Shown here: positions 1 through 64,000 of the stretch, piece after piece | How the letters are laid out: each line of letters starts with the position of its first letter | How positions within the stretch are numbered: position 1 is the first letter of the stretch | IMG/VR virus record: IMGVR_UViG_3300025502_000011 | Direction: 5' to 3' (one strand) | From: a virus | DNA length: 64,000 nt | Position numbers and translations under genes: made by a program | Notes under the pieces: generated by a model | What the model was told of the DNA's origin: nothing | Database searches by the model: none | The model's input: the letters and a program-made list of their open reading frames with translations, nothing else

Positions 1-1003
1 TTTTTAAAGTTGCTCGTTCTTCTTCCGCGTACTTCTTTAATTCTTCATGAAGTTTTTTTGCATCTCCAGTAACATCTTCCGTATATGCTTCAAACACTTC
101 ATACTGCAGAGCTTGAATATTTTCTATTGAATTGATTTCGACCCAACCCTCTTCGCTGTTAAACCTGTCAATCAAAGGATTGGAAACCAGTTTCACCATC
201 AGCTTCTCTTTGCGTGCATAAGCACTGCTTCGACTGATGTCCAACGTAAGAAGCTTTTCTAAAAATACAGAAACTAATAAACGAACCTGGTCATCTGTGA
301 ATTTGAATCCACGCTCAGCAATGTTTACAGAACTTCCTCTCATTTGGAAAAATCCAAGCTCATTATCAAATGAGCCAAAGTGAATGTCGGCGTACTTTTT
401 GAATAAATCAAAATGGTCGGGATTAAAACCATAACGTCCCATGATTTCGTCACAAGAGTAAAACTGAAGCTCTTTCAGGTTTATAGCACCTTGAGATGAA
501 TACTTAATCTTCCCAATTGTTTCTTTTTTGTAGATAGAATTATCACTTTTTTCTTCGTCTGCTTCATAGCTGATTTTCTCACCAGACTTTGAATGGAATT
601 CGAGACGCGAAAGAGCATCGCACGTTTGTTCGGCAGCTACTAGTGTAATGGCTCCTTTTCTTTTTAACGTATCGTTTTTAATGGCATGCAAGTGCCCATT
701 AAGAATGCTTTCTGGATGGGCAAGGTTTGCATAAAGTAAATCTTTATTGTGTGTAAGCTTTGGTGTTTGAGACACTTTATCATACATCGCATGCTTCATG
801 CAGGTAGGCGAAATAACTAATTTGTAACGAGGCTCTTTTCCATCGTTGTAAATGTTTCTCTTTGCATACATTACGTTGCTATGGTATGATTTTAAGAAAG
901 GGAATTTTTCTCCAATATGGAACCGTTGCTCATTGCTATCGTAATTAACAACGCCATTGCCTTCAATTTCAATTTTAAAAAGAATTGACTTTACTTTGCT
1001 CAT
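1..1003 (-). CDS. cas7: Cas7-like (DevR/Cst2-type) protein, runs off the left edge
   Basis: Own translation: open from ATG 1003 to the edge, MSKVKSILFKIEIEGNGVVNYDS...ISPTCMKHAM...KRKGAITL...KKETIG. These resemble DevR-type Cas7 motifs, and the gene lies directly downstream of cas3. Missing from the ORF track. Confidence 0.6.
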   Translation of the reverse strand, partial: MSKVKSILFKIEIEGNGVVNYDSNEQRFHIGEKFPFLKSYHSNVMYAKRNIYNDGKEPRYKLVISPTCMKHAMYDKVSQTPKLTHNKDLLYANLAHPESILNGHLHAIKNDTLKRKGAITLVAAEQTCDALSRLEFHSKSGEKISYEADEEKSDNSIYKKETIGKIKYSSQGAINLKELQFYSCDEIMGRYGFNPDHFDLFKKYADIHFGSFDNELGFFQMRGSSVNIAERGFKFTDDQVRLLVSVFLEKLLTLDISRSSAYARKEKLMVKLVSNPLIDRFNSEEGWVEINSIENIQALQYEVFEAYTEDVTGDAKKLHEELKKYAEEERATLK

Positions 1004-1045
1004 GGTAATCTGTTTAAAGGTTAATATGTAATTTCTATGAATTGT

Positions 1046-3373
1046 TTACTCGTAAATTGGCTGGTCAAACTCTTCCAGTAAAGTTTTTTTAATATATCCG
1101 TAAATGTCATGATATTCCATATCCATCCTCGGATACGGCATTGATTTGTATTTCGCCATTATACGCAATAATTCAAGATTTGTGCTATGCTTTGGAACTT
1201 TTAAAAATCTAGTGTAATCAAAAGCGCAATCTGGCTCATCGTTAAGATGTTTAATTATCTTAAATACTTTTGCTAGTGCGTTGGAGTCTTCATGGAAGTC
1301 TTCGGGTATAGAATCATAAATAGGAGTTGATTTAGGCTGTGTCCATTCTTTTTTTGCCCATTTTTTAGCAGTAAAAAAGATTTCATTTCCTTTGCTTCTA
1401 TAGCTAGTTTCTTGTATTTTATGGACTTCCGAGTTTTCACTTTTAATCGTTAACCTATTAGGATAAATTTTCTCATGTAAATCCATGCGGCTTTGTCGAT
1501 ATTTTGTGTTTAACCAGATTCTTCTTAAGGCTTCATTTTCTTTACAATGTTTATTATACAAAGAATATAGGTTATCTAAAGTTGTTTCCCCTTGACTTTG
1601 TGTTAGAAAATTAAACCATAAGTCAGACAGTTCTCGTGAGTACATTGTTTCGCGGGCTCTATTCTCACTTCGTCCAGAATTATCTGAAGGGATTCGATAT
1701 GTTAGAATTTCAGACTGGTCATCATAATCTCCCCACCTGTCGACACGGCCTACTCTTTGAAGAGTAGCTTCTGGAGACAGGCAACTTTCAATCAAATGCC
1801 TAAAAGAAACATCTAAAGATGCCTGTGCTATTGGGCTCGCTATTACGTGTTCTTTTTCAATATTTCTGTCGGATTGCTTTCCATAGTTTTGAAGAATAAC
1901 GCTTAATCGCGCTTGATTGTCGTCGTCCTCAAATTTTCCATGAAACAAAATAGTATCTTCATTGTGTTTGTGCTTATTTCTTTGACACTCAACTATAGAA
2001 TTAGAGATAAAAAGAACAGGGCTTTTTTTACTTTCAGATATTCTAGAACGCCCCTCTTTTGTAGTGAGTTTGTATGATTTATTGTGGACAGCAGGAGCAT
2101 GTTCAAATTTTCCAGGCAAATGGGCTGTTGAGTTGTCAAATGAATCCCAATAAACTGATAAATCAAGTGGGGTTGCGGACAGCAGTAAAGAGCGTCCGTT
2201 TGTCATCTGATGTCTTACCTTCATTAGATTTATAAAACCAGCCAGTAAAGCCCCGTCCGACACTAGCTCATGATACTCATCAAATACAACATCTGCATCG
2301 GATACCATTAATAAATCAATATCGTTACAATGCTCTTTTGTCGGACGTAAAAAGTTATCTACGTTGGTTACAATGATATCGCTTGAAAACTTTATTCCTA
2401 AATCTGAATTTGAGGCCTGTTGTTTTCCAGCGTAATATAATTCTACTGAAGTTTCAATTCCTGCATTTTTAAGCTCTCTTAAGATGTTGTGGTACACTGA
2501 TTGTGCCACAGCATTTCTTGGACACACCCAAATAAGCCGTTTATTGTTGACAGTGCTCCAAAGTAAACCTAGAAGTGTTTTTCCGTATCCAGCAGGGGCG
2601 TTGATTTGAACAGTCTTAAACGAGGTCGTCCTAGATGCTAAAGCAACTTGTTGTGTCCATCTTTTTTCATGTCCAGGATATGGGCATTTAGTAAAAGCGT
2701 AACGGTGTTGTTGAATCAGTCGTTCATTTATAGTTTTTTTAATTTCATCAACTGTAAAATCTCCTAATTCACTAACTAAGTGGTCAGCTCTTACCACGCA
2801 CATGCGAATAATCGTGTTGTCAACGTTGAGGTCGCTCGTCTCGTTAAAATCTCTAATATAGTAATGAGGGCTTGATGTTTCAGCTATTCTTGGCCTATCA
2901 AGGACTTGGCCAGGAAATAATTCTTCGACGAATTCAATCATTCTATCGATAGAATTATCTTTCTTCTTCCGAACCCACTCAAGAATAGACGCATCTGTGT
3001 GCTTGCCCATTACATTGTTAATGCCGTGATGCCAGTATACTGCTTCAGCAACTTGTCTTAGCTCCTCTGAGTCAAAGCTGATGTACATTCTTACAAATGC
3101 CCATCCCACTTCATTGTGCGAAAAAATAATGTCTTTTTTCTTTGTTTTAGTGGATTTACCATTTAAAGAGTTTCGGAGTAAAGTTTGAAACTCGGTTTCG
3201 GCTTTTCCAATATCATGAAGAAGCGCCGCTTTGCGGATAACTGATATAAAATGTTTTTTTTCTGTATCTGAGGTAACTATAACTGAGTCGGCAATATATT
3301 CCGCAACCTCAGCAACCTTTCGACTGTGCTCAATCAGGGTTTCGCCAGTACTTTTTGCTAATAACTCATCCAT
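1046..3373 (-). CDS. cas3: CRISPR-associated HD nuclease/SF2 helicase Cas3
   Basis: HD domain (HSRKV, LLHDIGK, SHNEVG, WHHG, RADH) fused to SF2 helicase motifs (APAGYGKT, DEYH, SAT, QRVGRVDR). Confidence 0.92.
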   Translation of the reverse strand: MDELLAKSTGETLIEHSRKVAEVAEYIADSVIVTSDTEKKHFISVIRKAALLHDIGKAETEFQTLLRNSLNGKSTKTKKKDIIFSHNEVGWAFVRMYISFDSEELRQVAEAVYWHHGINNVMGKHTDASILEWVRKKKDNSIDRMIEFVEELFPGQVLDRPRIAETSSPHYYIRDFNETSDLNVDNTIIRMCVVRADHLVSELGDFTVDEIKKTINERLIQQHRYAFTKCPYPGHEKRWTQQVALASRTTSFKTVQINAPAGYGKTLLGLLWSTVNNKRLIWVCPRNAVAQSVYHNILRELKNAGIETSVELYYAGKQQASNSDLGIKFSSDIIVTNVDNFLRPTKEHCNDIDLLMVSDADVVFDEYHELVSDGALLAGFINLMKVRHQMTNGRSLLLSATPLDLSVYWDSFDNSTAHLPGKFEHAPAVHNKSYKLTTKEGRSRISESKKSPVLFISNSIVECQRNKHKHNEDTILFHGKFEDDDNQARLSVILQNYGKQSDRNIEKEHVIASPIAQASLDVSFRHLIESCLSPEATLQRVGRVDRWGDYDDQSEILTYRIPSDNSGRSENRARETMYSRELSDLWFNFLTQSQGETTLDNLYSLYNKHCKENEALRRIWLNTKYRQSRMDLHEKIYPNRLTIKSENSEVHKIQETSYRSKGNEIFFTAKKWAKKEWTQPKSTPIYDSIPEDFHEDSNALAKVFKIIKHLNDEPDCAFDYTRFLKVPKHSTNLELLRIMAKYKSMPYPRMDMEYHDIYGYIKKTLLEEFDQPIYE

Positions 3374-3405
3374 AAATAAAAAGACTTTTTCATTAGCCTT
3401 GGTTT

Positions 3406-3434
3406 AATATACGATGAATTAATAAAAAAGTTTC
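3406..3434 (-). promoter_or_regulatory. Bipartite phage promoter motif GWAAC-N16-CGTATA, upstream of cas3
   Basis: GAAAC-N16-CGTATATT on the minus strand; one of 8 identically spaced intergenic copies. Confidence 0.75.
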
Positions 3435-3446
3435 AACTAACGTTGT

Positions 3447-4052
3447 TTACCACTCTACTATGGATAATTGTTTTGGGTCCCGACCTATCTCTTTAATCTC
3501 CGCCAAACATTCCTTCATGGTTATTCCCACTTGGTCCTTCGAAGATTGAATCACACCATCTGGGTTTACGCAGCACTCGACCGCATTCTTGAATCCAAAC
3601 TGGGGCTCATCCCACCTTAAAGTGCGCTCCACTTTTGGGTTGTACTTCCCTGCTACTTTATAATGCATAATGCAATCTAATGAACAAAAGAAACCATGCG
3701 CAAATCCTTTGGGGATGTACAGCTGTTTCTTATTGTCTCCAGACAATTCGAACTCTGCGTGCTGAGTAAATGTTTTTGAGTATGGGCGCAAGTCTACGAT
3801 AAAATCCGTGACGCTACCCTGTATTACACTAACAAGCTTTGCTTGGGCATGTGGTGGGAGCTGGTAATGAAGCCCTCTTAGAGTGCCTCTGGTGGAGTGA
3901 GATATGTTATCTTGGATAAACACTGGGGCTGCTCCAGTAGCTAATGCAAACTTCTCGTGATTGAATGATTCAAAAAATGAGCCTCGTATATCTTTAAAAA
4001 CTTTAGGTGTTATAATGTATACTCCTTCAAACTTTGTATTCTCTATCTCCAT
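3447..4052 (-). CDS. rmlC: dTDP-4-dehydrorhamnose 3,5-epimerase
   Basis: D.RG.F.E, QDN.S.S..GTLRGLHYQ, QAKLVSV..G, IPKGFAHGF motifs. Confidence 0.92.
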   Translation of the reverse strand: MEIENTKFEGVYIITPKVFKDIRGSFFESFNHEKFALATGAAPVFIQDNISHSTRGTLRGLHYQLPPHAQAKLVSVIQGSVTDFIVDLRPYSKTFTQHAEFELSGDNKKQLYIPKGFAHGFFCSLDCIMHYKVAGKYNPKVERTLRWDEPQFGFKNAVECCVNPDGVIQSSKDQVGITMKECLAEIKEIGRDPKQLSIVEW

Positions 4053-4056
4053 GTGT

Positions 4057-4314
4057 TCATTCTATGAGTTGCCATCCAAAATCTAGATAATCTTTTCTAG
4101 ATATAATTAAGCGTTTTCTTGGGTGCTTGTCAAAAAACTTCTTGAGGGCGCCACACTTTTCATACTCTTCACCGTTCTCAAAAAAGAAAATGGATTCATT
4201 TATTAGAAAAGTGGGAATCAGTTTTCCAAGTGTTCCTGGATGTGCACTTACTGCTTCAAAAAGTAAGTTGTACATTTTAATATCTACGCTGGTTATGTTT
4301 GTTCGACCTTTCAT
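4057..4314 (-). CDS. Hypothetical protein
   Basis: 85-aa ORF, co-directional and tightly packed. Confidence 0.6.
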   Translation of the reverse strand: MKGRTNITSVDIKMYNLLFEAVSAHPGTLGKLIPTFLINESIFFFENGEEYEKCGALKKFFDKHPRKRLIISRKDYLDFGWQLIE

Positions 4315-4410
4315 TGTATTAATAAATACAGGTCTAAAATCAAAAACTAGCCATATTGAAACCAGCTGTTTTTTGCCGTATTACTGGCTATTTAATGCTT
4401 TCTGTTAAAG

Positions 4411-4845
4411 CTACATACTGATGCCTCCGCTAATTGTCTTAGCATCAATGTCTCCACTTTTAGTTGATACCAAACCAGCAATGTCTCCTTTTACATCAAC
4501 ATCTCCAGAAGCTGTTTTAACGCTGCCTTCAATGTTTCCTCCGACTTCGATATCACCAGAAGCGCTTTGAACGTCTCCGCGAATATCTCCTCCTACTTCA
4601 ATGTCTCCGCTTGCTGAGGTTATTCGCCCTGAGTTACCTGTGACGTTTAAATTTCCAAAGGCTCCTTGGACCAGCTCTACATCGCCTTCAACAGTAATAT
4701 TCACGACCCGCTTGCTATCTCCAACATGAACTTGTTCTCCATCGATGTAAATTTCTCCGTCTCCACTAATATTAACAACTTTACCTTCGTACTTATTTGA
4801 ATCAATTCTAAAAATTGCCATAAATAATTTAATTAATTTGTTCAT
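4411..4845 (-). CDS. Beta-helix repeat protein (DUF4097/bactofilin-like)
   Basis: Tandem SASGDIEVGGxIxG repeats. Confidence 0.6.
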   Translation of the reverse strand: MNKLIKLFMAIFRIDSNKYEGKVVNISGDGEIYIDGEQVHVGDSKRVVNITVEGDVELVQGAFGNLNVTGNSGRITSASGDIEVGGDIRGDVQSASGDIEVGGNIEGSVKTASGDVDVKGDIAGLVSTKSGDIDAKTISGGISM

Positions 4846-4899
4846 TTAAAAAAAGTATAGTGATTCTCTTTTTTTTTAGATATAAGCCTTATGTGGGTT

Positions 4900-5334
4900 T
4901 CAAGAAAACTCTGTTGAGGTTGAAAACCTCAACCCAAACCACTTGTTATCAGTCTTTGTGCCATCCACCATATAATAAGGTTTTGAGATTTCTGGATGCA
5001 TTTCTTCCCACTGGTCTGCATATTTATCACCAGTAAGGCCTCCTCGTTTCGCTTTAACCTGCTTCCAAAAATCATCTGCAGTAATGGGTGTATCGTACTC
5101 GTCTAAAATTTGATGATTCAACAGAAACTTTGTCAGAGACTCTAATGAATCATAGTGCATCCAATTATTGTGGTTGAAACAAAACTCCCAACCATGAGAA
5201 GACTTTCCAATGTGGATTATCGTATCAAAAAAAGCTTTTTTTAGCTCTTTTAAGCGTTCTTGGTCCACAAGAGATTTGAGCACCTCTTTTTCATCATTGC
5301 TCACGATTCTGATTGCGTAGTAGTTTGTTCCCAT
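4900..5334 (-). CDS. Conserved phage hypothetical protein
   Basis: MGTNYY...HIGKSS.GW.F motif; preceded by the promoter motif. Confidence 0.7.
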   Translation of the reverse strand: MGTNYYAIRIVSNDEKEVLKSLVDQERLKELKKAFFDTIIHIGKSSHGWEFCFNHNNWMHYDSLESLTKFLLNHQILDEYDTPITADDFWKQVKAKRGGLTGDKYADQWEEMHPEISKPYYMVDGTKTDNKWFGLRFSTSTEFS

Positions 5335-5340
5335 TTTTTG

Positions 5341-5369
5341 AATATACGAAGAAATTAAGAAAAAGTTTC
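5341..5369 (-). promoter_or_regulatory. Bipartite phage promoter motif
   Basis: GAAAC-N16-CGTATATT. Confidence 0.75.
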
Positions 5370-5807
5370 TTATTGGTTGAATTGCTTTTTGAGCATCTCT
5401 CGGATTGCGGAGGTATCTCTTGTTCCCTCAACGACTCCTTTTCCTATGTTCTCCAGGTTAGCCTTGTTGTCAATTGCTTTAGACAACCACTCTAAAGGCT
5501 CTTCTTGAATTACCAGCTGCTGAAGCATTTTTTTCCAAGTTGGAAGTGGCAGGAAATCAAAATCAATTTCTGTTCCTGCTGTTTCTGCGTTCTGTGTTTC
5601 CACTTCCAATAATCTATCATAATGTTCTCCGTTACCAAAAATAGCTTCGGCGAACTCATGCTTAAAGATTAAGCTGTTATAGCCTCCGTTAGTAGTCATC
5701 TGACCCCAGTGTATTTTTGTTCTGTCTATTTTGTGTCCACCTTTCTCAGCTTCATCAATGGCTTTGTTAATTATATCTGTCCAAGTCATGCTTTTTGTGT
5801 TTTGCAA
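5370..5807 (-). CDS. Hypothetical protein
   Basis: 145-aa ORF. Confidence 0.65.
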   Translation of the reverse strand: MQNTKSMTWTDIINKAIDEAEKGGHKIDRTKIHWGQMTTNGGYNSLIFKHEFAEAIFGNGEHYDRLLEVETQNAETAGTEIDFDFLPLPTWKKMLQQLVIQEEPLEWLSKAIDNKANLENIGKGVVEGTRDTSAIREMLKKQFNQ

Positions 5808-5990
5808 AAAATACTTATTAAGCGTTAAATTTTAAAGTCTATGCTTTTCGTGATTCCCATGTTTAGCTACCAAAGATACAGAAAAAAGCATTTTACTTTG
5901 CGTTTGTTTTTTATTATGTTAAATTTGTGTTTCCAATGTTAAGTTAATGTTATGAACTATTTATTGGAGTAATCGCACAAAACATACATT

Positions 5991-6347
5991 ATGAAAAAGA
6001 TATTAATTTTACTTATTATACTATGTACTCTCACCACTACAGCTCAAGGGGAGTTGGAATGTGACTCACTTTTTAGCTGTTTCAGTTATTATGAAAGTGG
6101 TGAAGTCAAATTTAAAGGAACAGCTGATTGTCAAGAAAGAGCTCACGGAAAGTTTGTTGAGTTCCGAAAAAGCGGAGAAATACTTGGAGTTGGAGAATTC
6201 TCGCACGGAGTTCGAGTAGGAGTTTGGATTACATATTCAACACTTGAGAAGTCTTCCTATGTTATATACTTCGATAAACACGGAAACAAGATAAGGGCTG
6301 AAAAGCTTGTTGGGGATTTAATTGTCGAAGCAAAGGAGTACAAATAG
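5991..6347 (+). CDS. Secreted MORN-variant/YwqK-like repeat protein
   Basis: Signal peptide MKKILILLIIL followed by YYESGEVK..G and HG.RVG.W..Y repeats. Confidence 0.6.
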   Translation: MKKILILLIILCTLTTTAQGELECDSLFSCFSYYESGEVKFKGTADCQERAHGKFVEFRKSGEILGVGEFSHGVRVGVWITYSTLEKSSYVIYFDKHGNKIRAEKLVGDLIVEAKEYK

Positions 6348-6359
6348 CAGGTGTATTCT

Positions 6360-6773
6360 CTATGCAAGGAAGCTTTGCAAAGGCTTCATCGCGTATATTC
6401 CATGTGTTCGTATTGTCACCATTGGACTTGAGCCAACCTCTTCACCTTCAATGATAAAACCTTTTTCTGAAAAAGAGTCGTAAACTAGAGGGTATAAGAT
6501 TAAAACCTCTTCCTGAACGTGGCGCCCAATCTTTCCTCGTATAAAGGCGTGCACATTTTTAATTTTAGACGTTATAGCTTTTTTCTTTCCTGCTGGATTT
6601 ACAATAAAGTTAACGTTTTTCATCTCTAGCTCAGTCGCATGGGCCACAACCAGGCTTTTCTGTTTAATGCTAAAAACTGTGCCTTTTCTATTTAAACATC
6701 GATATACGTCGACTGACTGAGAGTAATTGAGTTCTCTCTCTTTAAAAGGTGTTATGCTACTATTTGACATCAT
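6360..6773 (-). CDS. Conserved phage hypothetical protein
   Basis: VYRCLN...FSIKQ...VVAHA...KNVHAF motif. Confidence 0.65.
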   Translation of the reverse strand: MMSNSSITPFKERELNYSQSVDVYRCLNRKGTVFSIKQKSLVVAHATELEMKNVNFIVNPAGKKKAITSKIKNVHAFIRGKIGRHVQEEVLILYPLVYDSFSEKGFIIEGEEVGSSPMVTIRTHGIYAMKPLQSFLA

Positions 6774-6791
6774 GCTGTAAATACAATGTTT

Positions 6792-8408
6792 TTACTTAAC
6801 TAAGAAACCAACTTCATAAGTCATCCATCTGAGTTTTTCTTCAAGGATTTTATAGGCTACCGTTAGTTTTTTAAATAAATCTGGCTTGTCTTTTTTCCAA
6901 TGCTCCTTTAGTTGAGAATAACCCGCATCCCACCTGTCCAAATGGAGTTCTGGGTGAGCTTTGGCATAAACCATTCGTTCTGGGCCGCTCCAATATAGCA
7001 TTTTATTAGCTATCTCCAACACATCTACTGCATCTTGAGACATGTGTTTCACATTGCTCTGAATCATACTGTTCATTATCGTGGCTGACCTGTCTTGTTT
7101 ATGTTCAATGTCTATTAGACATGGGTCGCCCCAGAAAAAGCTGTTTCTTACATCATATTCCTGCTTTTTAAAAACAATTCCGCCTATCGAACTTTGATGT
7201 GACGCTGAATGGAACAAAGAGTAAACTAAAGAGTCTGCAGCGTATTGATTCCATAGTTCAGCAGAGGTGTTTGGGGCCATGTATTCGTCTTTTTGGTTAA
7301 TCCAGGTGGAATACGGTCCCACGTGAGTCTTTCGTGCCGCAAACAAGCTACAAACCTTCTTTAGATTATCTGGTATAATAGAGAACCCGTTTCCTTTTGA
7401 CGCAGCCCAGCTATATAGCGCTACTTGTTGTGGGTTTTCATAAATATTGTTTGATGCATTCAGAAAATATCCAATCGCTCCATCAACAAGGCTTCCTCGC
7501 ATTGTTTTGCCTTCCACTTTCCATTTTAATGCACTTGTGAACTGAGGAATGTTTTTATTTGACCTTAATCCTTTTGTCTCTTCCCTTGCCCAGATAGATG
7601 CTGCTTCTCTTTGGTCTGTGTTGTATAATTCTTTACGTTTTGGAAGAACTCCTTTGATGCGAGGGTCTGCAATCACTTCATAACTCCAAGATGTTCGTTC
7701 ATCTAATCCTGGGGTCATCAAAGTGAAGGTTATTCCCCAGTCTGACTTTACCTCCATGAATTCTGATGCTGGAAACAAAAAACCGTCTTGGACCCTAAAA
7801 TTCTTAAACATCCTTTCTCTAAAAGTTTTAAAACTTGACCCAGTTAAAAAAAGAGGTGGTGAAAACACGGCAATTACAACATTGGAAATACCATATGCTT
7901 CTTTTATCGCATTGATGCGATAAAGAAACTGAGCGTAGAGCTGTTGAGATGACTTTCCCCAACCGTTTTCTCGCATTTCATTATTAATCCAAGTCTTGGC
8001 TGTTCCTGATTTATGGCTTGAGGTTGCTCCTTTATTGTTAGCGGTTGCGTATGGAGGATTTATTAAAAAGACGATTGGTTTGTCATCTTTTATTGCTTGT
8101 TTTAAAGCTGGCGACTGAGTCGTTAGCTTTTCAGAGTCATCATTAAGGAAGTCAAACTGAAAAGCTTGCTGATTTGAAACTGTTTCACACTTATCAATAT
8201 CAGCTTTATGAAGAGTTGAACTATACAATTCTTTAAATTCATATCCTTGGGTAAGGTTCATAAAGCCCGAAGCACAGTCCCACACCACATACTCTTGTTT
8301 CCAGTTTTTTCCCAAGTTGTCCTGAATCAGCCTATGTGCTTCGTCCACCCATATTTGAGGTGTATAAAATTCGCCTTCTCTTTTCTTTTTATCCAATGTG
8401 ATAGTCAT
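6792..8408 (-). CDS. N6-adenine DNA methyltransferase (type IIG/Eco57I-like MTase plus TRD-like region)
   Basis: GEFYTP, VWDCASG (SAM binding), INPPY (catalytic). The likely start is MTITLDKK at 8408; the track extension runs into a cassette-site half. Confidence 0.8.
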   Translation of the reverse strand: MTITLDKKKREGEFYTPQIWVDEAHRLIQDNLGKNWKQEYVVWDCASGFMNLTQGYEFKELYSSTLHKADIDKCETVSNQQAFQFDFLNDDSEKLTTQSPALKQAIKDDKPIVFLINPPYATANNKGATSSHKSGTAKTWINNEMRENGWGKSSQQLYAQFLYRINAIKEAYGISNVVIAVFSPPLFLTGSSFKTFRERMFKNFRVQDGFLFPASEFMEVKSDWGITFTLMTPGLDERTSWSYEVIADPRIKGVLPKRKELYNTDQREAASIWAREETKGLRSNKNIPQFTSALKWKVEGKTMRGSLVDGAIGYFLNASNNIYENPQQVALYSWAASKGNGFSIIPDNLKKVCSLFAARKTHVGPYSTWINQKDEYMAPNTSAELWNQYAADSLVYSLFHSASHQSSIGGIVFKKQEYDVRNSFFWGDPCLIDIEHKQDRSATIMNSMIQSNVKHMSQDAVDVLEIANKMLYWSGPERMVYAKAHPELHLDRWDAGYSQLKEHWKKDKPDLFKKLTVAYKILEEKLRWMTYEVGFLVK

Positions 8409-8478
8409 GCTTTTAATATGAGCATGAGCGTAAAAAAAAGAAAGGAACAAATAATAAAACGGTGCATACGCACAATGC

Positions 8479-8518
8479 TGATAGCAAACTTTATTATACA
8501 CCTTGTTAGTTATACACA
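8479..8518 (+). mobile_element. Inverted half attC-like site
   Basis: 8479-8501 (TGATAGCAAACTTTATTATACAC) is the exact reverse complement of 9935-9957 in site A; it ends in the GTTAGTTATACAC core. Confidence 0.75.
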
Positions 8519-8608
8519 GTACGGTTATTTAAGGTAGAATTTTGATACGAAGAAAGAATAAACTTTTTAAAAATGTGCGGTGAAAATTTTAATTCTGAAT
8601 ATTTATAT

Positions 8609-8790
8609 GTGAACTACCCATCTACAGCAAGCTGATGGAAGGGCTTCTAAAAAAATATAAATGCAAAGAGCAGATACATATTCAGAATTTACAGCGTTTC
8701 GTAGACTTGCCCATTGGCAACGCCTCACCGCCTTTTTATTTATCCTGCGAAGTTGGCCCCAACCCACAGCTTAATATTTTGTTTCGCTTA
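8609..8790 (-). mobile_element. IS200/IS605 right-end (TnpB omega-RNA-like) remnant without TnpB
   Basis: Minus strand ends ...GAAGCCCTTCCATC-loop-GATGGGTAGTTCAC, resembling IS605 right ends; the preceding AKQNI..G reading resembles a decayed TnpB C-terminus. Confidence 0.55.
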
Positions 8791-8868
8791 TGATTTTATG
8801 CAAACAACGAAAAAGAACTTATTTGTAAATATATAAAAAACGCTTACATCTCACCCACGCTAAATCAT

Positions 8869-9186
8869 ATGGAACAAGAAAAAAAATTAAAGAACTTCAT
8901 TAAAACTACAATCATAGAGTTTTTTAATGAACAATATGAAAATATTCAACATTATGATTTATTTGAATATTATGAAAAACAACCAAAAGAATTAAAGGTA
9001 ATTGTAGATAAATATTTGAATTTATTAGATAAACGTAAAGGTTATGATGTGATTAAGAAATTTCACGATGCAGTTTATAAAATAGGTTATACGTTTGATA
9101 GTGGATTAGATGCTGAACCACACGGTTTAAGACCCATAGGGGTTAAATTAAATCAGTTGGTAGGTTGGGAAGATATAGATAATTAA
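8869..9186 (+). CDS. Cassette-borne hypothetical protein with a putative head-targeting N-terminus (inverted cassette)
   Basis: KLKNFIKTTIIEFFNE leader; flanked by complementary cores GTTATACAC (8510) and GTGTATAAC (9204). Confidence 0.7.
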   Translation: MEQEKKLKNFIKTTIIEFFNEQYENIQHYDLFEYYEKQPKELKVIVDKYLNLLDKRKGYDVIKKFHDAVYKIGYTFDSGLDAEPHGLRPIGVKLNQLVGWEDIDN

Positions 9187-9212
9187 AACACGAATGTAGT
9201 ATTGTGTATAAC

Positions 9213-9324
9213 GCCACTTTTCATTTGTGAAAATTTTATCACCAATATTCTCATTTACAAACTGCTTAAAGTTCTTAACTTTATCAATCATTTCTCTCAT
9301 ATCTTTACTCACTGGTCTGTTCAT
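9213..9324 (-). pseudogene. Truncated cassette gene
   Basis: MNRPVSKDMREMIDKVKNFKQFVNEN matches the N-terminus of 12102-12620, then breaks at the GTTATAC core at 9212. Confidence 0.6.
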
Positions 9325-9442
9325 TTTCTTGGTTGTTTGTTAGTGTATGCCGTACACTGTATTGAATTTATTCGCTTGTTATGTGTAAGTGTTACATTCA
9401 TCGTTCTAATCAACATTTAGGTTAAAAAATTTAAAAGACAAT

Positions 9443-9838
9443 TTACCCCAATATTTTTTGAACCCAATCAGGTAATTTACTAAATTTAATTAATTTACAT
9501 TTTACTGTTGGTAAATTATTTCTAATTGATTTTTGAATCCTGTGATTTCCATCAAGAATATATTTAATAGATTTATCATCATTCATCAAAATCAATACTG
9601 GGTATTGTATGTCGGATTTTTCTATTTTATCAATTTCTTCTGTGTTTCCGTCCCAAGTTAATACAATATTTTTTAGTTTATTGGTATCCATTTCTTGAAC
9701 TTTAATGTTTTTTGTAAGGTCTAATATCTGAACTAACGTAACTGTTTGGTTGTCATTATTTGTCCAAGATGTATCTTCTAAACCTTCATTCAAAAATTCT
9801 CTTATAGTTGTTTTAATAAATCCTCTCAAATCTTTCAT
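9443..9838 (-). CDS. Cassette-borne ParB/Srx-like domain protein
   Basis: YPVLI...ILDGNHRI motif; leader MKDLRGFIKTTIREFLNE. Confidence 0.7.
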   Translation of the reverse strand: MKDLRGFIKTTIREFLNEGLEDTSWTNNDNQTVTLVQILDLTKNIKVQEMDTNKLKNIVLTWDGNTEEIDKIEKSDIQYPVLILMNDDKSIKYILDGNHRIQKSIRNNLPTVKCKLIKFSKLPDWVQKILG

Positions 9839-9922
9839 TGTTTTCTTTTATATATAAATACTTAGAATTTAAATTTTTGTTTATTTCTTCGTATCAACAT
9901 TTTACCTTAATTAACCACACCC

Positions 9923-10020
9923 ACACATAACAACGTGTATAATAAAGTTTGCTATCAAGTTCAGTGGTAATTTAAAAGTTCATCTAAGCAAACCTTCTCA
10001 TACACCCATTCGTTACCCAC
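9923..10020. mobile_element. attC-like site A
   Basis: ACATAAC...GTGTAT..AGTTTGCT / AGCAAACC..ATACAC...GTTACCC imperfect palindrome. Confidence 0.85.
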
Positions 10021-10041
10021 AATGTAAAAAGCCGCCAAGCT

Positions 10042-10560
10042 TTACGGCTGTATGTTTAGCAACTCTTTTTCTCTTTTTCTAATACTTCTATAATCTATAA
10101 AGTTATGTGTTCCTTTATTCGCTTTTTCGCCAAATATTATAATACTCATTCCCATCCATAAACCTCGTGGTTCATCATTAAAATTTACTTCACCGTTTAT
10201 AAAACGTATTTCTGCATCAATCATAGTTTCTGCCCACCATTTTGTATTACTTCTTACTGGTATTAAGCAAACTTTTGTGCCACCATTTATTAACGCTTCG
10301 TTATGTGCTTTTTTAACCCATTTACTTAAATTTCTATCAAATGGAGGGTTCATCCAACAATTACCAATCCAATCTTTATTTAAAGAATTATCTTCTTTAG
10401 TCCAGTATTTTGGTAATTTATGATTTAATGAACTTGCACAAACATCAGTAGTTATTGCAAACTCTTTTATTAAAGGTTGTACAATCGTTTTAGGTGTACT
10501 ATACTCAATGCTTTTACTCTCAAAAGAGTTGTTTTTATTTCCAATTTTATCTATTCCCAT
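10042..10560 (-). CDS. Cassette-borne phage N6-adenine methyltransferase (Dam-phage family)
   Basis: YSTP, DVCAS, W.GNCWMNPPF, LIPVRSNTKWW motifs. Confidence 0.85.
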   Translation of the reverse strand: MGIDKIGNKNNSFESKSIEYSTPKTIVQPLIKEFAITTDVCASSLNHKLPKYWTKEDNSLNKDWIGNCWMNPPFDRNLSKWVKKAHNEALINGGTKVCLIPVRSNTKWWAETMIDAEIRFINGEVNFNDEPRGLWMGMSIIIFGEKANKGTHNFIDYRSIRKREKELLNIQP

Positions 10561-10605
10561 TCTGTATGTATTTGCCCTCGTACCTCACGCACGGCTTTTT
10601 AAAAA

Positions 10606-10739
10606 GTGGGTAACACCGTATAAAAAACATTGCTAAATTGTGCAATATCAAAGGTCTGTTAATATTAATTTACTTTATTTCTAATCGTTAATTCTGTGCT
10701 TTCTAAACGCAACATTTCTTATACATGTACGTTAGCAGA
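10606..10739. mobile_element. attC-like site B
   Basis: GTGGGTAAC-ACC-GTATAAA ... TTATAC-ATGTAC-GTTAGCA. Confidence 0.85.
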
Positions 10740-10746
10740 AATAAAA

Positions 10747-10953
10747 TTATCCAGCCACCACACCATCAATAACCTTTCGTAGTTCAACATTTATTTCATC
10801 TCGCAAGTCCAACAATTCATCCATTGTTAAGTAACTTAAACTATCTTCATTCAGCCATAGTTCAAATGACCTTCTACCAGTTGAATGATAGATACGAATT
10901 GTTTCAATCTTCGTTTTCAGTGTTTCCGTTTGTCCCCCGTCTTTGATTTTCAT
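10747..10953 (-). CDS. Cassette-borne hypothetical protein
   Basis: 68-aa ORF filling the interval between sites B and C. Confidence 0.65.
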   Translation of the reverse strand: MKIKDGGQTETLKTKIETIRIYHSTGRRSFELWLNEDSLSYLTMDELLDLRDEINVELRKVIDGVVAG

Positions 10954-11016
10954 TTTTGTTTCAATTTATATTTACGAGCATCCCACGCTCAAAAGGGATA
11001 ATTTTACATCTGCTAA

Positions 11017-11071
11017 TGCTAACAACGTATAAAGTGCATTAAAACGCCACTTATACTAAGCATTAGCAAAC
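11017..11071. mobile_element. attC-like site C (right core ATT instead of GTT)
   Basis: TGCTAAC-AAC-GTATAAAGTG...CACTTATAC-TAAGC-ATTAGCA. Confidence 0.85.
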
Positions 11072-11263
11072 ATTAAAATCCACCTCTCTACCTTCTCCGC
11101 AAATATGGTAAAAGTCTTCTTTGTGGGCTTGCTCTCCTTTTTTCCAAACCCTTATATAAACATTTCTCGTAATTTTATTTCTCCTTGCTTTTATACCGTT
11201 TAGCTCTCCGTACTCAAACGGTTTGCTAACAAAGTATAAATAACATTGCTTAATTAGGTTCAT
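11063..11263 (-). CDS. Cassette-borne hypothetical protein whose start codon lies inside site D
   Basis: MNLIKQCYLYFVS N-terminus is encoded by site D; the stop codon overlaps the core of site C. Confidence 0.65.
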   Translation of the reverse strand: MNLIKQCYLYFVSKPFEYGELNGIKARRNKITRNVYIRVWKKGEQAHKEDFYHICGEGREVDFNVC

Positions 11264-11319
11264 AGTTTTAAATTTAGTGCTGCAAGTCGCAACGTTTCTT
11301 ATACTAGTCATTAGCACCA
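11221..11319. mobile_element. attC-like site D (right core ATT)
   Basis: TGCTAAC-AAA-GTATAAA...TTATAC-TAGTC-ATTAGCA; closely related to sites B and H. Confidence 0.85.
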
Positions 11320-11322
11320 ATA

Positions 11323-11898
11323 CTACGAAAGTACTTCGATTGAAAGTATTTTAATTTTAGTTTCATCGAATATCAATAAATTTAATTCTTTTGTTTCGAT
11401 GATATATGTTCCGTCATAACCATTAAGTTTCAACCAATCATATACCCAAGTTTGCTCAATTGATGAATAATCACCATCCAATAAATTATTATACTTTCTA
11501 TCAATGTCATCATCAGGAAATTTATCCTCGATATATTCTAAAAGATTTTTACCAATTACATAATATTCTACGCCAATTTTATCATTTACTTTACTTTTTT
11601 CATAATACATTAATAAATCATAGGTTGATGGTAACTTTCTAAAATCTATAATATTATTAGTTAAAACTTGAATTTTGTAAATATGTGGTGAATAATTACC
11701 AGCATAGTATTTAGCAAATTCAATATTTGATGTTAAAAATATTGGTGATTTGTAATTTATATCAAATAAAGTTCCGTTTTTTATCTTGAATTTATCGAAT
11801 TTTTCTTTAGAACCGTGATACCAAGTATTATCATTTACTATAAGTTGCTCATTAAGATATTCTCTAATCGTTGTCACTATAAACTTTCTCAATTCCAT
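11323..11898 (-). CDS. Cassette-borne protein with an ADP-ribosyltransferase-like fold and head-targeting leader
   Basis: WYHGS..F..F and IFLTSN..FAKYYAG ART-like motifs; leader MELRKFIVTTIREYLNE. Confidence 0.55.
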   Translation of the reverse strand: MELRKFIVTTIREYLNEQLIVNDNTWYHGSKEKFDKFKIKNGTLFDINYKSPIFLTSNIEFAKYYAGNYSPHIYKIQVLTNNIIDFRKLPSTYDLLMYYEKSKVNDKIGVEYYVIGKNLLEYIEDKFPDDDIDRKYNNLLDGDYSSIEQTWVYDWLKLNGYDGTYIIETKELNLLIFDETKIKILSIEVLS

Positions 11899-11949
11899 TC
11901 TTTTATATATAGATATTCCAAAATTAAATTTCTGACAAACAAACCGTAC

Positions 11950-12019
11950 TGGTGCTAACGCTATGTATATTCCAGTTTTGTGAAAAACAAAACCGATAAC
12001 ATACATTTAACGTTATGCT
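11950..12019. mobile_element. attC-like site E
   Basis: 11956-12012 is identical over 57 bp to 12683-12739 in site F. Confidence 0.88.
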
Positions 12020-12101
12020 CCATGCCTTAGTTCAGTTCTTCAATTTAACATTTGTGATAAAAAACAAAAAGAATTTTGCCAACGCACCTTATTTTTCAAG
12101 A

Positions 12102-12620
12102 CTATCTCTGTTTATTAATTTCTTTCATCACTTCACTATAATTCATATTAGGTTCGACATCGTAATAATTAATTACATCCTTAAAAACATCTTCACCATC
12201 AAATCCATCTCCAAGTATAAAATTTGAACTTTTAAACACTACAAGTTCTTGTTGTAGACTATCTTTATGATGCCAAGAAATATCTTCAATTTCTTCAATA
12301 GCCTTATTGAACGATTTTTCATCATCAAATCCATATCCTGATAAACCCCATTCGGGTTCACTATTCCACATACCATTTGTAACATCTTTTCTTGGTGGAT
12401 ATGGTACATATTTACCGTCCCCAACTCTCTCGTTGTAATCATCCATAGCATCTTTCTCCGTTTCAAACCATGCTTGCATATTTCCACTAAAATTACGTCT
12501 AGTATCATCATCTGCATCGCTTGTCCATCTTAGAAAATATTTGGAATTATTAAGATTTTCATTTACAAATTCCTTAAAGTTCTTAACTTTATCAATCATT
12601 TTTCTCACATCTTCGCTCAT
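12102..12620 (-). CDS. Cassette-borne hypothetical protein with a putative head-targeting leader
   Basis: MSEDVRKMIDKVKNFKEFVNEN; likely start at 12620. Confidence 0.7.
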   Translation of the reverse strand: MSEDVRKMIDKVKNFKEFVNENLNNSKYFLRWTSDADDDTRRNFSGNMQAWFETEKDAMDDYNERVGDGKYVPYPPRKDVTNGMWNSEPEWGLSGYGFDDEKSFNKAIEEIEDISWHHKDSLQQELVVFKSSNFILGDGFDGEDVFKDVINYYDVEPNMNYSEVMKEINKQR

Positions 12621-12678
12621 AGTATCTTTATATAAAAATAGTTTCAAATAAACATCATCCTTTAATAATTCAACACGT

Positions 12679-12748
12679 AGCATAACGCTATGTATATTCC
12701 AGTTTTGTGAAAAACAAAACCGATAACATACATTTAACGCTGTGTGTA
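12679..12748. mobile_element. attC-like site F
   Basis: 57-bp identity to site E; right core GCTGTGT. Confidence 0.88.
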
Positions 12749-12751
12749 ATG

Positions 12752-12934
12752 CTACACTTTTGTACGTCTTGGCGGTGGCTTAGATTTTTTGGTTCTGATT
12801 TCTTGGAAGTCACACTCTTTGTCGTAAAATTTACTACAACATCTTGCGCCTATTCCAAACAATGAGCGTTTAATATTTTCATTGGTACACCAAGCACCTT
12901 TGTTATTATATTTACAATTTATCTTTCTTTCCAT
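12752..12934 (-). CDS. Cassette-borne small Cys-rich protein
   Basis: 60-aa ORF between sites F and G. Confidence 0.6.
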   Translation of the reverse strand: MERKINCKYNNKGAWCTNENIKRSLFGIGARCCSKFYDKECDFQEIRTKKSKPPPRRTKV

Positions 12935-12963
12935 TTCAATATTATTTAATTAATAATCCGCAC

Positions 12964-13030
12964 TACACACAGCACTTTGTATAGTGCATAGTTCGTTCCT
13001 CACAACGCCACCATACAAGGGGCGTTGCCA
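12964..13030. mobile_element. attC-like site G
   Basis: ACACAGC-ACTTTGTAT...ATACAAGGGGC-GTTGCCA. Confidence 0.8.
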
Positions 13031-13245
13031 TTAGAGTTTAACCAAACATAAGCTGTCGGGTCATACTTTTTTGGCTTTCCTAAATATTGGCTTTTATCGC
13101 AAACCTTACACTCTCGTCTAAATCCTTGTTCGTATATCTGTTTACATTTTTTATCTTTAAATCTAGTCCATTTGCTTATCTCCCAAAAGTGTAAGGAAAA
13201 ACGGCAACTAACATTGTATAAAAAACATTGCTTAATTCTATTCAT
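13000..13245 (-). CDS. Cassette-borne hypothetical protein starting inside site H
   Basis: MNRIKQCFLYNVS N-terminus is encoded by site H; CKVC motif. Confidence 0.65.
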   Translation of the reverse strand: MNRIKQCFLYNVSCRFSLHFWEISKWTRFKDKKCKQIYEQGFRRECKVCDKSQYLGKPKKYDPTAYVWLNSNGNAPCMVAL

Positions 13246-13268
13246 AATTTTAAATTTAGTGCTGCAAG
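13203..13268. mobile_element. Truncated attC-like site H (array boundary)
   Basis: Matches site D through ...TTAGTGCTGCAAG, then similarity stops abruptly. Confidence 0.8.
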
Positions 13269-13300
13269 AACAGGTCTTTGAACTTGGGTCAAATCGTCCA

Positions 13301-13990
13301 TTAAAAAACTCTCTGTGTTAGTCTCTCAAATCCGTCCTTCCATGTTTCGTGTTTATCAAATCTTTCACCACAACCAGTGGTTCCACCTTTCCAGCTTCCT
13401 CTTCTCTTTCCTACTTCTGAAGAGAATTCAACGTCAATTGTACGACTCACTTGGCTGAACATAGTTGTTCGTTTGAACCATCTCATTCTCCATTCTCTCT
13501 CCGAGATGGATATATCGGCATTAACCACGTTCAGTTCTCCATTTGGAGTGTGCTTATCAACATACGGCATATTAGTTCTCCACATTTTCTCTTTCCATTC
13601 GTCTTTATAAAAGTCTTGTTTGTCGCCTTTTATTGAATGAACCCATGTTCCATCCTTCAGTTTAATGCTGTGGCGAACGTGGTCGAGATTCCAGGGCATA
13701 TTAATGTATTTAGATTTCTTTCCGTAACGAATAACAAAGCTCTGACTCTGCCAACCATCCTGATACCAATAACAGCCGTACTGTTCTGAGTCGCCGTAAT
13801 CCTTTCTCTTGTGTGACCAGGGCATACTCCAAAACAGGCTCCAGAATAGGAATGCTATATGGATTTGGGGTCTCTCATCATCAGAATACCCGTGGCACTC
13901 GTAAGTTAAGTGAAAAGCAACTGGTTTTCCCCAGCTGTATCTATAAAATGATATATTATCGTTTTCAAACTTCTTTGTGGGGTTTCGCAT
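13301..13990 (-). CDS. Phage hypothetical protein
   Basis: 229-aa ORF. Confidence 0.7.
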   Translation of the reverse strand: MRNPTKKFENDNISFYRYSWGKPVAFHLTYECHGYSDDERPQIHIAFLFWSLFWSMPWSHKRKDYGDSEQYGCYWYQDGWQSQSFVIRYGKKSKYINMPWNLDHVRHSIKLKDGTWVHSIKGDKQDFYKDEWKEKMWRTNMPYVDKHTPNGELNVVNADISISEREWRMRWFKRTTMFSQVSRTIDVEFSSEVGKRRGSWKGGTTGCGERFDKHETWKDGFERLTQRVF

Positions 13991-14062
13991 TCTACAAATG
14001 TAATCAATTTTACAAATATAAAAACTGTTCGAAGGGCGGCCTTTTTCTATCTGTAATTCAAG

Positions 14063-14134
14063 AGGGGCGTAGGGGGTTCGAACCCCTGACGTACAGGGTT
14101 AAAGCCTGATGTTCTACCTCTGAACTAACGCCCC
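14063..14134 (-). tRNA. tRNA with anticodon UUA (ochre suppressor)
   Basis: GGGGCGT-TA-GTTC AGAGGTA GAAC-A-TCAGG CTTTAAC CCTGT-ACGTC-AGGGG TTCGAAC CCCCT-ACGCCCC-T; canonical cloverleaf with a 7-nt anticodon loop. Confidence 0.88.
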
Positions 14135-14328
14135 TTGTGGTAATGTGCTATCCGATACAGCCAGTCTCCACAATACGGTGAAGATAGAATATCTTTCTTA
14201 GCCTGCATAACTCTTCGTAACGAGGAATATGGACCAGAGTATTTGGTCCAAGCCACCCTGGGGCGATGCTTAGCTGTATAGTTTGAAGTCCATTCTATAC
14301 AATATCTCGTGTTATCTACAGTAGCCAT
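14125..14328 (-). CDS. Hypothetical protein
   Basis: 67-aa ORF overlapping the 5' end of the tRNA. Confidence 0.45.
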   Translation of the reverse strand: MATVDNTRYCIEWTSNYTAKHRPRVAWTKYSGPYSSLRRVMQAKKDILSSPYCGDWLYRIAHYHKGR

Positions 14329-14347
14329 AGCATTAAAATAGTGGTTA

Positions 14348-15106
14348 CTAACTAGGTTTTGAAGTTATCAACCATTCTTTTAATGTCATGAATTCTTTCA
14401 CCTTACCTGGGACAGAATTTTCTAGTTTGGCTAACTTTATGTTGATTTTATCTTTGTTTTTTCTATCATAGATGTAGTCTATTATGCCTGGATTCTCTTT
14501 AAAGTACCATATCGCATATTCTAGTGTTCTCTCTATTTCTTCATCAATGGTTTTTGATTCATCAATATGCGTCAATACAATGGTTGGAAAATAAGAGCAG
14601 CATGGAATGGCGTCATTGCAGTTTGTTGACATATGTATACCATACTTTGATTTCTCTGGACTTTCTAACTCGAATATTTCCACGGACAAAGATTCTCCGA
14701 TACTGTACAAGGATTTCATCCACGAAGGATTTCTTTCTGGATTAAACTCTGTGTCTTTTACAATGTAAGTCTGTTTTGATATTTTGCTTGCCATTTCTTG
14801 CGCTGATTCTTCTTTAGCATTTAATTGGTCTATTTTTTTAAACACATCTCCATACTCAGAGAAGATTAAATCTGTTTTTTCACAAAACTCATCTATTATA
14901 TCAAAGAAGTTTGATGCCATTGGGCTCATGTAGTACATCAGTACAAAGTTGTAAGACATTCTGTCTCCATTCCAGTATTGGACTTCAAAACTAATTTCAC
15001 CACCCAACTCGGTGCCAAAATTAATATCCACACACTCAAACTTGTCATTATAATCCATTACTTTTTTAAACCAATCCATTATTTTTTTTGTTTTTAATCC
15101 TCGCAA
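14348..15106 (-). CDS. Hypothetical protein
   Basis: 252-aa ORF. Confidence 0.7.
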   Translation of the reverse strand: MRGLKTKKIMDWFKKVMDYNDKFECVDINFGTELGGEISFEVQYWNGDRMSYNFVLMYYMSPMASNFFDIIDEFCEKTDLIFSEYGDVFKKIDQLNAKEESAQEMASKISKQTYIVKDTEFNPERNPSWMKSLYSIGESLSVEIFELESPEKSKYGIHMSTNCNDAIPCCSYFPTIVLTHIDESKTIDEEIERTLEYAIWYFKENPGIIDYIYDRKNKDKINIKLAKLENSVPGKVKEFMTLKEWLITSKPS

Positions 15107-15510
15107 GGCAAGTGACCATATTTATGAAAATACTTTAATGGACGTTTCAATTTTCCATTAATCCAAAAACCCCATTTTCGTCGTGGCTTAAACGCTAATA
15201 CAAATGTCCAGCAAGACACATCTTTAGGAAGCACTACATTATGTATATGTTCTGCTTTTCTAAAGCGAATGCTTCCTTGTCTTAACTTATCGATTCCATT
15301 TGGGCTTATGTCTAAATAGCCTCCTTTCAGTATGAAAGTGATAAAATCCCAAGCATGGTCATGCTGGTGCGCGATTGGTTCACTTCTTATGAAGTTGTGA
15401 ACTCGGAACGAAAATAAGTAGAAATTGAACACCCATCTGTAAGCATACGGGCAACTTTTTTCACCTAAAGCTTCGTTCCATCTGAACTGAATTGGTCTGA
15501 ACTTTTTCAT
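15094..15510 (-). CDS. Cupin-like protein
   Basis: HQHDHAW.F...ILKGGY and H.HNV motifs. Confidence 0.7.
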   Translation of the reverse strand: MKKFRPIQFRWNEALGEKSCPYAYRWVFNFYLFSFRVHNFIRSEPIAHQHDHAWDFITFILKGGYLDISPNGIDKLRQGSIRFRKAEHIHNVVLPKDVSCWTFVLAFKPRRKWGFWINGKLKRPLKYFHKYGHLPCED

Positions 15511-16019
15511 TTCTTGATTCGGATTATAGCTGAGGGTACAGTTTTGTAATCCTCAACAAATGAATAATCTGGGACCATTGTCACGGAGTAGTTCTTATCT
15601 TGAAGCCACTCACGGAATTCTTTGTGCAGTTAAGTCTCTCCAACCATCCAAAAAGGAGATGTTAAGCTTGAGATTGTTCCGCCTGGTGCAAGTTGGTCAT
15701 ACATGTGCATGATGTGTTTGCAATCGACATTGTCTCGAAAGTTAGGACAGGCAATGACGTAATCATATGGTGTCTGGGCTTCGAATCGGAAGAAGTCTGA
15801 GCCAACCAACTCATATTCTTTTTCTTTCAGTGTGACTCGGCATTCTTGATTAAGTTCTACACAGTCAATTTTACACTGTTGGAATTTTTCTTGAACCCCG
15901 TCCGCCAATACTCCTGTGCCTGCAGATGGTTCTAGTATTCTCGCTCCAGGCTTCGGGTTTAATCTCTCACATAAAGCATCAATCACCACTTGGGGTGTAA
16001 TTCTGTTTGTCTCTACCAT
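15507..16019 (-). CDS. SAM-dependent methyltransferase with an internal in-frame TAA (15630-15632)
   Basis: ILEPSAGTG, VELN, ACPNF; past the TAA the frame continues LHKEFREWL...VPDYSFVED..TVPSAIIRIKK to a TGA overlapping the next ATG. Confidence 0.8.
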
Positions 16020-16041
16020 AGCTTTCGTTTTTTTTATTGTT

Positions 16042-16132
16042 TGGTGAACGGAATAGGAATCGAACCTACAACTTTTCTTATGGCCGCTAAGCCATCTAGT
16101 TTTGCGCCTTCCATCCTTTTAAGTACTCGTTC
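16042..16132 (-). tRNA. Degenerate tRNA-like gene with encoded CCA
   Basis: T-arm GTAGG TTCGATT CCTAT, acceptor GAACGAG/TCCGTTC, ACCA end; no canonical anticodon arm could be resolved. Confidence 0.4.
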
Positions 16133-16173
16133 GAACATTTCCTTAAAAATCTTGGTGCAATCCGCCCATGTTG

Positions 16174-16225
16174 TGGCGTGGGGAGAAACGAATCTCACGC
16201 GAATCTTCTTTCAGATTCTCACGCC
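16174..16225 (-). ncRNA. Mini tRNA-like RNA, family B copy 1
   Basis: GGCGTG-AGAATCT gaaaga AGATTCGC-GTGAGA TTCGTT TCTCCC-CACGCC-A. Confidence 0.65.
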
Positions 16226-16285
16226 ATGTGGGGGAAGTTGTTTATGAGAACAGCGCCTCCCCAAGCATCTCACTGCTCATTATAA

Positions 16286-16452
16286 TGGTCCCGCGAGAGG
16301 GTTCTGCCCCCCATCATTTCTTCAACATCAACTACTAACTCACTCTTGTGGCCACGCAAGTGAGTTTTTGTGTTTGCATCCCGAACTGAGTCCTTTCGGT
16401 TCGTCTTCCACATTATCAGTGTGGTGCTTTAACATATCTAAGCTATCGCAGG
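16286..16452 (-). tRNA. tRNA-Ile(GAU) with a ~90-nt insertion in the variable region
   Basis: CCTGCGA/TCGCGGG acceptor plus ACCA, intact CCACA CTGATAA TGTGG arm, non-canonical T-loop (GCAGAA). Confidence 0.65.
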
Positions 16453-16458
16453 AAATTG

Positions 16459-16601
16459 TCCTGGAGGAAGGGCTCGAACCCCCGACCCCCACCGTTCGAT
16501 TCCAATTCTCTACTTCACAACCCTTGTGGCCACGCAGGTTGCGTTTCAATCCTTTTCCTCATTTATCAGGGTGGTGCTCTAACCAACTGAGCTACTCCAG
16601 G
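16459..16601 (-). tRNA. tRNA-Ile(GAU) with a 69-nt insertion at position 37/38
   Basis: CCTGGAG/CTCCAGG acceptor and canonical D and T arms; removing 16495-16563 restores CCACC CTGATAC GGTGG. Confidence 0.8.
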
Positions 16602-16605
16602 AAGT

Positions 16606-16650
16606 GCCGCTAACAGGAATCTCACCTATTCTAGTGCTAATGCAAGCGGC
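16606..16650 (-). ncRNA. Mini tRNA-like RNA, family A copy 1
   Basis: GCCGCT-TGCATTAGCACTAG-AATAGG TGAGATT CCTGTT-AGCGGC. Confidence 0.75.
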
Positions 16651-16651
16651 G

Positions 16652-16731
16652 TGGTGGTGAGGGAAGGACTTGAACCTTCGACCTCCAGGGTTTTAAAGCC
16701 TGGTGCTCTGAACCAACTGAGCTACCTCACC
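16652..16731 (-). tRNA. tRNA with a 9-nt anticodon loop (CUUUAAAAC)
   Basis: GGTGAGG/CCTCACC-A-CCA; CCAGG CTTTAAAAC CCTGG; canonical D and T arms. Confidence 0.8.
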
Positions 16732-16735
16732 AAGA

Positions 16736-16780
16736 GGCCCCAGGAAGACTTTCTCTTCCTCTAGTGCTAATGCAGGGGCC
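16736..16780 (-). ncRNA. Mini tRNA-like RNA, family A copy 2
   Basis: GGCCCC-TGCATTAGCACTAG-AGGAAG AGAAAGT CTTCCT-GGGGCC. Confidence 0.75.
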
Positions 16781-16781
16781 G

Positions 16782-16835
16782 TGGTGGCGTGGGAAGAAAC
16801 GAATCTCCCGCGAATCCCTAATGGACTCTCACGCC
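16782..16835 (-). ncRNA. Mini tRNA-like RNA, family B copy 2 (CCA encoded)
   Basis: GGCGTG-AGAGTCC atta GGGATTCGC-GGGAGA TTCGTT TCTTCC-CACGCC-ACCA. Confidence 0.7.
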
Positions 16836-16871
16836 TTTTTTAAATTCCAACACGTCAATGAACTTTTGTTG

Positions 16872-16945
16872 TGACAGGAGAAAGATTCGAACTCTCGTCC
16901 CCAGGTTTTTAAGGCCTGGTGCTCTAACCGCTGAGCTATCCCGTC
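16872..16945 (-). tRNA. tRNA with a 9-nt anticodon loop (CCUUAAAAA)
   Basis: GACGGGA/TCCTGTC-A; CCAGG CCTTAAAAA CCTGG; T-arm GAGAG TTCGAAT CTTTC. Confidence 0.8.
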
Positions 16946-16994
16946 TGGTGGCGGATTCAGGACTTTAACCTGAACTGGTGCTTATGCATCCGCC
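16946..16994 (-). ncRNA. Mini tRNA-like RNA, family A copy 3 (CCA encoded)
   Basis: GGCGGA-TGCATAAGCACCAG-TTCAGG TTAAAGT CCTGAA-TCCGCC-ACCA; its CCA abuts G1 of the next tRNA. Confidence 0.8.
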
Positions 16995-16998
16995 GTAG

Positions 16999-17045
16999 TG
17001 GTGCGGGGACAATCGAATGTCCCATGAGCCAAAAGCTCTCGCACC
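16999..17045 (-). ncRNA. Mini tRNA-like RNA, family B copy 3
   Basis: GGTGCG-AGAGC ttttg GCTCAT-GGGACA TTCGAT TGTCCC-CGCACC-A. Confidence 0.7.
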
Positions 17046-17066
17046 GTGATATGGAAACCTGCATCA

Positions 17067-17486
17067 TCATGCGGCTTCTTTACAATTACAACTCTTGAGA
17101 GTTGGTTGATTCGTAAATTCTTTGAAAGCAAGTGGTAGACTAGATAACCAACGGGCAGATTCTTTCCCTGGTTCTACGGTAATAGACGTGAACTGGTTGT
17201 CGAGGTCAGGCTCCTGGAAGGAACTGAAATTAATACCTTTTTGCGTGAGTTTGTCTCGGAGCTCGATGAGTTCTTGCTCGTCTTTGACTGATAAGAATCC
17301 TAAATATGGATTCGATAACCATTTTTCATAAATGGCTGTGTATTCTTGATTGAATACGTGGAATGAATGCATTCCTTGAGTTGCCTGCGCTCCAGGAGCG
17401 AGGTCTCGTCTTACGACGATGTAAAGCTTTAAGTTTTTCTTCTCTGTAGAAGGGTGTACTTACTGGTTGTCTAATGCTTTTTTCAT
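17067..17486 (-). CDS. Peptidyl-tRNA hydrolase II (PTH2)-like protein with an in-frame TAA at codon 9
   Basis: MKKALDNQ*VHPSTEKKNLKLYIVVRRDLAPGAQATQGMH...LSVKDEQEL...FQEPDLDNQFTSITV; ends TGA TGA. Confidence 0.8.
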
Positions 17487-17622
17487 GACTCTTATTTTTT
17501 GTTTGTTTCTGAACCTACTTCTTCAACTTCCGTGCCATCTGATATTAGATGTCATTTTGTCAGGCTGTAGAGTTGGCTCTCAATACAATCTACGACAAAG
17601 ATATAAAAAAGTTTCACTTATT

Positions 17623-17856
17623 TCAATCTTTTTTTGAAAATAAATCATCCGACAGCCCTGAGAAGTCCATTCCCTTTGTGTTTTCAGAGATTTCATCATT
17701 ACTCTCAAATTCTGTATTTATTGCAACTCCTCTTCTTTTTTTATACTCGGAACGGACTCTTTTCGTCAGTGTTGTCTGCTCCTAGTCCGCTAACAAGTAC
17801 CTGACAAAGGAAGCTGCAATACTGGCAGCAATGCGTCTTTGTTTTTTACCAATCAT
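17623..17856 (-). CDS. Possible small protein with an in-frame TAG at codon 25
   Basis: 24 codons, TAG (17782-17784), then 52 open codons to a TGA. Confidence 0.35.
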
Positions 17857-18139
17857 AATTGCTTACCCCGTGAAGGAGTAGGAAGAATAACAACCATCCA
17901 CCACCACTCTTATCTAGGGAGTATAGAGCGACTGCTCCTGCAATCAACCCCAAAGGAACTATGTTTTTCTTTAACACTTCCGCGAAAGATTTGTCGTTTT
18001 TCGCGCTTGCTTCTGCTTCATCTAGTGCCGCAGCGGTTTTTTTCCTCAAATCAACAACCGTAGTTGCCTCCGTTTTGAGATTTAATTCATTCAACGCTGA
18101 TTCCAGCTCTTTGAATTTAGGTCTATTCTTTGCGCTCAT
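17846..18139 (-). CDS. Small membrane-anchored protein
   Basis: Two hydrophobic C-terminal segments. Confidence 0.6.
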   Translation of the reverse strand: MSAKNRPKFKELESALNELNLKTEATTVVDLRKKTAAALDEAEASAKNDKSFAEVLKKNIVPLGLIAGAVALYSLDKSGGGWLLFFLLLHGVSNYDW

Positions 18140-18593
18140 TTGCTTTTTGTAGTAGGTGTAATGTTATGTCACTCCAGTTTGTAAATCTTTCATCGTGGCC
18201 ATAATGGATGTGTTCACCACCGTAATCTGGCTGACCGTGTTCGTTTCCATCATCAACAAGCGCTGCTCCAGAGAGTCTTCCTTTGTAGGATGTAATCGTA
18301 AGTTCTTTTAGAAATGATTCCCCAAAGTGTTTTTGGACCCACATTGCTTTTCCTGTCCAACAGGCATTGTTTCGAATTGAAGGAGCTGTCAGAAATTTAA
18401 TGTCGTAGTGGTCTTTAAGTTTTTCGTAAGCCTCCATAAATCCAAACATAGGGTCAAGATTAATCCAGAAATCCAAATGTGAATGTGGGAACTGTTCATC
18501 AGGATGTCTTTTTCGCCACTCTGATGTACCTTTCGCAAAATCAACTGCACAATGGTCCATGTCTATGTCTATGATTGGTCTTAAGTTTTTCAT
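18123..18593 (-). CDS. 5'(3')-deoxyribonucleotidase (HAD, NT5C-like)
   Basis: IDIDMD..AVDF, FLTAP, K..WV.KHFG, LVDD motifs. Confidence 0.85.
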   Translation of the reverse strand: MKNLRPIIDIDMDHCAVDFAKGTSEWRKRHPDEQFPHSHLDFWINLDPMFGFMEAYEKLKDHYDIKFLTAPSIRNNACWTGKAMWVQKHFGESFLKELTITSYKGRLSGAALVDDGNEHGQPDYGGEHIHYGHDERFTNWSDITLHLLQKANERKE

Positions 18594-18652
18594 ATAATTT
18601 TATTCACATTGCCAGGGTTTGAGCTCCTGGTAGATAGCGTTTGTTGGTAATT

Positions 18653-18775
18653 TTACTCTTCCTTCAAGGCTTCGTCTATTCTTTTTATTAATCTTTCAGC
18701 CTCATTGCCTCCATCATCCCAAGGCTGTATGAAGTTTGCACAATCAATTAATAATTGTTTAATTTTATTGGTCAT
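18653..18775 (-). CDS. Small hypothetical protein (possible readthrough to TGA at 18590)
   Basis: 40-codon ORF; the frame stays open for 20 more codons to a TGA overlapping the next ATG. Confidence 0.45.
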   Translation of the reverse strand: MTNKIKQLLIDCANFIQPWDDGGNEAERLIKRIDEALKEE

Positions 18776-18781
18776 GCAGCG

Positions 18782-18991
18782 TTAGGTATCGATTCTCATT
18801 TTAGATAAAGACCTTGTTAAGTCTAAAGACGCTCTTTTTAAGGCTCCAGAAGTTTTGTCTCCTCTAATCCAGGAATGTTTGGGGTTTTTTTCAAAAAGGT
18901 GTTTATTTGAATCACTTTTTTTGAATTCTTTCAATCTTTTTAGAAATCTTTCTATTTCCGATTCAACTTCTTTTATATTTTCTATTCTCAT
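18782..18991 (-). CDS. Hypothetical protein
   Basis: 69-aa ORF. Confidence 0.6.
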   Translation of the reverse strand: MRIENIKEVESEIERFLKRLKEFKKSDSNKHLFEKNPKHSWIRGDKTSGALKRASLDLTRSLSKMRIDT

Positions 18992-19045
18992 AATGAGGAA
19001 AAGTTTTTAGCTGATTGCAGCTTTAAAATAAATGCTAAGATACAG

Positions 19046-19267
19046 TTAAGATTTTGTTTTTTCGTCACAGTCTGAGTGGTACTGTTGCTCGTCTTTCGGA
19101 GAAGTTTCTATTTGATATCTTAATAGTTTTTCCGCAACTGTTTTTAGATATTCAATTTCTTCTTCTCCCATTGCACAGCTTGCTTTCGTTTCTTGTAAGT
19201 GAGATTTAAGTCGTCTTGCAAATGTTTTGTCGTTTATTATTCTGTTTTCTTTAATTGGATTTTCCAT
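19046..19267 (-). CDS. Hypothetical protein
   Basis: 73-aa ORF downstream of a promoter motif. Confidence 0.6.
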   Translation of the reverse strand: MENPIKENRIINDKTFARRLKSHLQETKASCAMGEEEIEYLKTVAEKLLRYQIETSPKDEQQYHSDCDEKTKS

Positions 19268-19278
19268 TTTGATTTTTA

Positions 19279-19307
19279 TATATACGGTAATATATAAAAA
19301 AAGTTAC
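19279..19307 (-). promoter_or_regulatory. Bipartite phage promoter motif
   Basis: GTAAC-N16-CGTATATA. Confidence 0.7.
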
Positions 19308-19367
19308 ATAAATCAATAGTTTGGAAACCACTATTTCTTTACAGGCTATTTATTAAAAACGAAATAC

Positions 19368-19637
19368 ATGAAAGCTTTTAAACAATTCTGGCGAGACCTT
19401 TTTACAAAAGATTTCTGGGACTTCACACTCTTGAGCAAGTCTAAAAAATGGAGACTTGTTCTTGTTACAGCACTTGTGACTTATGCCATTTTCTCATGCA
19501 TTAAAGATTTTCCAAGTGTTGGTTGGAAAATAGGCGGCTCAGCAATAGCTGTTGGTTGGTGGTTTTTAAATGCTGCTCAGCTATACAGCACATATTACAA
19601 GGTTACATACAAGCTTAAAACGCAAGATAAAAAATGA
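19368..19637 (+). CDS. Two-TM membrane protein
   Basis: Two hydrophobic helices; CTATTTATT motif upstream. Confidence 0.65.
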   Translation: MKAFKQFWRDLFTKDFWDFTLLSKSKKWRLVLVTALVTYAIFSCIKDFPSVGWKIGGSAIAVGWWFLNAAQLYSTYYKVTYKLKTQDKK

Positions 19638-20086
19638 GCAGAATCCTAAAGGACATGCTTACTGAGACCAGTAAAGGGCGGACAAAGTACAGCCAGGGTC
19701 GTATCTACTTGTTCGTTTCCTTTGGTGTTTTTTTTCTCTTGAATGTCATTTTAGCATTTTGTGCTATTACGAATTATACTCTAGAGGATAAAGACACACT
19801 TCTTGTGGTGTCTGAGAACTTGAGATGGGCTTTAGGTACGTTTGGACTCTATGTTCTTGGCGGTAAAGGCATTGGTGCTTTTAGGGATAAACAAACTGGA
19901 ATATCAAATGACTACCAGCACGAAGCTCAATACCCTAGCGGAGGTTATTATCCGCCATATGGAGGCCACTCGCACCCTGGGGGAGGGAAGCCGACCTTTG
20001 ATGATGCTGACACATATCACGATGATTATTCAGACTCTCCTAATGAGGACGAGTATTATGCGCAGGACGATGAAGAGGTGGATTAA
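19634..20086 (+). CDS. Membrane protein (holin-like topology) with an acidic tail
   Basis: KYSQGRIYL followed by two TM segments. Confidence 0.55.
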   Translation: MSRILKDMLTETSKGRTKYSQGRIYLFVSFGVFFLLNVILAFCAITNYTLEDKDTLLVVSENLRWALGTFGLYVLGGKGIGAFRDKQTGISNDYQHEAQYPSGGYYPPYGGHSHPGGGKPTFDDADTYHDDYSDSPNEDEYYAQDDEEVD

Positions 20087-20430
20087 ATTTTTCTACTAAG
20101 CGTTTTTTCCCAATCCGACTGGGCTTTTTTACGCTCCACTAAGAAGTTGGCGCTAACTTCTTTTTCTTTACATTCAGTTAAAAAAGCATCCTCTATTGAA
20201 AGGTCAAACCTAAACCATTCTCTCCAATGATGATTGGCGGTTTTTGAAATATGCATCAACTGCTCAACCTCTTTGTAATTACAAGTGCTATAGTAGTTTA
20301 TTAGATGAAGTTGGGTTGGGTTTCCAGTTTGAAGTTCTCCTAGCCTGGCTTTAGGGTGGTTAGATGTGTGTCCTATTTTATATAGGTCCGTATCTCCTTG
20401 TCGCACTAGATAAACATATCCTTTTCTCAT
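20083..20430 (-). CDS. GIY-YIG family protein (T5 orf172/MUG113-like)
   Basis: GYVYLV...LYKIGHT..P..RL.ELQTGNP...EWF. Confidence 0.85.
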   Translation of the reverse strand: MRKGYVYLVRQGDTDLYKIGHTSNHPKARLGELQTGNPTQLHLINYYSTCNYKEVEQLMHISKTANHHWREWFRFDLSIEDAFLTECKEKEVSANFLVERKKAQSDWEKTLSRKI

Positions 20431-20463
20431 AAAGAAGAATACTCTACATCGATGTAAAAGTAA

Positions 20464-20499
20464 AGAAAACCCTGCCAAAATTAATCGACAGGGTTTTCT
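20464..20499 (-). terminator. Intrinsic terminator-like hairpin
   Basis: AGAAAACCCTG...CAGGGTTTTCT. Confidence 0.6.
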
Positions 20500-20601
20500 A
20501 AAAGCTTTTAATCCTTGTGTGACCTAAGTGATTGGCATCCACCCGTAGGTGAACCGATGTGTTTTTCGGGGATACACGTTTGCCACAAGTACTATTATCC
20601 C

Positions 20602-22122
20602 TTATTCCTTAGTTGCAAGCTCAGCAAAATCAACATAATTGTTGATAGTGTTGATAAGCGCTCTTTTGTCGACTTCTAGATTGTCAATGACATCAAAAAT
20701 CTTTTCAGAGAATCCTCTTAGCGCGAATACGTTCTTCTCTGGGAACTGCATGCTTCCGCTTGCAGCCAAGTTGAACTCGTAAACTTTACAGTCCTGAGCA
20801 CCGTACTTCTTCTTGTACGCTGCAAACTGAGTTTTTGGAGTATTGTACTCCATCCACGCTTGCATGTCCGAGAAGATGAATACACGGTCGTATTTCGCCT
20901 TCATCTTAACGAAGATGTCTTGGAAGTTCGTTCCGTGACCAACCCTGTACTTGCCAACGTTGCCGTAGCCTTGGTTTGTATCAACAATCCAGTTTGCCAT
21001 ACCCATTACTGAGTCATTCACGTTAACTGGAAGGTACATTGCGTGTGTTCCAAACGACATTACATCAGCATCACTAGCCTTGGCCATCATGGCTCCAAAT
21101 AGAGCTGCCACTTTATTCCTGTAAGTTTTACCTCCAGCAATTGGGCAATCCATAGAACCTGACAGGTCAATTACGACTGCAGTGTTTCCATCAAACTTTG
21201 GAATGTTAGAACAAGCTAGGTCTACGGCGGTGTTAAGCGCTCTTTGAACTTTCTTAGACTTTGTTCCAGTCAACACTGTAATCTCGTCGAGTGCAGTGAT
21301 GTATCTGAATGGAAGAATCAGTGACTTCTTAATTCTTGCCTCTGTAGTCAACAGCTCGCATGCCTTGTTAAGAACCTCGTCAGAAGCATCTTGGATGATG
21401 TTTCTAAGGTTTCTTAGAAGAGCAAACTGTCCAATCTTACCTGACATAACCAAGTCAGACCAAGCCTCAGCTTTGTTTGCGGCTTTCTCCTCAGAGGTCT
21501 TCGCTCCCTGGCCAGCTGCGGACAGCTTAGACTCGAAAGTGTTTTCACTCTTTAGGGTTCCAGCAACAAGCTCGGCAAGTGCCTTCTCGTTTCTAGCCGT
21601 TCCTTTTGGACGAACCAAGTTTACAACGTCAACAAGCGATACTTCATTCTTGTCTCCTCTGTACTTGGCAAGCTGGTATGCATCGAACTTTCCGAAAGCT
21701 TTCTTGAAACCTTTCTTTAGCGCGTTTGGCAAAGATGCTTTCTTACCCTCTCTACCGAAGTAGTAGGACATAATCTCAGTCATGTCGTCTGGACGACGTA
21801 CAATAGCTGCGTAAAACTCTTTAGCCCAGGCCTTACCTGAGGCGTGCTTAGCGATTTCACCCGCAAGTACGTGGGTGATAGAACGCATTCCAAACTCGTT
21901 ACGGGCATAGACAGCCGCCTTTGCTGCGAACTCTGGGTCCACTTTGCTAAGAACGGATGTCAACTCCTTTATTTGGTCTCCTGCCTTCGAATAGAAGTCA
22001 TCAGACACAAACGAGTTCAACAGAATCGTCACAAGCTCTAACTCTGGAGTCGACTTATAAGCCTCTCCTCCCGCTTTGTTGGTAGTCATTTCTACCTTTG
22101 ATTTTTCGTTAAATTTTGACAT
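20602..22122 (-). CDS. Ro60/TROVE-domain RNA-binding protein
   Basis: TTNKAGGEAY, FAAKAAVYAR.EFGMRS, FDAYQLAKY, FALLRNLRNI, LPFRY..A and vWA IDLSGSM motifs; likely start MSKFNEK. Confidence 0.93.
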   Translation of the reverse strand: MSKFNEKSKVEMTTNKAGGEAYKSTPELELVTILLNSFVSDDFYSKAGDQIKELTSVLSKVDPEFAAKAAVYARNEFGMRSITHVLAGEIAKHASGKAWAKEFYAAIVRRPDDMTEIMSYYFGREGKKASLPNALKKGFKKAFGKFDAYQLAKYRGDKNEVSLVDVVNLVRPKGTARNEKALAELVAGTLKSENTFESKLSAAGQGAKTSEEKAANKAEAWSDLVMSGKIGQFALLRNLRNIIQDASDEVLNKACELLTTEARIKKSLILPFRYITALDEITVLTGTKSKKVQRALNTAVDLACSNIPKFDGNTAVVIDLSGSMDCPIAGGKTYRNKVAALFGAMMAKASDADVMSFGTHAMYLPVNVNDSVMGMANWIVDTNQGYGNVGKYRVGHGTNFQDIFVKMKAKYDRVFIFSDMQAWMEYNTPKTQFAAYKKKYGAQDCKVYEFNLAASGSMQFPEKNVFALRGFSEKIFDVIDNLEVDKRALINTINNYVDFAELATKE

Positions 22123-22226
22123 CTCGTCGTTGTTTATAATTGTTGTTATTCTATTAATTCTTTGTTTTTGGCGCATAAAAAAAAAGCACCACATCTTTGC
22201 AGAGGGTGCTTTTTCGAAAAATATAA

Positions 22227-22306
22227 TGCCTTGGTCGGGTAATCCTGGAGAGAGTGGTTTTTCTATTTGTAGTTGAAGTAACTCATCTCCTTAACACCGT
22301 AAGGCA
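22227..22306 (-). ncRNA. Candidate Ro-associated (Y-like) RNA 1
   Basis: Ends pair (TGCCTT/AAGGCA; GGAGA/TCTCC) around GAGTTACTTCAACT. Confidence 0.55.
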
Positions 22307-22317
22307 AATAACTGTTC

Positions 22318-22571
22318 GAGGTAAAATAGAGGGGGGTGATAAGGTTGAAAGTTCTTTCTCTTTCGGTCATACGGTCTACCGTAATCGTGATTGTACTGTT
22401 CCAATCCGTCACCAGCTCATTAATGGCTGAAAATCCAAGTCTATCCTTGGTGTCTGGGTTTCTGTTTATGGTCTTTTCGAAACGGTCTTTCGACTATTCC
22501 AAAAAAGCCTGTTTGCTTGTTTGTTTATAGTTGAAGTAACCCCTAGGAAACGTCAAAAACGTTCACACCTC
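22318..22571 (-). ncRNA. Candidate Ro-associated (Y-like) RNA 2 with a multi-hairpin insert
   Basis: GAGGTGTGAA/TTTTACCTC closing stem, GGGTTACTTCAACT motif, at least five short internal hairpins. Confidence 0.5.
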
Positions 22572-22583
22572 TCAACACTCTGA

Positions 22584-22663
22584 AAGTCGTAAACTCTTGG
22601 TATATTTTGGAAAAAAATTGTTAAATGTGGAAATGAAGTAACTCTCTTTACCATTCTTACCTT
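22584..22663 (-). ncRNA. Candidate Ro-associated (Y-like) RNA 3
   Basis: GAGTTACTTCA motif; TGGTA/TACCA pairing. Confidence 0.45.
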
Positions 22664-22919
22664 AAGTTGTATTTCAATATGGCAATCGGAACCGTTGTTC
22701 CTACCAGTGAAATTAAATAGGGACAAATTTTAGAAACTCGTCTCTCGTTCAATCGCTCTGCAAATATAATTATGTTTTTGGAAACCACAAGCATAATTGC
22801 AAAAAAAATATACTTTTCTTATAACTATCTGACTATTAGGGTTAAAAGATTACAGCGGTGGAATAATTTATGAGTCTTTAGATATTATCGTTATAGATTC
22901 ATATTTATAGAAAAGAAAA

Positions 22920-23195
22920 GTGATGAGCGAGAAGCAAGAACAACCAGATAGCGCACCTGATGCGCCACAAACTCCGCAGACTACGGAATTTCAAATAGAA
23001 GAATCGGGAGAAGTAAGCATGCTTGAAATGGCTTGCCTTATCAACAGTATTTTAGATTATTATACAGACGAGTCTGAAATTGATGGCGATGATTGGAAAA
23101 AGAAGACAGGCGTTGTCAAGGGGTTTGTTCCAGAAAGCGTTGATAAAGAAGTTGAAAAAGCTTTTGTGGCTCAGTTGAGAAAGTTTCAAGACTGA
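22920..23195 (+). CDS. Hypothetical acidic protein
   Basis: 91-aa ORF; ATATTTATA motif upstream. Confidence 0.6.
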   Translation: MMSEKQEQPDSAPDAPQTPQTTEFQIEESGEVSMLEMACLINSILDYYTDESEIDGDDWKKKTGVVKGFVPESVDKEVEKAFVAQLRKFQD

Positions 23196-23198
23196 TGT

Positions 23199-24059
23199 AT
23201 GTTCGAAGATACTAATCTACACTTGTTTTTAGCAGCAACTGTCCCAGCGTTAAGTTATTTGGGTTTTATCTACTTTTTTGGTCGAAAACTAATCAACTGG
23301 AAATCATCTATCATATATCTCCTTTTCGGATTTGTGTCCATTTTTTTTGTAGAAATGATTCAGTTTATTTTCCCACATATTCAAGACTTAATGTTCGTGA
23401 ATAAAGATTTGGTGGAGATTGATTTTAATACAATGCAAGTAAACTACTCTCCTACCGTGTGGAGTTGGGTGTGTTTAGCTTTCATTCAAATTGCTTTGCT
23501 AGAAGAAATTATTAAGGGGGCAGCTTTTAAACTTACTTCACTGCCTAGACGTCACAAGCTACGGAAAGAGAAGGACTCTTTGTTCGCAATCATGTTTTAT
23601 AGTTGTTGCGTGGCTGTGGGGTTTGCAATTTTTGAAAATGTTACCTATGCCATGAGATTCCTTCCTGCTCAAGGAGATGTTGCTACTCAATATTTAATGT
23701 CTCAACGTAGTATTTTTTCAGTCACCTCACACATGATAGCAGGATTAATTATGGGCTATGGTTTTGCTGTAGGTAGCATTAAGTCTGGGTTTAGGAAGAT
23801 TCTCTATCCCTTAATTGGTTTTTTTGGAGGAATGATGTATCACGGGACTTTTGACTACTTACTAATAACTGCCGATAGCCACGAGTCGTTTGAACTGTTT
23901 AAAGGATACTTTATCCATCTGCCAACAACAATGTTGATGGTTATGAGTCTGGTGTTTACATTTCTATTGGGGTCGCATCTTCGCTCTTACTCGTTGCGGT
24001 ATAATAGAGTTCATCGAAAACGAAAACTATCAACTCTAAAAATGAAAAGCTCTGATTAA
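23199..24059 (+). CDS. prsW: PrsW-family intramembrane metalloprotease
   Basis: Multi-TM protein with EE.IK, GFA.FEN..Y, H and HG.FD motifs. Confidence 0.85.
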   Translation: MFEDTNLHLFLAATVPALSYLGFIYFFGRKLINWKSSIIYLLFGFVSIFFVEMIQFIFPHIQDLMFVNKDLVEIDFNTMQVNYSPTVWSWVCLAFIQIALLEEIIKGAAFKLTSLPRRHKLRKEKDSLFAIMFYSCCVAVGFAIFENVTYAMRFLPAQGDVATQYLMSQRSIFSVTSHMIAGLIMGYGFAVGSIKSGFRKILYPLIGFFGGMMYHGTFDYLLITADSHESFELFKGYFIHLPTTMLMVMSLVFTFLLGSHLRSYSLRYNRVHRKRKLSTLKMKSSD

Positions 24060-24495
24060 GGTCTGAAAGAATAATGACACCGTCGTGGTTCTTTATAGAA
24101 AAGCGCGTGTTTATATCTAAGGTTAAGTCTCGAAACATCTTTCTAGGCTCTTCTCCTTCTTTGAGGGTGAAGTCTGCAAAAAAAGGATTTATTACTTCAT
24201 TTTCGTGAGATACAACTATTTCTCTCCTGACTGTGATATTAGAAACATCTTGAAAAAAAGACATATCCATAGCGGAGTAAACGGTGTTCACCACATAGTA
24301 ATCCTCGCAAGTATAATTTTCAATAAAGTCCTTTATGTGAAACATTAAGTTCATTATCTCCGCTACAGTCACTCCTGGGTCGATAAATGTTTTCTCTGAT
24401 AGATTTGCCAGTAAAAAGCTGGGTAGCTCATCGCCACCCAGCTTTACTGTCTGCCCGTCAAACTCTAGTACGTTATTCGGCTTTATTTTTAGCAT
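23956..24495 (-). CDS. Hypothetical protein
   Basis: 179-aa ORF. Confidence 0.65.
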   Translation of the reverse strand: MLKIKPNNVLEFDGQTVKLGGDELPSFLLANLSEKTFIDPGVTVAEIMNLMFHIKDFIENYTCEDYYVVNTVYSAMDMSFFQDVSNITVRREIVVSHENEVINPFFADFTLKEGEEPRKMFRDLTLDINTRFSIKNHDGVIILSDLNQSFSFLELIVFVFDELYYTATSKSEDATPIEM

Positions 24496-26518
24496 TCGTA
24501 TTTCTTTTTTGGATAAACACCTTTTTATCTTTCTCTCTATAAGAGAAGGTTATTGAGGCTCCTTCTTTTATTTCGCCCTTGAGGACAGCTTGCGCAAAAG
24601 TGTTCTCCAAATGTGATGTTATAGCTCTTTTAAGGGGTCTTGCTCCAAACTTCTTATCATAACCTACGTCTGCTATGAAATCTTTCACACTGTCTGACAC
24701 TTTAACCTTATAACCTCTTTGTTCAATTCTGCTTATAACAACTTGTAGTTCCAAGCTAACAATGTCCATTATCTCGTCCTTTGTAAGTGGCATGAAGATT
24801 ATTTTCTCGTCAATGCGGTTGATTAGCTCTGGTCTGAAAAAATTTCCAAGCTCTCCCATGATAAGTTTCTCAATATCTTCTTGCTCTGTTTCTTTTGCAG
24901 CAAATCCAAGTGATTTATTCTTAAACAGCTTATCAGTTCCAATATTTGATGTCATAATGATGACAGTGTTTTTAAAGTTAATCTCTTGCCCATGATTATC
25001 CGTCAGTTTGCCTTCGTCAAAAATTTGAAGCATAATATTGAATACGTCTGGATGCGCTTTCTCTATTTCATCAAACAATAGTATGGAGTAAGGTTGGTTC
25101 TTAATTTTTTCAGTCAACAAACCCTTGTCTTCATGGCCAATGTAACCAGGGGGAGACCCAATCAACTTAGCGACCGATATCTTCTCCATGTATTCACTCA
25201 TATCAAACCTAATGAAAGACTCTGGGAGGTCAAACATGTACTCAGCTAGCATTTTGCTTAAGTATGTCTTACCTACTCCTGTTGAACCTAAAAACAATAA
25301 AGATGCAATTGGTTTGTTTGGGTCCTGTATGCCTACGCGAGACCTTTGGACTGCCTCACAAATTTTTTCAATAGCTACTTTCTGTCCGATGACTCTATCT
25401 GAAAGGTATGTTTGCATTTTCAAGAGCTTATTGCTTTCATTATCTGTAAGCTTAGACACAGGTATACCTGTGTGGGATGCGATGATTGCTGCTACGTCTT
25501 TTTTTGTGATAGGTTGTTTGTCATCTTTTAAGGACTGCTTCCATTTTTCAGTCATATTCTGGATGTTCTGCTTAGTGCTTCGCTCTTTATCGCGAAGTTT
25601 TGCTGCGACTTCATATTGCTGCTTCGCTACGGCTTTTTTCTTATCTTGTTCAATCTCTTGAAGACCTTCTTCGGCATCTTTTAGGTCTTTAGGTATTTCT
25701 CTAAATCCAAGCTTTGCTTTTGAGCCGACTTCATCTAAGACATCTATTGCTTTATCTGGGAAATTCCTGTAGTTAATATATCTATCTGACAGCTCAACTA
25801 TAAATTCTAATGTTTCGTCTGAAAATGATACGCCGTGATAATCTTCATAGCGTTCCTTTATTTGTTTTAGAATTTCAACCGTCTGCTTCGCAGTTGGAAC
25901 CGACAGCATGACTTTCTGAAATCTTCTATCAAGCGCTGAGTCATTAGCAATTGTTTTTTTGTGTTCCTCTAAAGTTGTTGCTCCAATAACACGCATTGTA
26001 CCACGAGCTAGCTCTGGTTTAATGATTTGAGATGCATCCATTGAACCAGATGCACCACCAGCTCCCATGAGATTGTGAATTTCATCAATAAATATGATAA
26101 CATCGTCATTTTTTACTGCTTCGTCAATAATAGCCTTCATTCGCTCTTCGAACTGGCCACGGTACTTTGTTCCTCCGACCAAGGAGGACAAATTTAATTC
26201 AATAATTCTTTTATTGAGTAACCATCTATCAGTTTTGCGATTTACGATTCGCAAAGCCAGCCCTTCGACTAATGCTGTTTTTCCTGTTCCAGCCTCTCCT
26301 ACGATTATGGGGTTATTCTTCTTTCTTTTGTTGAGAATTTGGACCATCATGTCGATTTCTTCTTCTCGCCCTATTACAGGGTCGAGTTCTCCTTTTGCTG
26401 CTAGCAGCGTTAGGTCTCTACCAAAATGTTCTAATACCTGCGTGGAACCCTCTGTGAAAGAAGGGCCCATCCCTTTTTCATCGTCATCAGGGTCTTGAGA
26501 AAATGCTCGTCCTGCCAT
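24473..26518 (-). CDS. clpB: ClpB/ClpC-type double AAA+ ATPase lacking the N-terminal Clp-N domain
   Basis: LDPVIGR, GEAGTGKT, KYRGQFEERMK, FIDEIH, GSTGVGKT, LFDEIEKAH, GARPLKR. Confidence 0.9.
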   Translation of the reverse strand: MAGRAFSQDPDDDEKGMGPSFTEGSTQVLEHFGRDLTLLAAKGELDPVIGREEEIDMMVQILNKRKKNNPIIVGEAGTGKTALVEGLALRIVNRKTDRWLLNKRIIELNLSSLVGGTKYRGQFEERMKAIIDEAVKNDDVIIFIDEIHNLMGAGGASGSMDASQIIKPELARGTMRVIGATTLEEHKKTIANDSALDRRFQKVMLSVPTAKQTVEILKQIKERYEDYHGVSFSDETLEFIVELSDRYINYRNFPDKAIDVLDEVGSKAKLGFREIPKDLKDAEEGLQEIEQDKKKAVAKQQYEVAAKLRDKERSTKQNIQNMTEKWKQSLKDDKQPITKKDVAAIIASHTGIPVSKLTDNESNKLLKMQTYLSDRVIGQKVAIEKICEAVQRSRVGIQDPNKPIASLLFLGSTGVGKTYLSKMLAEYMFDLPESFIRFDMSEYMEKISVAKLIGSPPGYIGHEDKGLLTEKIKNQPYSILLFDEIEKAHPDVFNIMLQIFDEGKLTDNHGQEINFKNTVIIMTSNIGTDKLFKNKSLGFAAKETEQEDIEKLIMGELGNFFRPELINRIDEKIIFMPLTKDEIMDIVSLELQVVISRIEQRGYKVKVSDSVKDFIADVGYDKKFGARPLKRAITSHLENTFAQAVLKGEIKEGASITFSYREKDKKVFIQKRNTNAKNKAE

Positions 26519-26626
26519 TTTTTTATGTCTATTGTTATATTGTAGTACAACAATAGACATAAAATGGGACAAATTCAAATTTATTCATGATGCCCACAAA
26601 TCGTTTTTACGTTTGTGGGTAGTTCA

Positions 26627-26842
26627 CTATACCACCAGTGACGGCTTTAATTCAAAATAAATGCTGTCTTCTTCTTCAATTGTATGAAGGTCAAATTTTT
26701 TTTCAGGATAGTTCTTTCGAATTTCATCCCACAAAGAATCGAAACCTCTTCTTCTTAGCTCGTCTGCAGTTGCTTCAAAAACAATCTTCTTTACACTACG
26801 TGTTATAATTTTCATAACCACCTTTTTAAAAGTTATCACCAC
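26627..26842 (-). CDS. Hypothetical protein
   Basis: 71-aa ORF. Confidence 0.5.
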   Translation of the reverse strand: MVITFKKVVMKIITRSVKKIVFEATADELRRRGFDSLWDEIRKNYPEKKFDLHTIEEEDSIYFELKPSLVV

Positions 26843-27237
26843 TGAACTGGCTTTGTGCCAAAGCGGTATTTCTCCCTTAATTCAGAATAGAATTGAGGGT
26901 TGCCTTTCAGTTGTGAAATCACCTTGTCGGCCACTTCTAAGATGTTAAATTCTGGGTTTCTCTGTTTTTCGATTTTCAATCCGAGATTGAATTCCGTTGT
27001 TGGAAATTCATAAATCTCTTTATTGTCAGCTAGTTGAGCATAGTCCCACAGATAATCTGCTACGGGGTCTACGTCTTGAGGAACCTGTGTCGCCTCCCTT
27101 CCTTCATAAGGAAACTTACCCTTGTCGTTTGTCGCATACACATGGGCTTGCCCATCATTTTCATGAATTGCGTATTTCTCAAAAAGAGCACTTCTTACTA
27201 TGGAACGGATTAATTTCACGCCTATTTGGTTTCCCAT
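26836..27237 (-). CDS. Hypothetical protein
   Basis: 133-aa ORF. Confidence 0.6.
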   Translation of the reverse strand: MGNQIGVKLIRSIVRSALFEKYAIHENDGQAHVYATNDKGKFPYEGREATQVPQDVDPVADYLWDYAQLADNKEIYEFPTTEFNLGLKIEKQRNPEFNILEVADKVISQLKGNPQFYSELREKYRFGTKPVQW

Positions 27238-27300
27238 AAATAGGCACGAAAACCTATTTAGTCGCCTCTATTTAGTCGCCTCTAGCCTGTCTATTTCAGC

Positions 27301-27927
27301 TTAGATAAAGTCAATCTTGTTTTGAGTAGTCTGCCCTTTATATCCAACGTCTTTCAACATTTCCAAGAGTTTGACTCTAATTAGCTGCTCCCCGATGTTT
27401 TCAATCTTCATTTGGAGTGAGTTATACTCACCAATCTCAAATTGGTCCTTAGCTTCCTTTTTGTCATTGACAGATTTAATTAGGACGTTGATGGCGTCTC
27501 TCATTAAATCACGAAAACCTTCTGGTGGAGCAAACTCTTTGTTTCGGAGAATGTCATACTGAATAGTGTGGATGTTGGCCATCATTGTCTTACAAGGGCA
27601 ATCGTGAAGCTCCCCTTTGTAGTCCATGACTCTCACACAGCCGTCAATCATATCTAAGATAATCGACTGTTCCTTAGTGAACACGATTGTTTCCTCTTGA
27701 GTATCTTGAGCCACAATCATAGATACAAATCCTCTGATTTGTTCCATATTCATTTCTCTCTCTGGAAATAAGAATGTCGTCTTGGTGATGGGAATCATCT
27801 TCTCTAGGTCGTTGTAAGAAGAGTATGGGACGATGATGAATTTGATTATTTTACCATTGTAAAACATCTTTGACATTGATTCTTGCTCTGGTGTGAGGTC
27901 GAATATTCCTTTTTTAAACTGACTCAT
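27301..27927 (-). CDS. Hypothetical protein
   Basis: 208-aa ORF. Confidence 0.7.
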   Translation of the reverse strand: MSQFKKGIFDLTPEQESMSKMFYNGKIIKFIIVPYSSYNDLEKMIPITKTTFLFPEREMNMEQIRGFVSMIVAQDTQEETIVFTKEQSIILDMIDGCVRVMDYKGELHDCPCKTMMANIHTIQYDILRNKEFAPPEGFRDLMRDAINVLIKSVNDKKEAKDQFEIGEYNSLQMKIENIGEQLIRVKLLEMLKDVGYKGQTTQNKIDFI

Positions 27928-27938
27928 GTTCGCTTATG

Positions 27939-28553
27939 TTAGTTGTCAAACCAGAAAACAATTCGGTACTCCAAATCTTTTTTTTCATTTGACCTATTAT
28001 CGTATCTAAAAACTTCTTCTTTTCTTTGCTCCATCGCCTCAATCAGGCCTTTGAGAGTATCTCTTTGAGATTCCCACTTTCTAAAAATTTGGCTTGGTGC
28101 GTTTCCACCGTGCCACCAAAATTTAGGCATTTCTCCCGCATCTACTCGTGCTGCATCGTCTGGCGACATAAACCCAGAGTATTTAGTCTCTTTCTGGTTT
28201 TTTCTGTATTCTTTTAGCTCTGCCAAAGTTAACCAGGAATGCGAATGACCATCACCGCCCCAATACTCTTGTTGTTCCATGATGTACGCACAACAATCGC
28301 TAGGAATGCCTTTGGGTTCGCATATAAAATTATTATCCCTTTCGTTTCTGACGTTGGCCAAGACTCCGAACAAATCGTAATTCCTTCCTCCGCAGACCTC
28401 GACAACATTAAACTGGCTTTCACCTTCTTCGTTATCTCTCTCGAAGTATTTATTCATCGTGAACAGGTCACAATTTTCCCAAACTTCTTTGTCTTCATCC
28501 ATTGCTGGCCGTTGTGGCTTGCGCTCTGAAAACATGTGAATATCACATCCCAT
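27939..28553 (-). CDS. Conserved phage hypothetical protein (MGCDIH family)
   Basis: MGCDIH, RNY.LFG.LA.VR, GDGHSHSWLTL.EL, RIVFWFDN motifs. Confidence 0.8.
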   Translation of the reverse strand: MGCDIHMFSERKPQRPAMDEDKEVWENCDLFTMNKYFERDNEEGESQFNVVEVCGGRNYDLFGVLANVRNERDNNFICEPKGIPSDCCAYIMEQQEYWGGDGHSHSWLTLAELKEYRKNQKETKYSGFMSPDDAARVDAGEMPKFWWHGGNAPSQIFRKWESQRDTLKGLIEAMEQRKEEVFRYDNRSNEKKDLEYRIVFWFDN

Positions 28554-28573
28554 TGCTATTGTTTTTAATGCTC

Positions 28574-28602
28574 AATATACGCAAGAAATTGAATTAAGTT
28601 AC
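28574..28602 (-). promoter_or_regulatory. Bipartite phage promoter motif
   Basis: GTAAC-N16-CGTATATT. Confidence 0.75.
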
Positions 28603-29564
28603 ATTCCAAAATGAGTCTCCATTGAAGATTGACAAATCATAAGCAAACCACACTGGTATTCAACTTGGCTATCAAACCCTTCTTTCACTAGCTTGTTTTG
28701 ACTAATAGTCATTTCAGCCTTGAAATCCTCGTAATTGTCATGATTCCTCCACGCATCAATGTAGCCTTGCATTGCAGATTGAATCATATCAGCCAAAGTA
28801 TATCCTCGTTTGTGCACCATCCATTCTGAGGGTGACCAAAACTGGACACCTTTTCTGTCTTCACGGAACGAGTAGTATAATCGCTTATAAACCTCTCCAT
28901 CTCGGTTTTTTTGCTGGAATTCTAAGTAGCGTTCGTTTGCTTTCTTATCGAAAGTCAAGTGCAAGTGAGCATCAACCAATTGCATTGCTTCTTGAGAACC
29001 TGCAAAATCCTCTTCCTTGGTTACCATGCCAATAACGAACACTGTTCCCCCAGTTTCTTTCGCCCATTTAAGAAGCATACGAACCGCCTCTACTTCGCGC
29101 TCTAATTTTCCGCCTGGAATATCAGATGCAGCAGTTTGAAGTGAGTCCACAATGATGAACTCTGTTTTGTTTTCTTTTGTCAATTCCAAAAAAGAGACAA
29201 GCGTAGGAATGCTTCTCTCGTCGTCCAAATGAGCATTAGCATGGAAGTCCATGTTTTGATTACGAGAGCGCACTTTACCTGCGCTAGACTCTCTTTGATA
29301 TTGTGCGGACTTCATGCTTTTAAGCTCACATTGTAGTTGAGTAAATAGTGTGGTTTTGCCTGCCCCTGAGGAGCCAGTTACAAAATACACTTGCTCTTTA
29401 ACGATTCCTCCATCAAACGAAAATAAATCATTAAGAAGATTGTGTTCTGTGAGAAAAACTTGTAAAGGAATGTCTATCACTTTGGTAGACGGCGTCAACT
29501 GTGGTTTTAATTGGTCTGCTAAGTCTTGTTCTTCCATGATTATATTTATATAGTGCTCATTCAC
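28599..29564 (-). CDS. RadA/Sms-like RecA-superfamily ATPase
   Basis: TGSSGAGKTT Walker A, IVDSLQT Walker B, AG...QLVD, KNR motifs. Confidence 0.75.
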   Translation of the reverse strand: MNEHYINIIMEEQDLADQLKPQLTPSTKVIDIPLQVFLTEHNLLNDLFSFDGGIVKEQVYFVTGSSGAGKTTLFTQLQCELKSMKSAQYQRESSAGKVRSRNQNMDFHANAHLDDERSIPTLVSFLELTKENKTEFIIVDSLQTAASDIPGGKLEREVEAVRMLLKWAKETGGTVFVIGMVTKEEDFAGSQEAMQLVDAHLHLTFDKKANERYLEFQQKNRDGEVYKRLYYSFREDRKGVQFWSPSEWMVHKRGYTLADMIQSAMQGYIDAWRNHDNYEDFKAEMTISQNKLVKEGFDSQVEYQCGLLMICQSSMETHFGM

Positions 29565-29593
29565 AGTATACGGTGAGAATTTAAAAAGGTTAC
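29565..29593 (-). promoter_or_regulatory. Bipartite phage promoter motif
   Basis: GTAAC-N16-CGTATACT. Confidence 0.7.
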
Positions 29594-29594
29594 A

Positions 29595-30146
29595 TTAGGC
29601 TTCTGTGATATGCTCTGTGGTGAATAAATATCTCACTTTCTGATTTTTCCAGTAGGCTAATTTTTCATCCTGGGCCTGGCGTGTGATGTTGATTTTCGTT
29701 AGGAATCCCATGCAATCATCCTCTAAGGCAAATCCTGCATAGATAGACTTAGGGTGTTCGGGAAGGAATATACAAAACATATCGAATTCCAAAACGTCTG
29801 AGCCGTTGGCTCCTTTGGCTTCTTGAAGTTGCTCTGCTACAATCTTTTCTCGGTCGTAATCGTTTACGTCATTGTTAGACATGTAATTCCAAGCAGTCTT
29901 TACACCTTCTGGGAGGTCTACTACTCTCGTTCCGTCTACTCTGTACCAGATTATTCCGTAATCCGTTAACAGTCTCAACTGGTCCTTATCGACTCTATCC
30001 ACGATTAGAATCCAGGTCTTCTTAGTTTTGTTTGGCGCTCCTCTTGTTGCTCTTATAACGGAGCCATCGGAAAACAACTTGCTTCGCTCTGGGCGAACTT
30101 TCTTCAGGGCCCTATCGCGCCACCATTTTGTTGAAAATATCCGCAT
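29595..30146 (-). CDS. Hypothetical protein
   Basis: 183-aa ORF. Confidence 0.7.
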   Translation of the reverse strand: MRIFSTKWWRDRALKKVRPERSKLFSDGSVIRATRGAPNKTKKTWILIVDRVDKDQLRLLTDYGIIWYRVDGTRVVDLPEGVKTAWNYMSNNDVNDYDREKIVAEQLQEAKGANGSDVLEFDMFCIFLPEHPKSIYAGFALEDDCMGFLTKINITRQAQDEKLAYWKNQKVRYLFTTEHITEA

Positions 30147-30928
30147 TATGCTTTCTGAGGTTTAGGGAGAACAATAGTTTGAATGAATTTAAATGGGGTG
30201 TTGGTTGTCGATTCCCAAGAGATAATGTCTCCTATGTCTCTGCTTCCTTCGTAAAGTGGGTAGTCAAACGCAGCATAGTTGGTTGCATCTTTAGGCTTCA
30301 CCTCTTGACCAGTGTTCCATTTGTATTTTTTGATTCCATGCTCAATCTTGAGCGAGATGGTGTCTAGCTTAGGGAACAGCTCGTCGAACTGCTTTTTGCT
30401 CAAGAATTCCTCCTGGCCTTCAATCCTAACTCCAACTAACCCGTTGAAGTTATCATCCCAATCTTTATCTGATTTTCTCTCAAAAACAAAGTCCACTATT
30501 GGAACTTCTTGTTGATGCAGGTCCCAGTAGAGCCTAAAGGTTTTTTGAAATGAGTCGTTTTGGTCCAAGTGAATCATTGTCCAAATTAAGCTTTCGATGT
30601 GGCCGTCAATATGCTCGTCAATGACTGCTCTTGTTCTTCCTTTCTTTTTCCCTTCCACATCTGGAACTGGAACTTCTTTAGTTCGTACAAAACAGCTAAA
30701 AATATCTCCTTGGCGCAATCCTTTGTGGAAGCCTTGAAATGCGTCTTCTGAGTTTTCCCAGTGCCCTGGTTCTGGTTTCATGTAACAGGAGAGCATCTTA
30801 TTGAAATTGGCCTCACCCATCATTTTCATGAATGTGCCCCACACACCAATTATGTCATGCGCATGCGCATCTGAATGATGGTTCATTTCATCTTCTATGC
30901 GCTTTTGAAACTTTTTGTATAAACTCAT
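30146..30928 (-). CDS. Hypothetical protein
   Basis: 260-aa ORF. Confidence 0.7.
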   Translation of the reverse strand: MSLYKKFQKRIEDEMNHHSDAHAHDIIGVWGTFMKMMGEANFNKMLSCYMKPEPGHWENSEDAFQGFHKGLRQGDIFSCFVRTKEVPVPDVEGKKKGRTRAVIDEHIDGHIESLIWTMIHLDQNDSFQKTFRLYWDLHQQEVPIVDFVFERKSDKDWDDNFNGLVGVRIEGQEEFLSKKQFDELFPKLDTISLKIEHGIKKYKWNTGQEVKPKDATNYAAFDYPLYEGSRDIGDIISWESTTNTPFKFIQTIVLPKPQKA

Positions 30929-30945
30929 AAGACTGATTTATTATC

Positions 30946-30974
30946 AATATACGAGCCTCAGCTTAAAAAGTTTC
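30946..30974 (-). promoter_or_regulatory. Bipartite phage promoter motif
   Basis: GAAAC-N16-CGTATATT. Confidence 0.75.
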
Positions 30975-31281
30975 ACCTTTTCTTGTTAGCGTCCATCTCT
31001 TCCCATGTTATTAGCCTTTCTGTATCTGGCTGGTCCACCATCTCAATCATATTAAGACGTTCTGAAATTCTAATCATCTGACTCACGTGCCCTAGGTCAT
31101 CGTAGAACTTTTTGCAACAAACCCCTTCTTTTCCTTCCCCTGTCATGTCTTTATGGCAAGTGAAATACGTTTGCTCTTTTACACATGTTTGAATGATTTC
31201 ACTAGCTCGTTCTGGAGAGACAATTCTGTTTTTTGTGAGCAAGCAGTTTTTGCACGGACGTTTGTATACTTTGAATCCCAT
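30973..31281 (-). CDS. Cys-rich phage hypothetical protein
   Basis: PCKNCL, FTCHK, CCKKF motifs. Confidence 0.65.
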   Translation of the reverse strand: MGFKVYKRPCKNCLLTKNRIVSPERASEIIQTCVKEQTYFTCHKDMTGEGKEGVCCKKFYDDLGHVSQMIRISERLNMIEMVDQPDTERLITWEEMDANKKR

Positions 31282-31285
31282 ATCC

Positions 31286-31720
31286 TTATTTTCCTTTTAG
31301 AATGGCCAATTCGTTTTCTAATTGTTTAATCCTGGATTCGTTTCGTGAAAGCTGATGCTTCTCTTCATGCAAATCTGCCGTGGCAATATCCTCTTGAGTA
31401 GATAATCGGAGCACTCCATAGTCAAACATATACCCACTGTGGTCGGAATGATGTTCAATTTTTACGTGGGTTGCTCCTTTGGATTTAAAGTCAGCAAGAA
31501 GCTTTTCTATTTGTTCAATAGAGACCCACGCCCCTCCTGCAGTTAGGTATCTATTGAGAATCTCACCATCTTTATCAAGGCGAATCTCACGCTTACAGTA
31601 AACGCAATCTGCGCCTGGCTCATTCCAGCCAGGGAGAGACTCTCTGGTTTCGAAATCTAAGTCAGAAATCTCGGTGTCTCCGAAAATTTGAACTGTCAAA
31701 CATTTTTCTATATCTCCCAT
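31286..31720 (-). CDS. Hypothetical protein
   Basis: 144-aa ORF. Confidence 0.65.
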   Translation of the reverse strand: MGDIEKCLTVQIFGDTEISDLDFETRESLPGWNEPGADCVYCKREIRLDKDGEILNRYLTAGGAWVSIEQIEKLLADFKSKGATHVKIEHHSDHSGYMFDYGVLRLSTQEDIATADLHEEKHQLSRNESRIKQLENELAILKGK

Positions 31721-32802
31721 TATGACATCTTGTATTTGAAGTCGTGGCCCGCTTTCAATTGAATTAAAAACTCGTACATTGATGCGATAACACTTTTTAC
31801 ATCTTCTTTATGTACAGTCTCAACTGTTGTGTGCATGTATTTTAGCGGGAAAGACATTAGAACAGATGCTGTTCCTTCACCAGCATAAGCAATTGCGTCT
31901 GTATCTGTTCCAGTGTGGTTAGAAGACGCTGCTAACTGATACGGGATGGCGTTGCTGTCACAAACCTCTCGAACCATTTTAAGAAGATTATTTTGAACCG
32001 CTGGAGCGATAGTCAACACACCGCCTTGCCCAGCCTCAAACAAGCCTTGTTTTGACGAGTTGTATGCTGGTGACGTGGTTTCGTGACAAACATCCACTAC
32101 GAACGCCACATCGGGCTCTATTCGCTTCGCAACCATACCTGCTCCACGCAAACCAATCTCCTCTTGTACGGCGTTCACCACACAAAGCTTAAATGGTAAT
32201 TCCACATTGTTCTCCTTCAAGAGTCTTGCGACTTCCGCTATTGCAAATCCGCCAATCTTGTTGTCGAGAGCTTTTGCGGTGAAGTAATCTTTTCCGAGCC
32301 TCATGAAGTCCGCTTGGAATGTGATGATGGTTCCTACTTCGATTCCCATTTTCTCGGCATCCTTCTTATTTTTTGCTCCGATGTCCACAAAGATGCTTTC
32401 CAATGTCGATTCTTTCGCTCGCCCTTTTACATGAATTGCTGGATGACCGAACACTCCTTGAATTTTTCCTTTGGTTCCCCATACATCTACTCGCATAGAT
32501 GGGGCTATTTGAGTATCGCTTCCTCCGTTGCGAATCACTTTAAGATAACCTCGGCTGTCAACTTGTTGAACATACCAAGCAATCTCGTCAGCATGGGCCT
32601 CAATCATTACTGTGTAATCGGAATCCATATCTCCCATTTCGGCTATGGCGCTTCCATATGTGTCCAGGTAAACATTATCCACGTAATCTGAAATGTGTTT
32701 TACCCACACTTGCTGTCCACCCATCTGAACTTCAAACCCACTAGGCGAGCATGTGTTCAGGTATTCTTTTAAAAATTTCTTTTGGAGTTTTATTTTCGTC
32801 AT
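31720..32802 (-). CDS. M42-family metallopeptidase
   Basis: PSGFE, AHADEI, KALDNKIG, QEEIGLRGA, VDVCH, GTDTD, YMHT motifs. Confidence 0.92.
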   Translation of the reverse strand: MTKIKLQKKFLKEYLNTCSPSGFEVQMGGQQVWVKHISDYVDNVYLDTYGSAIAEMGDMDSDYTVMIEAHADEIAWYVQQVDSRGYLKVIRNGGSDTQIAPSMRVDVWGTKGKIQGVFGHPAIHVKGRAKESTLESIFVDIGAKNKKDAEKMGIEVGTIITFQADFMRLGKDYFTAKALDNKIGGFAIAEVARLLKENNVELPFKLCVVNAVQEEIGLRGAGMVAKRIEPDVAFVVDVCHETTSPAYNSSKQGLFEAGQGGVLTIAPAVQNNLLKMVREVCDSNAIPYQLAASSNHTGTDTDAIAYAGEGTASVLMSFPLKYMHTTVETVHKEDVKSVIASMYEFLIQLKAGHDFKYKMS

Positions 32803-33248
32803 TTAGTAAGGTTATTGTTGAGCTCCTTTAAACCATCATCGATGGATTTGAGTAATTCTATATCTTTTGGAGTCTCCTCAGTCTTGTCGTCTGGGTCCTC
32901 TCGGCGAGCCTTATATAGGTTATATCCTTTTACTACAAAATACATTACCAAAGCTACAATTAAAAAGTCAATTGCAACCTCTATAAACTGTCCATAATTT
33001 ATCGACACCGCTTCTTTTATGACGTCTCCATTTAGTTTTGTTTCATTCCTTAATGTTAATTGCATATCAGCAAAATTTGCATAAGATGTAAACAAAGAGA
33101 AAGGAGGCATTATAATGTCTTTGACTAAAGAATTAATTAAGACACTGAATTTCATTCCGACTATGATTCCCACGACCATGTCTACGAAGTTCGCTTTGAG
33201 AGCAAACTTTTTAAATTCGGATACAAACTTTTTAACTGGGGCCATCAT
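32799..33248 (-). CDS. mscL: Large-conductance mechanosensitive channel
   Basis: EFKKFALKANFVDM.VGII.G..F..L..SLV.DIIMPP...YG.FI...IDFLI; ELL..I.D tail. Confidence 0.9.
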   Translation of the reverse strand: MMAPVKKFVSEFKKFALKANFVDMVVGIIVGMKFSVLINSLVKDIIMPPFSLFTSYANFADMQLTLRNETKLNGDVIKEAVSINYGQFIEVAIDFLIVALVMYFVVKGYNLYKARREDPDDKTEETPKDIELLKSIDDGLKELNNNLTK

Positions 33249-33592
33249 ACTGCGTATTCATCGCAGAAATCAAAAGTGAGTTCAAGCTCTGGGTCTTCCG
33301 CTGCTGCGTATTTTGCTTTGAACTGGTTTTCTTCGCAAAAATCAAGAAAGTTTTTGACCAGGTTTGCTGAATCAAACTCTTGGCCCTTGTCGAACAACCG
33401 TCGCACGATTGGGAACATCACCATTGCAGGATTAACTGTTATCGACTTCACCTGTTTAATCATTTTTTCATAGCCTGGAGATAGAAGAAAATTCTTCATC
33501 GCCTCCATCTTGCTTGTGCATGCTACTTTTTTCGAATCATTGAGATGGTTAAGTAGTCCTGACTTCTCCCATAGCTCCATTATTTTATTCAT
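33245..33592 (-). CDS. Hypothetical protein (LWEKSGLL motif seen in capsid-protein N-termini)
   Basis: 115-aa ORF. Confidence 0.55.
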   Translation of the reverse strand: MNKIMELWEKSGLLNHLNDSKKVACTSKMEAMKNFLLSPGYEKMIKQVKSITVNPAMVMFPIVRRLFDKGQEFDSANLVKNFLDFCEENQFKAKYAAAEDPELELTFDFCDEYAV

Positions 33593-34022
33593 TCCAAGGT
33601 GTTTTTTTACAAATTTCTATTACCTTCTTGCATCTATTTACAGAAAACATGCCTATGTGACACAATGCTTTGGGGATTCCCATTTTCTTTCTAAGCCAAC
33701 TGTAGGCTTCTCTTCTGTTCCAGTTCTTTCTCCTCTCGTAAGCAATGGGGTCGAAAGCCGCGTGGGCTTGCTTCCTCCAGTTGCGAAGCTCTCCTTTGGC
33801 AACACTGCCTAAGCTCTCCTTTGAGGTCTTATGGTGAACCCCAACATAAGCATCACAGGGCTCGCATAAATACATCATCCCATAACTACGACCATACACA
33901 AGGGATGAATCCACGTATTTTGTTTCGCCTTTGCAGTAAGGACACTTCTTTCCTCGAAGTATTTCAAAGTCCGCCCCCAAATGTTCGCATGCACTCTTTA
34001 ATTCTGCATCATCTATTTCCAT
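33585..34022 (-). CDS. Zinc-finger protein (DUF3268-like)
   Basis: CPYC, YLCEPCDAYVGVH, AHAAFDP, CHIGMF motifs. Confidence 0.85.
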   Translation of the reverse strand: MEIDDAELKSACEHLGADFEILRGKKCPYCKGETKYVDSSLVYGRSYGMMYLCEPCDAYVGVHHKTSKESLGSVAKGELRNWRKQAHAAFDPIAYERRKNWNRREAYSWLRKKMGIPKALCHIGMFSVNRCKKVIEICKKTPWNE

Positions 34023-34039
34023 AAGTCTCTACTCTGTAT

Positions 34040-34501
34040 CTATGACGGGTCGCGCACTTCCGACCAAACTTTACTATTTAACCCTCTCTTGTATGTGGTC
34101 CCAAATCTGATTGGAGACGCCATGTTTGTTAATGCGATTTGCATCACAATCTTCGTCTCTTGAAATACTCGATACATTCGGAAATAATTCTCCTTGTACC
34201 AGGCTTTGTATTCCTCTAAATCCATTTTTGAAAACTCTTCCTGGGTCTTCTCTCCCATTTCTATTGCAATATCTTGGTCCCACGGTTTATTTCCGAACGG
34301 ACGCTTATCGTCTGTACAGAATATACCTTCGTAGCAAACGTCGTAGTCTGCTCCAAATGTGATATCTATTCTTGATGCTAATTGGATGTGGTGGGGTTCG
34401 ATTCTAAACTCCTGCGCATTTTCGAGCTCTGCACTAATAGAATTCTTTTGTGCGTCTAATGTTATAAGCTCGTCTTCTTTCCAAATTTCTCTAAACCACA
34501 T
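34040..34501 (-). CDS. Hypothetical protein
   Basis: 153-aa ORF. Confidence 0.65.
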   Translation of the reverse strand: MWFREIWKEDELITLDAQKNSISAELENAQEFRIEPHHIQLASRIDITFGADYDVCYEGIFCTDDKRPFGNKPWDQDIAIEMGEKTQEEFSKMDLEEYKAWYKENYFRMYRVFQETKIVMQIALTNMASPIRFGTTYKRGLNSKVWSEVRDPS

Positions 34502-34526
34502 AAGGGGACATTTTTAGTGTGCCTCC

Positions 34527-34555
34527 AATATACGGTAGAATTCAGAAAAGGTTTC
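34527..34555 (-). promoter_or_regulatory. Bipartite phage promoter motif
   Basis: GAAAC-N16-CGTATATT. Confidence 0.75.
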
Positions 34556-35903
34556 AGTCTTTTAACTTGGAAATCATTTCTCGTGCATCACGGTAGTTCA
34601 TAATTGCTTTTCGATTATGCTTGTCTACGTTTATAATTTTAAGCATCACGCATACTTTGAGAAAATCTTTAATTGCTTCTGTAGTCATCTCTAAGCCTAT
34701 TGACTCAACAGCTATCGTAAAATCACTAAACGTGTATAAATTCCCGCCTGGTATAACCTGTCCTTGGATGTAAAGAACACCCAAAAGTCTCATGTACATT
34801 TGAGACGTTTCGTCAAGAGAAGAAATATCAATCGCATCTACATTATTATTTATGTTTTCTAATACAATCAAATGTGAGTCTTCTGGGATATCCGTGTATA
34901 CGGGCTCTTTCTTTTCTTCAGCTATCTCTTCTATCTTTAAAACGTCCGCTTTGGGAATGAAGTCTCCTGTAACGGTTTCTTTATAAACAATCTTATTAGT
35001 TCCTAAAGCAGGTTCGGGCTCAGTTGCTGGTCCAGGTTCTAGAAAAGGTTCGGGCTCAGTTGCTGGTCCAGGTGTTGGAATCTTCTTTAAATCTTCTTCT
35101 TCTTTCCTAACGACCGTCATTTCAACGTTAAAGAAAAGTACGAGCATGATAGCAAATGGGTCAAATATTAAAACAAAAAACCCAAAAAACCCTTTTGTTG
35201 CTGTATCCATCTCCACTCCAAGCATATCCGCAATCATTTTTAACGGAGCTGCTTCACCCTGAGAGAGTTCCCCGCTCATTACAACGATGGAACTGTCGAC
35301 CACTGCGATATTTTCTATCACTAATCCAATCTCATTATTTAGTGAGTCAATGTCGAAGTTAAGTAGAGATATCTCTGTATTTGTTTCTTGTAGAAGGTTT
35401 TTTGCTTCACGTGCACTTCTCCATGCTTGTCTATTTTGAAGTGAGTCCATCCTGTCCTCCTGCTGCTTTCTGAGGCTAGAAAGTCCGTCAGCTCTATTTT
35501 CTTTTCTGTTAATCTGGTCTTCGAATCGAACAACTTTTCCTTTAAGCGATTCTTTTTCTCTTTCTTTAAGTTGAATCTCTTGATTGCCTATTTGAAATTC
35601 AGCACTCGTCTCGGCATAGCCCCCAATTAGTTGGCCAAATATACCTATAGATGTTAAGGCCATTGCTACGATAATTCCAAATATAGCTCCTGCTCTTTGC
35701 AAGATTCCAATTTCATTCCATCGCCTGTGAACAAAAGATGCTATAACCAATTTCCCAACCTCTAGCGCTGCTACTAAAAGTATTGCTGCCGTTCCTGCTC
35801 CAGAGGCGAGTTTTCCCACACCTGTTACAGAGAAGAACGCAGCGCATCCTGCCATAAAAAGGGCTGTCAATGCAATTAGGTATGCTCGTAATCGTCTTTT
35901 CAT
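34554..35903 (-). CDS. Membrane-anchored coiled-coil phage protein
   Basis: N-terminal TM helices with LEVGKLV, a long coiled coil, and F.LIFDPFAI.L. Confidence 0.75.
   Translation of the reverse strand: MKRRLRAYLIALTALFMAGCAAFFSVTGVGKLASGAGTAAILLVAALEVGKLVIASFVHRRWNEIGILQRAGAIFGIIVAMALTSIGIFGQLIGGYAETSAEFQIGNQEIQLKEREKESLKGKVVRFEDQINRKENRADGLSSLRKQQEDRMDSLQNRQAWRSAREAKNLLQETNTEISLLNFDIDSLNNEIGLVIENIAVVDSSIVVMSGELSQGEAAPLKMIADMLGVEMDTATKGFFGFFVLIFDPFAIMLVLFFNVEMTVVRKEEEDLKKIPTPGPATEPEPFLEPGPATEPEPALGTNKIVYKETVTGDFIPKADVLKIEEIAEEKKEPVYTDIPEDSHLIVLENINNNVDAIDISSLDETSQMYMRLLGVLYIQGQVIPGGNLYTFSDFTIAVESIGLEMTTEAIKDFLKVCVMLKIINVDKHNRKAIMNYRDAREMISKLKD
35010..35073. repeat. 28-bp direct repeat (period 36) encoding PGPATEPEP twice
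   Basis: AGGTTCGGGCTCAGTTGCTGGTCCAGGT at 35010 and 35046. Confidence 0.9.
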
Positions 35904-35949
35904 TTATTACAAAGTAACAAAATTATAGTTTAAAGCAAAGATATAATAA

Positions 35950-36384
35950 TTACTTTTCTCCTGGCTCAAGGTCAGTGTGTATGTTATCGCCAATGTTGTT
36001 TTTATTTTTAAAGACTTTGATTTTTAAATCAATGAAATTTTTTGACTTTCCTATCGCGTGTTCATTGGGACGCAAATCTTTCAAGTGACGTCGAGTCCAG
36101 ATATTAATTTCCCCATCTGGAAGGTAATAGTCTTCATAGTTGTAGTACCACAAGCCTGTTCTACTGTCGTGAAGGTATAGAGGGTGTTGTTCTCCATAAG
36201 AATAGGCTACATACATTTGCCCAAGCTCGCCTAAATCTTCCCCATAAGTGTGTGACCCAACAAAATTCTCTTGTCTATTTATAAAATCTGCTGCTTCTTT
36301 ATTTGTAATTCTTTCTTCATCAAGCTGCTCTTCATCAATGAACTGCTGCAAGGACTCGCGTATTGTTTTCAGTAACCTTTTCAT
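35950..36384 (-). CDS. Hypothetical protein with a head-targeting-type leader
   Basis: MKRLLKTIRESLQQFIDEEQLDE. Confidence 0.65.
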   Translation of the reverse strand: MKRLLKTIRESLQQFIDEEQLDEERITNKEAADFINRQENFVGSHTYGEDLGELGQMYVAYSYGEQHPLYLHDSRTGLWYYNYEDYYLPDGEINIWTRRHLKDLRPNEHAIGKSKNFIDLKIKVFKNKNNIGDNIHTDLEPGEK

Positions 36385-36483
36385 GAACAGTATCTTTTAG
36401 ATGTAAATAGGTGATTATTTAAGAATGGAAACCTTTGATTGACTCTTACGTATCTTTTATAAAACTACAATAACAACACTGAC

Positions 36484-37257
36484 ATGAGGATAAAGCATTT
36501 ATTCATTATTTTGACTGCCTTGTTAAGTTTTACAATTTTTGCCTTCAACAACCCTAGAGAAGTTGACGCCGATTTTTTTAAACACAGCTCAAGCGTGTCT
36601 GTTTTGGGGGCTCTAGTTCTATCAATGGAAGAAGCTAGATTTGACAAGCGAAAAGACTCTATTTACTCAAACTTGTTAGTTTACAATAAAGACGCTGTAA
36701 AGACCACGGCAATAAACATTTTAAATGCCATCGAAGCATTCCATTTAGATGAGACTAAGCAAATGTATGAGTATTCTCTTTTTCAACTCTTATATGAATC
36801 TAGAGGAATACATATGAATGGCGGCTCTTTATTGAAATCATCCGCAGGCGCTCTGGGGATTTGTCAAATAAAATCTACTACAGCATTTCATTATTTAAAA
36901 CTAGTAATGGGCGAGGATGACATGGATTTTCTAAGCAGTCTTGGTGCCACCCCTATTTCATTTACAGTAAATGATAAAGTCTCAAAAGTAGTTAATGGCG
37001 ATGGTAAAGCTATTTGGATTACTCCTGTAAAAACTAAGAAAAAAGTTGCTAAATGGATGGAGAATGAAAAAAACTCTACTCTCTTGTGGGGTTTTATAAT
37101 GAGGCGTAACACCGACAAATACGGTCACATAAATGCGCTCGTTATTTATAACACTGGAAAAGGTACTTGGGGTAAGCTTAGAAAGTCTGGATTCAATATG
37201 AATTCCCATTCTTATCTTCGAGGGATTCGAAAAGTGGAAAAAGTATTAAACAACTAA
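36484..37257 (+). CDS. Lytic transglycosylase (SLT) with a signal peptide
   Basis: ESRG, SSAGALGICQI.S.TA, ALVIYNTG motifs. Confidence 0.8.
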   Translation: MRIKHLFIILTALLSFTIFAFNNPREVDADFFKHSSSVSVLGALVLSMEEARFDKRKDSIYSNLLVYNKDAVKTTAINILNAIEAFHLDETKQMYEYSLFQLLYESRGIHMNGGSLLKSSAGALGICQIKSTTAFHYLKLVMGEDDMDFLSSLGATPISFTVNDKVSKVVNGDGKAIWITPVKTKKKVAKWMENEKNSTLLWGFIMRRNTDKYGHINALVIYNTGKGTWGKLRKSGFNMNSHSYLRGIRKVEKVLNN

Positions 37258-37323
37258 AGAATATTCAACCTTTTGTCGTGAACAACCTATCTGATGAATG
37301 GGTTTTTCGCTTGGTCATATAAA

Positions 37324-37358
37324 AAAAGCGGTTGATGAATAATTCATCAACCGCTTTT
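37324..37358. terminator. Bidirectional terminator hairpin
   Basis: AAAAGCGGTTGATGAAT/ATTCATCAACCGCTTTT between convergent genes. Confidence 0.8.
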
Positions 37359-37386
37359 TAACATGTAATTTCAGCAGAGACTTCCT

Positions 37387-37959
37387 TTAGAAAGGAAGGT
37401 CGTCACTTGATTCGTTAAAATCATTTTGAGTAAAAGACTGACCTTGTGGTTGACCTTGTGGTTGACCTTGTGGTTGACCTTGTGGTTGACCTTGTGGTTG
37501 ACCTTGTGGTTGACCTTGTGGTTGACCTTGTGGCTGACCCTGTGGCTGACCTTGTCCCGCATACTCGTTTACGTTTTGCTGCGCCTGACCTTGATTGCTT
37601 GATTGCTCACGCTGATTAGGGAGAAGCGTTAGCTTCCTAGCATGTACATAAGCTTTTTCTTTTTTCTGGCCAGATTCTTTATCTACCCAGCTGTTGTAGC
37701 GAAGTTCTCCTTCTATTAGTAAGGAGTTTCCTTTTTTTGTGAAGTTTTTCACCACATCCGCTTGAGCACCCCACACCTCTATAGTATGCCAGTGCGAATC
37801 CTGTTGCTTGTTTCCACTCGCGTCCATGTAAGTGCGGTTTGTCACCATGTTTATTAAAGCTTTTGGCGTAGTCTTGCCTGAGGCTTTTGAAGTAATCTGG
37901 CTATACTCTGGGTCACTACCTAAAGTTCCGCAAAGAGTTACACTGTTAAATCCGTCCAT
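37387..37959 (-). CDS. ssb: Single-stranded DNA-binding protein
   Basis: NSVTLCGTLGSDPE, WHTIEVWG, KKG..L.IEGELRYNSW, DDLPF tail. Confidence 0.93.
   Translation of the reverse strand: MDGFNSVTLCGTLGSDPEYSQITSKASGKTTPKALINMVTNRTYMDASGNKQQDSHWHTIEVWGAQADVVKNFTKKGNSLLIEGELRYNSWVDKESGQKKEKAYVHARKLTLLPNQREQSSNQGQAQQNVNEYAGQGQPQGQPQGQPQGQPQGQPQGQPQGQPQGQPQGQPQGQSFTQNDFNESSDDLPF
37441..37548. repeat. 12-bp tandem repeat x9 encoding (QPQG)n in the SSB linker
   Basis: ACCTTGTGGTTG x7 plus 2 variant units. Confidence 0.95.
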
Positions 37960-38161
37960 TTTGTTGTTTTTTGTTGTGTTTTTGTGAAGCCAAACATTAG
38001 CCTCCTGTCCAATTGTAAATTTATAATTTATCTTTATAATTATAATACATTTAGCAAGTATTTTAAAGGTTTTTTTAAACATTTGTTTAACTTTTTTTAT
38101 ATCAGACAAGATATAGGTGAAAAAGGGCTTTTTAGGCTTATTTATGTGAAAGCATAATCAA

Positions 38162-39667
38162 ATGAGTAAGAAGAAAATCTTTAGTCTGGTCGAGAACTTT
38201 GTAAAGGCCTTTGAGAAAAAATACAGTTTGATTTCAGAAGCCGACGAAGAGGCTCCGAAATCGGCTAGCCCTGAAGCTAGAGAAATGCGCAAACAAGTTA
38301 TCAACGCCTTGATAGCTCCTCAGCCTAATAGGGAAGGGAAAGTAAAACCTCCAGCTACCGCTCAGAAGGCGGAGGAAATGGCTAAGGCAATAGTTTCTAG
38401 GGGAGCTGCTGCACGAACCATGATTAAAGGAAAGAGTAGTTACATAAATTACCAAACAACAATTGGAGATGCTAATAAAGGAGATTTAGGGGCTTCTGCA
38501 GAGTCTCAAACATTGGATTTGGTAATTGAGCTTCTAGTCCAAGCATATAATACTCCGCTAGGTGAGGAAGGGCCACTTAGCCTTTCTGCTGTGACTCCTG
38601 AGATGAAGAGAAACATTATAGATGGACTTCGTTTTATATTTTTTCCTCTTGATGCTGCTGGGAACCCGACGCCTTTCTTTTTCTGGACATGGTATGGGCC
38701 TCAGGTTGGGATGAGTGTTCAGCTTTATAAGCCGCGAAAAGTAAATCCTGACACAGGGCAAGATTACGTAAACAAAGAGGCTATGGTCGAATATTCTCTT
38801 GAAGCTTATGATTACATTGCTTCATACACCATTCCTACGGCTTTAGCGAGAGAAGTAGCTAGTTCTGGCGAAAAGACATCGAGTTACATAATTGGCTCCA
38901 CTAGAAATAGAATTAGCAAGATTATGTCTAATGATTCAAAGTTTGGTGACGTTGGTTTTGGTGGGACTAAGGGTCAGAGGCAAGATAGAAGCGGCACACC
39001 AAGAGGGCGGTCAATGAATATAAGTACTGATGTAGACAAGGATTATGAAAAACTCCAAGGAGACGATGAAGCTTATTTTGACATCTCTAAATACGGTGAC
39101 TTAGGTGCGAGTGCTGCTCAAGACATAGAAGCGGCTCTTTACGCTCTAGGCGGAACAAAGCCACCAATGCACCAAAAGCAAATGTATTCAGCCGTAATCT
39201 CTAACAATGAGAAATTTGACAGCTTGAAAAGCTTTGCTGAATGGATGGTTGATAATGTGTCTCAATATCCAGCTATCTCTGAGTACTTCGGAAACTGGCC
39301 TGGAGAAGACTCTAAGTTCTATGTGAAAAAGACAATGAACGAAATTGCATCACTGTTTAAAAGTGGTAAGTTCCTAAAAGTTCGACAAGAAGTTTTTGAT
39401 GAAAAGTATGCAAAAATAATCAATAAAAACCCAGAGTTAGGGGCGAGTTTTGCTGGCGACTTCTTTGGACTCGACGCAAATGCAGACGATAGCTCTAAAA
39501 CAATGGGTGGATACGACCCTGTCTCAGGAAAAGAGTGGGGAGCAGTTGGAGACGACGGCGAACGTTATGCTCAAGTTGATGACCCAGACGCTTTCTACGC
39601 AAATCTTGAAGAGGCTGTGAACTTTAGATTGTTTGAATTAGCTTTGAACCGCGCTCTACTAATCTAA
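38162..39667 (+). CDS. Hypothetical protein, probably virion-associated
   Basis: 501 aa; TATTTAT motif upstream; leader ends LISE. Confidence 0.65.
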   Translation: MSKKKIFSLVENFVKAFEKKYSLISEADEEAPKSASPEAREMRKQVINALIAPQPNREGKVKPPATAQKAEEMAKAIVSRGAAARTMIKGKSSYINYQTTIGDANKGDLGASAESQTLDLVIELLVQAYNTPLGEEGPLSLSAVTPEMKRNIIDGLRFIFFPLDAAGNPTPFFFWTWYGPQVGMSVQLYKPRKVNPDTGQDYVNKEAMVEYSLEAYDYIASYTIPTALAREVASSGEKTSSYIIGSTRNRISKIMSNDSKFGDVGFGGTKGQRQDRSGTPRGRSMNISTDVDKDYEKLQGDDEAYFDISKYGDLGASAAQDIEAALYALGGTKPPMHQKQMYSAVISNNEKFDSLKSFAEWMVDNVSQYPAISEYFGNWPGEDSKFYVKKTMNEIASLFKSGKFLKVRQEVFDEKYAKIINKNPELGASFAGDFFGLDANADDSSKTMGGYDPVSGKEWGAVGDDGERYAQVDDPDAFYANLEEAVNFRLFELALNRALLI

Positions 39668-39937
39668 TAAAATTTCTATCTCTCTCAAAAAATTCTCAAA
39701 CTCGGAAGGGTTTGGGAATTTTTGCTTTAGAGAGATTGCTAATTTGCCCCAATCGTCGTCCCACATCGTTGTGTTGTTCGATTTAGTTACTCCATTTTCT
39801 CTAAGGAAAGCATTTCCCGCAGTTACTATTGAAGCAACTTCATTCGTTTTAAACCAGTTCTTAACGATTGCTCTTGTGATGTCTTCCTCTGTTATCTCAA
39901 CATCAACATTGATGCTCTTTTTTACGTACAATGCCAT
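39659..39937 (-). CDS. Hypothetical protein
   Basis: 92-aa ORF. Confidence 0.6.
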   Translation of the reverse strand: MALYVKKSINVDVEITEEDITRAIVKNWFKTNEVASIVTAGNAFLRENGVTKSNNTTMWDDDWGKLAISLKQKFPNPSEFENFLREIEILLD

Positions 39938-40025
39938 TATAATTTGATTATTGTGTTATAGCAAAACTATAAAAAAAAAAGGGTTGACATCGCACCGCCA
40001 ACCCTTCCTTTTCAGACTAATGCTC

Positions 40026-40283
40026 TTAAAGAGCCTTTACCACTACGGTATCAAAGTCGTTGGATTCTACTTTTACAATAGTTCCAGCGTCAGTGATTTT
40101 ATATATAAGTCCTTTTGTGTCAAAAAACAGCTTATCATAGTTCATTGTTGCAGAGTGCTCTATAACTAGACCAGTTTTTTTGTTTCTTATCATAATTCGG
40201 GGCTTGACATCTGTTGCCAAATAGGATTCAAAAATCTTATTTGCGTCCGAATGAAATGATTCATTTTGTACTTGCTCTTGCAT
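40026..40283 (-). CDS. Hypothetical protein
   Basis: 85-aa ORF. Confidence 0.6.
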   Translation of the reverse strand: MQEQVQNESFHSDANKIFESYLATDVKPRIMIRNKKTGLVIEHSATMNYDKLFFDTKGLIYKITDAGTIVKVESNDFDTVVVKAL

Positions 40284-40296
40284 GGGACAAATATAA

Positions 40297-40752
40297 TCAC
40301 CTATTCTTGAAAAATCTAATTAAGTTCTCTACAATTCGGACATCGTTTTCAAAAAACTCAGCCAAATCGTCTAACATGTTTTCTGGAAGGTCGTCTAGTT
40401 TAAACCAGCCCCAACCAGAAGCTTCTTTTTCAGTTTCGATATCTGGAATCCATTCTGCATCAAACAAACCAGCATAAATGTAATATTTAAAATGATTAGT
40501 GTTTATGATATCGATTGGTCTATTTGATATTTTATAGTCGATTTTGCATCTAGTCTCTTCCCAAAACTCTCTTTTGGCACAGTCCTTTGGAGTTTTATCT
40601 TGACCTTCCTCGAATCCTCCTCCCCAGGTTGCCCATTCAAGCGGATTGCTTTGGTGCTCGCCACGTTTACATAGCAAGACTCGTCCTGTTGTGTAACATA
40701 TAGGAAGGATTCCTGCTCCAATTAGTTTGTGCTTTAGTTCGTGCTCTTTCAT
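40297..40752 (-). CDS. NUDIX hydrolase
   Basis: GGGFEEGQDKTPKDCAKREFWEET Nudix box. Confidence 0.88.
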   Translation of the reverse strand: MKEHELKHKLIGAGILPICYTTGRVLLCKRGEHQSNPLEWATWGGGFEEGQDKTPKDCAKREFWEETRCKIDYKISNRPIDIINTNHFKYYIYAGLFDAEWIPDIETEKEASGWGWFKLDDLPENMLDDLAEFFENDVRIVENLIRFFKNR

Positions 40753-41049
40753 TACTAATAAATAGAGTTCTTTCTTTGTTTGTTCCATGTCTCCATAACT
40801 AAGATTGGAACCGCAATAAACAAGAAGAAAGCCGATGTGAATAAGAAGACGGTTGGAATTATTAAACAATAAACAACTAAGAGCGCAAAGGTGTTTCGTA
40901 ACATGAAATAGTGCTTTGTTATAGGTAGTCTGAAATATTATGACTAATGTTTATGTTGTTAGCGGTTTCTAAAAATTTGTAGTGCTTTTCTGTCAAAGAC
41001 ATAAAAAAATTAATGTCATGAAAACTGTGCCACGTGGTTGCTTTTTTTT

Positions 41050-42513
41050 TCACATGATTCCCCATAACATATAAAAAAGCTTGTGCTTAGCTCTTGTTAC
41101 TGCGACATAATGAATATTCTGTGCCTCTCTGTCTTTGGCATCATAATTGAAACTTACTTTCTTGAGCTCTTTTTTTGGAAGGACGAAGCCATTGTCTATT
41201 AATATCTCTGGTGCACATGAGTTAACCACTACTACGTCTTCAAACTCTCTTCCTTTTGATTTATGAATGGTAGTAATAAATTTTTTAGAATCTTCGTTGA
41301 TTTTTATGAACGCTATAAGCTCTTGTGGAGAGTCAAAGTGACTTTGCATATCTTTCACTTTTCTATCTAAAACAGGATTTGATTTGTTTTTTTTCATATC
41401 ATCCAAATCTTTTTTTGTGAGATAATTTTCATACCTCATTGGGTACCTTTCCACCAGTAGCTTCTTTTCTAATTGTCGAATCACTGCGTTAGTTCGAACC
41501 AGGACGGCGCACTCTCTTGAATTATCAAGAATTGTTATCAATTCTTGAGTGCTAGTTCTAATGATGTAATCCACTTCTCCAGGCATTGGGGAATTGGGCT
41601 GTGCTTCTAATTCTGAATACGAGTTTGAATTATTAACGATTTCAATGTCACTTCTAAAGTTAACTGTCAGCGTCATTTCTTTTGATTTGCGCCTATCTGA
41701 GAGCATTTTAATCAATCGATTCGCGTTTGCTCCAGAGTATCCGTATATTGACTGAAATATGTCTCCAATTAAGTAGTAGTATCGAGCGTTTAAAGATAAA
41801 AGAACCCTTAACTGCAAGGCAGATGTGTCTTGGAACTCGTCCACAAAAATATAATCATACTTACCTTTGAACATTTTAAGCCATTTATCATCCTTGAAAA
41901 GTTTATCAACCTCTATCAACATGTCTGAGAAATCGCGAGCGTAAGTTTCTCTCTGAAACCTTTCGTACTCCAAGAGAAAGTTTGGAAAAGCAGACTTTTC
42001 ACCTTCGGCCTGCATAAGCTTGTAGGCAGCTATTTTAGACGAAATAACATCTGCACTGGTGTACATTTCACTGATATTTGTGTAAAACTCTTCTTTCTCT
42101 TCCGACGATGCGTGTCTTGGTGGAGAAAATTGTTCTTTATACCATTTGACAAAGTCAAACCAGCTTGTTACATCTTTCCATTTGCCAGCCTTATTAAGGA
42201 TATGGAAGCAGAATGAGTGAATTGTTGTTATTTTAATTTGGTCATTTCCAATTCTCGATTTTAATTCTTCGGTCGCAGCCTTTGTAAAAGAGAAAAAGAT
42301 AATTCTAGATGGGTCAACCCCGCGTCTAATTAAATTTTTTAGTCGTTCAACACAGGAAAAAGTTTTACCGCTTCCTGCAACTGCAGATAAGACAATAGAC
42401 TCTTTTCCTTTGAACTCAATAAATGTCCTTTGCTCTTCTGTAAGTTGTCTGTCGTGAATCTCGTCGAAAATGTCAATTTGGCTAAGGTCTCTTCCTTTTT
42501 GCTTTTTTGCCAT
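41050..42513 (-). CDS. UvrD/Rep-like SF1 helicase
   Basis: AVAGSGKT, FSFTKAAT, TIHSFC, VDEFQD, GDIFQSIYG, TIHKSKGREF, YVAVTRAK. Confidence 0.92.
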   Translation of the reverse strand: MAKKQKGRDLSQIDIFDEIHDRQLTEEQRTFIEFKGKESIVLSAVAGSGKTFSCVERLKNLIRRGVDPSRIIFFSFTKAATEELKSRIGNDQIKITTIHSFCFHILNKAGKWKDVTSWFDFVKWYKEQFSPPRHASSEEKEEFYTNISEMYTSADVISSKIAAYKLMQAEGEKSAFPNFLLEYERFQRETYARDFSDMLIEVDKLFKDDKWLKMFKGKYDYIFVDEFQDTSALQLRVLLSLNARYYYLIGDIFQSIYGYSGANANRLIKMLSDRRKSKEMTLTVNFRSDIEIVNNSNSYSELEAQPNSPMPGEVDYIIRTSTQELITILDNSRECAVLVRTNAVIRQLEKKLLVERYPMRYENYLTKKDLDDMKKNKSNPVLDRKVKDMQSHFDSPQELIAFIKINEDSKKFITTIHKSKGREFEDVVVVNSCAPEILIDNGFVLPKKELKKVSFNYDAKDREAQNIHYVAVTRAKHKLFYMLWGIM

Positions 42514-42524
42514 TCTCTAGTTTG

Positions 42525-43355
42525 TTATTGAGGTTGAGGAGTGTTCATTTTTTTAATGAAACTCTCAATGATGTTTTTTGTGTCTCTAGGAGTTTTTTCT
42601 GAATTTATCATCCACGTGATATACCCCATATCTGTTGTAACGATTTCATCCAATGGTCTTCCTTTATACTTTCCAAAGTTCAGGTTGATTTTTCCGCTGT
42701 CGTCTTTTACAAGCTGCCCTTTCATATCAACTGCGCCTTTTCCTTTTCCGAATGTCTCAGAAATAGATGATGTGTTGTTGTTGAATGACTTTTCAACTCC
42801 GTTTTTGTCTGTAATTATTTGACCTTGATGTTTATCAATCATCCCATTAAGGATTTTGACATAGTTCACGGTGTGGGCCTCGCTACCAATCGGAGCTCCT
42901 CTCATGAAATCTTGATTCGCAAATTGCGCTGATGCCTGGATGAAGTCTCTTGGAGATATCTGGTGATACATAGACTGTAGGTCTACGATGTTTCGGTCTG
43001 AACAAGAAAACGCAAGGCCTGCTCTTGCAAACTCTTCCATTAAAAAGTTGAGGTCGAATTCAACATTGAACCCCGCGATGTCTGCATCGCCAATAAAGCG
43101 GTGAAGATTTTGAGCTATGCTGAAAAATGTGGGTTGACTGCTCACTATATCATCGGTGATGCCGTTCCTACTTGATGCCTCCTCTGGGATGGGCATTTCG
43201 GGGTTAATTAGTCTTGTCCCTGTCTTTTGTGTGCCGTCTGGGTTGTATCGAGTGATTGTGAGTTGTACAATCCTATCCAAATTCGGCTTTAACCCTGTCG
43301 TATGCGCCTTAATGAATACGATGGACTTTGTGAGCTGTAAATTCAATGTATCCAT
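42525..43355 (-). CDS. DnaQ/epsilon-like exonuclease homolog with substituted catalytic residues
   Basis: Fold motifs (TTGL, DRIV, INPEMPIP, GIT, FD..FL, NFGKYKG) are intact, but ExoI reads FIKAHTTG. Confidence 0.75.
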   Translation of the reverse strand: MDTLNLQLTKSIVFIKAHTTGLKPNLDRIVQLTITRYNPDGTQKTGTRLINPEMPIPEEASSRNGITDDIVSSQPTFFSIAQNLHRFIGDADIAGFNVEFDLNFLMEEFARAGLAFSCSDRNIVDLQSMYHQISPRDFIQASAQFANQDFMRGAPIGSEAHTVNYVKILNGMIDKHQGQIITDKNGVEKSFNNNTSSISETFGKGKGAVDMKGQLVKDDSGKINLNFGKYKGRPLDEIVTTDMGYITWMINSEKTPRDTKNIIESFIKKMNTPQPQ

Positions 43356-43397
43356 GATTTTTGTATTTATAATCCAAAAGTATAACTTTTTTTGGAA

Positions 43398-43673
43398 TTA
43401 TAACCATGATTCTTCAATCATTTTTCTCCTCGCTTCTAAATCAAGAGGACTCCATAATTCAACTGTTTCTTCTTGAAAATCAACCTCTTCATCCTTTGCC
43501 CAAAACCATCGAACCTGACTCACATTCTCTACAGTGTTGTATAGAAAGTGCCCGTCCTCCTCCACGGAGCTTTTAATCAAAAGCTCCCCATTAGGGATGC
43601 AATTCCCATTTGAAAATATTTTAACCTCTTTAAGTCGATAATAAGCTACCTGTGTTTCAACACACTTACTCAC
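43398..43673 (-). CDS. Hypothetical protein
   Basis: 91-aa ORF. Confidence 0.55.
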   Translation of the reverse strand: MSKCVETQVAYYRLKEVKIFSNGNCIPNGELLIKSSVEEDGHFLYNTVENVSQVRWFWAKDEEVDFQEETVELWSPLDLEARRKMIEESWL

Positions 43674-44547
43674 CGCTTCCTAGGTTTGTATTCAAAAACT
43701 CTTTTAGGGCAGAACTTTTTTCAAAAACCCTAAGCCTTCTAAGTGTGTCTTCTTTTATTTGTCTAACTCTCTCGTTGGTTAATTCTAATCTCTCAGCGAT
43801 GTCGCGAAGAGTCGTAGCCTCTTCATTGTTTAATCCGAAATACATGTTTAATATAACCTTTTCTCTTTCAGTTAAATTGTCAAACAACTCGTTTAACTCA
43901 TCTTTCAATGCCTGGTGATTCATATCTTGTTCAAACCGTTGATAAGAGTCTCCAATTAAAAAGTCTTTTACCTCTGTTTGTGAGTCAGATTTTATCTGGT
44001 CATCAATAGAAACTTCGAAGTTTCCATTGATGTTAAAGCTTTTAATATCGCTTTCTGTAATTTCATCTATCTCGGCTAAGATTTCTTCATCAGAAGGCTC
44101 TCGACCTAAACGTTGGTAAAGCTTTTCTTTTGTTTTTACAATCTTGTTGATGGAGTTGATTCGATTTACAGGGAGCCTGATGTTCCCAGAGTGGTCGTTT
44201 ACCGCTTTTATAAGTGCGTGGCGAATCCACCATACGGCGTAGGAAATAAACTTAAAACCCTTTGTCTCATCAAACCTGCTAACAGCTTCCATAAGGCCGA
44301 TATTACCCTCTGAAATTAAATCCTCCAGAGGAAGTCCGCTGTATAGATATTCTTTTGCCACAGAAATAACAAATCTCAAATTAGTCTTTGTTAAGTCATG
44401 AAATGCTTTCTCGTCTCCAGCCTTAGCCTTGACAGCCAGTTTAACTTGGTCATCCCCACTAAGGACTTCTATCTTTTTAATGTCTTTGTAATAGCTTTTT
44501 ACGGAAACTGATTCCTTATAATAGCTACTTTCTCTTTCTTTTTGCAT
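43666..44547 (-). CDS. Sigma-70 family RNA polymerase sigma factor
   Basis: NLRFVISVAK, DLISEGNIGL..AV.RFD, FISYAVWWIR, TLRDIAERLELTNERVRQI. Confidence 0.93.
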   Translation of the reverse strand: MQKERESSYYKESVSVKSYYKDIKKIEVLSGDDQVKLAVKAKAGDEKAFHDLTKTNLRFVISVAKEYLYSGLPLEDLISEGNIGLMEAVSRFDETKGFKFISYAVWWIRHALIKAVNDHSGNIRLPVNRINSINKIVKTKEKLYQRLGREPSDEEILAEIDEITESDIKSFNINGNFEVSIDDQIKSDSQTEVKDFLIGDSYQRFEQDMNHQALKDELNELFDNLTEREKVILNMYFGLNNEEATTLRDIAERLELTNERVRQIKEDTLRRLRVFEKSSALKEFLNTNLGSGE

Positions 44548-44577
44548 CGCCGCGAAGTTTGGTAAACACTATAAATC

Positions 44578-45045
44578 TTAATCGTTCCAATTAAGATTCG
44601 CAAAGAACTCTTTTAACTCTTCAAAGTCTTCTTTACTTGTTACATTCATTAGGCATTCCACAGCGCCTTCCTCTTTTTTGTCCATCCTCATCCCTTTGAT
44701 GCGAACATTTAAATACCTCTTTTCCAACCCTCTCTGCCTATGCGAAACCAGGTCAAACTCAAGTTCCCCATGTTTCTCAGAACTTAAACTGTAATAAGTT
44801 TCATCATAAGGCTTTGATTCAGCGGTGTCTGGAACGCTGTTAAATTGCTCCTCTGTTACTAACGATGGCTGAGACACAGGCTGTTGCTTATCGGCGACAA
44901 TTGGTTCTTGAACAACTGGTTCTTGAACAGTTTGTGATTGAATAGTTTGTGATTGAATAGTTTCTCCCAAAGAAGGTAGTTGAACCTGAGGGGGAATTCT
45001 TGGTTTAATTCTGCGAGATGGCATACCTGTACCTTTAATTTTTTG
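44578..45045 (-). CDS. Hypothetical protein with a Pro/Gln-rich N-terminus
   Basis: ORF 44578-45153; the true start is uncertain, probably near MPSRR. Confidence 0.55.
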   Translation of the reverse strand, partial: QKIKGTGMPSRRIKPRIPPQVQLPSLGETIQSQTIQSQTVQEPVVQEPIVADKQQPVSQPSLVTEEQFNSVPDTAESKPYDETYYSLSSEKHGELEFDLVSHRQRGLEKRYLNVRIKGMRMDKKEEGAVECLMNVTSKEDFEELKEFFANLNWND

Positions 45046-45097
45046 TTTCTTCTTCAAAGGTAGCACGATTATAATCAGAAAACAAATTATAATTATG

Positions 45098-45895
45098 TCA
45101 AATAGTCCTAGAATCTCTAATGTTTGTAACATGATGTCCAAAGAAATTAACATTCGGGAAAACTTCCCTAACCTTGTCTTCAGTAGTTTTTAACCAATTG
45201 GCTTTGTCCTCATAAAAATGAACTTCGTCATATTGACCTTCTTCTATCTCTTTCAAGATGACAGTGGATTTCCACTCTGGGATTCCGATTTTTCCTGCTC
45301 CTGGAAAACAATGTAAACCTCTGTTTGGATATTCTAAATTAGCCCATCGCAGTGTAATGTCTATTGCTTTTTTTAATTTTTCATCTCGGCCCGTAACAAT
45401 CATCTTGTTTTGAGCGGCATTATAAGCAGAAATGAGTTTTTCGTTTACTTTTGACCCAATAGTTGAATCGTCCTTATGAAAGCCTTTAATTTCTTTTACG
45501 GTAAGATACCCTTGTTTTTCAGTGAAAGCCCCAGGAAAGTCTCTCATTTCACTCCGTCGGACACCGTGGCGTTGAGTAAACTCTTTCGCTGGAGTTGAAT
45601 CAACCACGTCATCTATTTTATCCTGTATAATACCCATCTGGGCGCCAGGAAGAGGGCGTCCGTTTCTAGCGTCAACGACAATAATAAAATCACCTTTCAC
45701 TTGAAAAATAACATCCTTACCAAAAATCATATTGAATATATGCTTGGATTTTCGGAGTTGAGACTTATTATCAGCTCCGTCTCCAGAAACTCCAAGGTCT
45801 ATGACCCCTTTTTCGTCTGAGTCCATATACTCTGCGAATGTAGGTGTGTATGTCAGAGTGTCGTCGTAATCAAACACATCTAGTCTTTTGTTCAT
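45098..45895 (-). CDS. HAD-superfamily phosphatase-like protein
   Basis: VFDYDDTL, IVTGR, FYED motifs. Confidence 0.75.
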   Translation of the reverse strand: MNKRLDVFDYDDTLTYTPTFAEYMDSDEKGVIDLGVSGDGADNKSQLRKSKHIFNMIFGKDVIFQVKGDFIIVVDARNGRPLPGAQMGIIQDKIDDVVDSTPAKEFTQRHGVRRSEMRDFPGAFTEKQGYLTVKEIKGFHKDDSTIGSKVNEKLISAYNAAQNKMIVTGRDEKLKKAIDITLRWANLEYPNRGLHCFPGAGKIGIPEWKSTVILKEIEEGQYDEVHFYEDKANWLKTTEDKVREVFPNVNFFGHHVTNIRDSRTI

Positions 45896-45897
45896 GC

Positions 45898-45926
45898 GTA
45901 ACTTTTTTTACTCATCTTCGTACATA
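45898..45926 (+). promoter_or_regulatory. Bipartite phage promoter motif (plus strand)
   Basis: GTAAC-N16-CGTACATA upstream of the plus-strand ORF. Confidence 0.65.
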
Positions 45927-45932
45927 TATAAG

Positions 45933-46349
45933 ATGAAGCTATTTTTAATAAAATTTAAGAGTATAGACAACGAAAAAGAGGTCTATGATAAGCTTTTTGA
46001 GCTAGCTGACGGCAGGTCTTTTATACCGTTGGACTCTACTACTTTTATATTATTGGCTAATAGAACTAAAAAAACTGTCCTTCATACCTTAAAGTTTGAA
46101 TTAGAGCCAGGATTTTTATTAGTTGACATCTCCGAAAATAACATAGAAGATTTCTTTGTCGATAACAGCTTTGACCAAACTCATCTCCATAATTTCATTG
46201 AAGAGTATCATAATGAGCGTGACAAATGTAGTTCAAATTCAAGCAAGACTCTATCTGAGCTTGATATTATTTTAGATAAAATCAGTGCCCATGGAATTGA
46301 CGAGCTGACATGGAGAGAGAGAAAGCGCTTAGAAGAATTGTCTAATTAA
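45933..46349 (+). CDS. Hypothetical protein
   Basis: C-terminal LDIILDKIS..GI..LT..E...L motif. Confidence 0.65.
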   Translation: MKLFLIKFKSIDNEKEVYDKLFELADGRSFIPLDSTTFILLANRTKKTVLHTLKFELEPGFLLVDISENNIEDFFVDNSFDQTHLHNFIEEYHNERDKCSSNSSKTLSELDIILDKISAHGIDELTWRERKRLEELSN

Positions 46350-46750
46350 ACCTTTAACTTCATGTCTGGGGTGTGAAAGTTTTTCTTTCGCATGATTGTT
46401 TGATTAACTAATTCATACTGGCCCTTCCCAGTTTTGTTTAATGCGAATGGGATATTGATATTGGAATTTAAATCAATAATAACCGCTTCTGTTCCTTTTT
46501 TAAAATTTGGAATCTTCTGCCCATATTTTCTATAAGTCTTTGTGAATAAATCTACTAGCTCTTGAGATTCAATCTCTTTACCATTCCTTGGGTCGTTGAG
46601 TCTATCAACGAAGTGGTGGGTGAACTCTATGTCTACCCCAACATCTCTGAATAAGTCATCAGCATAATCCTCTACTTGGTTTAAGTCTTTCTGAGTCATA
46701 AACTCCATTAAGTAACCTCTAACCGTGTGTCTCAAATGTTCTAAGTCCAT
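46346..46750 (-). CDS. Conserved phage protein with a head-targeting-type leader
   Basis: HFVDRLNDPRN motif; leader MDLEHLRHTVRGYLME. Confidence 0.65.
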   Translation of the reverse strand: MDLEHLRHTVRGYLMEFMTQKDLNQVEDYADDLFRDVGVDIEFTHHFVDRLNDPRNGKEIESQELVDLFTKTYRKYGQKIPNFKKGTEAVIIDLNSNINIPFALNKTGKGQYELVNQTIMRKKNFHTPDMKLKV

Positions 46751-47052
46751 TAGTAAAGTGTTTTGTATTTGAGTATCTTTTGCATCGCTACAGCGTCCAG
46801 CACAAGGCCTTCTCCATTTTGCAGTGTAAGCGTGTATTGTTTGCTGATTGCATCCTCTAAAGTCTCAAAACTTAACCTGGTTCCATCGATGGAAAATCCT
46901 CTTTCTGAATATACCACTGCAAACGGTGATTCTGTTTGAGAATCAAACTGAACAACTGTCTCAGGTTTCCTAGCTTGCTGCTGTGGGACTTGTGGAGGCA
47001 TTTGAGAAAGCGCCTCTTTCACCAACTTTAATATATGCGTTGCTTTGTCCAT
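46750..47052 (-). CDS. Hypothetical protein
   Basis: 100 aa; CTATTTATT motif upstream. Confidence 0.6.
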   Translation of the reverse strand: MDKATHILKLVKEALSQMPPQVPQQQARKPETVVQFDSQTESPFAVVYSERGFSIDGTRLSFETLEDAISKQYTLTLQNGEGLVLDAVAMQKILKYKTLY

Positions 47053-47155
47053 TTAATAGCTTTTCAATAAATAGGTAAAGAAAAACGCCTGGCGGTAGAG
47101 CTCAGGCGTCTTCATTAATGAGAAACAAACAATAATTATGGCAACAAATATTGAT

Positions 47156-47407
47156 TTATTCTTTTTCTGGTTTATCAAAATCAGGAACAAACTCTTCTCC
47201 TCCAGTTTGCTGATTACGTGCTGATTTCATGAATTCAGAAAATTGCATGAATTCTTTCTCTTCTTTCCCTTTCTTTCTAGCAAGCTTATTAGAGTATCCA
47301 ACGCTTCTTGCTTTTTGTTCAGCAACAGTTCTTTTTTTGCCAGCCTTCTTAGAGTGGTGTTTTTTGTACTTGGCTATGTTTTTCATCTTTTTCATTGCTT
47401 CATTGTT
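47156..47407 (-). CDS. Small basic protein
   Basis: Lys-rich MKNIAKYKKHHSKK; start uncertain. Confidence 0.5.
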   Translation of the reverse strand, partial: NNEAMKKMKNIAKYKKHHSKKAGKKRTVAEQKARSVGYSNKLARKKGKEEKEFMQFSEFMKSARNQQTGGEEFVPDFDKPEKE

Positions 47408-47462
47408 ATGGAATAATATGAGAGCACTTAAATCAAATCCAAAGCATAAACCAAAATTATCC

Positions 47463-47807
47463 TTAACATACGCAATCTCCACCGCATCCTCCGTCTCCTA
47501 AATCGTTGTTACAGGTGGATGGCGGTGTTGGGTTGTACGGGGTGCCTGTGTTGTTTGTGATGTACGAATTAGGGATGCTAAAGATGTGGGGAAGCTCTAG
47601 GCCCAAATCTTCAAGAAGCTTTACAGATTTTTGAGCAGCTAGAGTTTCTTTTAAAACCCAATCGACTCCTATTCCTTGTTCGTCAGAATAATCTGTGTTG
47701 TCTTGGATTTTGTAGGCAAACTTTGATATTTCAATAACCTTCCATTCTTGAATATCTCCTTCCTCTTCTATCACAAGGTATCTGTGATTTAATTTTAGGT
47801 TTTTCAT
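47463..47807 (-). CDS. Hypothetical protein
   Basis: 114-aa ORF. Confidence 0.55.
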   Translation of the reverse strand: MKNLKLNHRYLVIEEEGDIQEWKVIEISKFAYKIQDNTDYSDEQGIGVDWVLKETLAAQKSVKLLEDLGLELPHIFSIPNSYITNNTGTPYNPTPPSTCNNDLGDGGCGGDCVC

Positions 47808-47947
47808 GTTTTTTTACTTTTAATTATATTGATATAATATTAATTCTTCTTGCAAATAACATCAAGATGTTATTTGCAGAGCATGGAGAATTTTTTTTAA
47901 TTATAAAAAAAGACCCCCACTAAGGAAGGTCTTTTTATACATCAAAA

Positions 47948-48598
47948 TTATGCTCCACAGCCAAAGCAATCAAAATCGCTTTCTTCTGGTCTAGCAGGTA
48001 GGTCATCGTAATCAGCTGTTGGTTCGTCTAATTGTTCTTCTTGCGCTTTTTTTGTCACAGTAAACTGAATAGCATCTGCAGCAGGCTTTGTCCGTAAGTA
48101 ATACATTCCAGTCTTAAGTCCTTTGTTCCATCCATAGAAGTGCATTGAGGTTAATTTTTGAAAATCTGGTTCGTCAATAAACACATTCATAGACTGACTT
48201 TGACAAATAAATGCACCTCTATCTGCTGCCATGTCAAGAATATTTTTCTGCTTAATCTCCCAAACAGTTTTGTAAACATCCTGGATATCTTCTGGAATCT
48301 CATCGATTCCTTGGACAGAGCCTCTGTTAGCGATGATTTTATTTCTAAGATTAAAGTCCCAGATTTTCAATTCGATTAATCTTTCAACCAAGTGAGGGTT
48401 CACCAATACAAAGTTTCCAGAAAGAACTTTACGCTCGTAAATGTTTGAAGTAAAAGGCTCAAAACATTCGTTGTTTCCTAGGATTTGTGCTGTGTTATGA
48501 CTTACGCATCCGTTCCCCATTATGTAATGCTCCTCTCCTGGTACCGCTAAATCCCATGTAGGCTTTACTTTGCTTGGTGTTATTTTTTTTACTTTCAT
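47948..48598 (-). CDS. nrdA: Ribonucleotide reductase class Ia alpha, C-terminal fragment fused to a split-intein C-half (35 aa)
   Basis: MKVKKI...TWDLAV...[12 protein letters not shown]|[13 protein letters not shown]...[11 protein letters not shown]...CFGCGA. Confidence 0.93.
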
Positions 48599-49863
48599 TT
48601 TATATTGTTTTTAAGAAGAAAGTCTTCTACTTTCTCGTTGTTTACCTCTTTAGTTGAGCTGCTCCAAAGCTCTAAATATTTATACCCTTTCTCTAAAGCT
48701 AAGTCCTTCTTTCTCTGGTCTATGTTGTGTATTTCATCTGCAGACATTTTAACTCTATTAATACCTGAGCCTTTTAATCTCCAAGATTCCCAATTTTTCC
48801 ACTCCTCCTTACTTAGCCTTTCTGGGTTTGGATGATATCTTTCGCCATGATACTCAATTATGATTTTTCGCTCAGGAATAGAAAAATCATAAAACCTCAT
48901 GCAAGCGGAGTATTCGTCGTAAATACCTAACTCCTTACTCTCATCTATACCCACAAGTACTTCGAGTTCGCTTGAAAACTTATCAAACAGCGGTTGAAAA
49001 AACACAAGACTCTCTTTAGAAGCTCTTCCGAAATGTACTTGTTTCTTTAAAAAAATCTGCTCCACTTTGTTAATCGATTCTTTCTTTGACAAGCCTTTTG
49101 ATATCCAATAATCCACTGAAGAGGTGTTTAAATTTTCTGTATGAAACTTTTTTCTCATCTCTTCCGCATCCTCCTTGCTATATCCTTTATTAATCCAGTG
49201 TTTAGAAGTGAATACGCTTGTTTCTTTTTTTGCATCAACGTACTTATCCCACATATCTTTACCTTTATCTTCTCCGTGCTGTTGAATATACTTTTCTTTC
49301 GTGTGCTTTGAAGAATCTTGAAACTCTTTAAACAAGCTCAACCCTTTCTTTTCTCCATGTCTTTCTATAAAACCTTTCTCAGACGTTGCTTTGGAAGATT
49401 TGAAATTATCAATCTCAACCAGTGCTTCTTTCTCTGAAAAGCCCTTCTCAACCCAGTACTCCACTTTATAAGGAGTAACCCTGCTGCTGTAGGCATTTTC
49501 TTTTTTAATATTACCTAGCTCTAAACCCCATTTTAAATGGTAAAACTTATCTGAGTTAGAATCTGTCTTATTGGTTAATCTATACTTTACATATTTTTTA
49601 AACCTTTCTCCATCAAAACTCTCAGACAACTCTTTTATGTTATCCCTTACTTTATGGCCAGGCATTTCTTTGCTTTGAATTACTTCAAAAGCAGAAATAA
49701 AGTGACTCACATCTAAGGACTCATGCATTTTAATTAATGCATACCCTGCCTTGATGTTGTCAAATATTAATTTGTCCATTTCAATGTTTGAGTTTCTTCT
49801 GAAAAAATCAGATACCCCCTTTAAAGTTCTTATCTCTGTATTATTAATTTTAAACCTATCCAT
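48595..49863 (-). CDS. Free-standing homing endonuclease (Vsr/PD-(D/E)xK-like) between the nrdA halves
   Basis: Repeated YW..KG.S..EA units; C-terminal FYDF....[10 protein letters not shown]...D..K...A...GY. Confidence 0.8.
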
Positions 49864-49894
49864 TCTGTGCTATTTATTAATAAATAGCACAGAA
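49863..49894. promoter_or_regulatory. Perfect 32-bp palindrome covering the endonuclease initiation region
   Basis: TTCTGTGCTATTTATTAATAAATAGCACAGAA is its own reverse complement. Confidence 0.85.
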
Positions 49895-49920
49895 CTTTAG
49901 GCTGTCATGCCAGACGCAAC

Positions 49921-52137
49921 TTAGTTTTCAATTAGTTCTTCACATTTAATAGTTAGAATATCATCGTCTTCTTTTAACTCATTTACATAAACCCACTCAT
50001 CTCCTGTAGTTCGACTCACAAGAAATCTATGATTTCCCGTAGCCTCCATTGTAGACCCATCTTCCATTTCTATATGGTAGACCTGCTTATGCCCATTGTA
50101 GTACATCTTATCAGTTTCAACCTCTCCATTCATCGTGTCAACAATAACTGACTCTTTAAGAGTAATCCAATGTGGAGCATCAACCGACTCAATAGTTTTC
50201 CAATCAATTCCACTTTGTTCTAAAATAGATTTGAAATTATTCACTTTTCCTTGGCTAAAGAACTCAGTGTCAATTACTTGACAACTTGCTGTAGGCATTG
50301 GAGCCAACAGCAGAGAGTTTCTAGCTCCAAACTCTTTCACTTTGTCCTTTAGACCATTCCAGTCCAAATTTAGATTCGGTGAGAGCTGAGACTCTTCCCA
50401 GTAATCAAACTGGAAAATGCCTTTGCTTAGGTCTGAGCCTGGGAACGTTTCATATGCTCCATCTTTCATAGCTTCCTCCATAGAGGCCTCCATAGAAGCG
50501 AAGTAAATCATTTCGAAGATTTCCCTATTAAGTTGCTTTGCTACCTCCGAATCGAATGCCACGTGCATCTTAGCGAACACATCGGCTAAACCTTGAACAC
50601 CAATGCCAATTGGTCTGTGACGTAGGTTTGATTTCTTAGCCTCCACAACTGGGTAGAAATTTCGGTCGATAACCTTGTTAAGGTTTTTTGTGACCACCTT
50701 TGTAACCTCATATAGCTTATCAAAATCAAACTCGTACACTTTCTTGCTTGGGGTCTTAGCTGTGTTTGTTTGCTTCAAATACATTGGCAACGCAATAGAT
50801 GCAAGATTACAAACAGCTACTTCATCTGGAGAAGTGTACTCCATAATTTCTGTACAGAGATTAGAGGACTTGATTGTTCCCAAGTGCTTTTGATTAGATT
50901 TATGGTTAGCGGCATCCTTGTAAAGCATGTATGGAGTTCCTGTTTCAATTTGAGATTCAAGAATCTTGAACCAAATGTCTTGAGCAGGGATTGTCTCACG
51001 CCCTTTGCCTTGCCTCTCATATTTGGTGTACAACTTCTCAAAGTCATCTCCATAGCAGTCTGAAAGCCCAGGGCACTCGTTAGGGTCCATTAAAGTCCAG
51101 CTTGCGCCTTCATCAACTCGTTTCATAAACAAGTCTGGAATCCACATCGCGTAAAACAAATCTCTCGCACGCATCTCTTCTTTTCCTGTGTTCTTTTTCA
51201 AATTAAGAAACTCGCGTATGTCTGCATGCCAAGGCTCTAAGTAGATTGCAAAAGAACCTTTTCGTTTTCCTCCACCCTGGTCAACATAACGAGCTGTGTC
51301 GTTAAAGTTTCTAAGCATTGGAACAATTCCATTAGAGGTTCCGTTGGTTCCTTTAATATAAGAGCCTTTGGCTCTTATGTTGTGAATGCTCAACCCTATC
51401 CCTCCAGCTGATTGTGAAATCAATGCACACTGCTTTAAAGTGTCATATATTCCATCAATAGAATCATCTTTCATCGTTAACAGGAAACAGGAAGACATTT
51501 GCGGTTTTGGAGTCCCTGCATTAAACAATGTAGGTGTTGCATGAGTAAAATACTTCATGGATAATAAATCATAAGTCTCTATAGCTTTGTCAATATCATC
51601 CATGTGAATACCTACTGCAACGCGCATAAAAAGATGTTGAGGCCTTTCTGCTGGTGTTCCATGAGTCTTAAGAAGATACGAGCGTTTCATTGTCATGAAT
51701 CCAAAATAGTCAAGCTGAAAATCTCGGTCTTGAATGATTGCCCCATTAAGTCTTGCACTGTTTTTTTTCACCACCGCATAGGCTTCCTCGCTAATAAGCG
51801 GTGCTGGTGCTTTTGTGATTGGGTCGACATACTCGTAGAGGTCTTTTATTGTCTGAGAAAACAATTTCTTTGTTTCCTTGTGAAGTGAAGTAATGGCTAT
51901 TCTGGCTGCCAACTTTGAGTAATCTGGATGTGTTGTAACAAGAACGGCTGCCTTCTGAGCTGCTAATTCATCTAATTGCGTTGTTGATACACCGTCGAAT
52001 ATTCCTTGAATAACTTTTTGGGCTACTTCTGAATAATTAACTGCCTCCGATAAATCATAGCATTGCTTTTTAATTCTAGCAGCTATCTTATCAAACCTAA
52101 CTTCTTCCTTAGAGCCGTTGCGTTTAGTAACTTGCAT
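49921..52137 (-). CDS. nrdA: Ribonucleotide reductase class Ia alpha, N-terminal fragment (618 aa) fused to a split-intein N-half (120 aa)
   Basis: ATP cone, [36 protein letters not shown]|CQVIDT...ATGNHRFL. Confidence 0.95.
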
Positions 52138-52221
52138 GTTTTGATTGTTATGTTGTAAAAAAAAAGAATAAGAGCCCCTATCCGATACTGCCCATATCGG
52201 TTAAGTATAGGGGCTTTTACT

Positions 52222-53211
52222 TTAAAAATCTGCGTCTTTGCTGAATGTCCTGGAGGATTTCCCACTGGCAACTCCAGGCTTTGCGTATTCACCGACTCGC
52301 CCTTCGAAGAAATTTGTTTTTGTGTCCACAGAAATCTTTTCCATGAAGTCAAACGGATTGATTGCATTATATTGTTTTGGACAGTTGAACTCGACAAGTA
52401 ATCGGTCTGCCACAAACTCAATATAACTTTGCATCTGAAGAGCATTCATCCCTAAAAGACTCACTGGTAATGCATCTGTCACGAATTCTTTCTCTATATT
52501 GACAGCATCTTTAATGATTTCAATGATTTCATCTTTAGAAATCTTGTTCACTAAGTGTTTGTTGAAAATGTGTACAGCAAAATCACAGTGCAATCCTTCA
52601 TCTCTGGAAATTAGCTCGTTTGAAAAAGCTAACCCTGGCATTAATCCTCGGTCTTTTAACCAAAAAATAGAGCAAAAGCTTCCTGAAAAGAAAATGCCCT
52701 CGACTGCTGCAAACGCAACTAATCTTTGAGCAAATGTCCCTTCATCAATCCATTTTAAAGCCCATTCAGCTTTCTTGCGAACACAGTCAAGAGTTTCTAT
52801 CGCTCTAAAGAGCTTGTCTTTCTCGTTGCCGTCTTTAACGTAGGTATCGATTAATAGGGAATATGTTTCCGAGTGTACGTTCTCCATTGCTATTTGGAAT
52901 CCGTAGAAGAACTTAGCCTCTGGATATTGAACCTCTGAAAGGAAGTTCTCTGCCAAATTCTCGTTTACAATTCCATCACTAGCTGCAAAAAAAGCAAGAA
53001 CATGCTTAATGAAATGACGCTCATTATCGTTTAATTTATCATTCCAATCTACAAGGTCGGCCTCTAAATCAATTTCTTCAGCCGTCCATATACACGCCTG
53101 TTGTTGTTTATAGTGTTGCCAAATATCATTGTGTTGAATCGGAAAAATCACAAAGCGGTTTGGATTTTCTTGTAAAATAGGCTCTATCCTATCAAGCGTC
53201 TTTTCACTCAT
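52222..53211 (-). CDS. nrdB: Ribonucleotide reductase class Ia beta subunit
   Basis: [44 protein letters not shown]. Confidence 0.96.
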
Positions 53212-53379
53212 AGTAATTAAATTTTAGTCTTTAAGAATTATTAATACTCAATCCGAAAACCAGTTGAGTTTTTGGGGGGCCTTTCTAAATATGGCTTCTT
53301 TTTACTAAGTCGGGCTTAGTTTTTTCACATCGTCATTTAGCCCTTATAAACGACAATAAAAGCAGCTAAATAAGTTTTT

Positions 53380-55584
53380 TTATTCCTCACCAAAGGAATC
53401 ATAGTCTTCAAAATCTTCTGGGTCCCAGTCGTTCGTGTCCAAACCGAGCTCGCCTTCTAGTTGTTGACTTTCTTTTTCGTTTCTCGCGGTCGATTCTGAG
53501 TCACTTCTCTCTTCTTCTTGCTGTTGAAAAGCTGACCAATCATTCTCAGAAACTTTCGTCTCAGGGTTTGACATAGACTCGTGGTGAACATACTCTTTAT
53601 CGAACGGAGTGTAAATTTCCTTTGCATCAACACTTGAGTCCTCATAACTGTGGTCTAGCTTTTCTTCATGATACCTAGCTGTTTCAATATTGTAAATCAA
53701 ATTTGCCGTACCTGGGCGACCAATGAGTTTCTGCTTCTTAATTTTTTGAGACACAAACTGTACAAGCCCAGGATGTCGGAACGTGTCGAAGTGTGCTTCA
53801 TTTCCTTGGGTGCGTCTAGCTCTCAGTCTTGAGAGGTAATATGGCTGATACGTTGCAAGCAAGTTATCTACTTTATTGCTCCACATTGCTCCACCAGCCA
53901 AGTTGTACTGGTCAGGAAGCTGATGGTTTCCTGCGTTCATCAAATCGTCGGTCTGATTGCGGTCAGTAACTTTCTCAATGTTTCCTTTAGGGTGACAAAC
54001 GATAATTTTGTATATGTTGTGGTCCAGAGCGAATCTTTTTTCCTTGCTCAGGTACACTCCGATATATTGGTCGTCTCTACCTCCTGCTGATGCCCAGTCA
54101 TTATCCAACTGGTTAAATGGGTCAGTCATGCACCCCTTGATGTCATGCTTGATAATTAGTTCTTCAAACCTGTCATTAATGTATCGTGGAGTCGGAGTGT
54201 CGTCCTTTGGGTACACAAAGTAAAAGTGCTCCATCATAAAATCAATTCCACGGTTGTACTCCGCAAGTGTCATTTGATTAGGGTGATAATGCTCTGTGGA
54301 CTGCCCTACATACATATGTATTAAGTCTTTATAGAAGTCAATAGGAGGGTTTTGCTCTGGTGAGAAAATGCCCCATTTTGTTCCTTCTTTAAAGCTTTTA
54401 ATAAGCATTAGTTGGAGCATTAGTGTGGTTTTACCGTGATTAGGTATTCCGTGCATAATGTTCACCTCTCCTAGCTTCCACCTCCAGTGTGGGTCAATAG
54501 AATTAAAGTAAGTGGTCTCTCCTTTCGCATCTCCTTTGATGTAGGACTGAACCATCGCCTCCCTGATATCTTTCAAGTATATTACGTCACGCGCTGGCGA
54601 TTCTGGGTCAAAGTCGCTCATCTCACCTTCTTGGGTGAAAAAAGAGTTTTCGTGCTGATTAGCATACGTAATATAAACCCTCTTTACAATCTCTCTAAAG
54701 TCTCTTGAGTCAACAGAAGATGCCCTGGGTTGGTAATCCTCGATTAGGTTTTCGATGACAAAATCCATCTTTAACCCAAATCTATTACAGGCTGAAGCTA
54801 TGTAAACTAAAAATTTATGCTTGTTTCCGTCTCCATAATCATTTGTCCTGTCTGCCCACGCTTTTACTCGACGATAAACTTCACGTCGGTCTGAAAGTTT
54901 TGTTCCGTCTTTAGAGAACTCAGTGACCACTGGTTTCTCTTTAATCATGATATCAAACACCTTACTATCTGGATTCACAAATAGATTTGGGTCATAGCTC
55001 TCATAGCATAACCTCGAAATATCTTTCAAATCATCCCAACCTTCAAAGTCGTCCATCTTAAAGTACATTCGAAGTGCTTCGAAATACTTACTATAGTCGC
55101 TTATTACTGCTGGGATTTTTATCAGCACTTTGATACCATCTCCACTTGGAGAGCGGAAATAGGCGTATGTATACGAATCCTTCTCTAATGCCCCTGTCCA
55201 CTTCTCGTAGTGTTCTATGTGGTCAAAATCAAGGCAAATTAATCCTGCAGATTCCTGGATTGCATCGTTCGCTCTCCATTTAAACTTTCCCGAAAAAGAG
55301 TACGCTGGCAGATTCTTTTTAAGAGTGCTTCGCTGCTCTTTAAATTCCTCAGTGATTGGAAGCGCTCTTAGACCTTCAATCCACTCTTTTGAATGACCAG
55401 ACTTTATTCTCTCCAATGCTTTCGTTACATCAATGTGATGTGGGTTTTTCGAGTCGAAAGTGTTTTTGTAAATTGTTATAGTTCTTGTCCCTACTTCATG
55501 ATTCTTCTTGTCCATCTGTATCTTTTCGTTGCGTTGCTGTTCCATAATAGTTCCCGATTGTCCATTTTCGAGAACTGTGCCCAT
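53380..55584 (-). CDS. Primase-helicase (VirE-N/BT4734-like plus PriCT plus DnaB/Twinkle-like helicase)
   Basis: KKNLPAYSFSG, LICLDFD, SPSGDGIK, D.SRLCYESYD, HGIPNHGKTT, DPFNQL, HP.G, GGAMW.NK.DN. Confidence 0.85.
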   Translation of the reverse strand: MGTVLENGQSGTIMEQQRNEKIQMDKKNHEVGTRTITIYKNTFDSKNPHHIDVTKALERIKSGHSKEWIEGLRALPITEEFKEQRSTLKKNLPAYSFSGKFKWRANDAIQESAGLICLDFDHIEHYEKWTGALEKDSYTYAYFRSPSGDGIKVLIKIPAVISDYSKYFEALRMYFKMDDFEGWDDLKDISRLCYESYDPNLFVNPDSKVFDIMIKEKPVVTEFSKDGTKLSDRREVYRRVKAWADRTNDYGDGNKHKFLVYIASACNRFGLKMDFVIENLIEDYQPRASSVDSRDFREIVKRVYITYANQHENSFFTQEGEMSDFDPESPARDVIYLKDIREAMVQSYIKGDAKGETTYFNSIDPHWRWKLGEVNIMHGIPNHGKTTLMLQLMLIKSFKEGTKWGIFSPEQNPPIDFYKDLIHMYVGQSTEHYHPNQMTLAEYNRGIDFMMEHFYFVYPKDDTPTPRYINDRFEELIIKHDIKGCMTDPFNQLDNDWASAGGRDDQYIGVYLSKEKRFALDHNIYKIIVCHPKGNIEKVTDRNQTDDLMNAGNHQLPDQYNLAGGAMWSNKVDNLLATYQPYYLSRLRARRTQGNEAHFDTFRHPGLVQFVSQKIKKQKLIGRPGTANLIYNIETARYHEEKLDHSYEDSSVDAKEIYTPFDKEYVHHESMSNPETKVSENDWSAFQQQEEERSDSESTARNEKESQQLEGELGLDTNDWDPEDFEDYDSFGEE

Positions 55585-56197
55585 TTTGAAGCCTGTGATT
55601 TGGGTTCTGATTTAGATACTCTATAAACTTATCACCGTAAAGTGTGCGCGGTCGAATGAAGTTTGTCATCTTATCGTTGTCTTGCCACTCTAGCGTCTTT
55701 ATTTCGTTTACTATTTTAAAGTCTTTTACTGTTTTCCCGTCTTTCAGCCATCTCTCTACAAACTCAAATGTCTCCAAACTGTCTGTGGGGAAGCTTCTTT
55801 TTGCAAACAAATTTAAGTGCTCTACAATTTCTTTCACCACTGGATAAGTTGGTGATTTAAGAAAGTCTGCAGACTTTATTTTGCTATTCTTGTGCTCTTG
55901 GAGCATGCGCTTGCTGAAGTAGGCTCCTGTTGATGAATCTTGAAGCAATACGCCTTTGTCAAAGAGCTCTCCAAATGCGTTGTTGAATACGTTTTCATTT
56001 GTTACCCTCAACATTTTCTGTATATCAAACCTTGACATCACTTTGTTTCGAAAAACCATGTAACCATATGGGTCTCCTCTATGCATATGACATAGAAGGT
56101 CAATCCACATCCCTTTCGCCGTTAAAGAGCAATGCTTTAACTTAGCATCATCCAACCAGTCTTCTGGGTAAAATGTAAATCCTTGTCTGTCTATCAT
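55496..56197 (-). CDS. Phage replication initiator/organizer protein
   Basis: FYPEDWL.D, KGMWIDLLC.M and C-terminal RP.TLYG.KF..YLNQ. Confidence 0.75.
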   Translation of the reverse strand: MIDRQGFTFYPEDWLDDAKLKHCSLTAKGMWIDLLCHMHRGDPYGYMVFRNKVMSRFDIQKMLRVTNENVFNNAFGELFDKGVLLQDSSTGAYFSKRMLQEHKNSKIKSADFLKSPTYPVVKEIVEHLNLFAKRSFPTDSLETFEFVERWLKDGKTVKDFKIVNEIKTLEWQDNDKMTNFIRPRTLYGDKFIEYLNQNPNHRLQNGHSSRKWTIGNYYGTATQRKDTDGQEES

Positions 56198-57219
56198 AGT
56201 TGTATATTGTTGTAGTTTCTTCCGTACTCTCTCTCGTTCACCATTAAGGAATAAAACACTGAAAAAAAGTCTTCTATAGTTCCACTAATGTAATCTTCGT
56301 ACCCGTCTGAACGGAAATAACTGATTGTTGTTTGTATGTCTCTATCCTCGCTTAGTGGCAAATAAATAGTTTCACTAATTTGCTCGTAGTCTTCTAGTTG
56401 TAAAGAAGGGTTTTCTAAATTAAGCATACTTGCGTTTCTAATCAACAGGTCTCTTGACTCTAAGATTTGCCGATAAACAATTAAGCTTTTTTCTTCCTGG
56501 AGGATTTCAGCTTCCTCACACATCTGTTGGTATGTATATTTCTCATCTTTAATAATTGGGAAGAATTTAATGATTTTATCTCTACTTAACCTGTCTACTC
56601 CATCTACAAAACTGTTTCCCACGAAGCAATTAAGCATTAGTTCATTTTCAATATTGTAACCAAGCTTCTTCTGAAAATTTGCCTTGGTTATCAAATTCAT
56701 TTTTGGAGTCATTACAGAAACGTTATCATCTATCAATTGATAGAATTCGTGCTCCCTAGAGAATATTATAATTCGCTCACCTTCTTTTGTTGATTGGTTA
56801 ACATATCCAGCTAGCATATCTGTGCCTTCGGTTTTTTTTGAAATCAACTGACGAACAGAGCAATTATCTAAAAGTCTCTGACATTTGTTTATTTGTCTCA
56901 ATATTGCCAAGTCATGTTCTTCACGTTCAGTTTCCACACCAAAATCCGTTTCAATATAGAGTCGCTTTCTCTTTTCCCATTCTTTTTGCTTTTCAAGATG
57001 ATAGGGAGGGTAGTTTTTGTACTTTGTATCCCCAGCCTCCATACCATCCCATGCCACCACAACCCTTGACGGTCGAACGTGGTGAAGAAGGTAATTGAGT
57101 GCCTCGAAGAACCCAACAATTCCTCCACACTTTAACCTCTGCTCTTTGTTCTCATACTTCAAACGCTTAAAATGTTGGCGCTTAACCAACCAGTCTCCGT
57201 ACAAGATTAAAGTCTGCAT
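56194..57219 (-). CDS. 5'-3' exonuclease (PolI-N/T4 RNase H-like), partly degenerate
   Basis: LILYGD.L, VVAWDG, YPPY, E..DM.A, VDGV motifs. Confidence 0.7.
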   Translation of the reverse strand: MQTLILYGDWLVKRQHFKRLKYENKEQRLKCGGIVGFFEALNYLLHHVRPSRVVVAWDGMEAGDTKYKNYPPYHLEKQKEWEKRKRLYIETDFGVETEREEHDLAILRQINKCQRLLDNCSVRQLISKKTEGTDMLAGYVNQSTKEGERIIIFSREHEFYQLIDDNVSVMTPKMNLITKANFQKKLGYNIENELMLNCFVGNSFVDGVDRLSRDKIIKFFPIIKDEKYTYQQMCEEAEILQEEKSLIVYRQILESRDLLIRNASMLNLENPSLQLEDYEQISETIYLPLSEDRDIQTTISYFRSDGYEDYISGTIEDFFSVFYSLMVNEREYGRNYNNIQL

Positions 57220-57274
57220 GCTGAAATTATAATTTATTCTACAAATATAAAAAATATCTGTTACCATCAAAGCA

Positions 57275-57319
57275 GAAAACGCCTGAAACTCATGTCAACT
57301 CATGAGTTTAGGCGTTTTC
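57275..57319. terminator. Long terminator-like inverted repeat
   Basis: GAAAACGCCTGAAACTCATG / CATGAGTTTAGGCGTTTTC. Confidence 0.7.
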
Positions 57320-57363
57320 GCTATTCTAAGAACTTATGTTTTCAGAGGTATTAGCAAAGAGTT

Positions 57364-58500
57364 CTAGTCCAAGCTAACATGGTCCCAATCGTTATCATAT
57401 TCAAGACTCCACCCGTCTTTTGTCGACGCTTTGTAATCGTCAATTGCTTTCTTTTCGTCCATAATGAAGCCGTGGTCTGTGCAGAGAATTTTTCCCCTAG
57501 CAGATACGTTATTTACGTGATTTTTAACGAGTCGAATGGCGCTTCGAATTGCAAAGGATACTTTTATTCCATCTTTTGTAGCTTCTACTTTAGATGACCT
57601 TGATTGAACTCCACCCATTTGTATAACAAATGTTGATGCTAACCAAATACCTTCTCCTCCGTATGGTGCCAAAGATGACATCGTTGCTGGTGGTGTTGGT
57701 GGCTTAGTGTAAGCGTGATTTACAAAGAAGATAGAGTTTGTGTAAGGATAATCATCTCTTCTTGAACTGTTTATCTTTTTGCAGATGTGTCGTTTTATTC
57801 TCTGGTGAATTACTCTTGCTGTAGACATCATTCCACCACTACCTTTTCCTGCGTCAACAGCCTCACGCTCAGCGTTAGACTGTGCTTGGCCGATAGAATC
57901 CCAGATAAACACGATGTCCATTGGGAATTCTCCATTCTCTTGCATTTTGATATACCTATCAACAATGTCACAACCTTCCTCAATAGTATCTACATCATTA
58001 TGGATGTGACAATAGTTCTTGTCGGTGATTAGCCCCATAATCTCAGCTCTCTCTATGGAGAACTTGTTCTCGGTGATAATCAACACAGGGAATATTCCTT
58101 GTTTTTGAGCAAACGTGCCCAATTCGACCGCCATTGTTGTTTTACCGACATCTGAGTGCCCGTAAACCATCGATGCGTGACCCATTGGCAATCCAGGCTG
58201 CCTTAGCGTCTCTTTGAATGCAGTGGACATGTTAATCCATTCCTGCGGTTTCATTTTTACTTGTTTGAAATCAATTTTGTCTGTAATTGATTCCATTTTA
58301 GCGAATTTTTTAGATATTTCCATCTTTTTTTTATCCATTCGCTTTTTAAACTTTATCTGTTCAGTTAAAAGACCAACCATATGTTCGTTGTTCTCTTTTT
58401 TCGAAAATTCTAAAGCCGATTCCAGCTCAATAAGTGTCATCTTATCGAGCCCGTAGTCCTTAGGGTCATTTGATTTTATTTCTTCCGCTTTTCTTGCCAT
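57364..58500 (-). CDS. recA: RecA/UvsX-like recombinase
   Basis: GHSDVGKTT, ENKF, WDSIG, FFVNH, GGEGI, KNHVN motifs. Confidence 0.85.
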   Translation of the reverse strand: MARKAEEIKSNDPKDYGLDKMTLIELESALEFSKKENNEHMVGLLTEQIKFKKRMDKKKMEISKKFAKMESITDKIDFKQVKMKPQEWINMSTAFKETLRQPGLPMGHASMVYGHSDVGKTTMAVELGTFAQKQGIFPVLIITENKFSIERAEIMGLITDKNYCHIHNDVDTIEEGCDIVDRYIKMQENGEFPMDIVFIWDSIGQAQSNAEREAVDAGKGSGGMMSTARVIHQRIKRHICKKINSSRRDDYPYTNSIFFVNHAYTKPPTPPATMSSLAPYGGEGIWLASTFVIQMGGVQSRSSKVEATKDGIKVSFAIRSAIRLVKNHVNNVSARGKILCTDHGFIMDEKKAIDDYKASTKDGWSLEYDNDWDHVSLD

Positions 58501-58646
58501 TGCTACTTTTATTGCTGTTAATTACTGCCTTGGTTCCAAAGCTACATGCTGGGTTGACCTAGTTATAGCAGTCGTTTTTTTCTATAAATAAGCGATAAAA
58601 AACACCTATCAATAAGCGTTTATATTGCTAAATAAATCCTTCGTGC

Positions 58647-58901
58647 TTAATCGTGCTCTACACTGATTCTTATCGTTAGTACGCCTTCTAGCCCACTTTC
58701 GTGAATAAACTCTAGCCCTACTAGCATGCCTTCTTTTGTAAGAAGCTCTGCCCCAACTCCATGACCAAACTCCGCACATCTGTCTATAAACTCGTAAAGA
58801 ATAAGCTGTCTCGTTTCTTCTATGACTTGCTCAAAAGCGTATTTTTGAACTACGTGCTGAAAACACAGACTAAGAGCAGTCTTTATTTGCTCTTTTGTCA
58901 T
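58647..58901 (-). CDS. Hypothetical protein
   Basis: 84-aa ORF. Confidence 0.55.
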   Translation of the reverse strand: MTKEQIKTALSLCFQHVVQKYAFEQVIEETRQLILYEFIDRCAEFGHGVGAELLTKEGMLVGLEFIHESGLEGVLTIRISVEHD

Positions 58902-59278
58902 CGTCTGTTATTCTGTGTGTCATCGGATTGAGGGACCCTCCAGTCATACACTGGCCATCCATCTGTTGTTTTTAATGGGCTTCCATCTGGGTTTTTTTTA
59001 GTTCTCAAAAAAACCACATCAGATTTCTTTTGCTGTCCAAAGTTTACTCTGGCTTTACAATCTTTACACGTGATGTGTGTGTACTGCAATTCATCCTCTT
59101 TAGTGATATGAGAACTAAGCGCAAGGTGGTCTCCCCCACAATTTCCACATTTATACACGTCAGGAAATGAGAACATTTTAGCTCCCTCGACAATTTCGAA
59201 CATAGTGTCTCCATTAACTATGAAAGCATGCATTTCTCTTCCTATTTTTTTCTTAATTATTCGCCCATATTTGGCCAT
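58898..59278 (-). CDS. Zinc-ribbon protein
   Basis: CGNC and CKDC motifs. Confidence 0.7.
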   Translation of the reverse strand: MAKYGRIIKKKIGREMHAFIVNGDTMFEIVEGAKMFSFPDVYKCGNCGGDHLALSSHITKEDELQYTHITCKDCKARVNFGQQKKSDVVFLRTKKNPDGSPLKTTDGWPVYDWRVPQSDDTQNNRR

Positions 59279-59568
59279 GACGTTTGGTTTTAAATATTAT
59301 AAAATGTTTATTAAAAGTGAACCCAAACTCTTGTAAAATCAAGTTGTTTTATAAGGAAAAAATGTTCAAGGGAAGCTTTTTATAAGGTAAATCTGTTTCG
59401 CTACGATTAAATTTATCTAGCAATTCTGATGTGGTACCTTTCTTAATTGAAAACGTGGCTTATCTGTAAGGTTTTCCCAGTTACGCCCCATTTTAATCCT
59501 ACTGTCTGTGTGCTGTAGCGTTTAAAAAAAATACGTTTAACGCAAACACATGCTTGCCTAATAAAAAA

Positions 59569-62500
59569 TTAGTTCAATAAACCTTGAGCTTTATCCCACA
59601 ACTTCTGATAACGAAGTATATTCGTAGCCCTATCTGTAACTAAAATCTGTTCAACACTCGTTAAAGCAGGTGATAGCCATTTAAGAATATAATAATCCAT
59701 TATATTATCTCTAGTAATAGGGCCTTTGAAACTGACTGATTTTCCATTTTCAAGTTGTGCAGTTCTAGGTTTTTTCGTTTTACTAGTTATAGTTTTTGCC
59801 ATAAACAACAACCCTTTCTCATCGCTCTCGAAAGAAGCAAAAGCGCGATATTTAGTTGTTCTTACACCTTGCCCTCCTTTCCCTTCACTTGATAAAATGC
59901 TTCCATTAATTAATTCACTATTACCCCATCGACCAATGTCTGCCATAATGCCAAAATGGTTATAGTTAAACCCACCAATAACTTCGCCATTGTATTGTTC
60001 CTTAAGGGCAGTAAATAATATGGCTGTTTTTATATCAAGATTAGCGGTAACACTTGACTTAATTTTATTCGCTAATTCTTCAGGAGTGATAGCTGTCCAA
60101 AAACGAGATTTATTTGTGTACACAGGAAAATACTTGATTTTATTACCAGGTAATTCTGATATAGGAATGATGTCTGCGTCACCTGTATATTCGCTTTGTG
60201 GTGCTGTTAAATTATCGCCTTCTGGCTTCAAATATTCTAACTCAACTCCTCTGTCTTCTGCTGTTTTAGCTAAGGTCTCTATGGTGATAGGAAATATTCC
60301 TCCGTAGTCGTTCTCTAAATAAAACCGCATTCGCATTCCCTCCATAGTCGTCTCAAAATTGTTCGGAGTGATTGAGTGCTTCACACTTAATATCTGATAC
60401 AGTCCGTCAAACATTGGGAGATTTCTTAGAAAGAAAAATTGCATCGGAAATATTTGAGCATTTCCTAGTACATCAATTGTGGATGTGTACGAACGCCCAG
60501 CCATCACGTTGAGCATCGAGCAATCAGTTGTGACTCGTTTGTTGGAGTTCTCATTGTTCACAAGACGCTCAAGGTTAATTACTGATTCCGCTGTTACCTT
60601 ATTATCTTGTGTCGAAACTTGAATATTCTTTACAATATTGTTTTCTGTAGAACCGTACTTCACCTCTAAAGCATCTACATCCAAATCCTCTTGGCTTCTA
60701 GATAGCGCAGCTGGAGTCGTATACGTGTCTGATGGCTTCAGCGCTCTGGACTCTGGTGTCGGAATAAACATTACATGGAAAAAGTTGATGACTCTTTGAG
60801 CCCCGTCATAATTCTTAGGTGTGTAGATATCGTTTACGTCTAAATAGTTTGCGTATCCAGGAATTGGAATAAACATGAAATTGTTCTTGGAACATATCGC
60901 TTGAATGACATTCAATACAGTTGTATCTGAACGAGCCTCACTTAAAGCATCTGTGTTGATGAGTGCGTTTTCTACCTGTATAAACTGATTATTAGCCGTT
61001 GAGTTAGCTTGTTTAATCCTTTGAAGAGGAAAGTCATAAACAAACACCCCGCTCCTAGAAGACACTGTGTCACTAGCTGACGCCGTTGCTGCATAGTTTA
61101 CGTCTGTCGTATTTAAACCTCTTCCAAGTGTTCCTAAACCACATGAACCATATTCTTTCATTAACTCCACAGCAAGTTGGCTGTGTCCTGGTGCTATAGT
61201 GTTTGTGATGTTTCCACCTGAATCGACATCATCTCTGAACACGATGGAATTCCACTGTTGGAATAGCGAGTGGAATTGCTTGTAGATTATATTTTCTCCT
61301 TCTTGTGCATTTCCTAGAATTTGAGTTATAACGTTATTATCCTCTGTTTCAATCTCTTGAATTAACTCTAAAATTTTAGAACACACTTTATAAATATATC
61401 TTCTTTGATATGTTCCTTCTATCGCACCATTATTGACTGCGCCATTTCTTTTTCCTGTGAATAAATCAAAAGAAATTCTTTCATTTAGTTCAACAAAATC
61501 AGCTGCTGCTGCCGAGTTCGATATTTCTACAGCGGGAGAAATAATAGCGGCAGCAGCATCACTCACTAAAGTTGAAGACGAATCTTCAGAAAAGATGCTT
61601 GTAACAAGGTTTAGTCCTCCTTGAAAAAGGTTTGCTCCTACTTGAAAAATGCCTGTTACTATTTGAGCATAACCTTGAACAACGTCTGCTGTTGCGTCGG
61701 CGATTATCCCATCTAGTATTTCGTCGGAATTCTTATAGGCATTATCGTTTAAGTAAAAAGCTTTTACGAATAAAATTGGATTTTGGCTTGATACTTCAAC
61801 TCCACCAGTATTATCCTCTGGGACGTTGGGGTTTTTTATTTTCCTTCGAAAAAGGAATGCTTCTTTATAGTCTTCTGTAGATGCAAACGAATTAATCCAT
61901 GTATTTGTTTGAAAGTTTCCGAGATTATCGTTTAATTCCGTGCTGCTATCATTGGAACGTATCTTTTGGTAATCAAACACTATATCTTTGGAGATAATCT
62001 TGTTAAAAAGCTCTACTGCTTCTGTTAAGTCCTCTCCGTCTTCTCCTAGAGCTTCCTCTATGTAATAAAAGTTTTCATTGGTGGCGGATGCATCGTTGTT
62101 ATCACCTGCTTCATAGCCTTGCCCAATTAAGACTTCTTTTGCTCTAATTGCATCTTCTCCTTCATAAGCTAGCCAGAAAGTTCGAAAATCTCTCTCCTTC
62201 TTGTGTACTCCTGTAAAATAAGGCACGCCGTTATTTATAAAGTGGTTTCCAGCCATGCTGGCTTGGTCTATAGACGCCAAGTCGCCCGTGAAAAGGCCTT
62301 CTAAGGCTTCTTTTACAGACATCGTTACAGGTCTCTTTTTGTCGTCGTTTATCCCAGCTACAAAAGTTTTCAACTCTTCTTGAGTTGTAATTTTTTCTAT
62401 CTCAGTTGTTTGTCCATTATGTTCAATTACGACCTCATAATTCAAAATAACTGAATCCACAGCATCTTCTGAATCAGTTTTTAGAAAATCTTCTAAATCA

Positions 62501-64000
62501 AACACATTTTTGTCTAATGCTCCATTTGGAAGCTTAAAACCAGTTCCTTTTGGAGTGAGGAGGCGTGTCCAGAAGGTGCAAAAATTCTTTAGTTGCTGCT
62601 TATGTAAATCTGAGCCTGAATTTGGCAATCTTCGTATGTCACTGGCTGATATGTTCTGAATATCTTTATCAGTAAGGGCGTCGATTCTATCTTCGTCTGC
62701 ATCTCCTGGGTCAGTAATAACGTCGTTTTTAGTAAACCAAGCCGCTATAGCTGAACGTCCTAAAATGTCTTTAGCAAAGCTTGTATAACTTGAGCCATTA
62801 TATGGTTTTGGTGCAAATAGTTCCAGAACACTTATCGGGTGTGCAACGTTTTCGTTTACAGCGGTCGTGTCGATGTTTGCAATATTCTGAAATTCTAGAA
62901 TACCTTGGGTAATTGCGGCGGTAAATGTTCTTACAAAGTCTAGCTCGTTTCCCGCTTCTTCTATTCCAAATATTCCTTTTGCTGGAACTTCCTCTCCCTC
63001 CTCTGTAATCAGTAGAGGATAGTGACGAGCAATTAAATTATCCTGCTCGACTGCTGCTTTTCTTGTTAATTTGAATTCTGAATATCCTTTTATTCCAGCC
63101 TCTAAAATTCTTCCCATCACATAAGCAGAGTCTGATGCTATCTGGTTTAAAACTCTGCTAATTGTGAGCGCATTTAGTTTCCCATATGTTCTCGCATATC
63201 TTTTGGCAGAAATTTCTTTTTGTATCTCTTCCAGATTTGCATTTATAACCGAATAAACTCTGTCTCTTATCTCTTTTTTTTCGTCTCTAGAAATAATATT
63301 ATTTTCTTGAACATCAGTTGCATCCTCTGAAGCAATAATGTCATCTCCTTGAAAATCGGTTATATCTCTGTCAAAAAAACGACCTTTCTTTGAGTCAATG
63401 AGAACCTTCGATAAAACGAATTCTAAGCTACCCGTCAGGCTACCTTTAAGGTCTTCTTCGTCGACTTTTTCAACTGCTTCCCTATCTAGCTGTATCGTTT
63501 TAAAGCCTTGAACTTGTTCCCCATCTACACTTCCACTCAATATAGAAAATGCAGCTGAACCTTTATTTGTTGCATATGCTGTTGCATTCGACTTTAAATC
63601 CCCAAGTGCAGTAACCAGGTTGTCAAATGTTTCAGTAACCTGATTTGTTGTTATTTCTACCTCGTTTCCAATCTCCATAAGTTCTTGTATACTTGAGCTG
63701 TACTCTGGAGCAGCGGCTAGGTCAGGGTTAGGGTTGTCTGGGTCTATTGTACCGTCCATCACTTTTAATGCGTTCGCTGCTAAAATAAAAGAGAATGGCA
63801 AGTCAGCAAAAAACCCCCATTGATGAGGAACAAATACACCTTTAATGGAGTATGATGCATCGTCTGAGTTAAAAGAAATATCATACTTCTTCATACTCAA
63901 CATGTAGGTTACTTGTCTGCCTAAATAACCTTTAAATGTAAACTTAAACTTTGGTGGTGGCCAAGCAAAAAATACACTGTAATCTATTCCTTGAGAGTTA
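59569..64000 (-). CDS. Large virion (baseplate hub/tail-like) protein, 5'-truncated by the window
   Basis: The frame is open to the edge (FFAWPPPKFKFTFKGYLG upstream of the track Met); hub-like G.S..IQPMQ.F.L...P.F.G.Y.I..V.H.IT region; C-terminal YNHFGI..YRAFAS resembles glucosaminidase motifs. Confidence 0.65.
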   Translation of the reverse strand, partial: NSQGIDYSVFFAWPPPKFKFTFKGYLGRQVTYMLSMKKYDISFNSDDASYSIKGVFVPHQWGFFADLPFSFILAANALKVMDGTIDPDNPNPDLAAAPEYSSSIQELMEIGNEVEITTNQVTETFDNLVTALGDLKSNATAYATNKGSAAFSILSGSVDGEQVQGFKTIQLDREAVEKVDEEDLKGSLTGSLEFVLSKVLIDSKKGRFFDRDITDFQGDDIIASEDATDVQENNIISRDEKKEIRDRVYSVINANLEEIQKEISAKRYARTYGKLNALTISRVLNQIASDSAYVMGRILEAGIKGYSEFKLTRKAAVEQDNLIARHYPLLITEEGEEVPAKGIFGIEEAGNELDFVRTFTAAITQGILEFQNIANIDTTAVNENVAHPISVLELFAPKPYNGSSYTSFAKDILGRSAIAAWFTKNDVITDPGDADEDRIDALTDKDIQNISASDIRRLPNSGSDLHKQQLKNFCTFWTRLLTPKGTGFKLPNGALDKNVFDLEDFLKTDSEDAVDSVILNYEVVIEHNGQTTEIEKITTQEELKTFVAGINDDKKRPVTMSVKEALEGLFTGDLASIDQASMAGNHFINNGVPYFTGVHKKERDFRTFWLAYEGEDAIRAKEVLIGQGYEAGDNNDASATNENFYYIEEALGEDGEDLTEAVELFNKIISKDIVFDYQKIRSNDSSTELNDNLGNFQTNTWINSFASTEDYKEAFLFRRKIKNPNVPEDNTGGVEVSSQNPILFVKAFYLNDNAYKNSDEILDGIIADATADVVQGYAQIVTGIFQVGANLFQGGLNLVTSIFSEDSSSTLVSDAAAAIISPAVEISNSAAAADFVELNERISFDLFTGKRNGAVNNGAIEGTYQRRYIYKVCSKILELIQEIETEDNNVITQILGNAQEGENIIYKQFHSLFQQWNSIVFRDDVDSGGNITNTIAPGHSQLAVELMKEYGSCGLGTLGRGLNTTDVNYAATASASDTVSSRSGVFVYDFPLQRIKQANSTANNQFIQVENALINTDALSEARSDTTVLNVIQAICSKNNFMFIPIPGYANYLDVNDIYTPKNYDGAQRVINFFHVMFIPTPESRALKPSDTYTTPAALSRSQEDLDVDALEVKYGSTENNIVKNIQVSTQDNKVTAESVINLERLVNNENSNKRVTTDCSMLNVMAGRSYTSTIDVLGNAQIFPMQFFFLRNLPMFDGLYQILSVKHSITPNNFETTMEGMRMRFYLENDYGGIFPITIETLAKTAEDRGVELEYLKPEGDNLTAPQSEYTGDADIIPISELPGNKIKYFPVYTNKSRFWTAITPEELANKIKSSVTANLDIKTAILFTALKEQYNGEVIGGFNYNHFGIMADIGRWGNSELINGSILSSEGKGGQGVRTTKYRAFASFESDEKGLLFMAKTITSKTKKPRTAQLENGKSVSFKGPITRDNIMDYYILKWLSPALTSVEQILVTDRATNILRYQKLWDKAQGLLN

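Follow-up and report, generated by a model that had tools for sequence, protein, structure and literature searches.

Results and Discussion

An interrupted reading frame

The locus considered here raises the question of how a jumbo phage could produce a small conserved protein when a stop codon lies between the start codon of its gene and the domain that the gene encodes. The locus is found in a 64,000-nucleotide stretch of IMG/VR virus record IMGVR_UViG_3300025502_000011, referred to as the window; the source record is 141 kb long and ~64% complete according to CheckV, with a G+C content of 38% and nearly all genes on one strand. A peptidyl-tRNA hydrolase (Pth2)-like gene on the minus strand opens with a leader (17463-17486) consisting of the ATG at 17486-17484 and seven further sense codons (MKKALDNQ), followed by an in-frame TAA as codon 9 (17460-17462), the proposed gate, after which the next codon is GTA, with a purine at position +4. 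Behind the TAA lies the 130-codon body of the gene (17070-17459), in which the first strand, KLYIVVR, occupies residues 11-17 and is followed by 113 more codons, and the frame closes with the tandem terminators TGA TGA (17064-17069), which a UUA anticodon cannot read. Under table 11, the ORF that is obtained is 101 codons long and starts at ATG 17372.

The first-pass annotation had placed ATG 17486 in frame with that ORF and 114 nt upstream of its start, with TAA as codon 9, no ATG, GTG or TTG between the TAA and the first strand, and TGA TGA at the end of the gene. Minus-strand translation establishes this anatomy in full, and the absence of the three start codons extends over all ten codons from the TAA to KLYIVVR. 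The leader is atypical in having 8 codons compared to the usual 2-4 in relatives, and it has no clear Shine-Dalgarno (SD) sequence. A promoter and terminator scan identified promoters no better than chance, and the window, used as a DNA query against the phage collection, returned only matches of tRNA size.

Since a lone early stop resembles a fresh nonsense mutation and gene callers report the 101-codon ORF, it could be argued that the gene is a decaying pseudogene, that the TAA is a sequencing error, or that the truncated product from Met 17372 is the real one. We regard these explanations as hardly tenable. The letters across 17460-17462 are identical in contigs from four other salt-lake sequencing runs, and the TAA is therefore not an assembly error; the truncated product and the pseudogene are addressed by the protein fold and by the relatives, respectively.

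Fold and catalytic residues

The post-TAA product matches the Pfam PTH2 profile (PF01981) with 29.4 bits against a cut-off of 23, over profile positions 1-103 of 115, and the match begins at residue 10 after the TAA and at position 1 of the profile. In contrast, the product starting at Met 17372 scores 19.1 bits, which is under the same cut-off. An AlphaFold2 model of the post-TAA protein, built on an alignment of 43 family members, has a pLDDT of 91.6 and a pTM of 0.82, and Met 17372 falls in the middle of helix 1. In a Foldseek search of the PDB, each of the 14 best-ranking entries is a Pth2 structure (E 4e-7 to 1e-4), with target-length-normalised TM-scores of about 0.62-0.76, mostly 0.69-0.76, and the family profile also matches Pth2 chains in the PDB (best 2zv3, E 2.6e-10). 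These results demonstrate that the phage protein has the same fold as archaeal and eukaryotic Pth2 (PF01981; 2zv3, 3erj, 1wn2, 1xty, 1q7s). Four residues that are invariant in the family (R17, D19, Q25 and Q28) are encoded after the TAA but before the first downstream Met. Because the first strand and these residues precede Met 17372, a folded Pth2-like protein requires translation through the TAA. The expectation in the first-pass annotation that the downstream Met would cost the first strand was thus correct, and the Met-17372 form also lacks the four invariant residues.

The phage family shares with Pth2 a Q..H motif in helix 1 and an acidic-then-Thr motif in the last strands, while its invariant set (R17, D19, Q28, H31, W47, E83-P84-D85 and T91) is unlike that of Pth2. 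The catalytic Lys of Pth2 belongs to a G-K-G-K loop and is Lys18 in the Sulfolobus protein. The profile alignment to solved Pth2 structures (2zv3/3erj) upholds the earlier suggestion that this canonical residue is replaced (GAQA): the catalytic Lys of GKGK becomes Tyr in the family and Ala in the window, where the stretch reads PGAQATQ, and the Gly-Lys loop of the phage family is two residues shorter than in Pth2. In the D-A-G region of Pth2, the phage family has the invariant E83-P84-D85, although the alignment does not settle which acidic residue corresponds to the catalytic Asp that precedes the last strands. PTH2 genes in jumbo phages are already on record (Iyer et al. 2021, PMC7824862), and that study mentions neither an early stop nor a suppressor tRNA for them. 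Unlike known Pth2 genes, the phage gene is joined to a suppressor tRNA and to a proposed stop-codon gate.

Conservation of the early stop

Taken alone, an in-frame ATG a short distance before a stop is common by chance, and the significance of the early stop therefore depends on its conservation across the family. The closest relatives detected by tblastn occur in very large uncultured phages; all four of those examined have TAG two or three codons after the ATG, and two of the four have tRNA(CUA) genes in the 3-kb flank. The family set comprised 85 loci, including eighty IMG/VR loci, which formed 63 clusters at 90% identity. An in-frame stop located 1-14 codons ahead of the first strand was found in 75 of the 85 relatives (56 of 63 clusters), and none of these 75 loci has a canonical start after the stop. 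The distance from the upstream ATG to the stop is 2 codons in 33 of 61 contexts, 3 codons in 17 and 4 codons in 8. An early in-frame stop is likewise present in almost all of an additional 67 metagenome loci. The first-pass annotation had held that homologs lacking the stop would refute suppressor-gated translation of the gene, and this case did not occur. In addition, the position of the stop is kept among relatives sharing only 35-50% identity, with an intact conserved frame behind it, which argues against a decaying pseudogene. The conservation of the early stop across the family is thereby demonstrated.

The early stop is TAG in 72 loci, TAA in the window and locus L011, and TGA in L084. 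Among TAG-type loci, TAG constitutes 8% of ordinary terminators (44/550) compared to ~96% of early stops. TAG-gated genes terminate in TAA or TGA, never in TAG, while the TAA-gated genes of L011, L142 and the short-contig pair L199/L200 end in TAA (in L011, as TAA-x-TAA) and are thus exceptions to the pattern that the cognate tRNA is unable to read the terminator of the gated gene. At least 7 loci, belonging to two groups (L001/L006/L008/L040/L137/L139 and L053), contain a second TAG inside the domain, and no restart could rescue those genes.

The pattern extends to a cultured phage, Tenacibaculum phage pT24 (L086), which carries an early TAG in the context ATG AAA TAG ATA (L086 3949-3960). 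The corresponding GenBank CDS, BPT24_235, begins at an internal Met, with the frame opening 130 nt upstream, and a tRNA(CUA) gene lies 2.5 kb upstream; in the numbering of LC168164, this tRNA occupies 191520-191593 and the early TAG is at about 194090. A profile search of 1.84 billion representative proteins identified 1,798 clusters at E <= 1e-10; among the best 150 of these, the start is plain in about half, the call is truncated in 45, and 18 open with M-x-Q-I/V. The two M-x-Q-I/V proteins that were checked can be translated only with TAG read as Q. A scan of genome contigs yielded 5 loci, mostly on large contigs resembling phage DNA binned into MAGs.

Pairing of the stop with a suppressor tRNA

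The window encodes a tRNA with the anticodon UUA, an ochre suppressor, at 14062-14134 on the minus strand (ARAGORN; 66.2 bits with the Rfam tRNA model). This gene is on the same strand as the Pth2-like gene and 3.0 kb downstream of its end, not adjacent to it, and it is the only suppressor among the 15 tRNAs that ARAGORN identifies in the 141-kb record. Directly 3' of the Pth2-like gene, at 16459-16945 on the same strand, ARAGORN and Rfam identify a tRNA array that contains no suppressors, in keeping with the earlier statement that the gene heads a tRNA operon. Two of the array tRNAs (16652-16731 and 16871-16945, minus strand) have the anticodon UAA and a length of 75-80 nt, without the long variable arm of bacterial tRNA-Leu, so that their identity is uncertain, and the third (16459-16601, minus strand) contains an insert of ~70 nt. 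The gene just downstream of the suppressor tRNA (13301-13990, minus strand) matches Pfam Acb3, a CBASS inhibitor, with an E value of 7e-34.

Across the family, the type of early stop matches the anticodon of the neighboring suppressor tRNA. The TAG/CUA combination accounts for about 100 loci, TAA/UUA for three (the window, L011 and L142) and TGA/UCA for two (L084 and L182), and none of the family loci examined combined an early stop with a nearby suppressor of a different type. In L142, the early TAA is accompanied by a tRNA(UUA) 1.8 kb downstream, and in L182, the early TGA is accompanied by a tRNA(UCA) 1.2 kb downstream. L011 comes from a 675-kb genome with 39 tRNA matches, one of them below the family cut-off, in which the only suppressor reads TAA. 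In 50 of the 56 early-stop clusters, a cognate suppressor is encoded no more than 8 kb away, which supports the claim that the early stop co-occurs with suppressor tRNAs, and a suppressor is the nearest tRNA in 42 of the 53 clusters that have any tRNA nearby. Both the match between stop and anticodon and the linkage of the gene to the tRNA are thus observed directly, and suppressor-gated translation, as first proposed for this gene, is supported by the family test, in which no refuting case proved general.

The three UUA tRNAs show no resemblance to one another, and the window does not group as the sister of L011 in a poorly resolved tree, which points to a probable multiple origin of the ochre pairing. 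We also considered and rejected co-inheritance of one suppressor tRNA family with the gene, as the 71 distinct suppressor tRNAs are very diverse. No identity element shared by these 71 tRNAs was seen, and the inserted residue therefore cannot be guessed from them. Many related loci (L005, L008, L012, L014, L016, L018 and others) contain a pair of adjacent tRNA(CUA) genes that differ from one another and have dissimilar acceptor stems.

In the plain-start members L123, L124, L125, L127 and L128, a tRNA(CUA) gene begins no more than ~100 nt from the end of the Pth2-like gene or overlaps it. Since members with a plain start still adjoin a suppressor tRNA, the basic unit seems to be the gene together with the tRNA, to which the early stop is frequently added. 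In L123 (2464-2541) and L124 (516-588), the final 10-14 nt of the Pth2-like ORF also form part of the suppressor tRNA gene, and a cut at the 5' end of the tRNA would consequently take off the stop codon of the mRNA. Among the genes that neighbor it in related loci are those for IF3, a Thg1-like enzyme, a CCA-adding-type nucleotidyltransferase and a small RF-1-domain (ArfB-like) protein, and these loci constitute a translation-repair neighborhood. Searches of the window's own ~64%-complete record for an RF-1 domain and a CCA enzyme found none.

Possible restart after the stop

An alternative that needs no suppressor is that the leader is translated as a mini-ORF and terminated, after which translation restarts at the next codon (ATT, ATA, GTG or ATG). 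Several observations are consistent with this possibility. The stop is followed by ATT in 39 of 61 distinct contexts, and ATT accounts for 39 of the 44 Ile codons after the stop compared to 52% expected from codon usage, so that some AUU restart cannot be excluded; in addition, 12 related phage loci carry IF3 genes. The mycobacteriophages Bxz1 (L117) and Phabba (L118) have a start-TAG-GTG arrangement, with an SD 7 nt before the GTG, and L123 reads ATG ACG TAG ATG. However, restart leaves unexplained both the choice of TAG, at 8% of terminators, and the tracking of the stop type with the anticodon of the neighboring tRNA. Moreover, the codon after the stop is GTA in the window, where no start codon occurs in the ten codons before the first strand, and GGC, GGA, AAA, AGT, AAC or GGT in other loci, and the second TAGs within the domain cannot be bypassed in this way.

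Initiation at a non-canonical codon after the stop had also been named as a refuting case in the first-pass annotation. As a general explanation it fails, as the SD visible in 19 contexts lies 6-9 nt before the upstream ATG and so serves that codon, but Bxz1, Phabba and L123 do have a start immediately after the stop. We read these three phages and the ATT excess as lineages in which the gate has been bypassed, or as a low basal level of restart. It is mainly on their account that restart is retained as an explanation of the family, and overall we judge it improbable.

In Bxz1 and Phabba, both cluster C mycobacteriophages, the ATG/GTG-TAG-GTG sequence (2471-2479 in each locus) precedes a gene annotated as 'peptidyl tRNA hydrolase', gp154 in Bxz1, the SD is spaced for the GTG, and a tRNA(CUA) gene is located 130-300 nt downstream. 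Cluster C mycobacteriophages represent a tractable system for studying the gate. An amber or ochre initiator tRNA was likewise considered and rejected, since the suppressor tRNAs do not have three consecutive G:C pairs in the anticodon stem (judged by eye) and second TAGs occur within the domain.

Genetic code and a second interrupted gene

The possibility that TAA is a sense codon throughout the genome, or throughout a block of genes, with the Pth2-like gene being one recoded gene among many, is raised by the presence of a suppressor tRNA and of an in-frame TAA in two nearby genes, and crAss-like and Lak phages provide known examples of block-wise recoding. Against this, TAA ends 62 of the 111 long minus-strand ORFs in the window's genome (56%), from which it follows that the genome is not recoded, and coding density is full under table 11. 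Furthermore, the stop in relatives occupies one conserved position and is not scattered. Recoding of a block or of the genome is thus very unlikely to account for the gene, and its whole-genome form was rejected, since ORF statistics under four codes and terminator counts show no sign of it.

The second nearby gene with an in-frame TAA is a SAM-methyltransferase-like ORF (15507-16019, minus strand), 1.4 kb from the Pth2-like gene, with TAA at codon 130 (15630-15632). The frame consists of an ORF at 16019-15630 and a further 40 codons past the TAA, ending at a TGA that overlaps the ATG of the next gene. When used as a query, this frame identified 165 phage records with a place covering at least 80% of it; among the matches listed, homologs align as a single piece over residues 8-170, and beyond the stop the alignment retains a conserved KEFREWL motif and conserved last strands. 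The letters of this region are identical in contigs from other runs. The methyltransferase is therefore likely to be a second client of the ochre suppressor, although the TAA sits in a variable loop and gives no help with the inserted residue. When every readthrough extension in the 141-kb record was scanned for codon usage, no other clear case of TAA readthrough emerged, which also argues against recoding. Elsewhere in the record, outside the window (~97900-99400, plus strand), ORFs with good codon usage are split only by in-frame TGAs.

The relatives likewise give no sign of general recoding. ORF coverage of their flanks rises from 0.77 to 0.835 when TAG is read as sense, with no advantage over the control in which TGA is taken as sense (0.82). 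By strict criteria, 40 Pth2-like genes show the early-stop pattern and other ORFs remain at background (15 TAG, 16 TAA and 13 TGA), and two apparent extra early-stop genes, in L028 and L032, proved to be duplicated Pth2-like 5' ends. In these two loci, endonuclease-like ORFs (L028:1703-2452, with an HNH motif, and L032:5160-5966) are fused to the duplicated 5' end, which includes the ATG-x-TAG leader. Both ORFs immediately precede the intact Pth2-like gene, an arrangement reminiscent of the insertion of a homing endonuclease into that gene.

Proposed mechanism

We consider it likely that the window contains the ochre version of a widespread phage cassette in which the Pth2-like gene is made through readthrough of the TAA by tRNA(UUA), although there is no experimental support as yet. 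A ribosome would start at ATG 17486 and meet the TAA at codon 9, where release factors and charged tRNA(UUA) would compete. If the tRNA won, the Pth2-fold domain would be translated and termination would take place at TGA TGA, which tRNA(UUA) cannot read; otherwise, an 8-residue peptide would be released. The amount of Pth2-like protein would consequently track the activity of the suppressor tRNA, and a gate at the very start of the gene would entail little waste and leave no truncated domain behind. The protein is thus probably made only when the suppressor tRNA is working, a statement made without RNA or protein data, as none of the listed sequencing runs is recorded as RNA. That the tRNA is made, charged and reading the stop is an inference. 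Since TAA is the main terminator and an efficient ochre suppressor would lengthen most phage proteins, suppression must be weak or timed.

The function of the protein is also inferred. It may hydrolyse the peptidyl-tRNA or N-blocked aminoacyl-tRNA produced by suppression, or act on the suppressor tRNA itself. The plain reading is that it supplies extra peptidyl-tRNA hydrolysis capacity while stops are being overridden, with the reservation that the catalytic Lys is absent, and the recycling of tRNAs from ribosomes stalled by suppression, which the first-pass annotation had put forward, remains plausible, with both role and catalysis unproven. A further possibility, which we hold to be unlikely but not negligible, is that the protein is a governor of suppression and not a general recycler, its synthesis gauging the tRNA against the release factors and the enzyme hydrolysing the same tRNA in its aminoacyl or peptidyl form. 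Such a role would explain why the gene and the tRNA travel together even without the early stop, why the classic catalytic Lys has been replaced, and how an ochre suppressor is tolerated in a phage that ends most of its own genes with TAA. If this were true, the two-gene cassette would act as a self-limiting module that overrides one stop codon and follows a prfB-like logic.

Comparison with known systems and implications

Phage suppressor tRNAs, and the use of TAG or TGA as sense codons in late genes, have been described in crAss-like, Lak and other phages (10.1101/2021.08.26.457843; PMC9523058). As in those phages, translation of a phage gene is proposed here to hinge on a stop-reading phage tRNA. 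However, the genome of the window keeps the standard code with TAA still as its main terminator, a single fixed stop is located at the start of one small conserved gene (in addition to the methyltransferase), the stop type varies with the anticodon, and the gene is physically joined to the tRNA. The text of the recoding preprint (10.1101/2021.08.26.457843) does not contain the term 'peptidyl-tRNA hydrolase', the huge-phage paper does not mention the Pth2-like gene, and no published description of a cassette of a stop-gated Pth2-like gene and a suppressor tRNA was found in the literature.

There are also bacterial precedents for translation factors whose mRNA bears the signal that their own pathway acts on, so that synthesis reports the state of decoding. 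Release factor 2 (prfB) is autoregulated through an in-frame UGA and a +1 frameshift, sensing its own product, and IF3 (infC) is autoregulated through an AUU start. The phage gene differs from prfB in that in-frame decoding by a tRNA is proposed in place of the +1 frameshift, and feedback has not been established. The leader additionally resembles the lambda bar minigenes (AUG AUA stop), which are toxic when Pth is limiting, as in most relatives it forms an ORF of two to four codons with a stop ahead of a Pth homolog. Nevertheless, the leader in the window has 8 sense codons and is not a bar-type ORF of two or three codons, phage leaders are in frame with the enzyme and their stop type follows the suppressor tRNA, and there is no evidence of toxicity or drop-off.

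The window is the rarer, ochre version of the cassette, and what is new in it is the occurrence of this form in a TAA-terminating genome, together with the long leader, the distant tRNA and the second TAA-interrupted gene. The ochre form is of interest because TAA is the main terminator and suppression has to be low or timed, and a hydrolase whose synthesis tracks suppression would be a natural candidate for that control. Gene callers hide the gate, either by reporting a truncated gene, as in the GenBank record of pT24, or by taking TAG as Gln. The gate can be tested directly in cultured phages. Many large phages with a standard code carry suppressor tRNAs that have no known target, and the cassette supplies one, a conserved gene that apparently depends on the tRNA to be read and whose stop codon shifts with the anticodon; if the proposed reading is right, it would constitute a natural suppressor-gated switch within the translation toolkit of phages.
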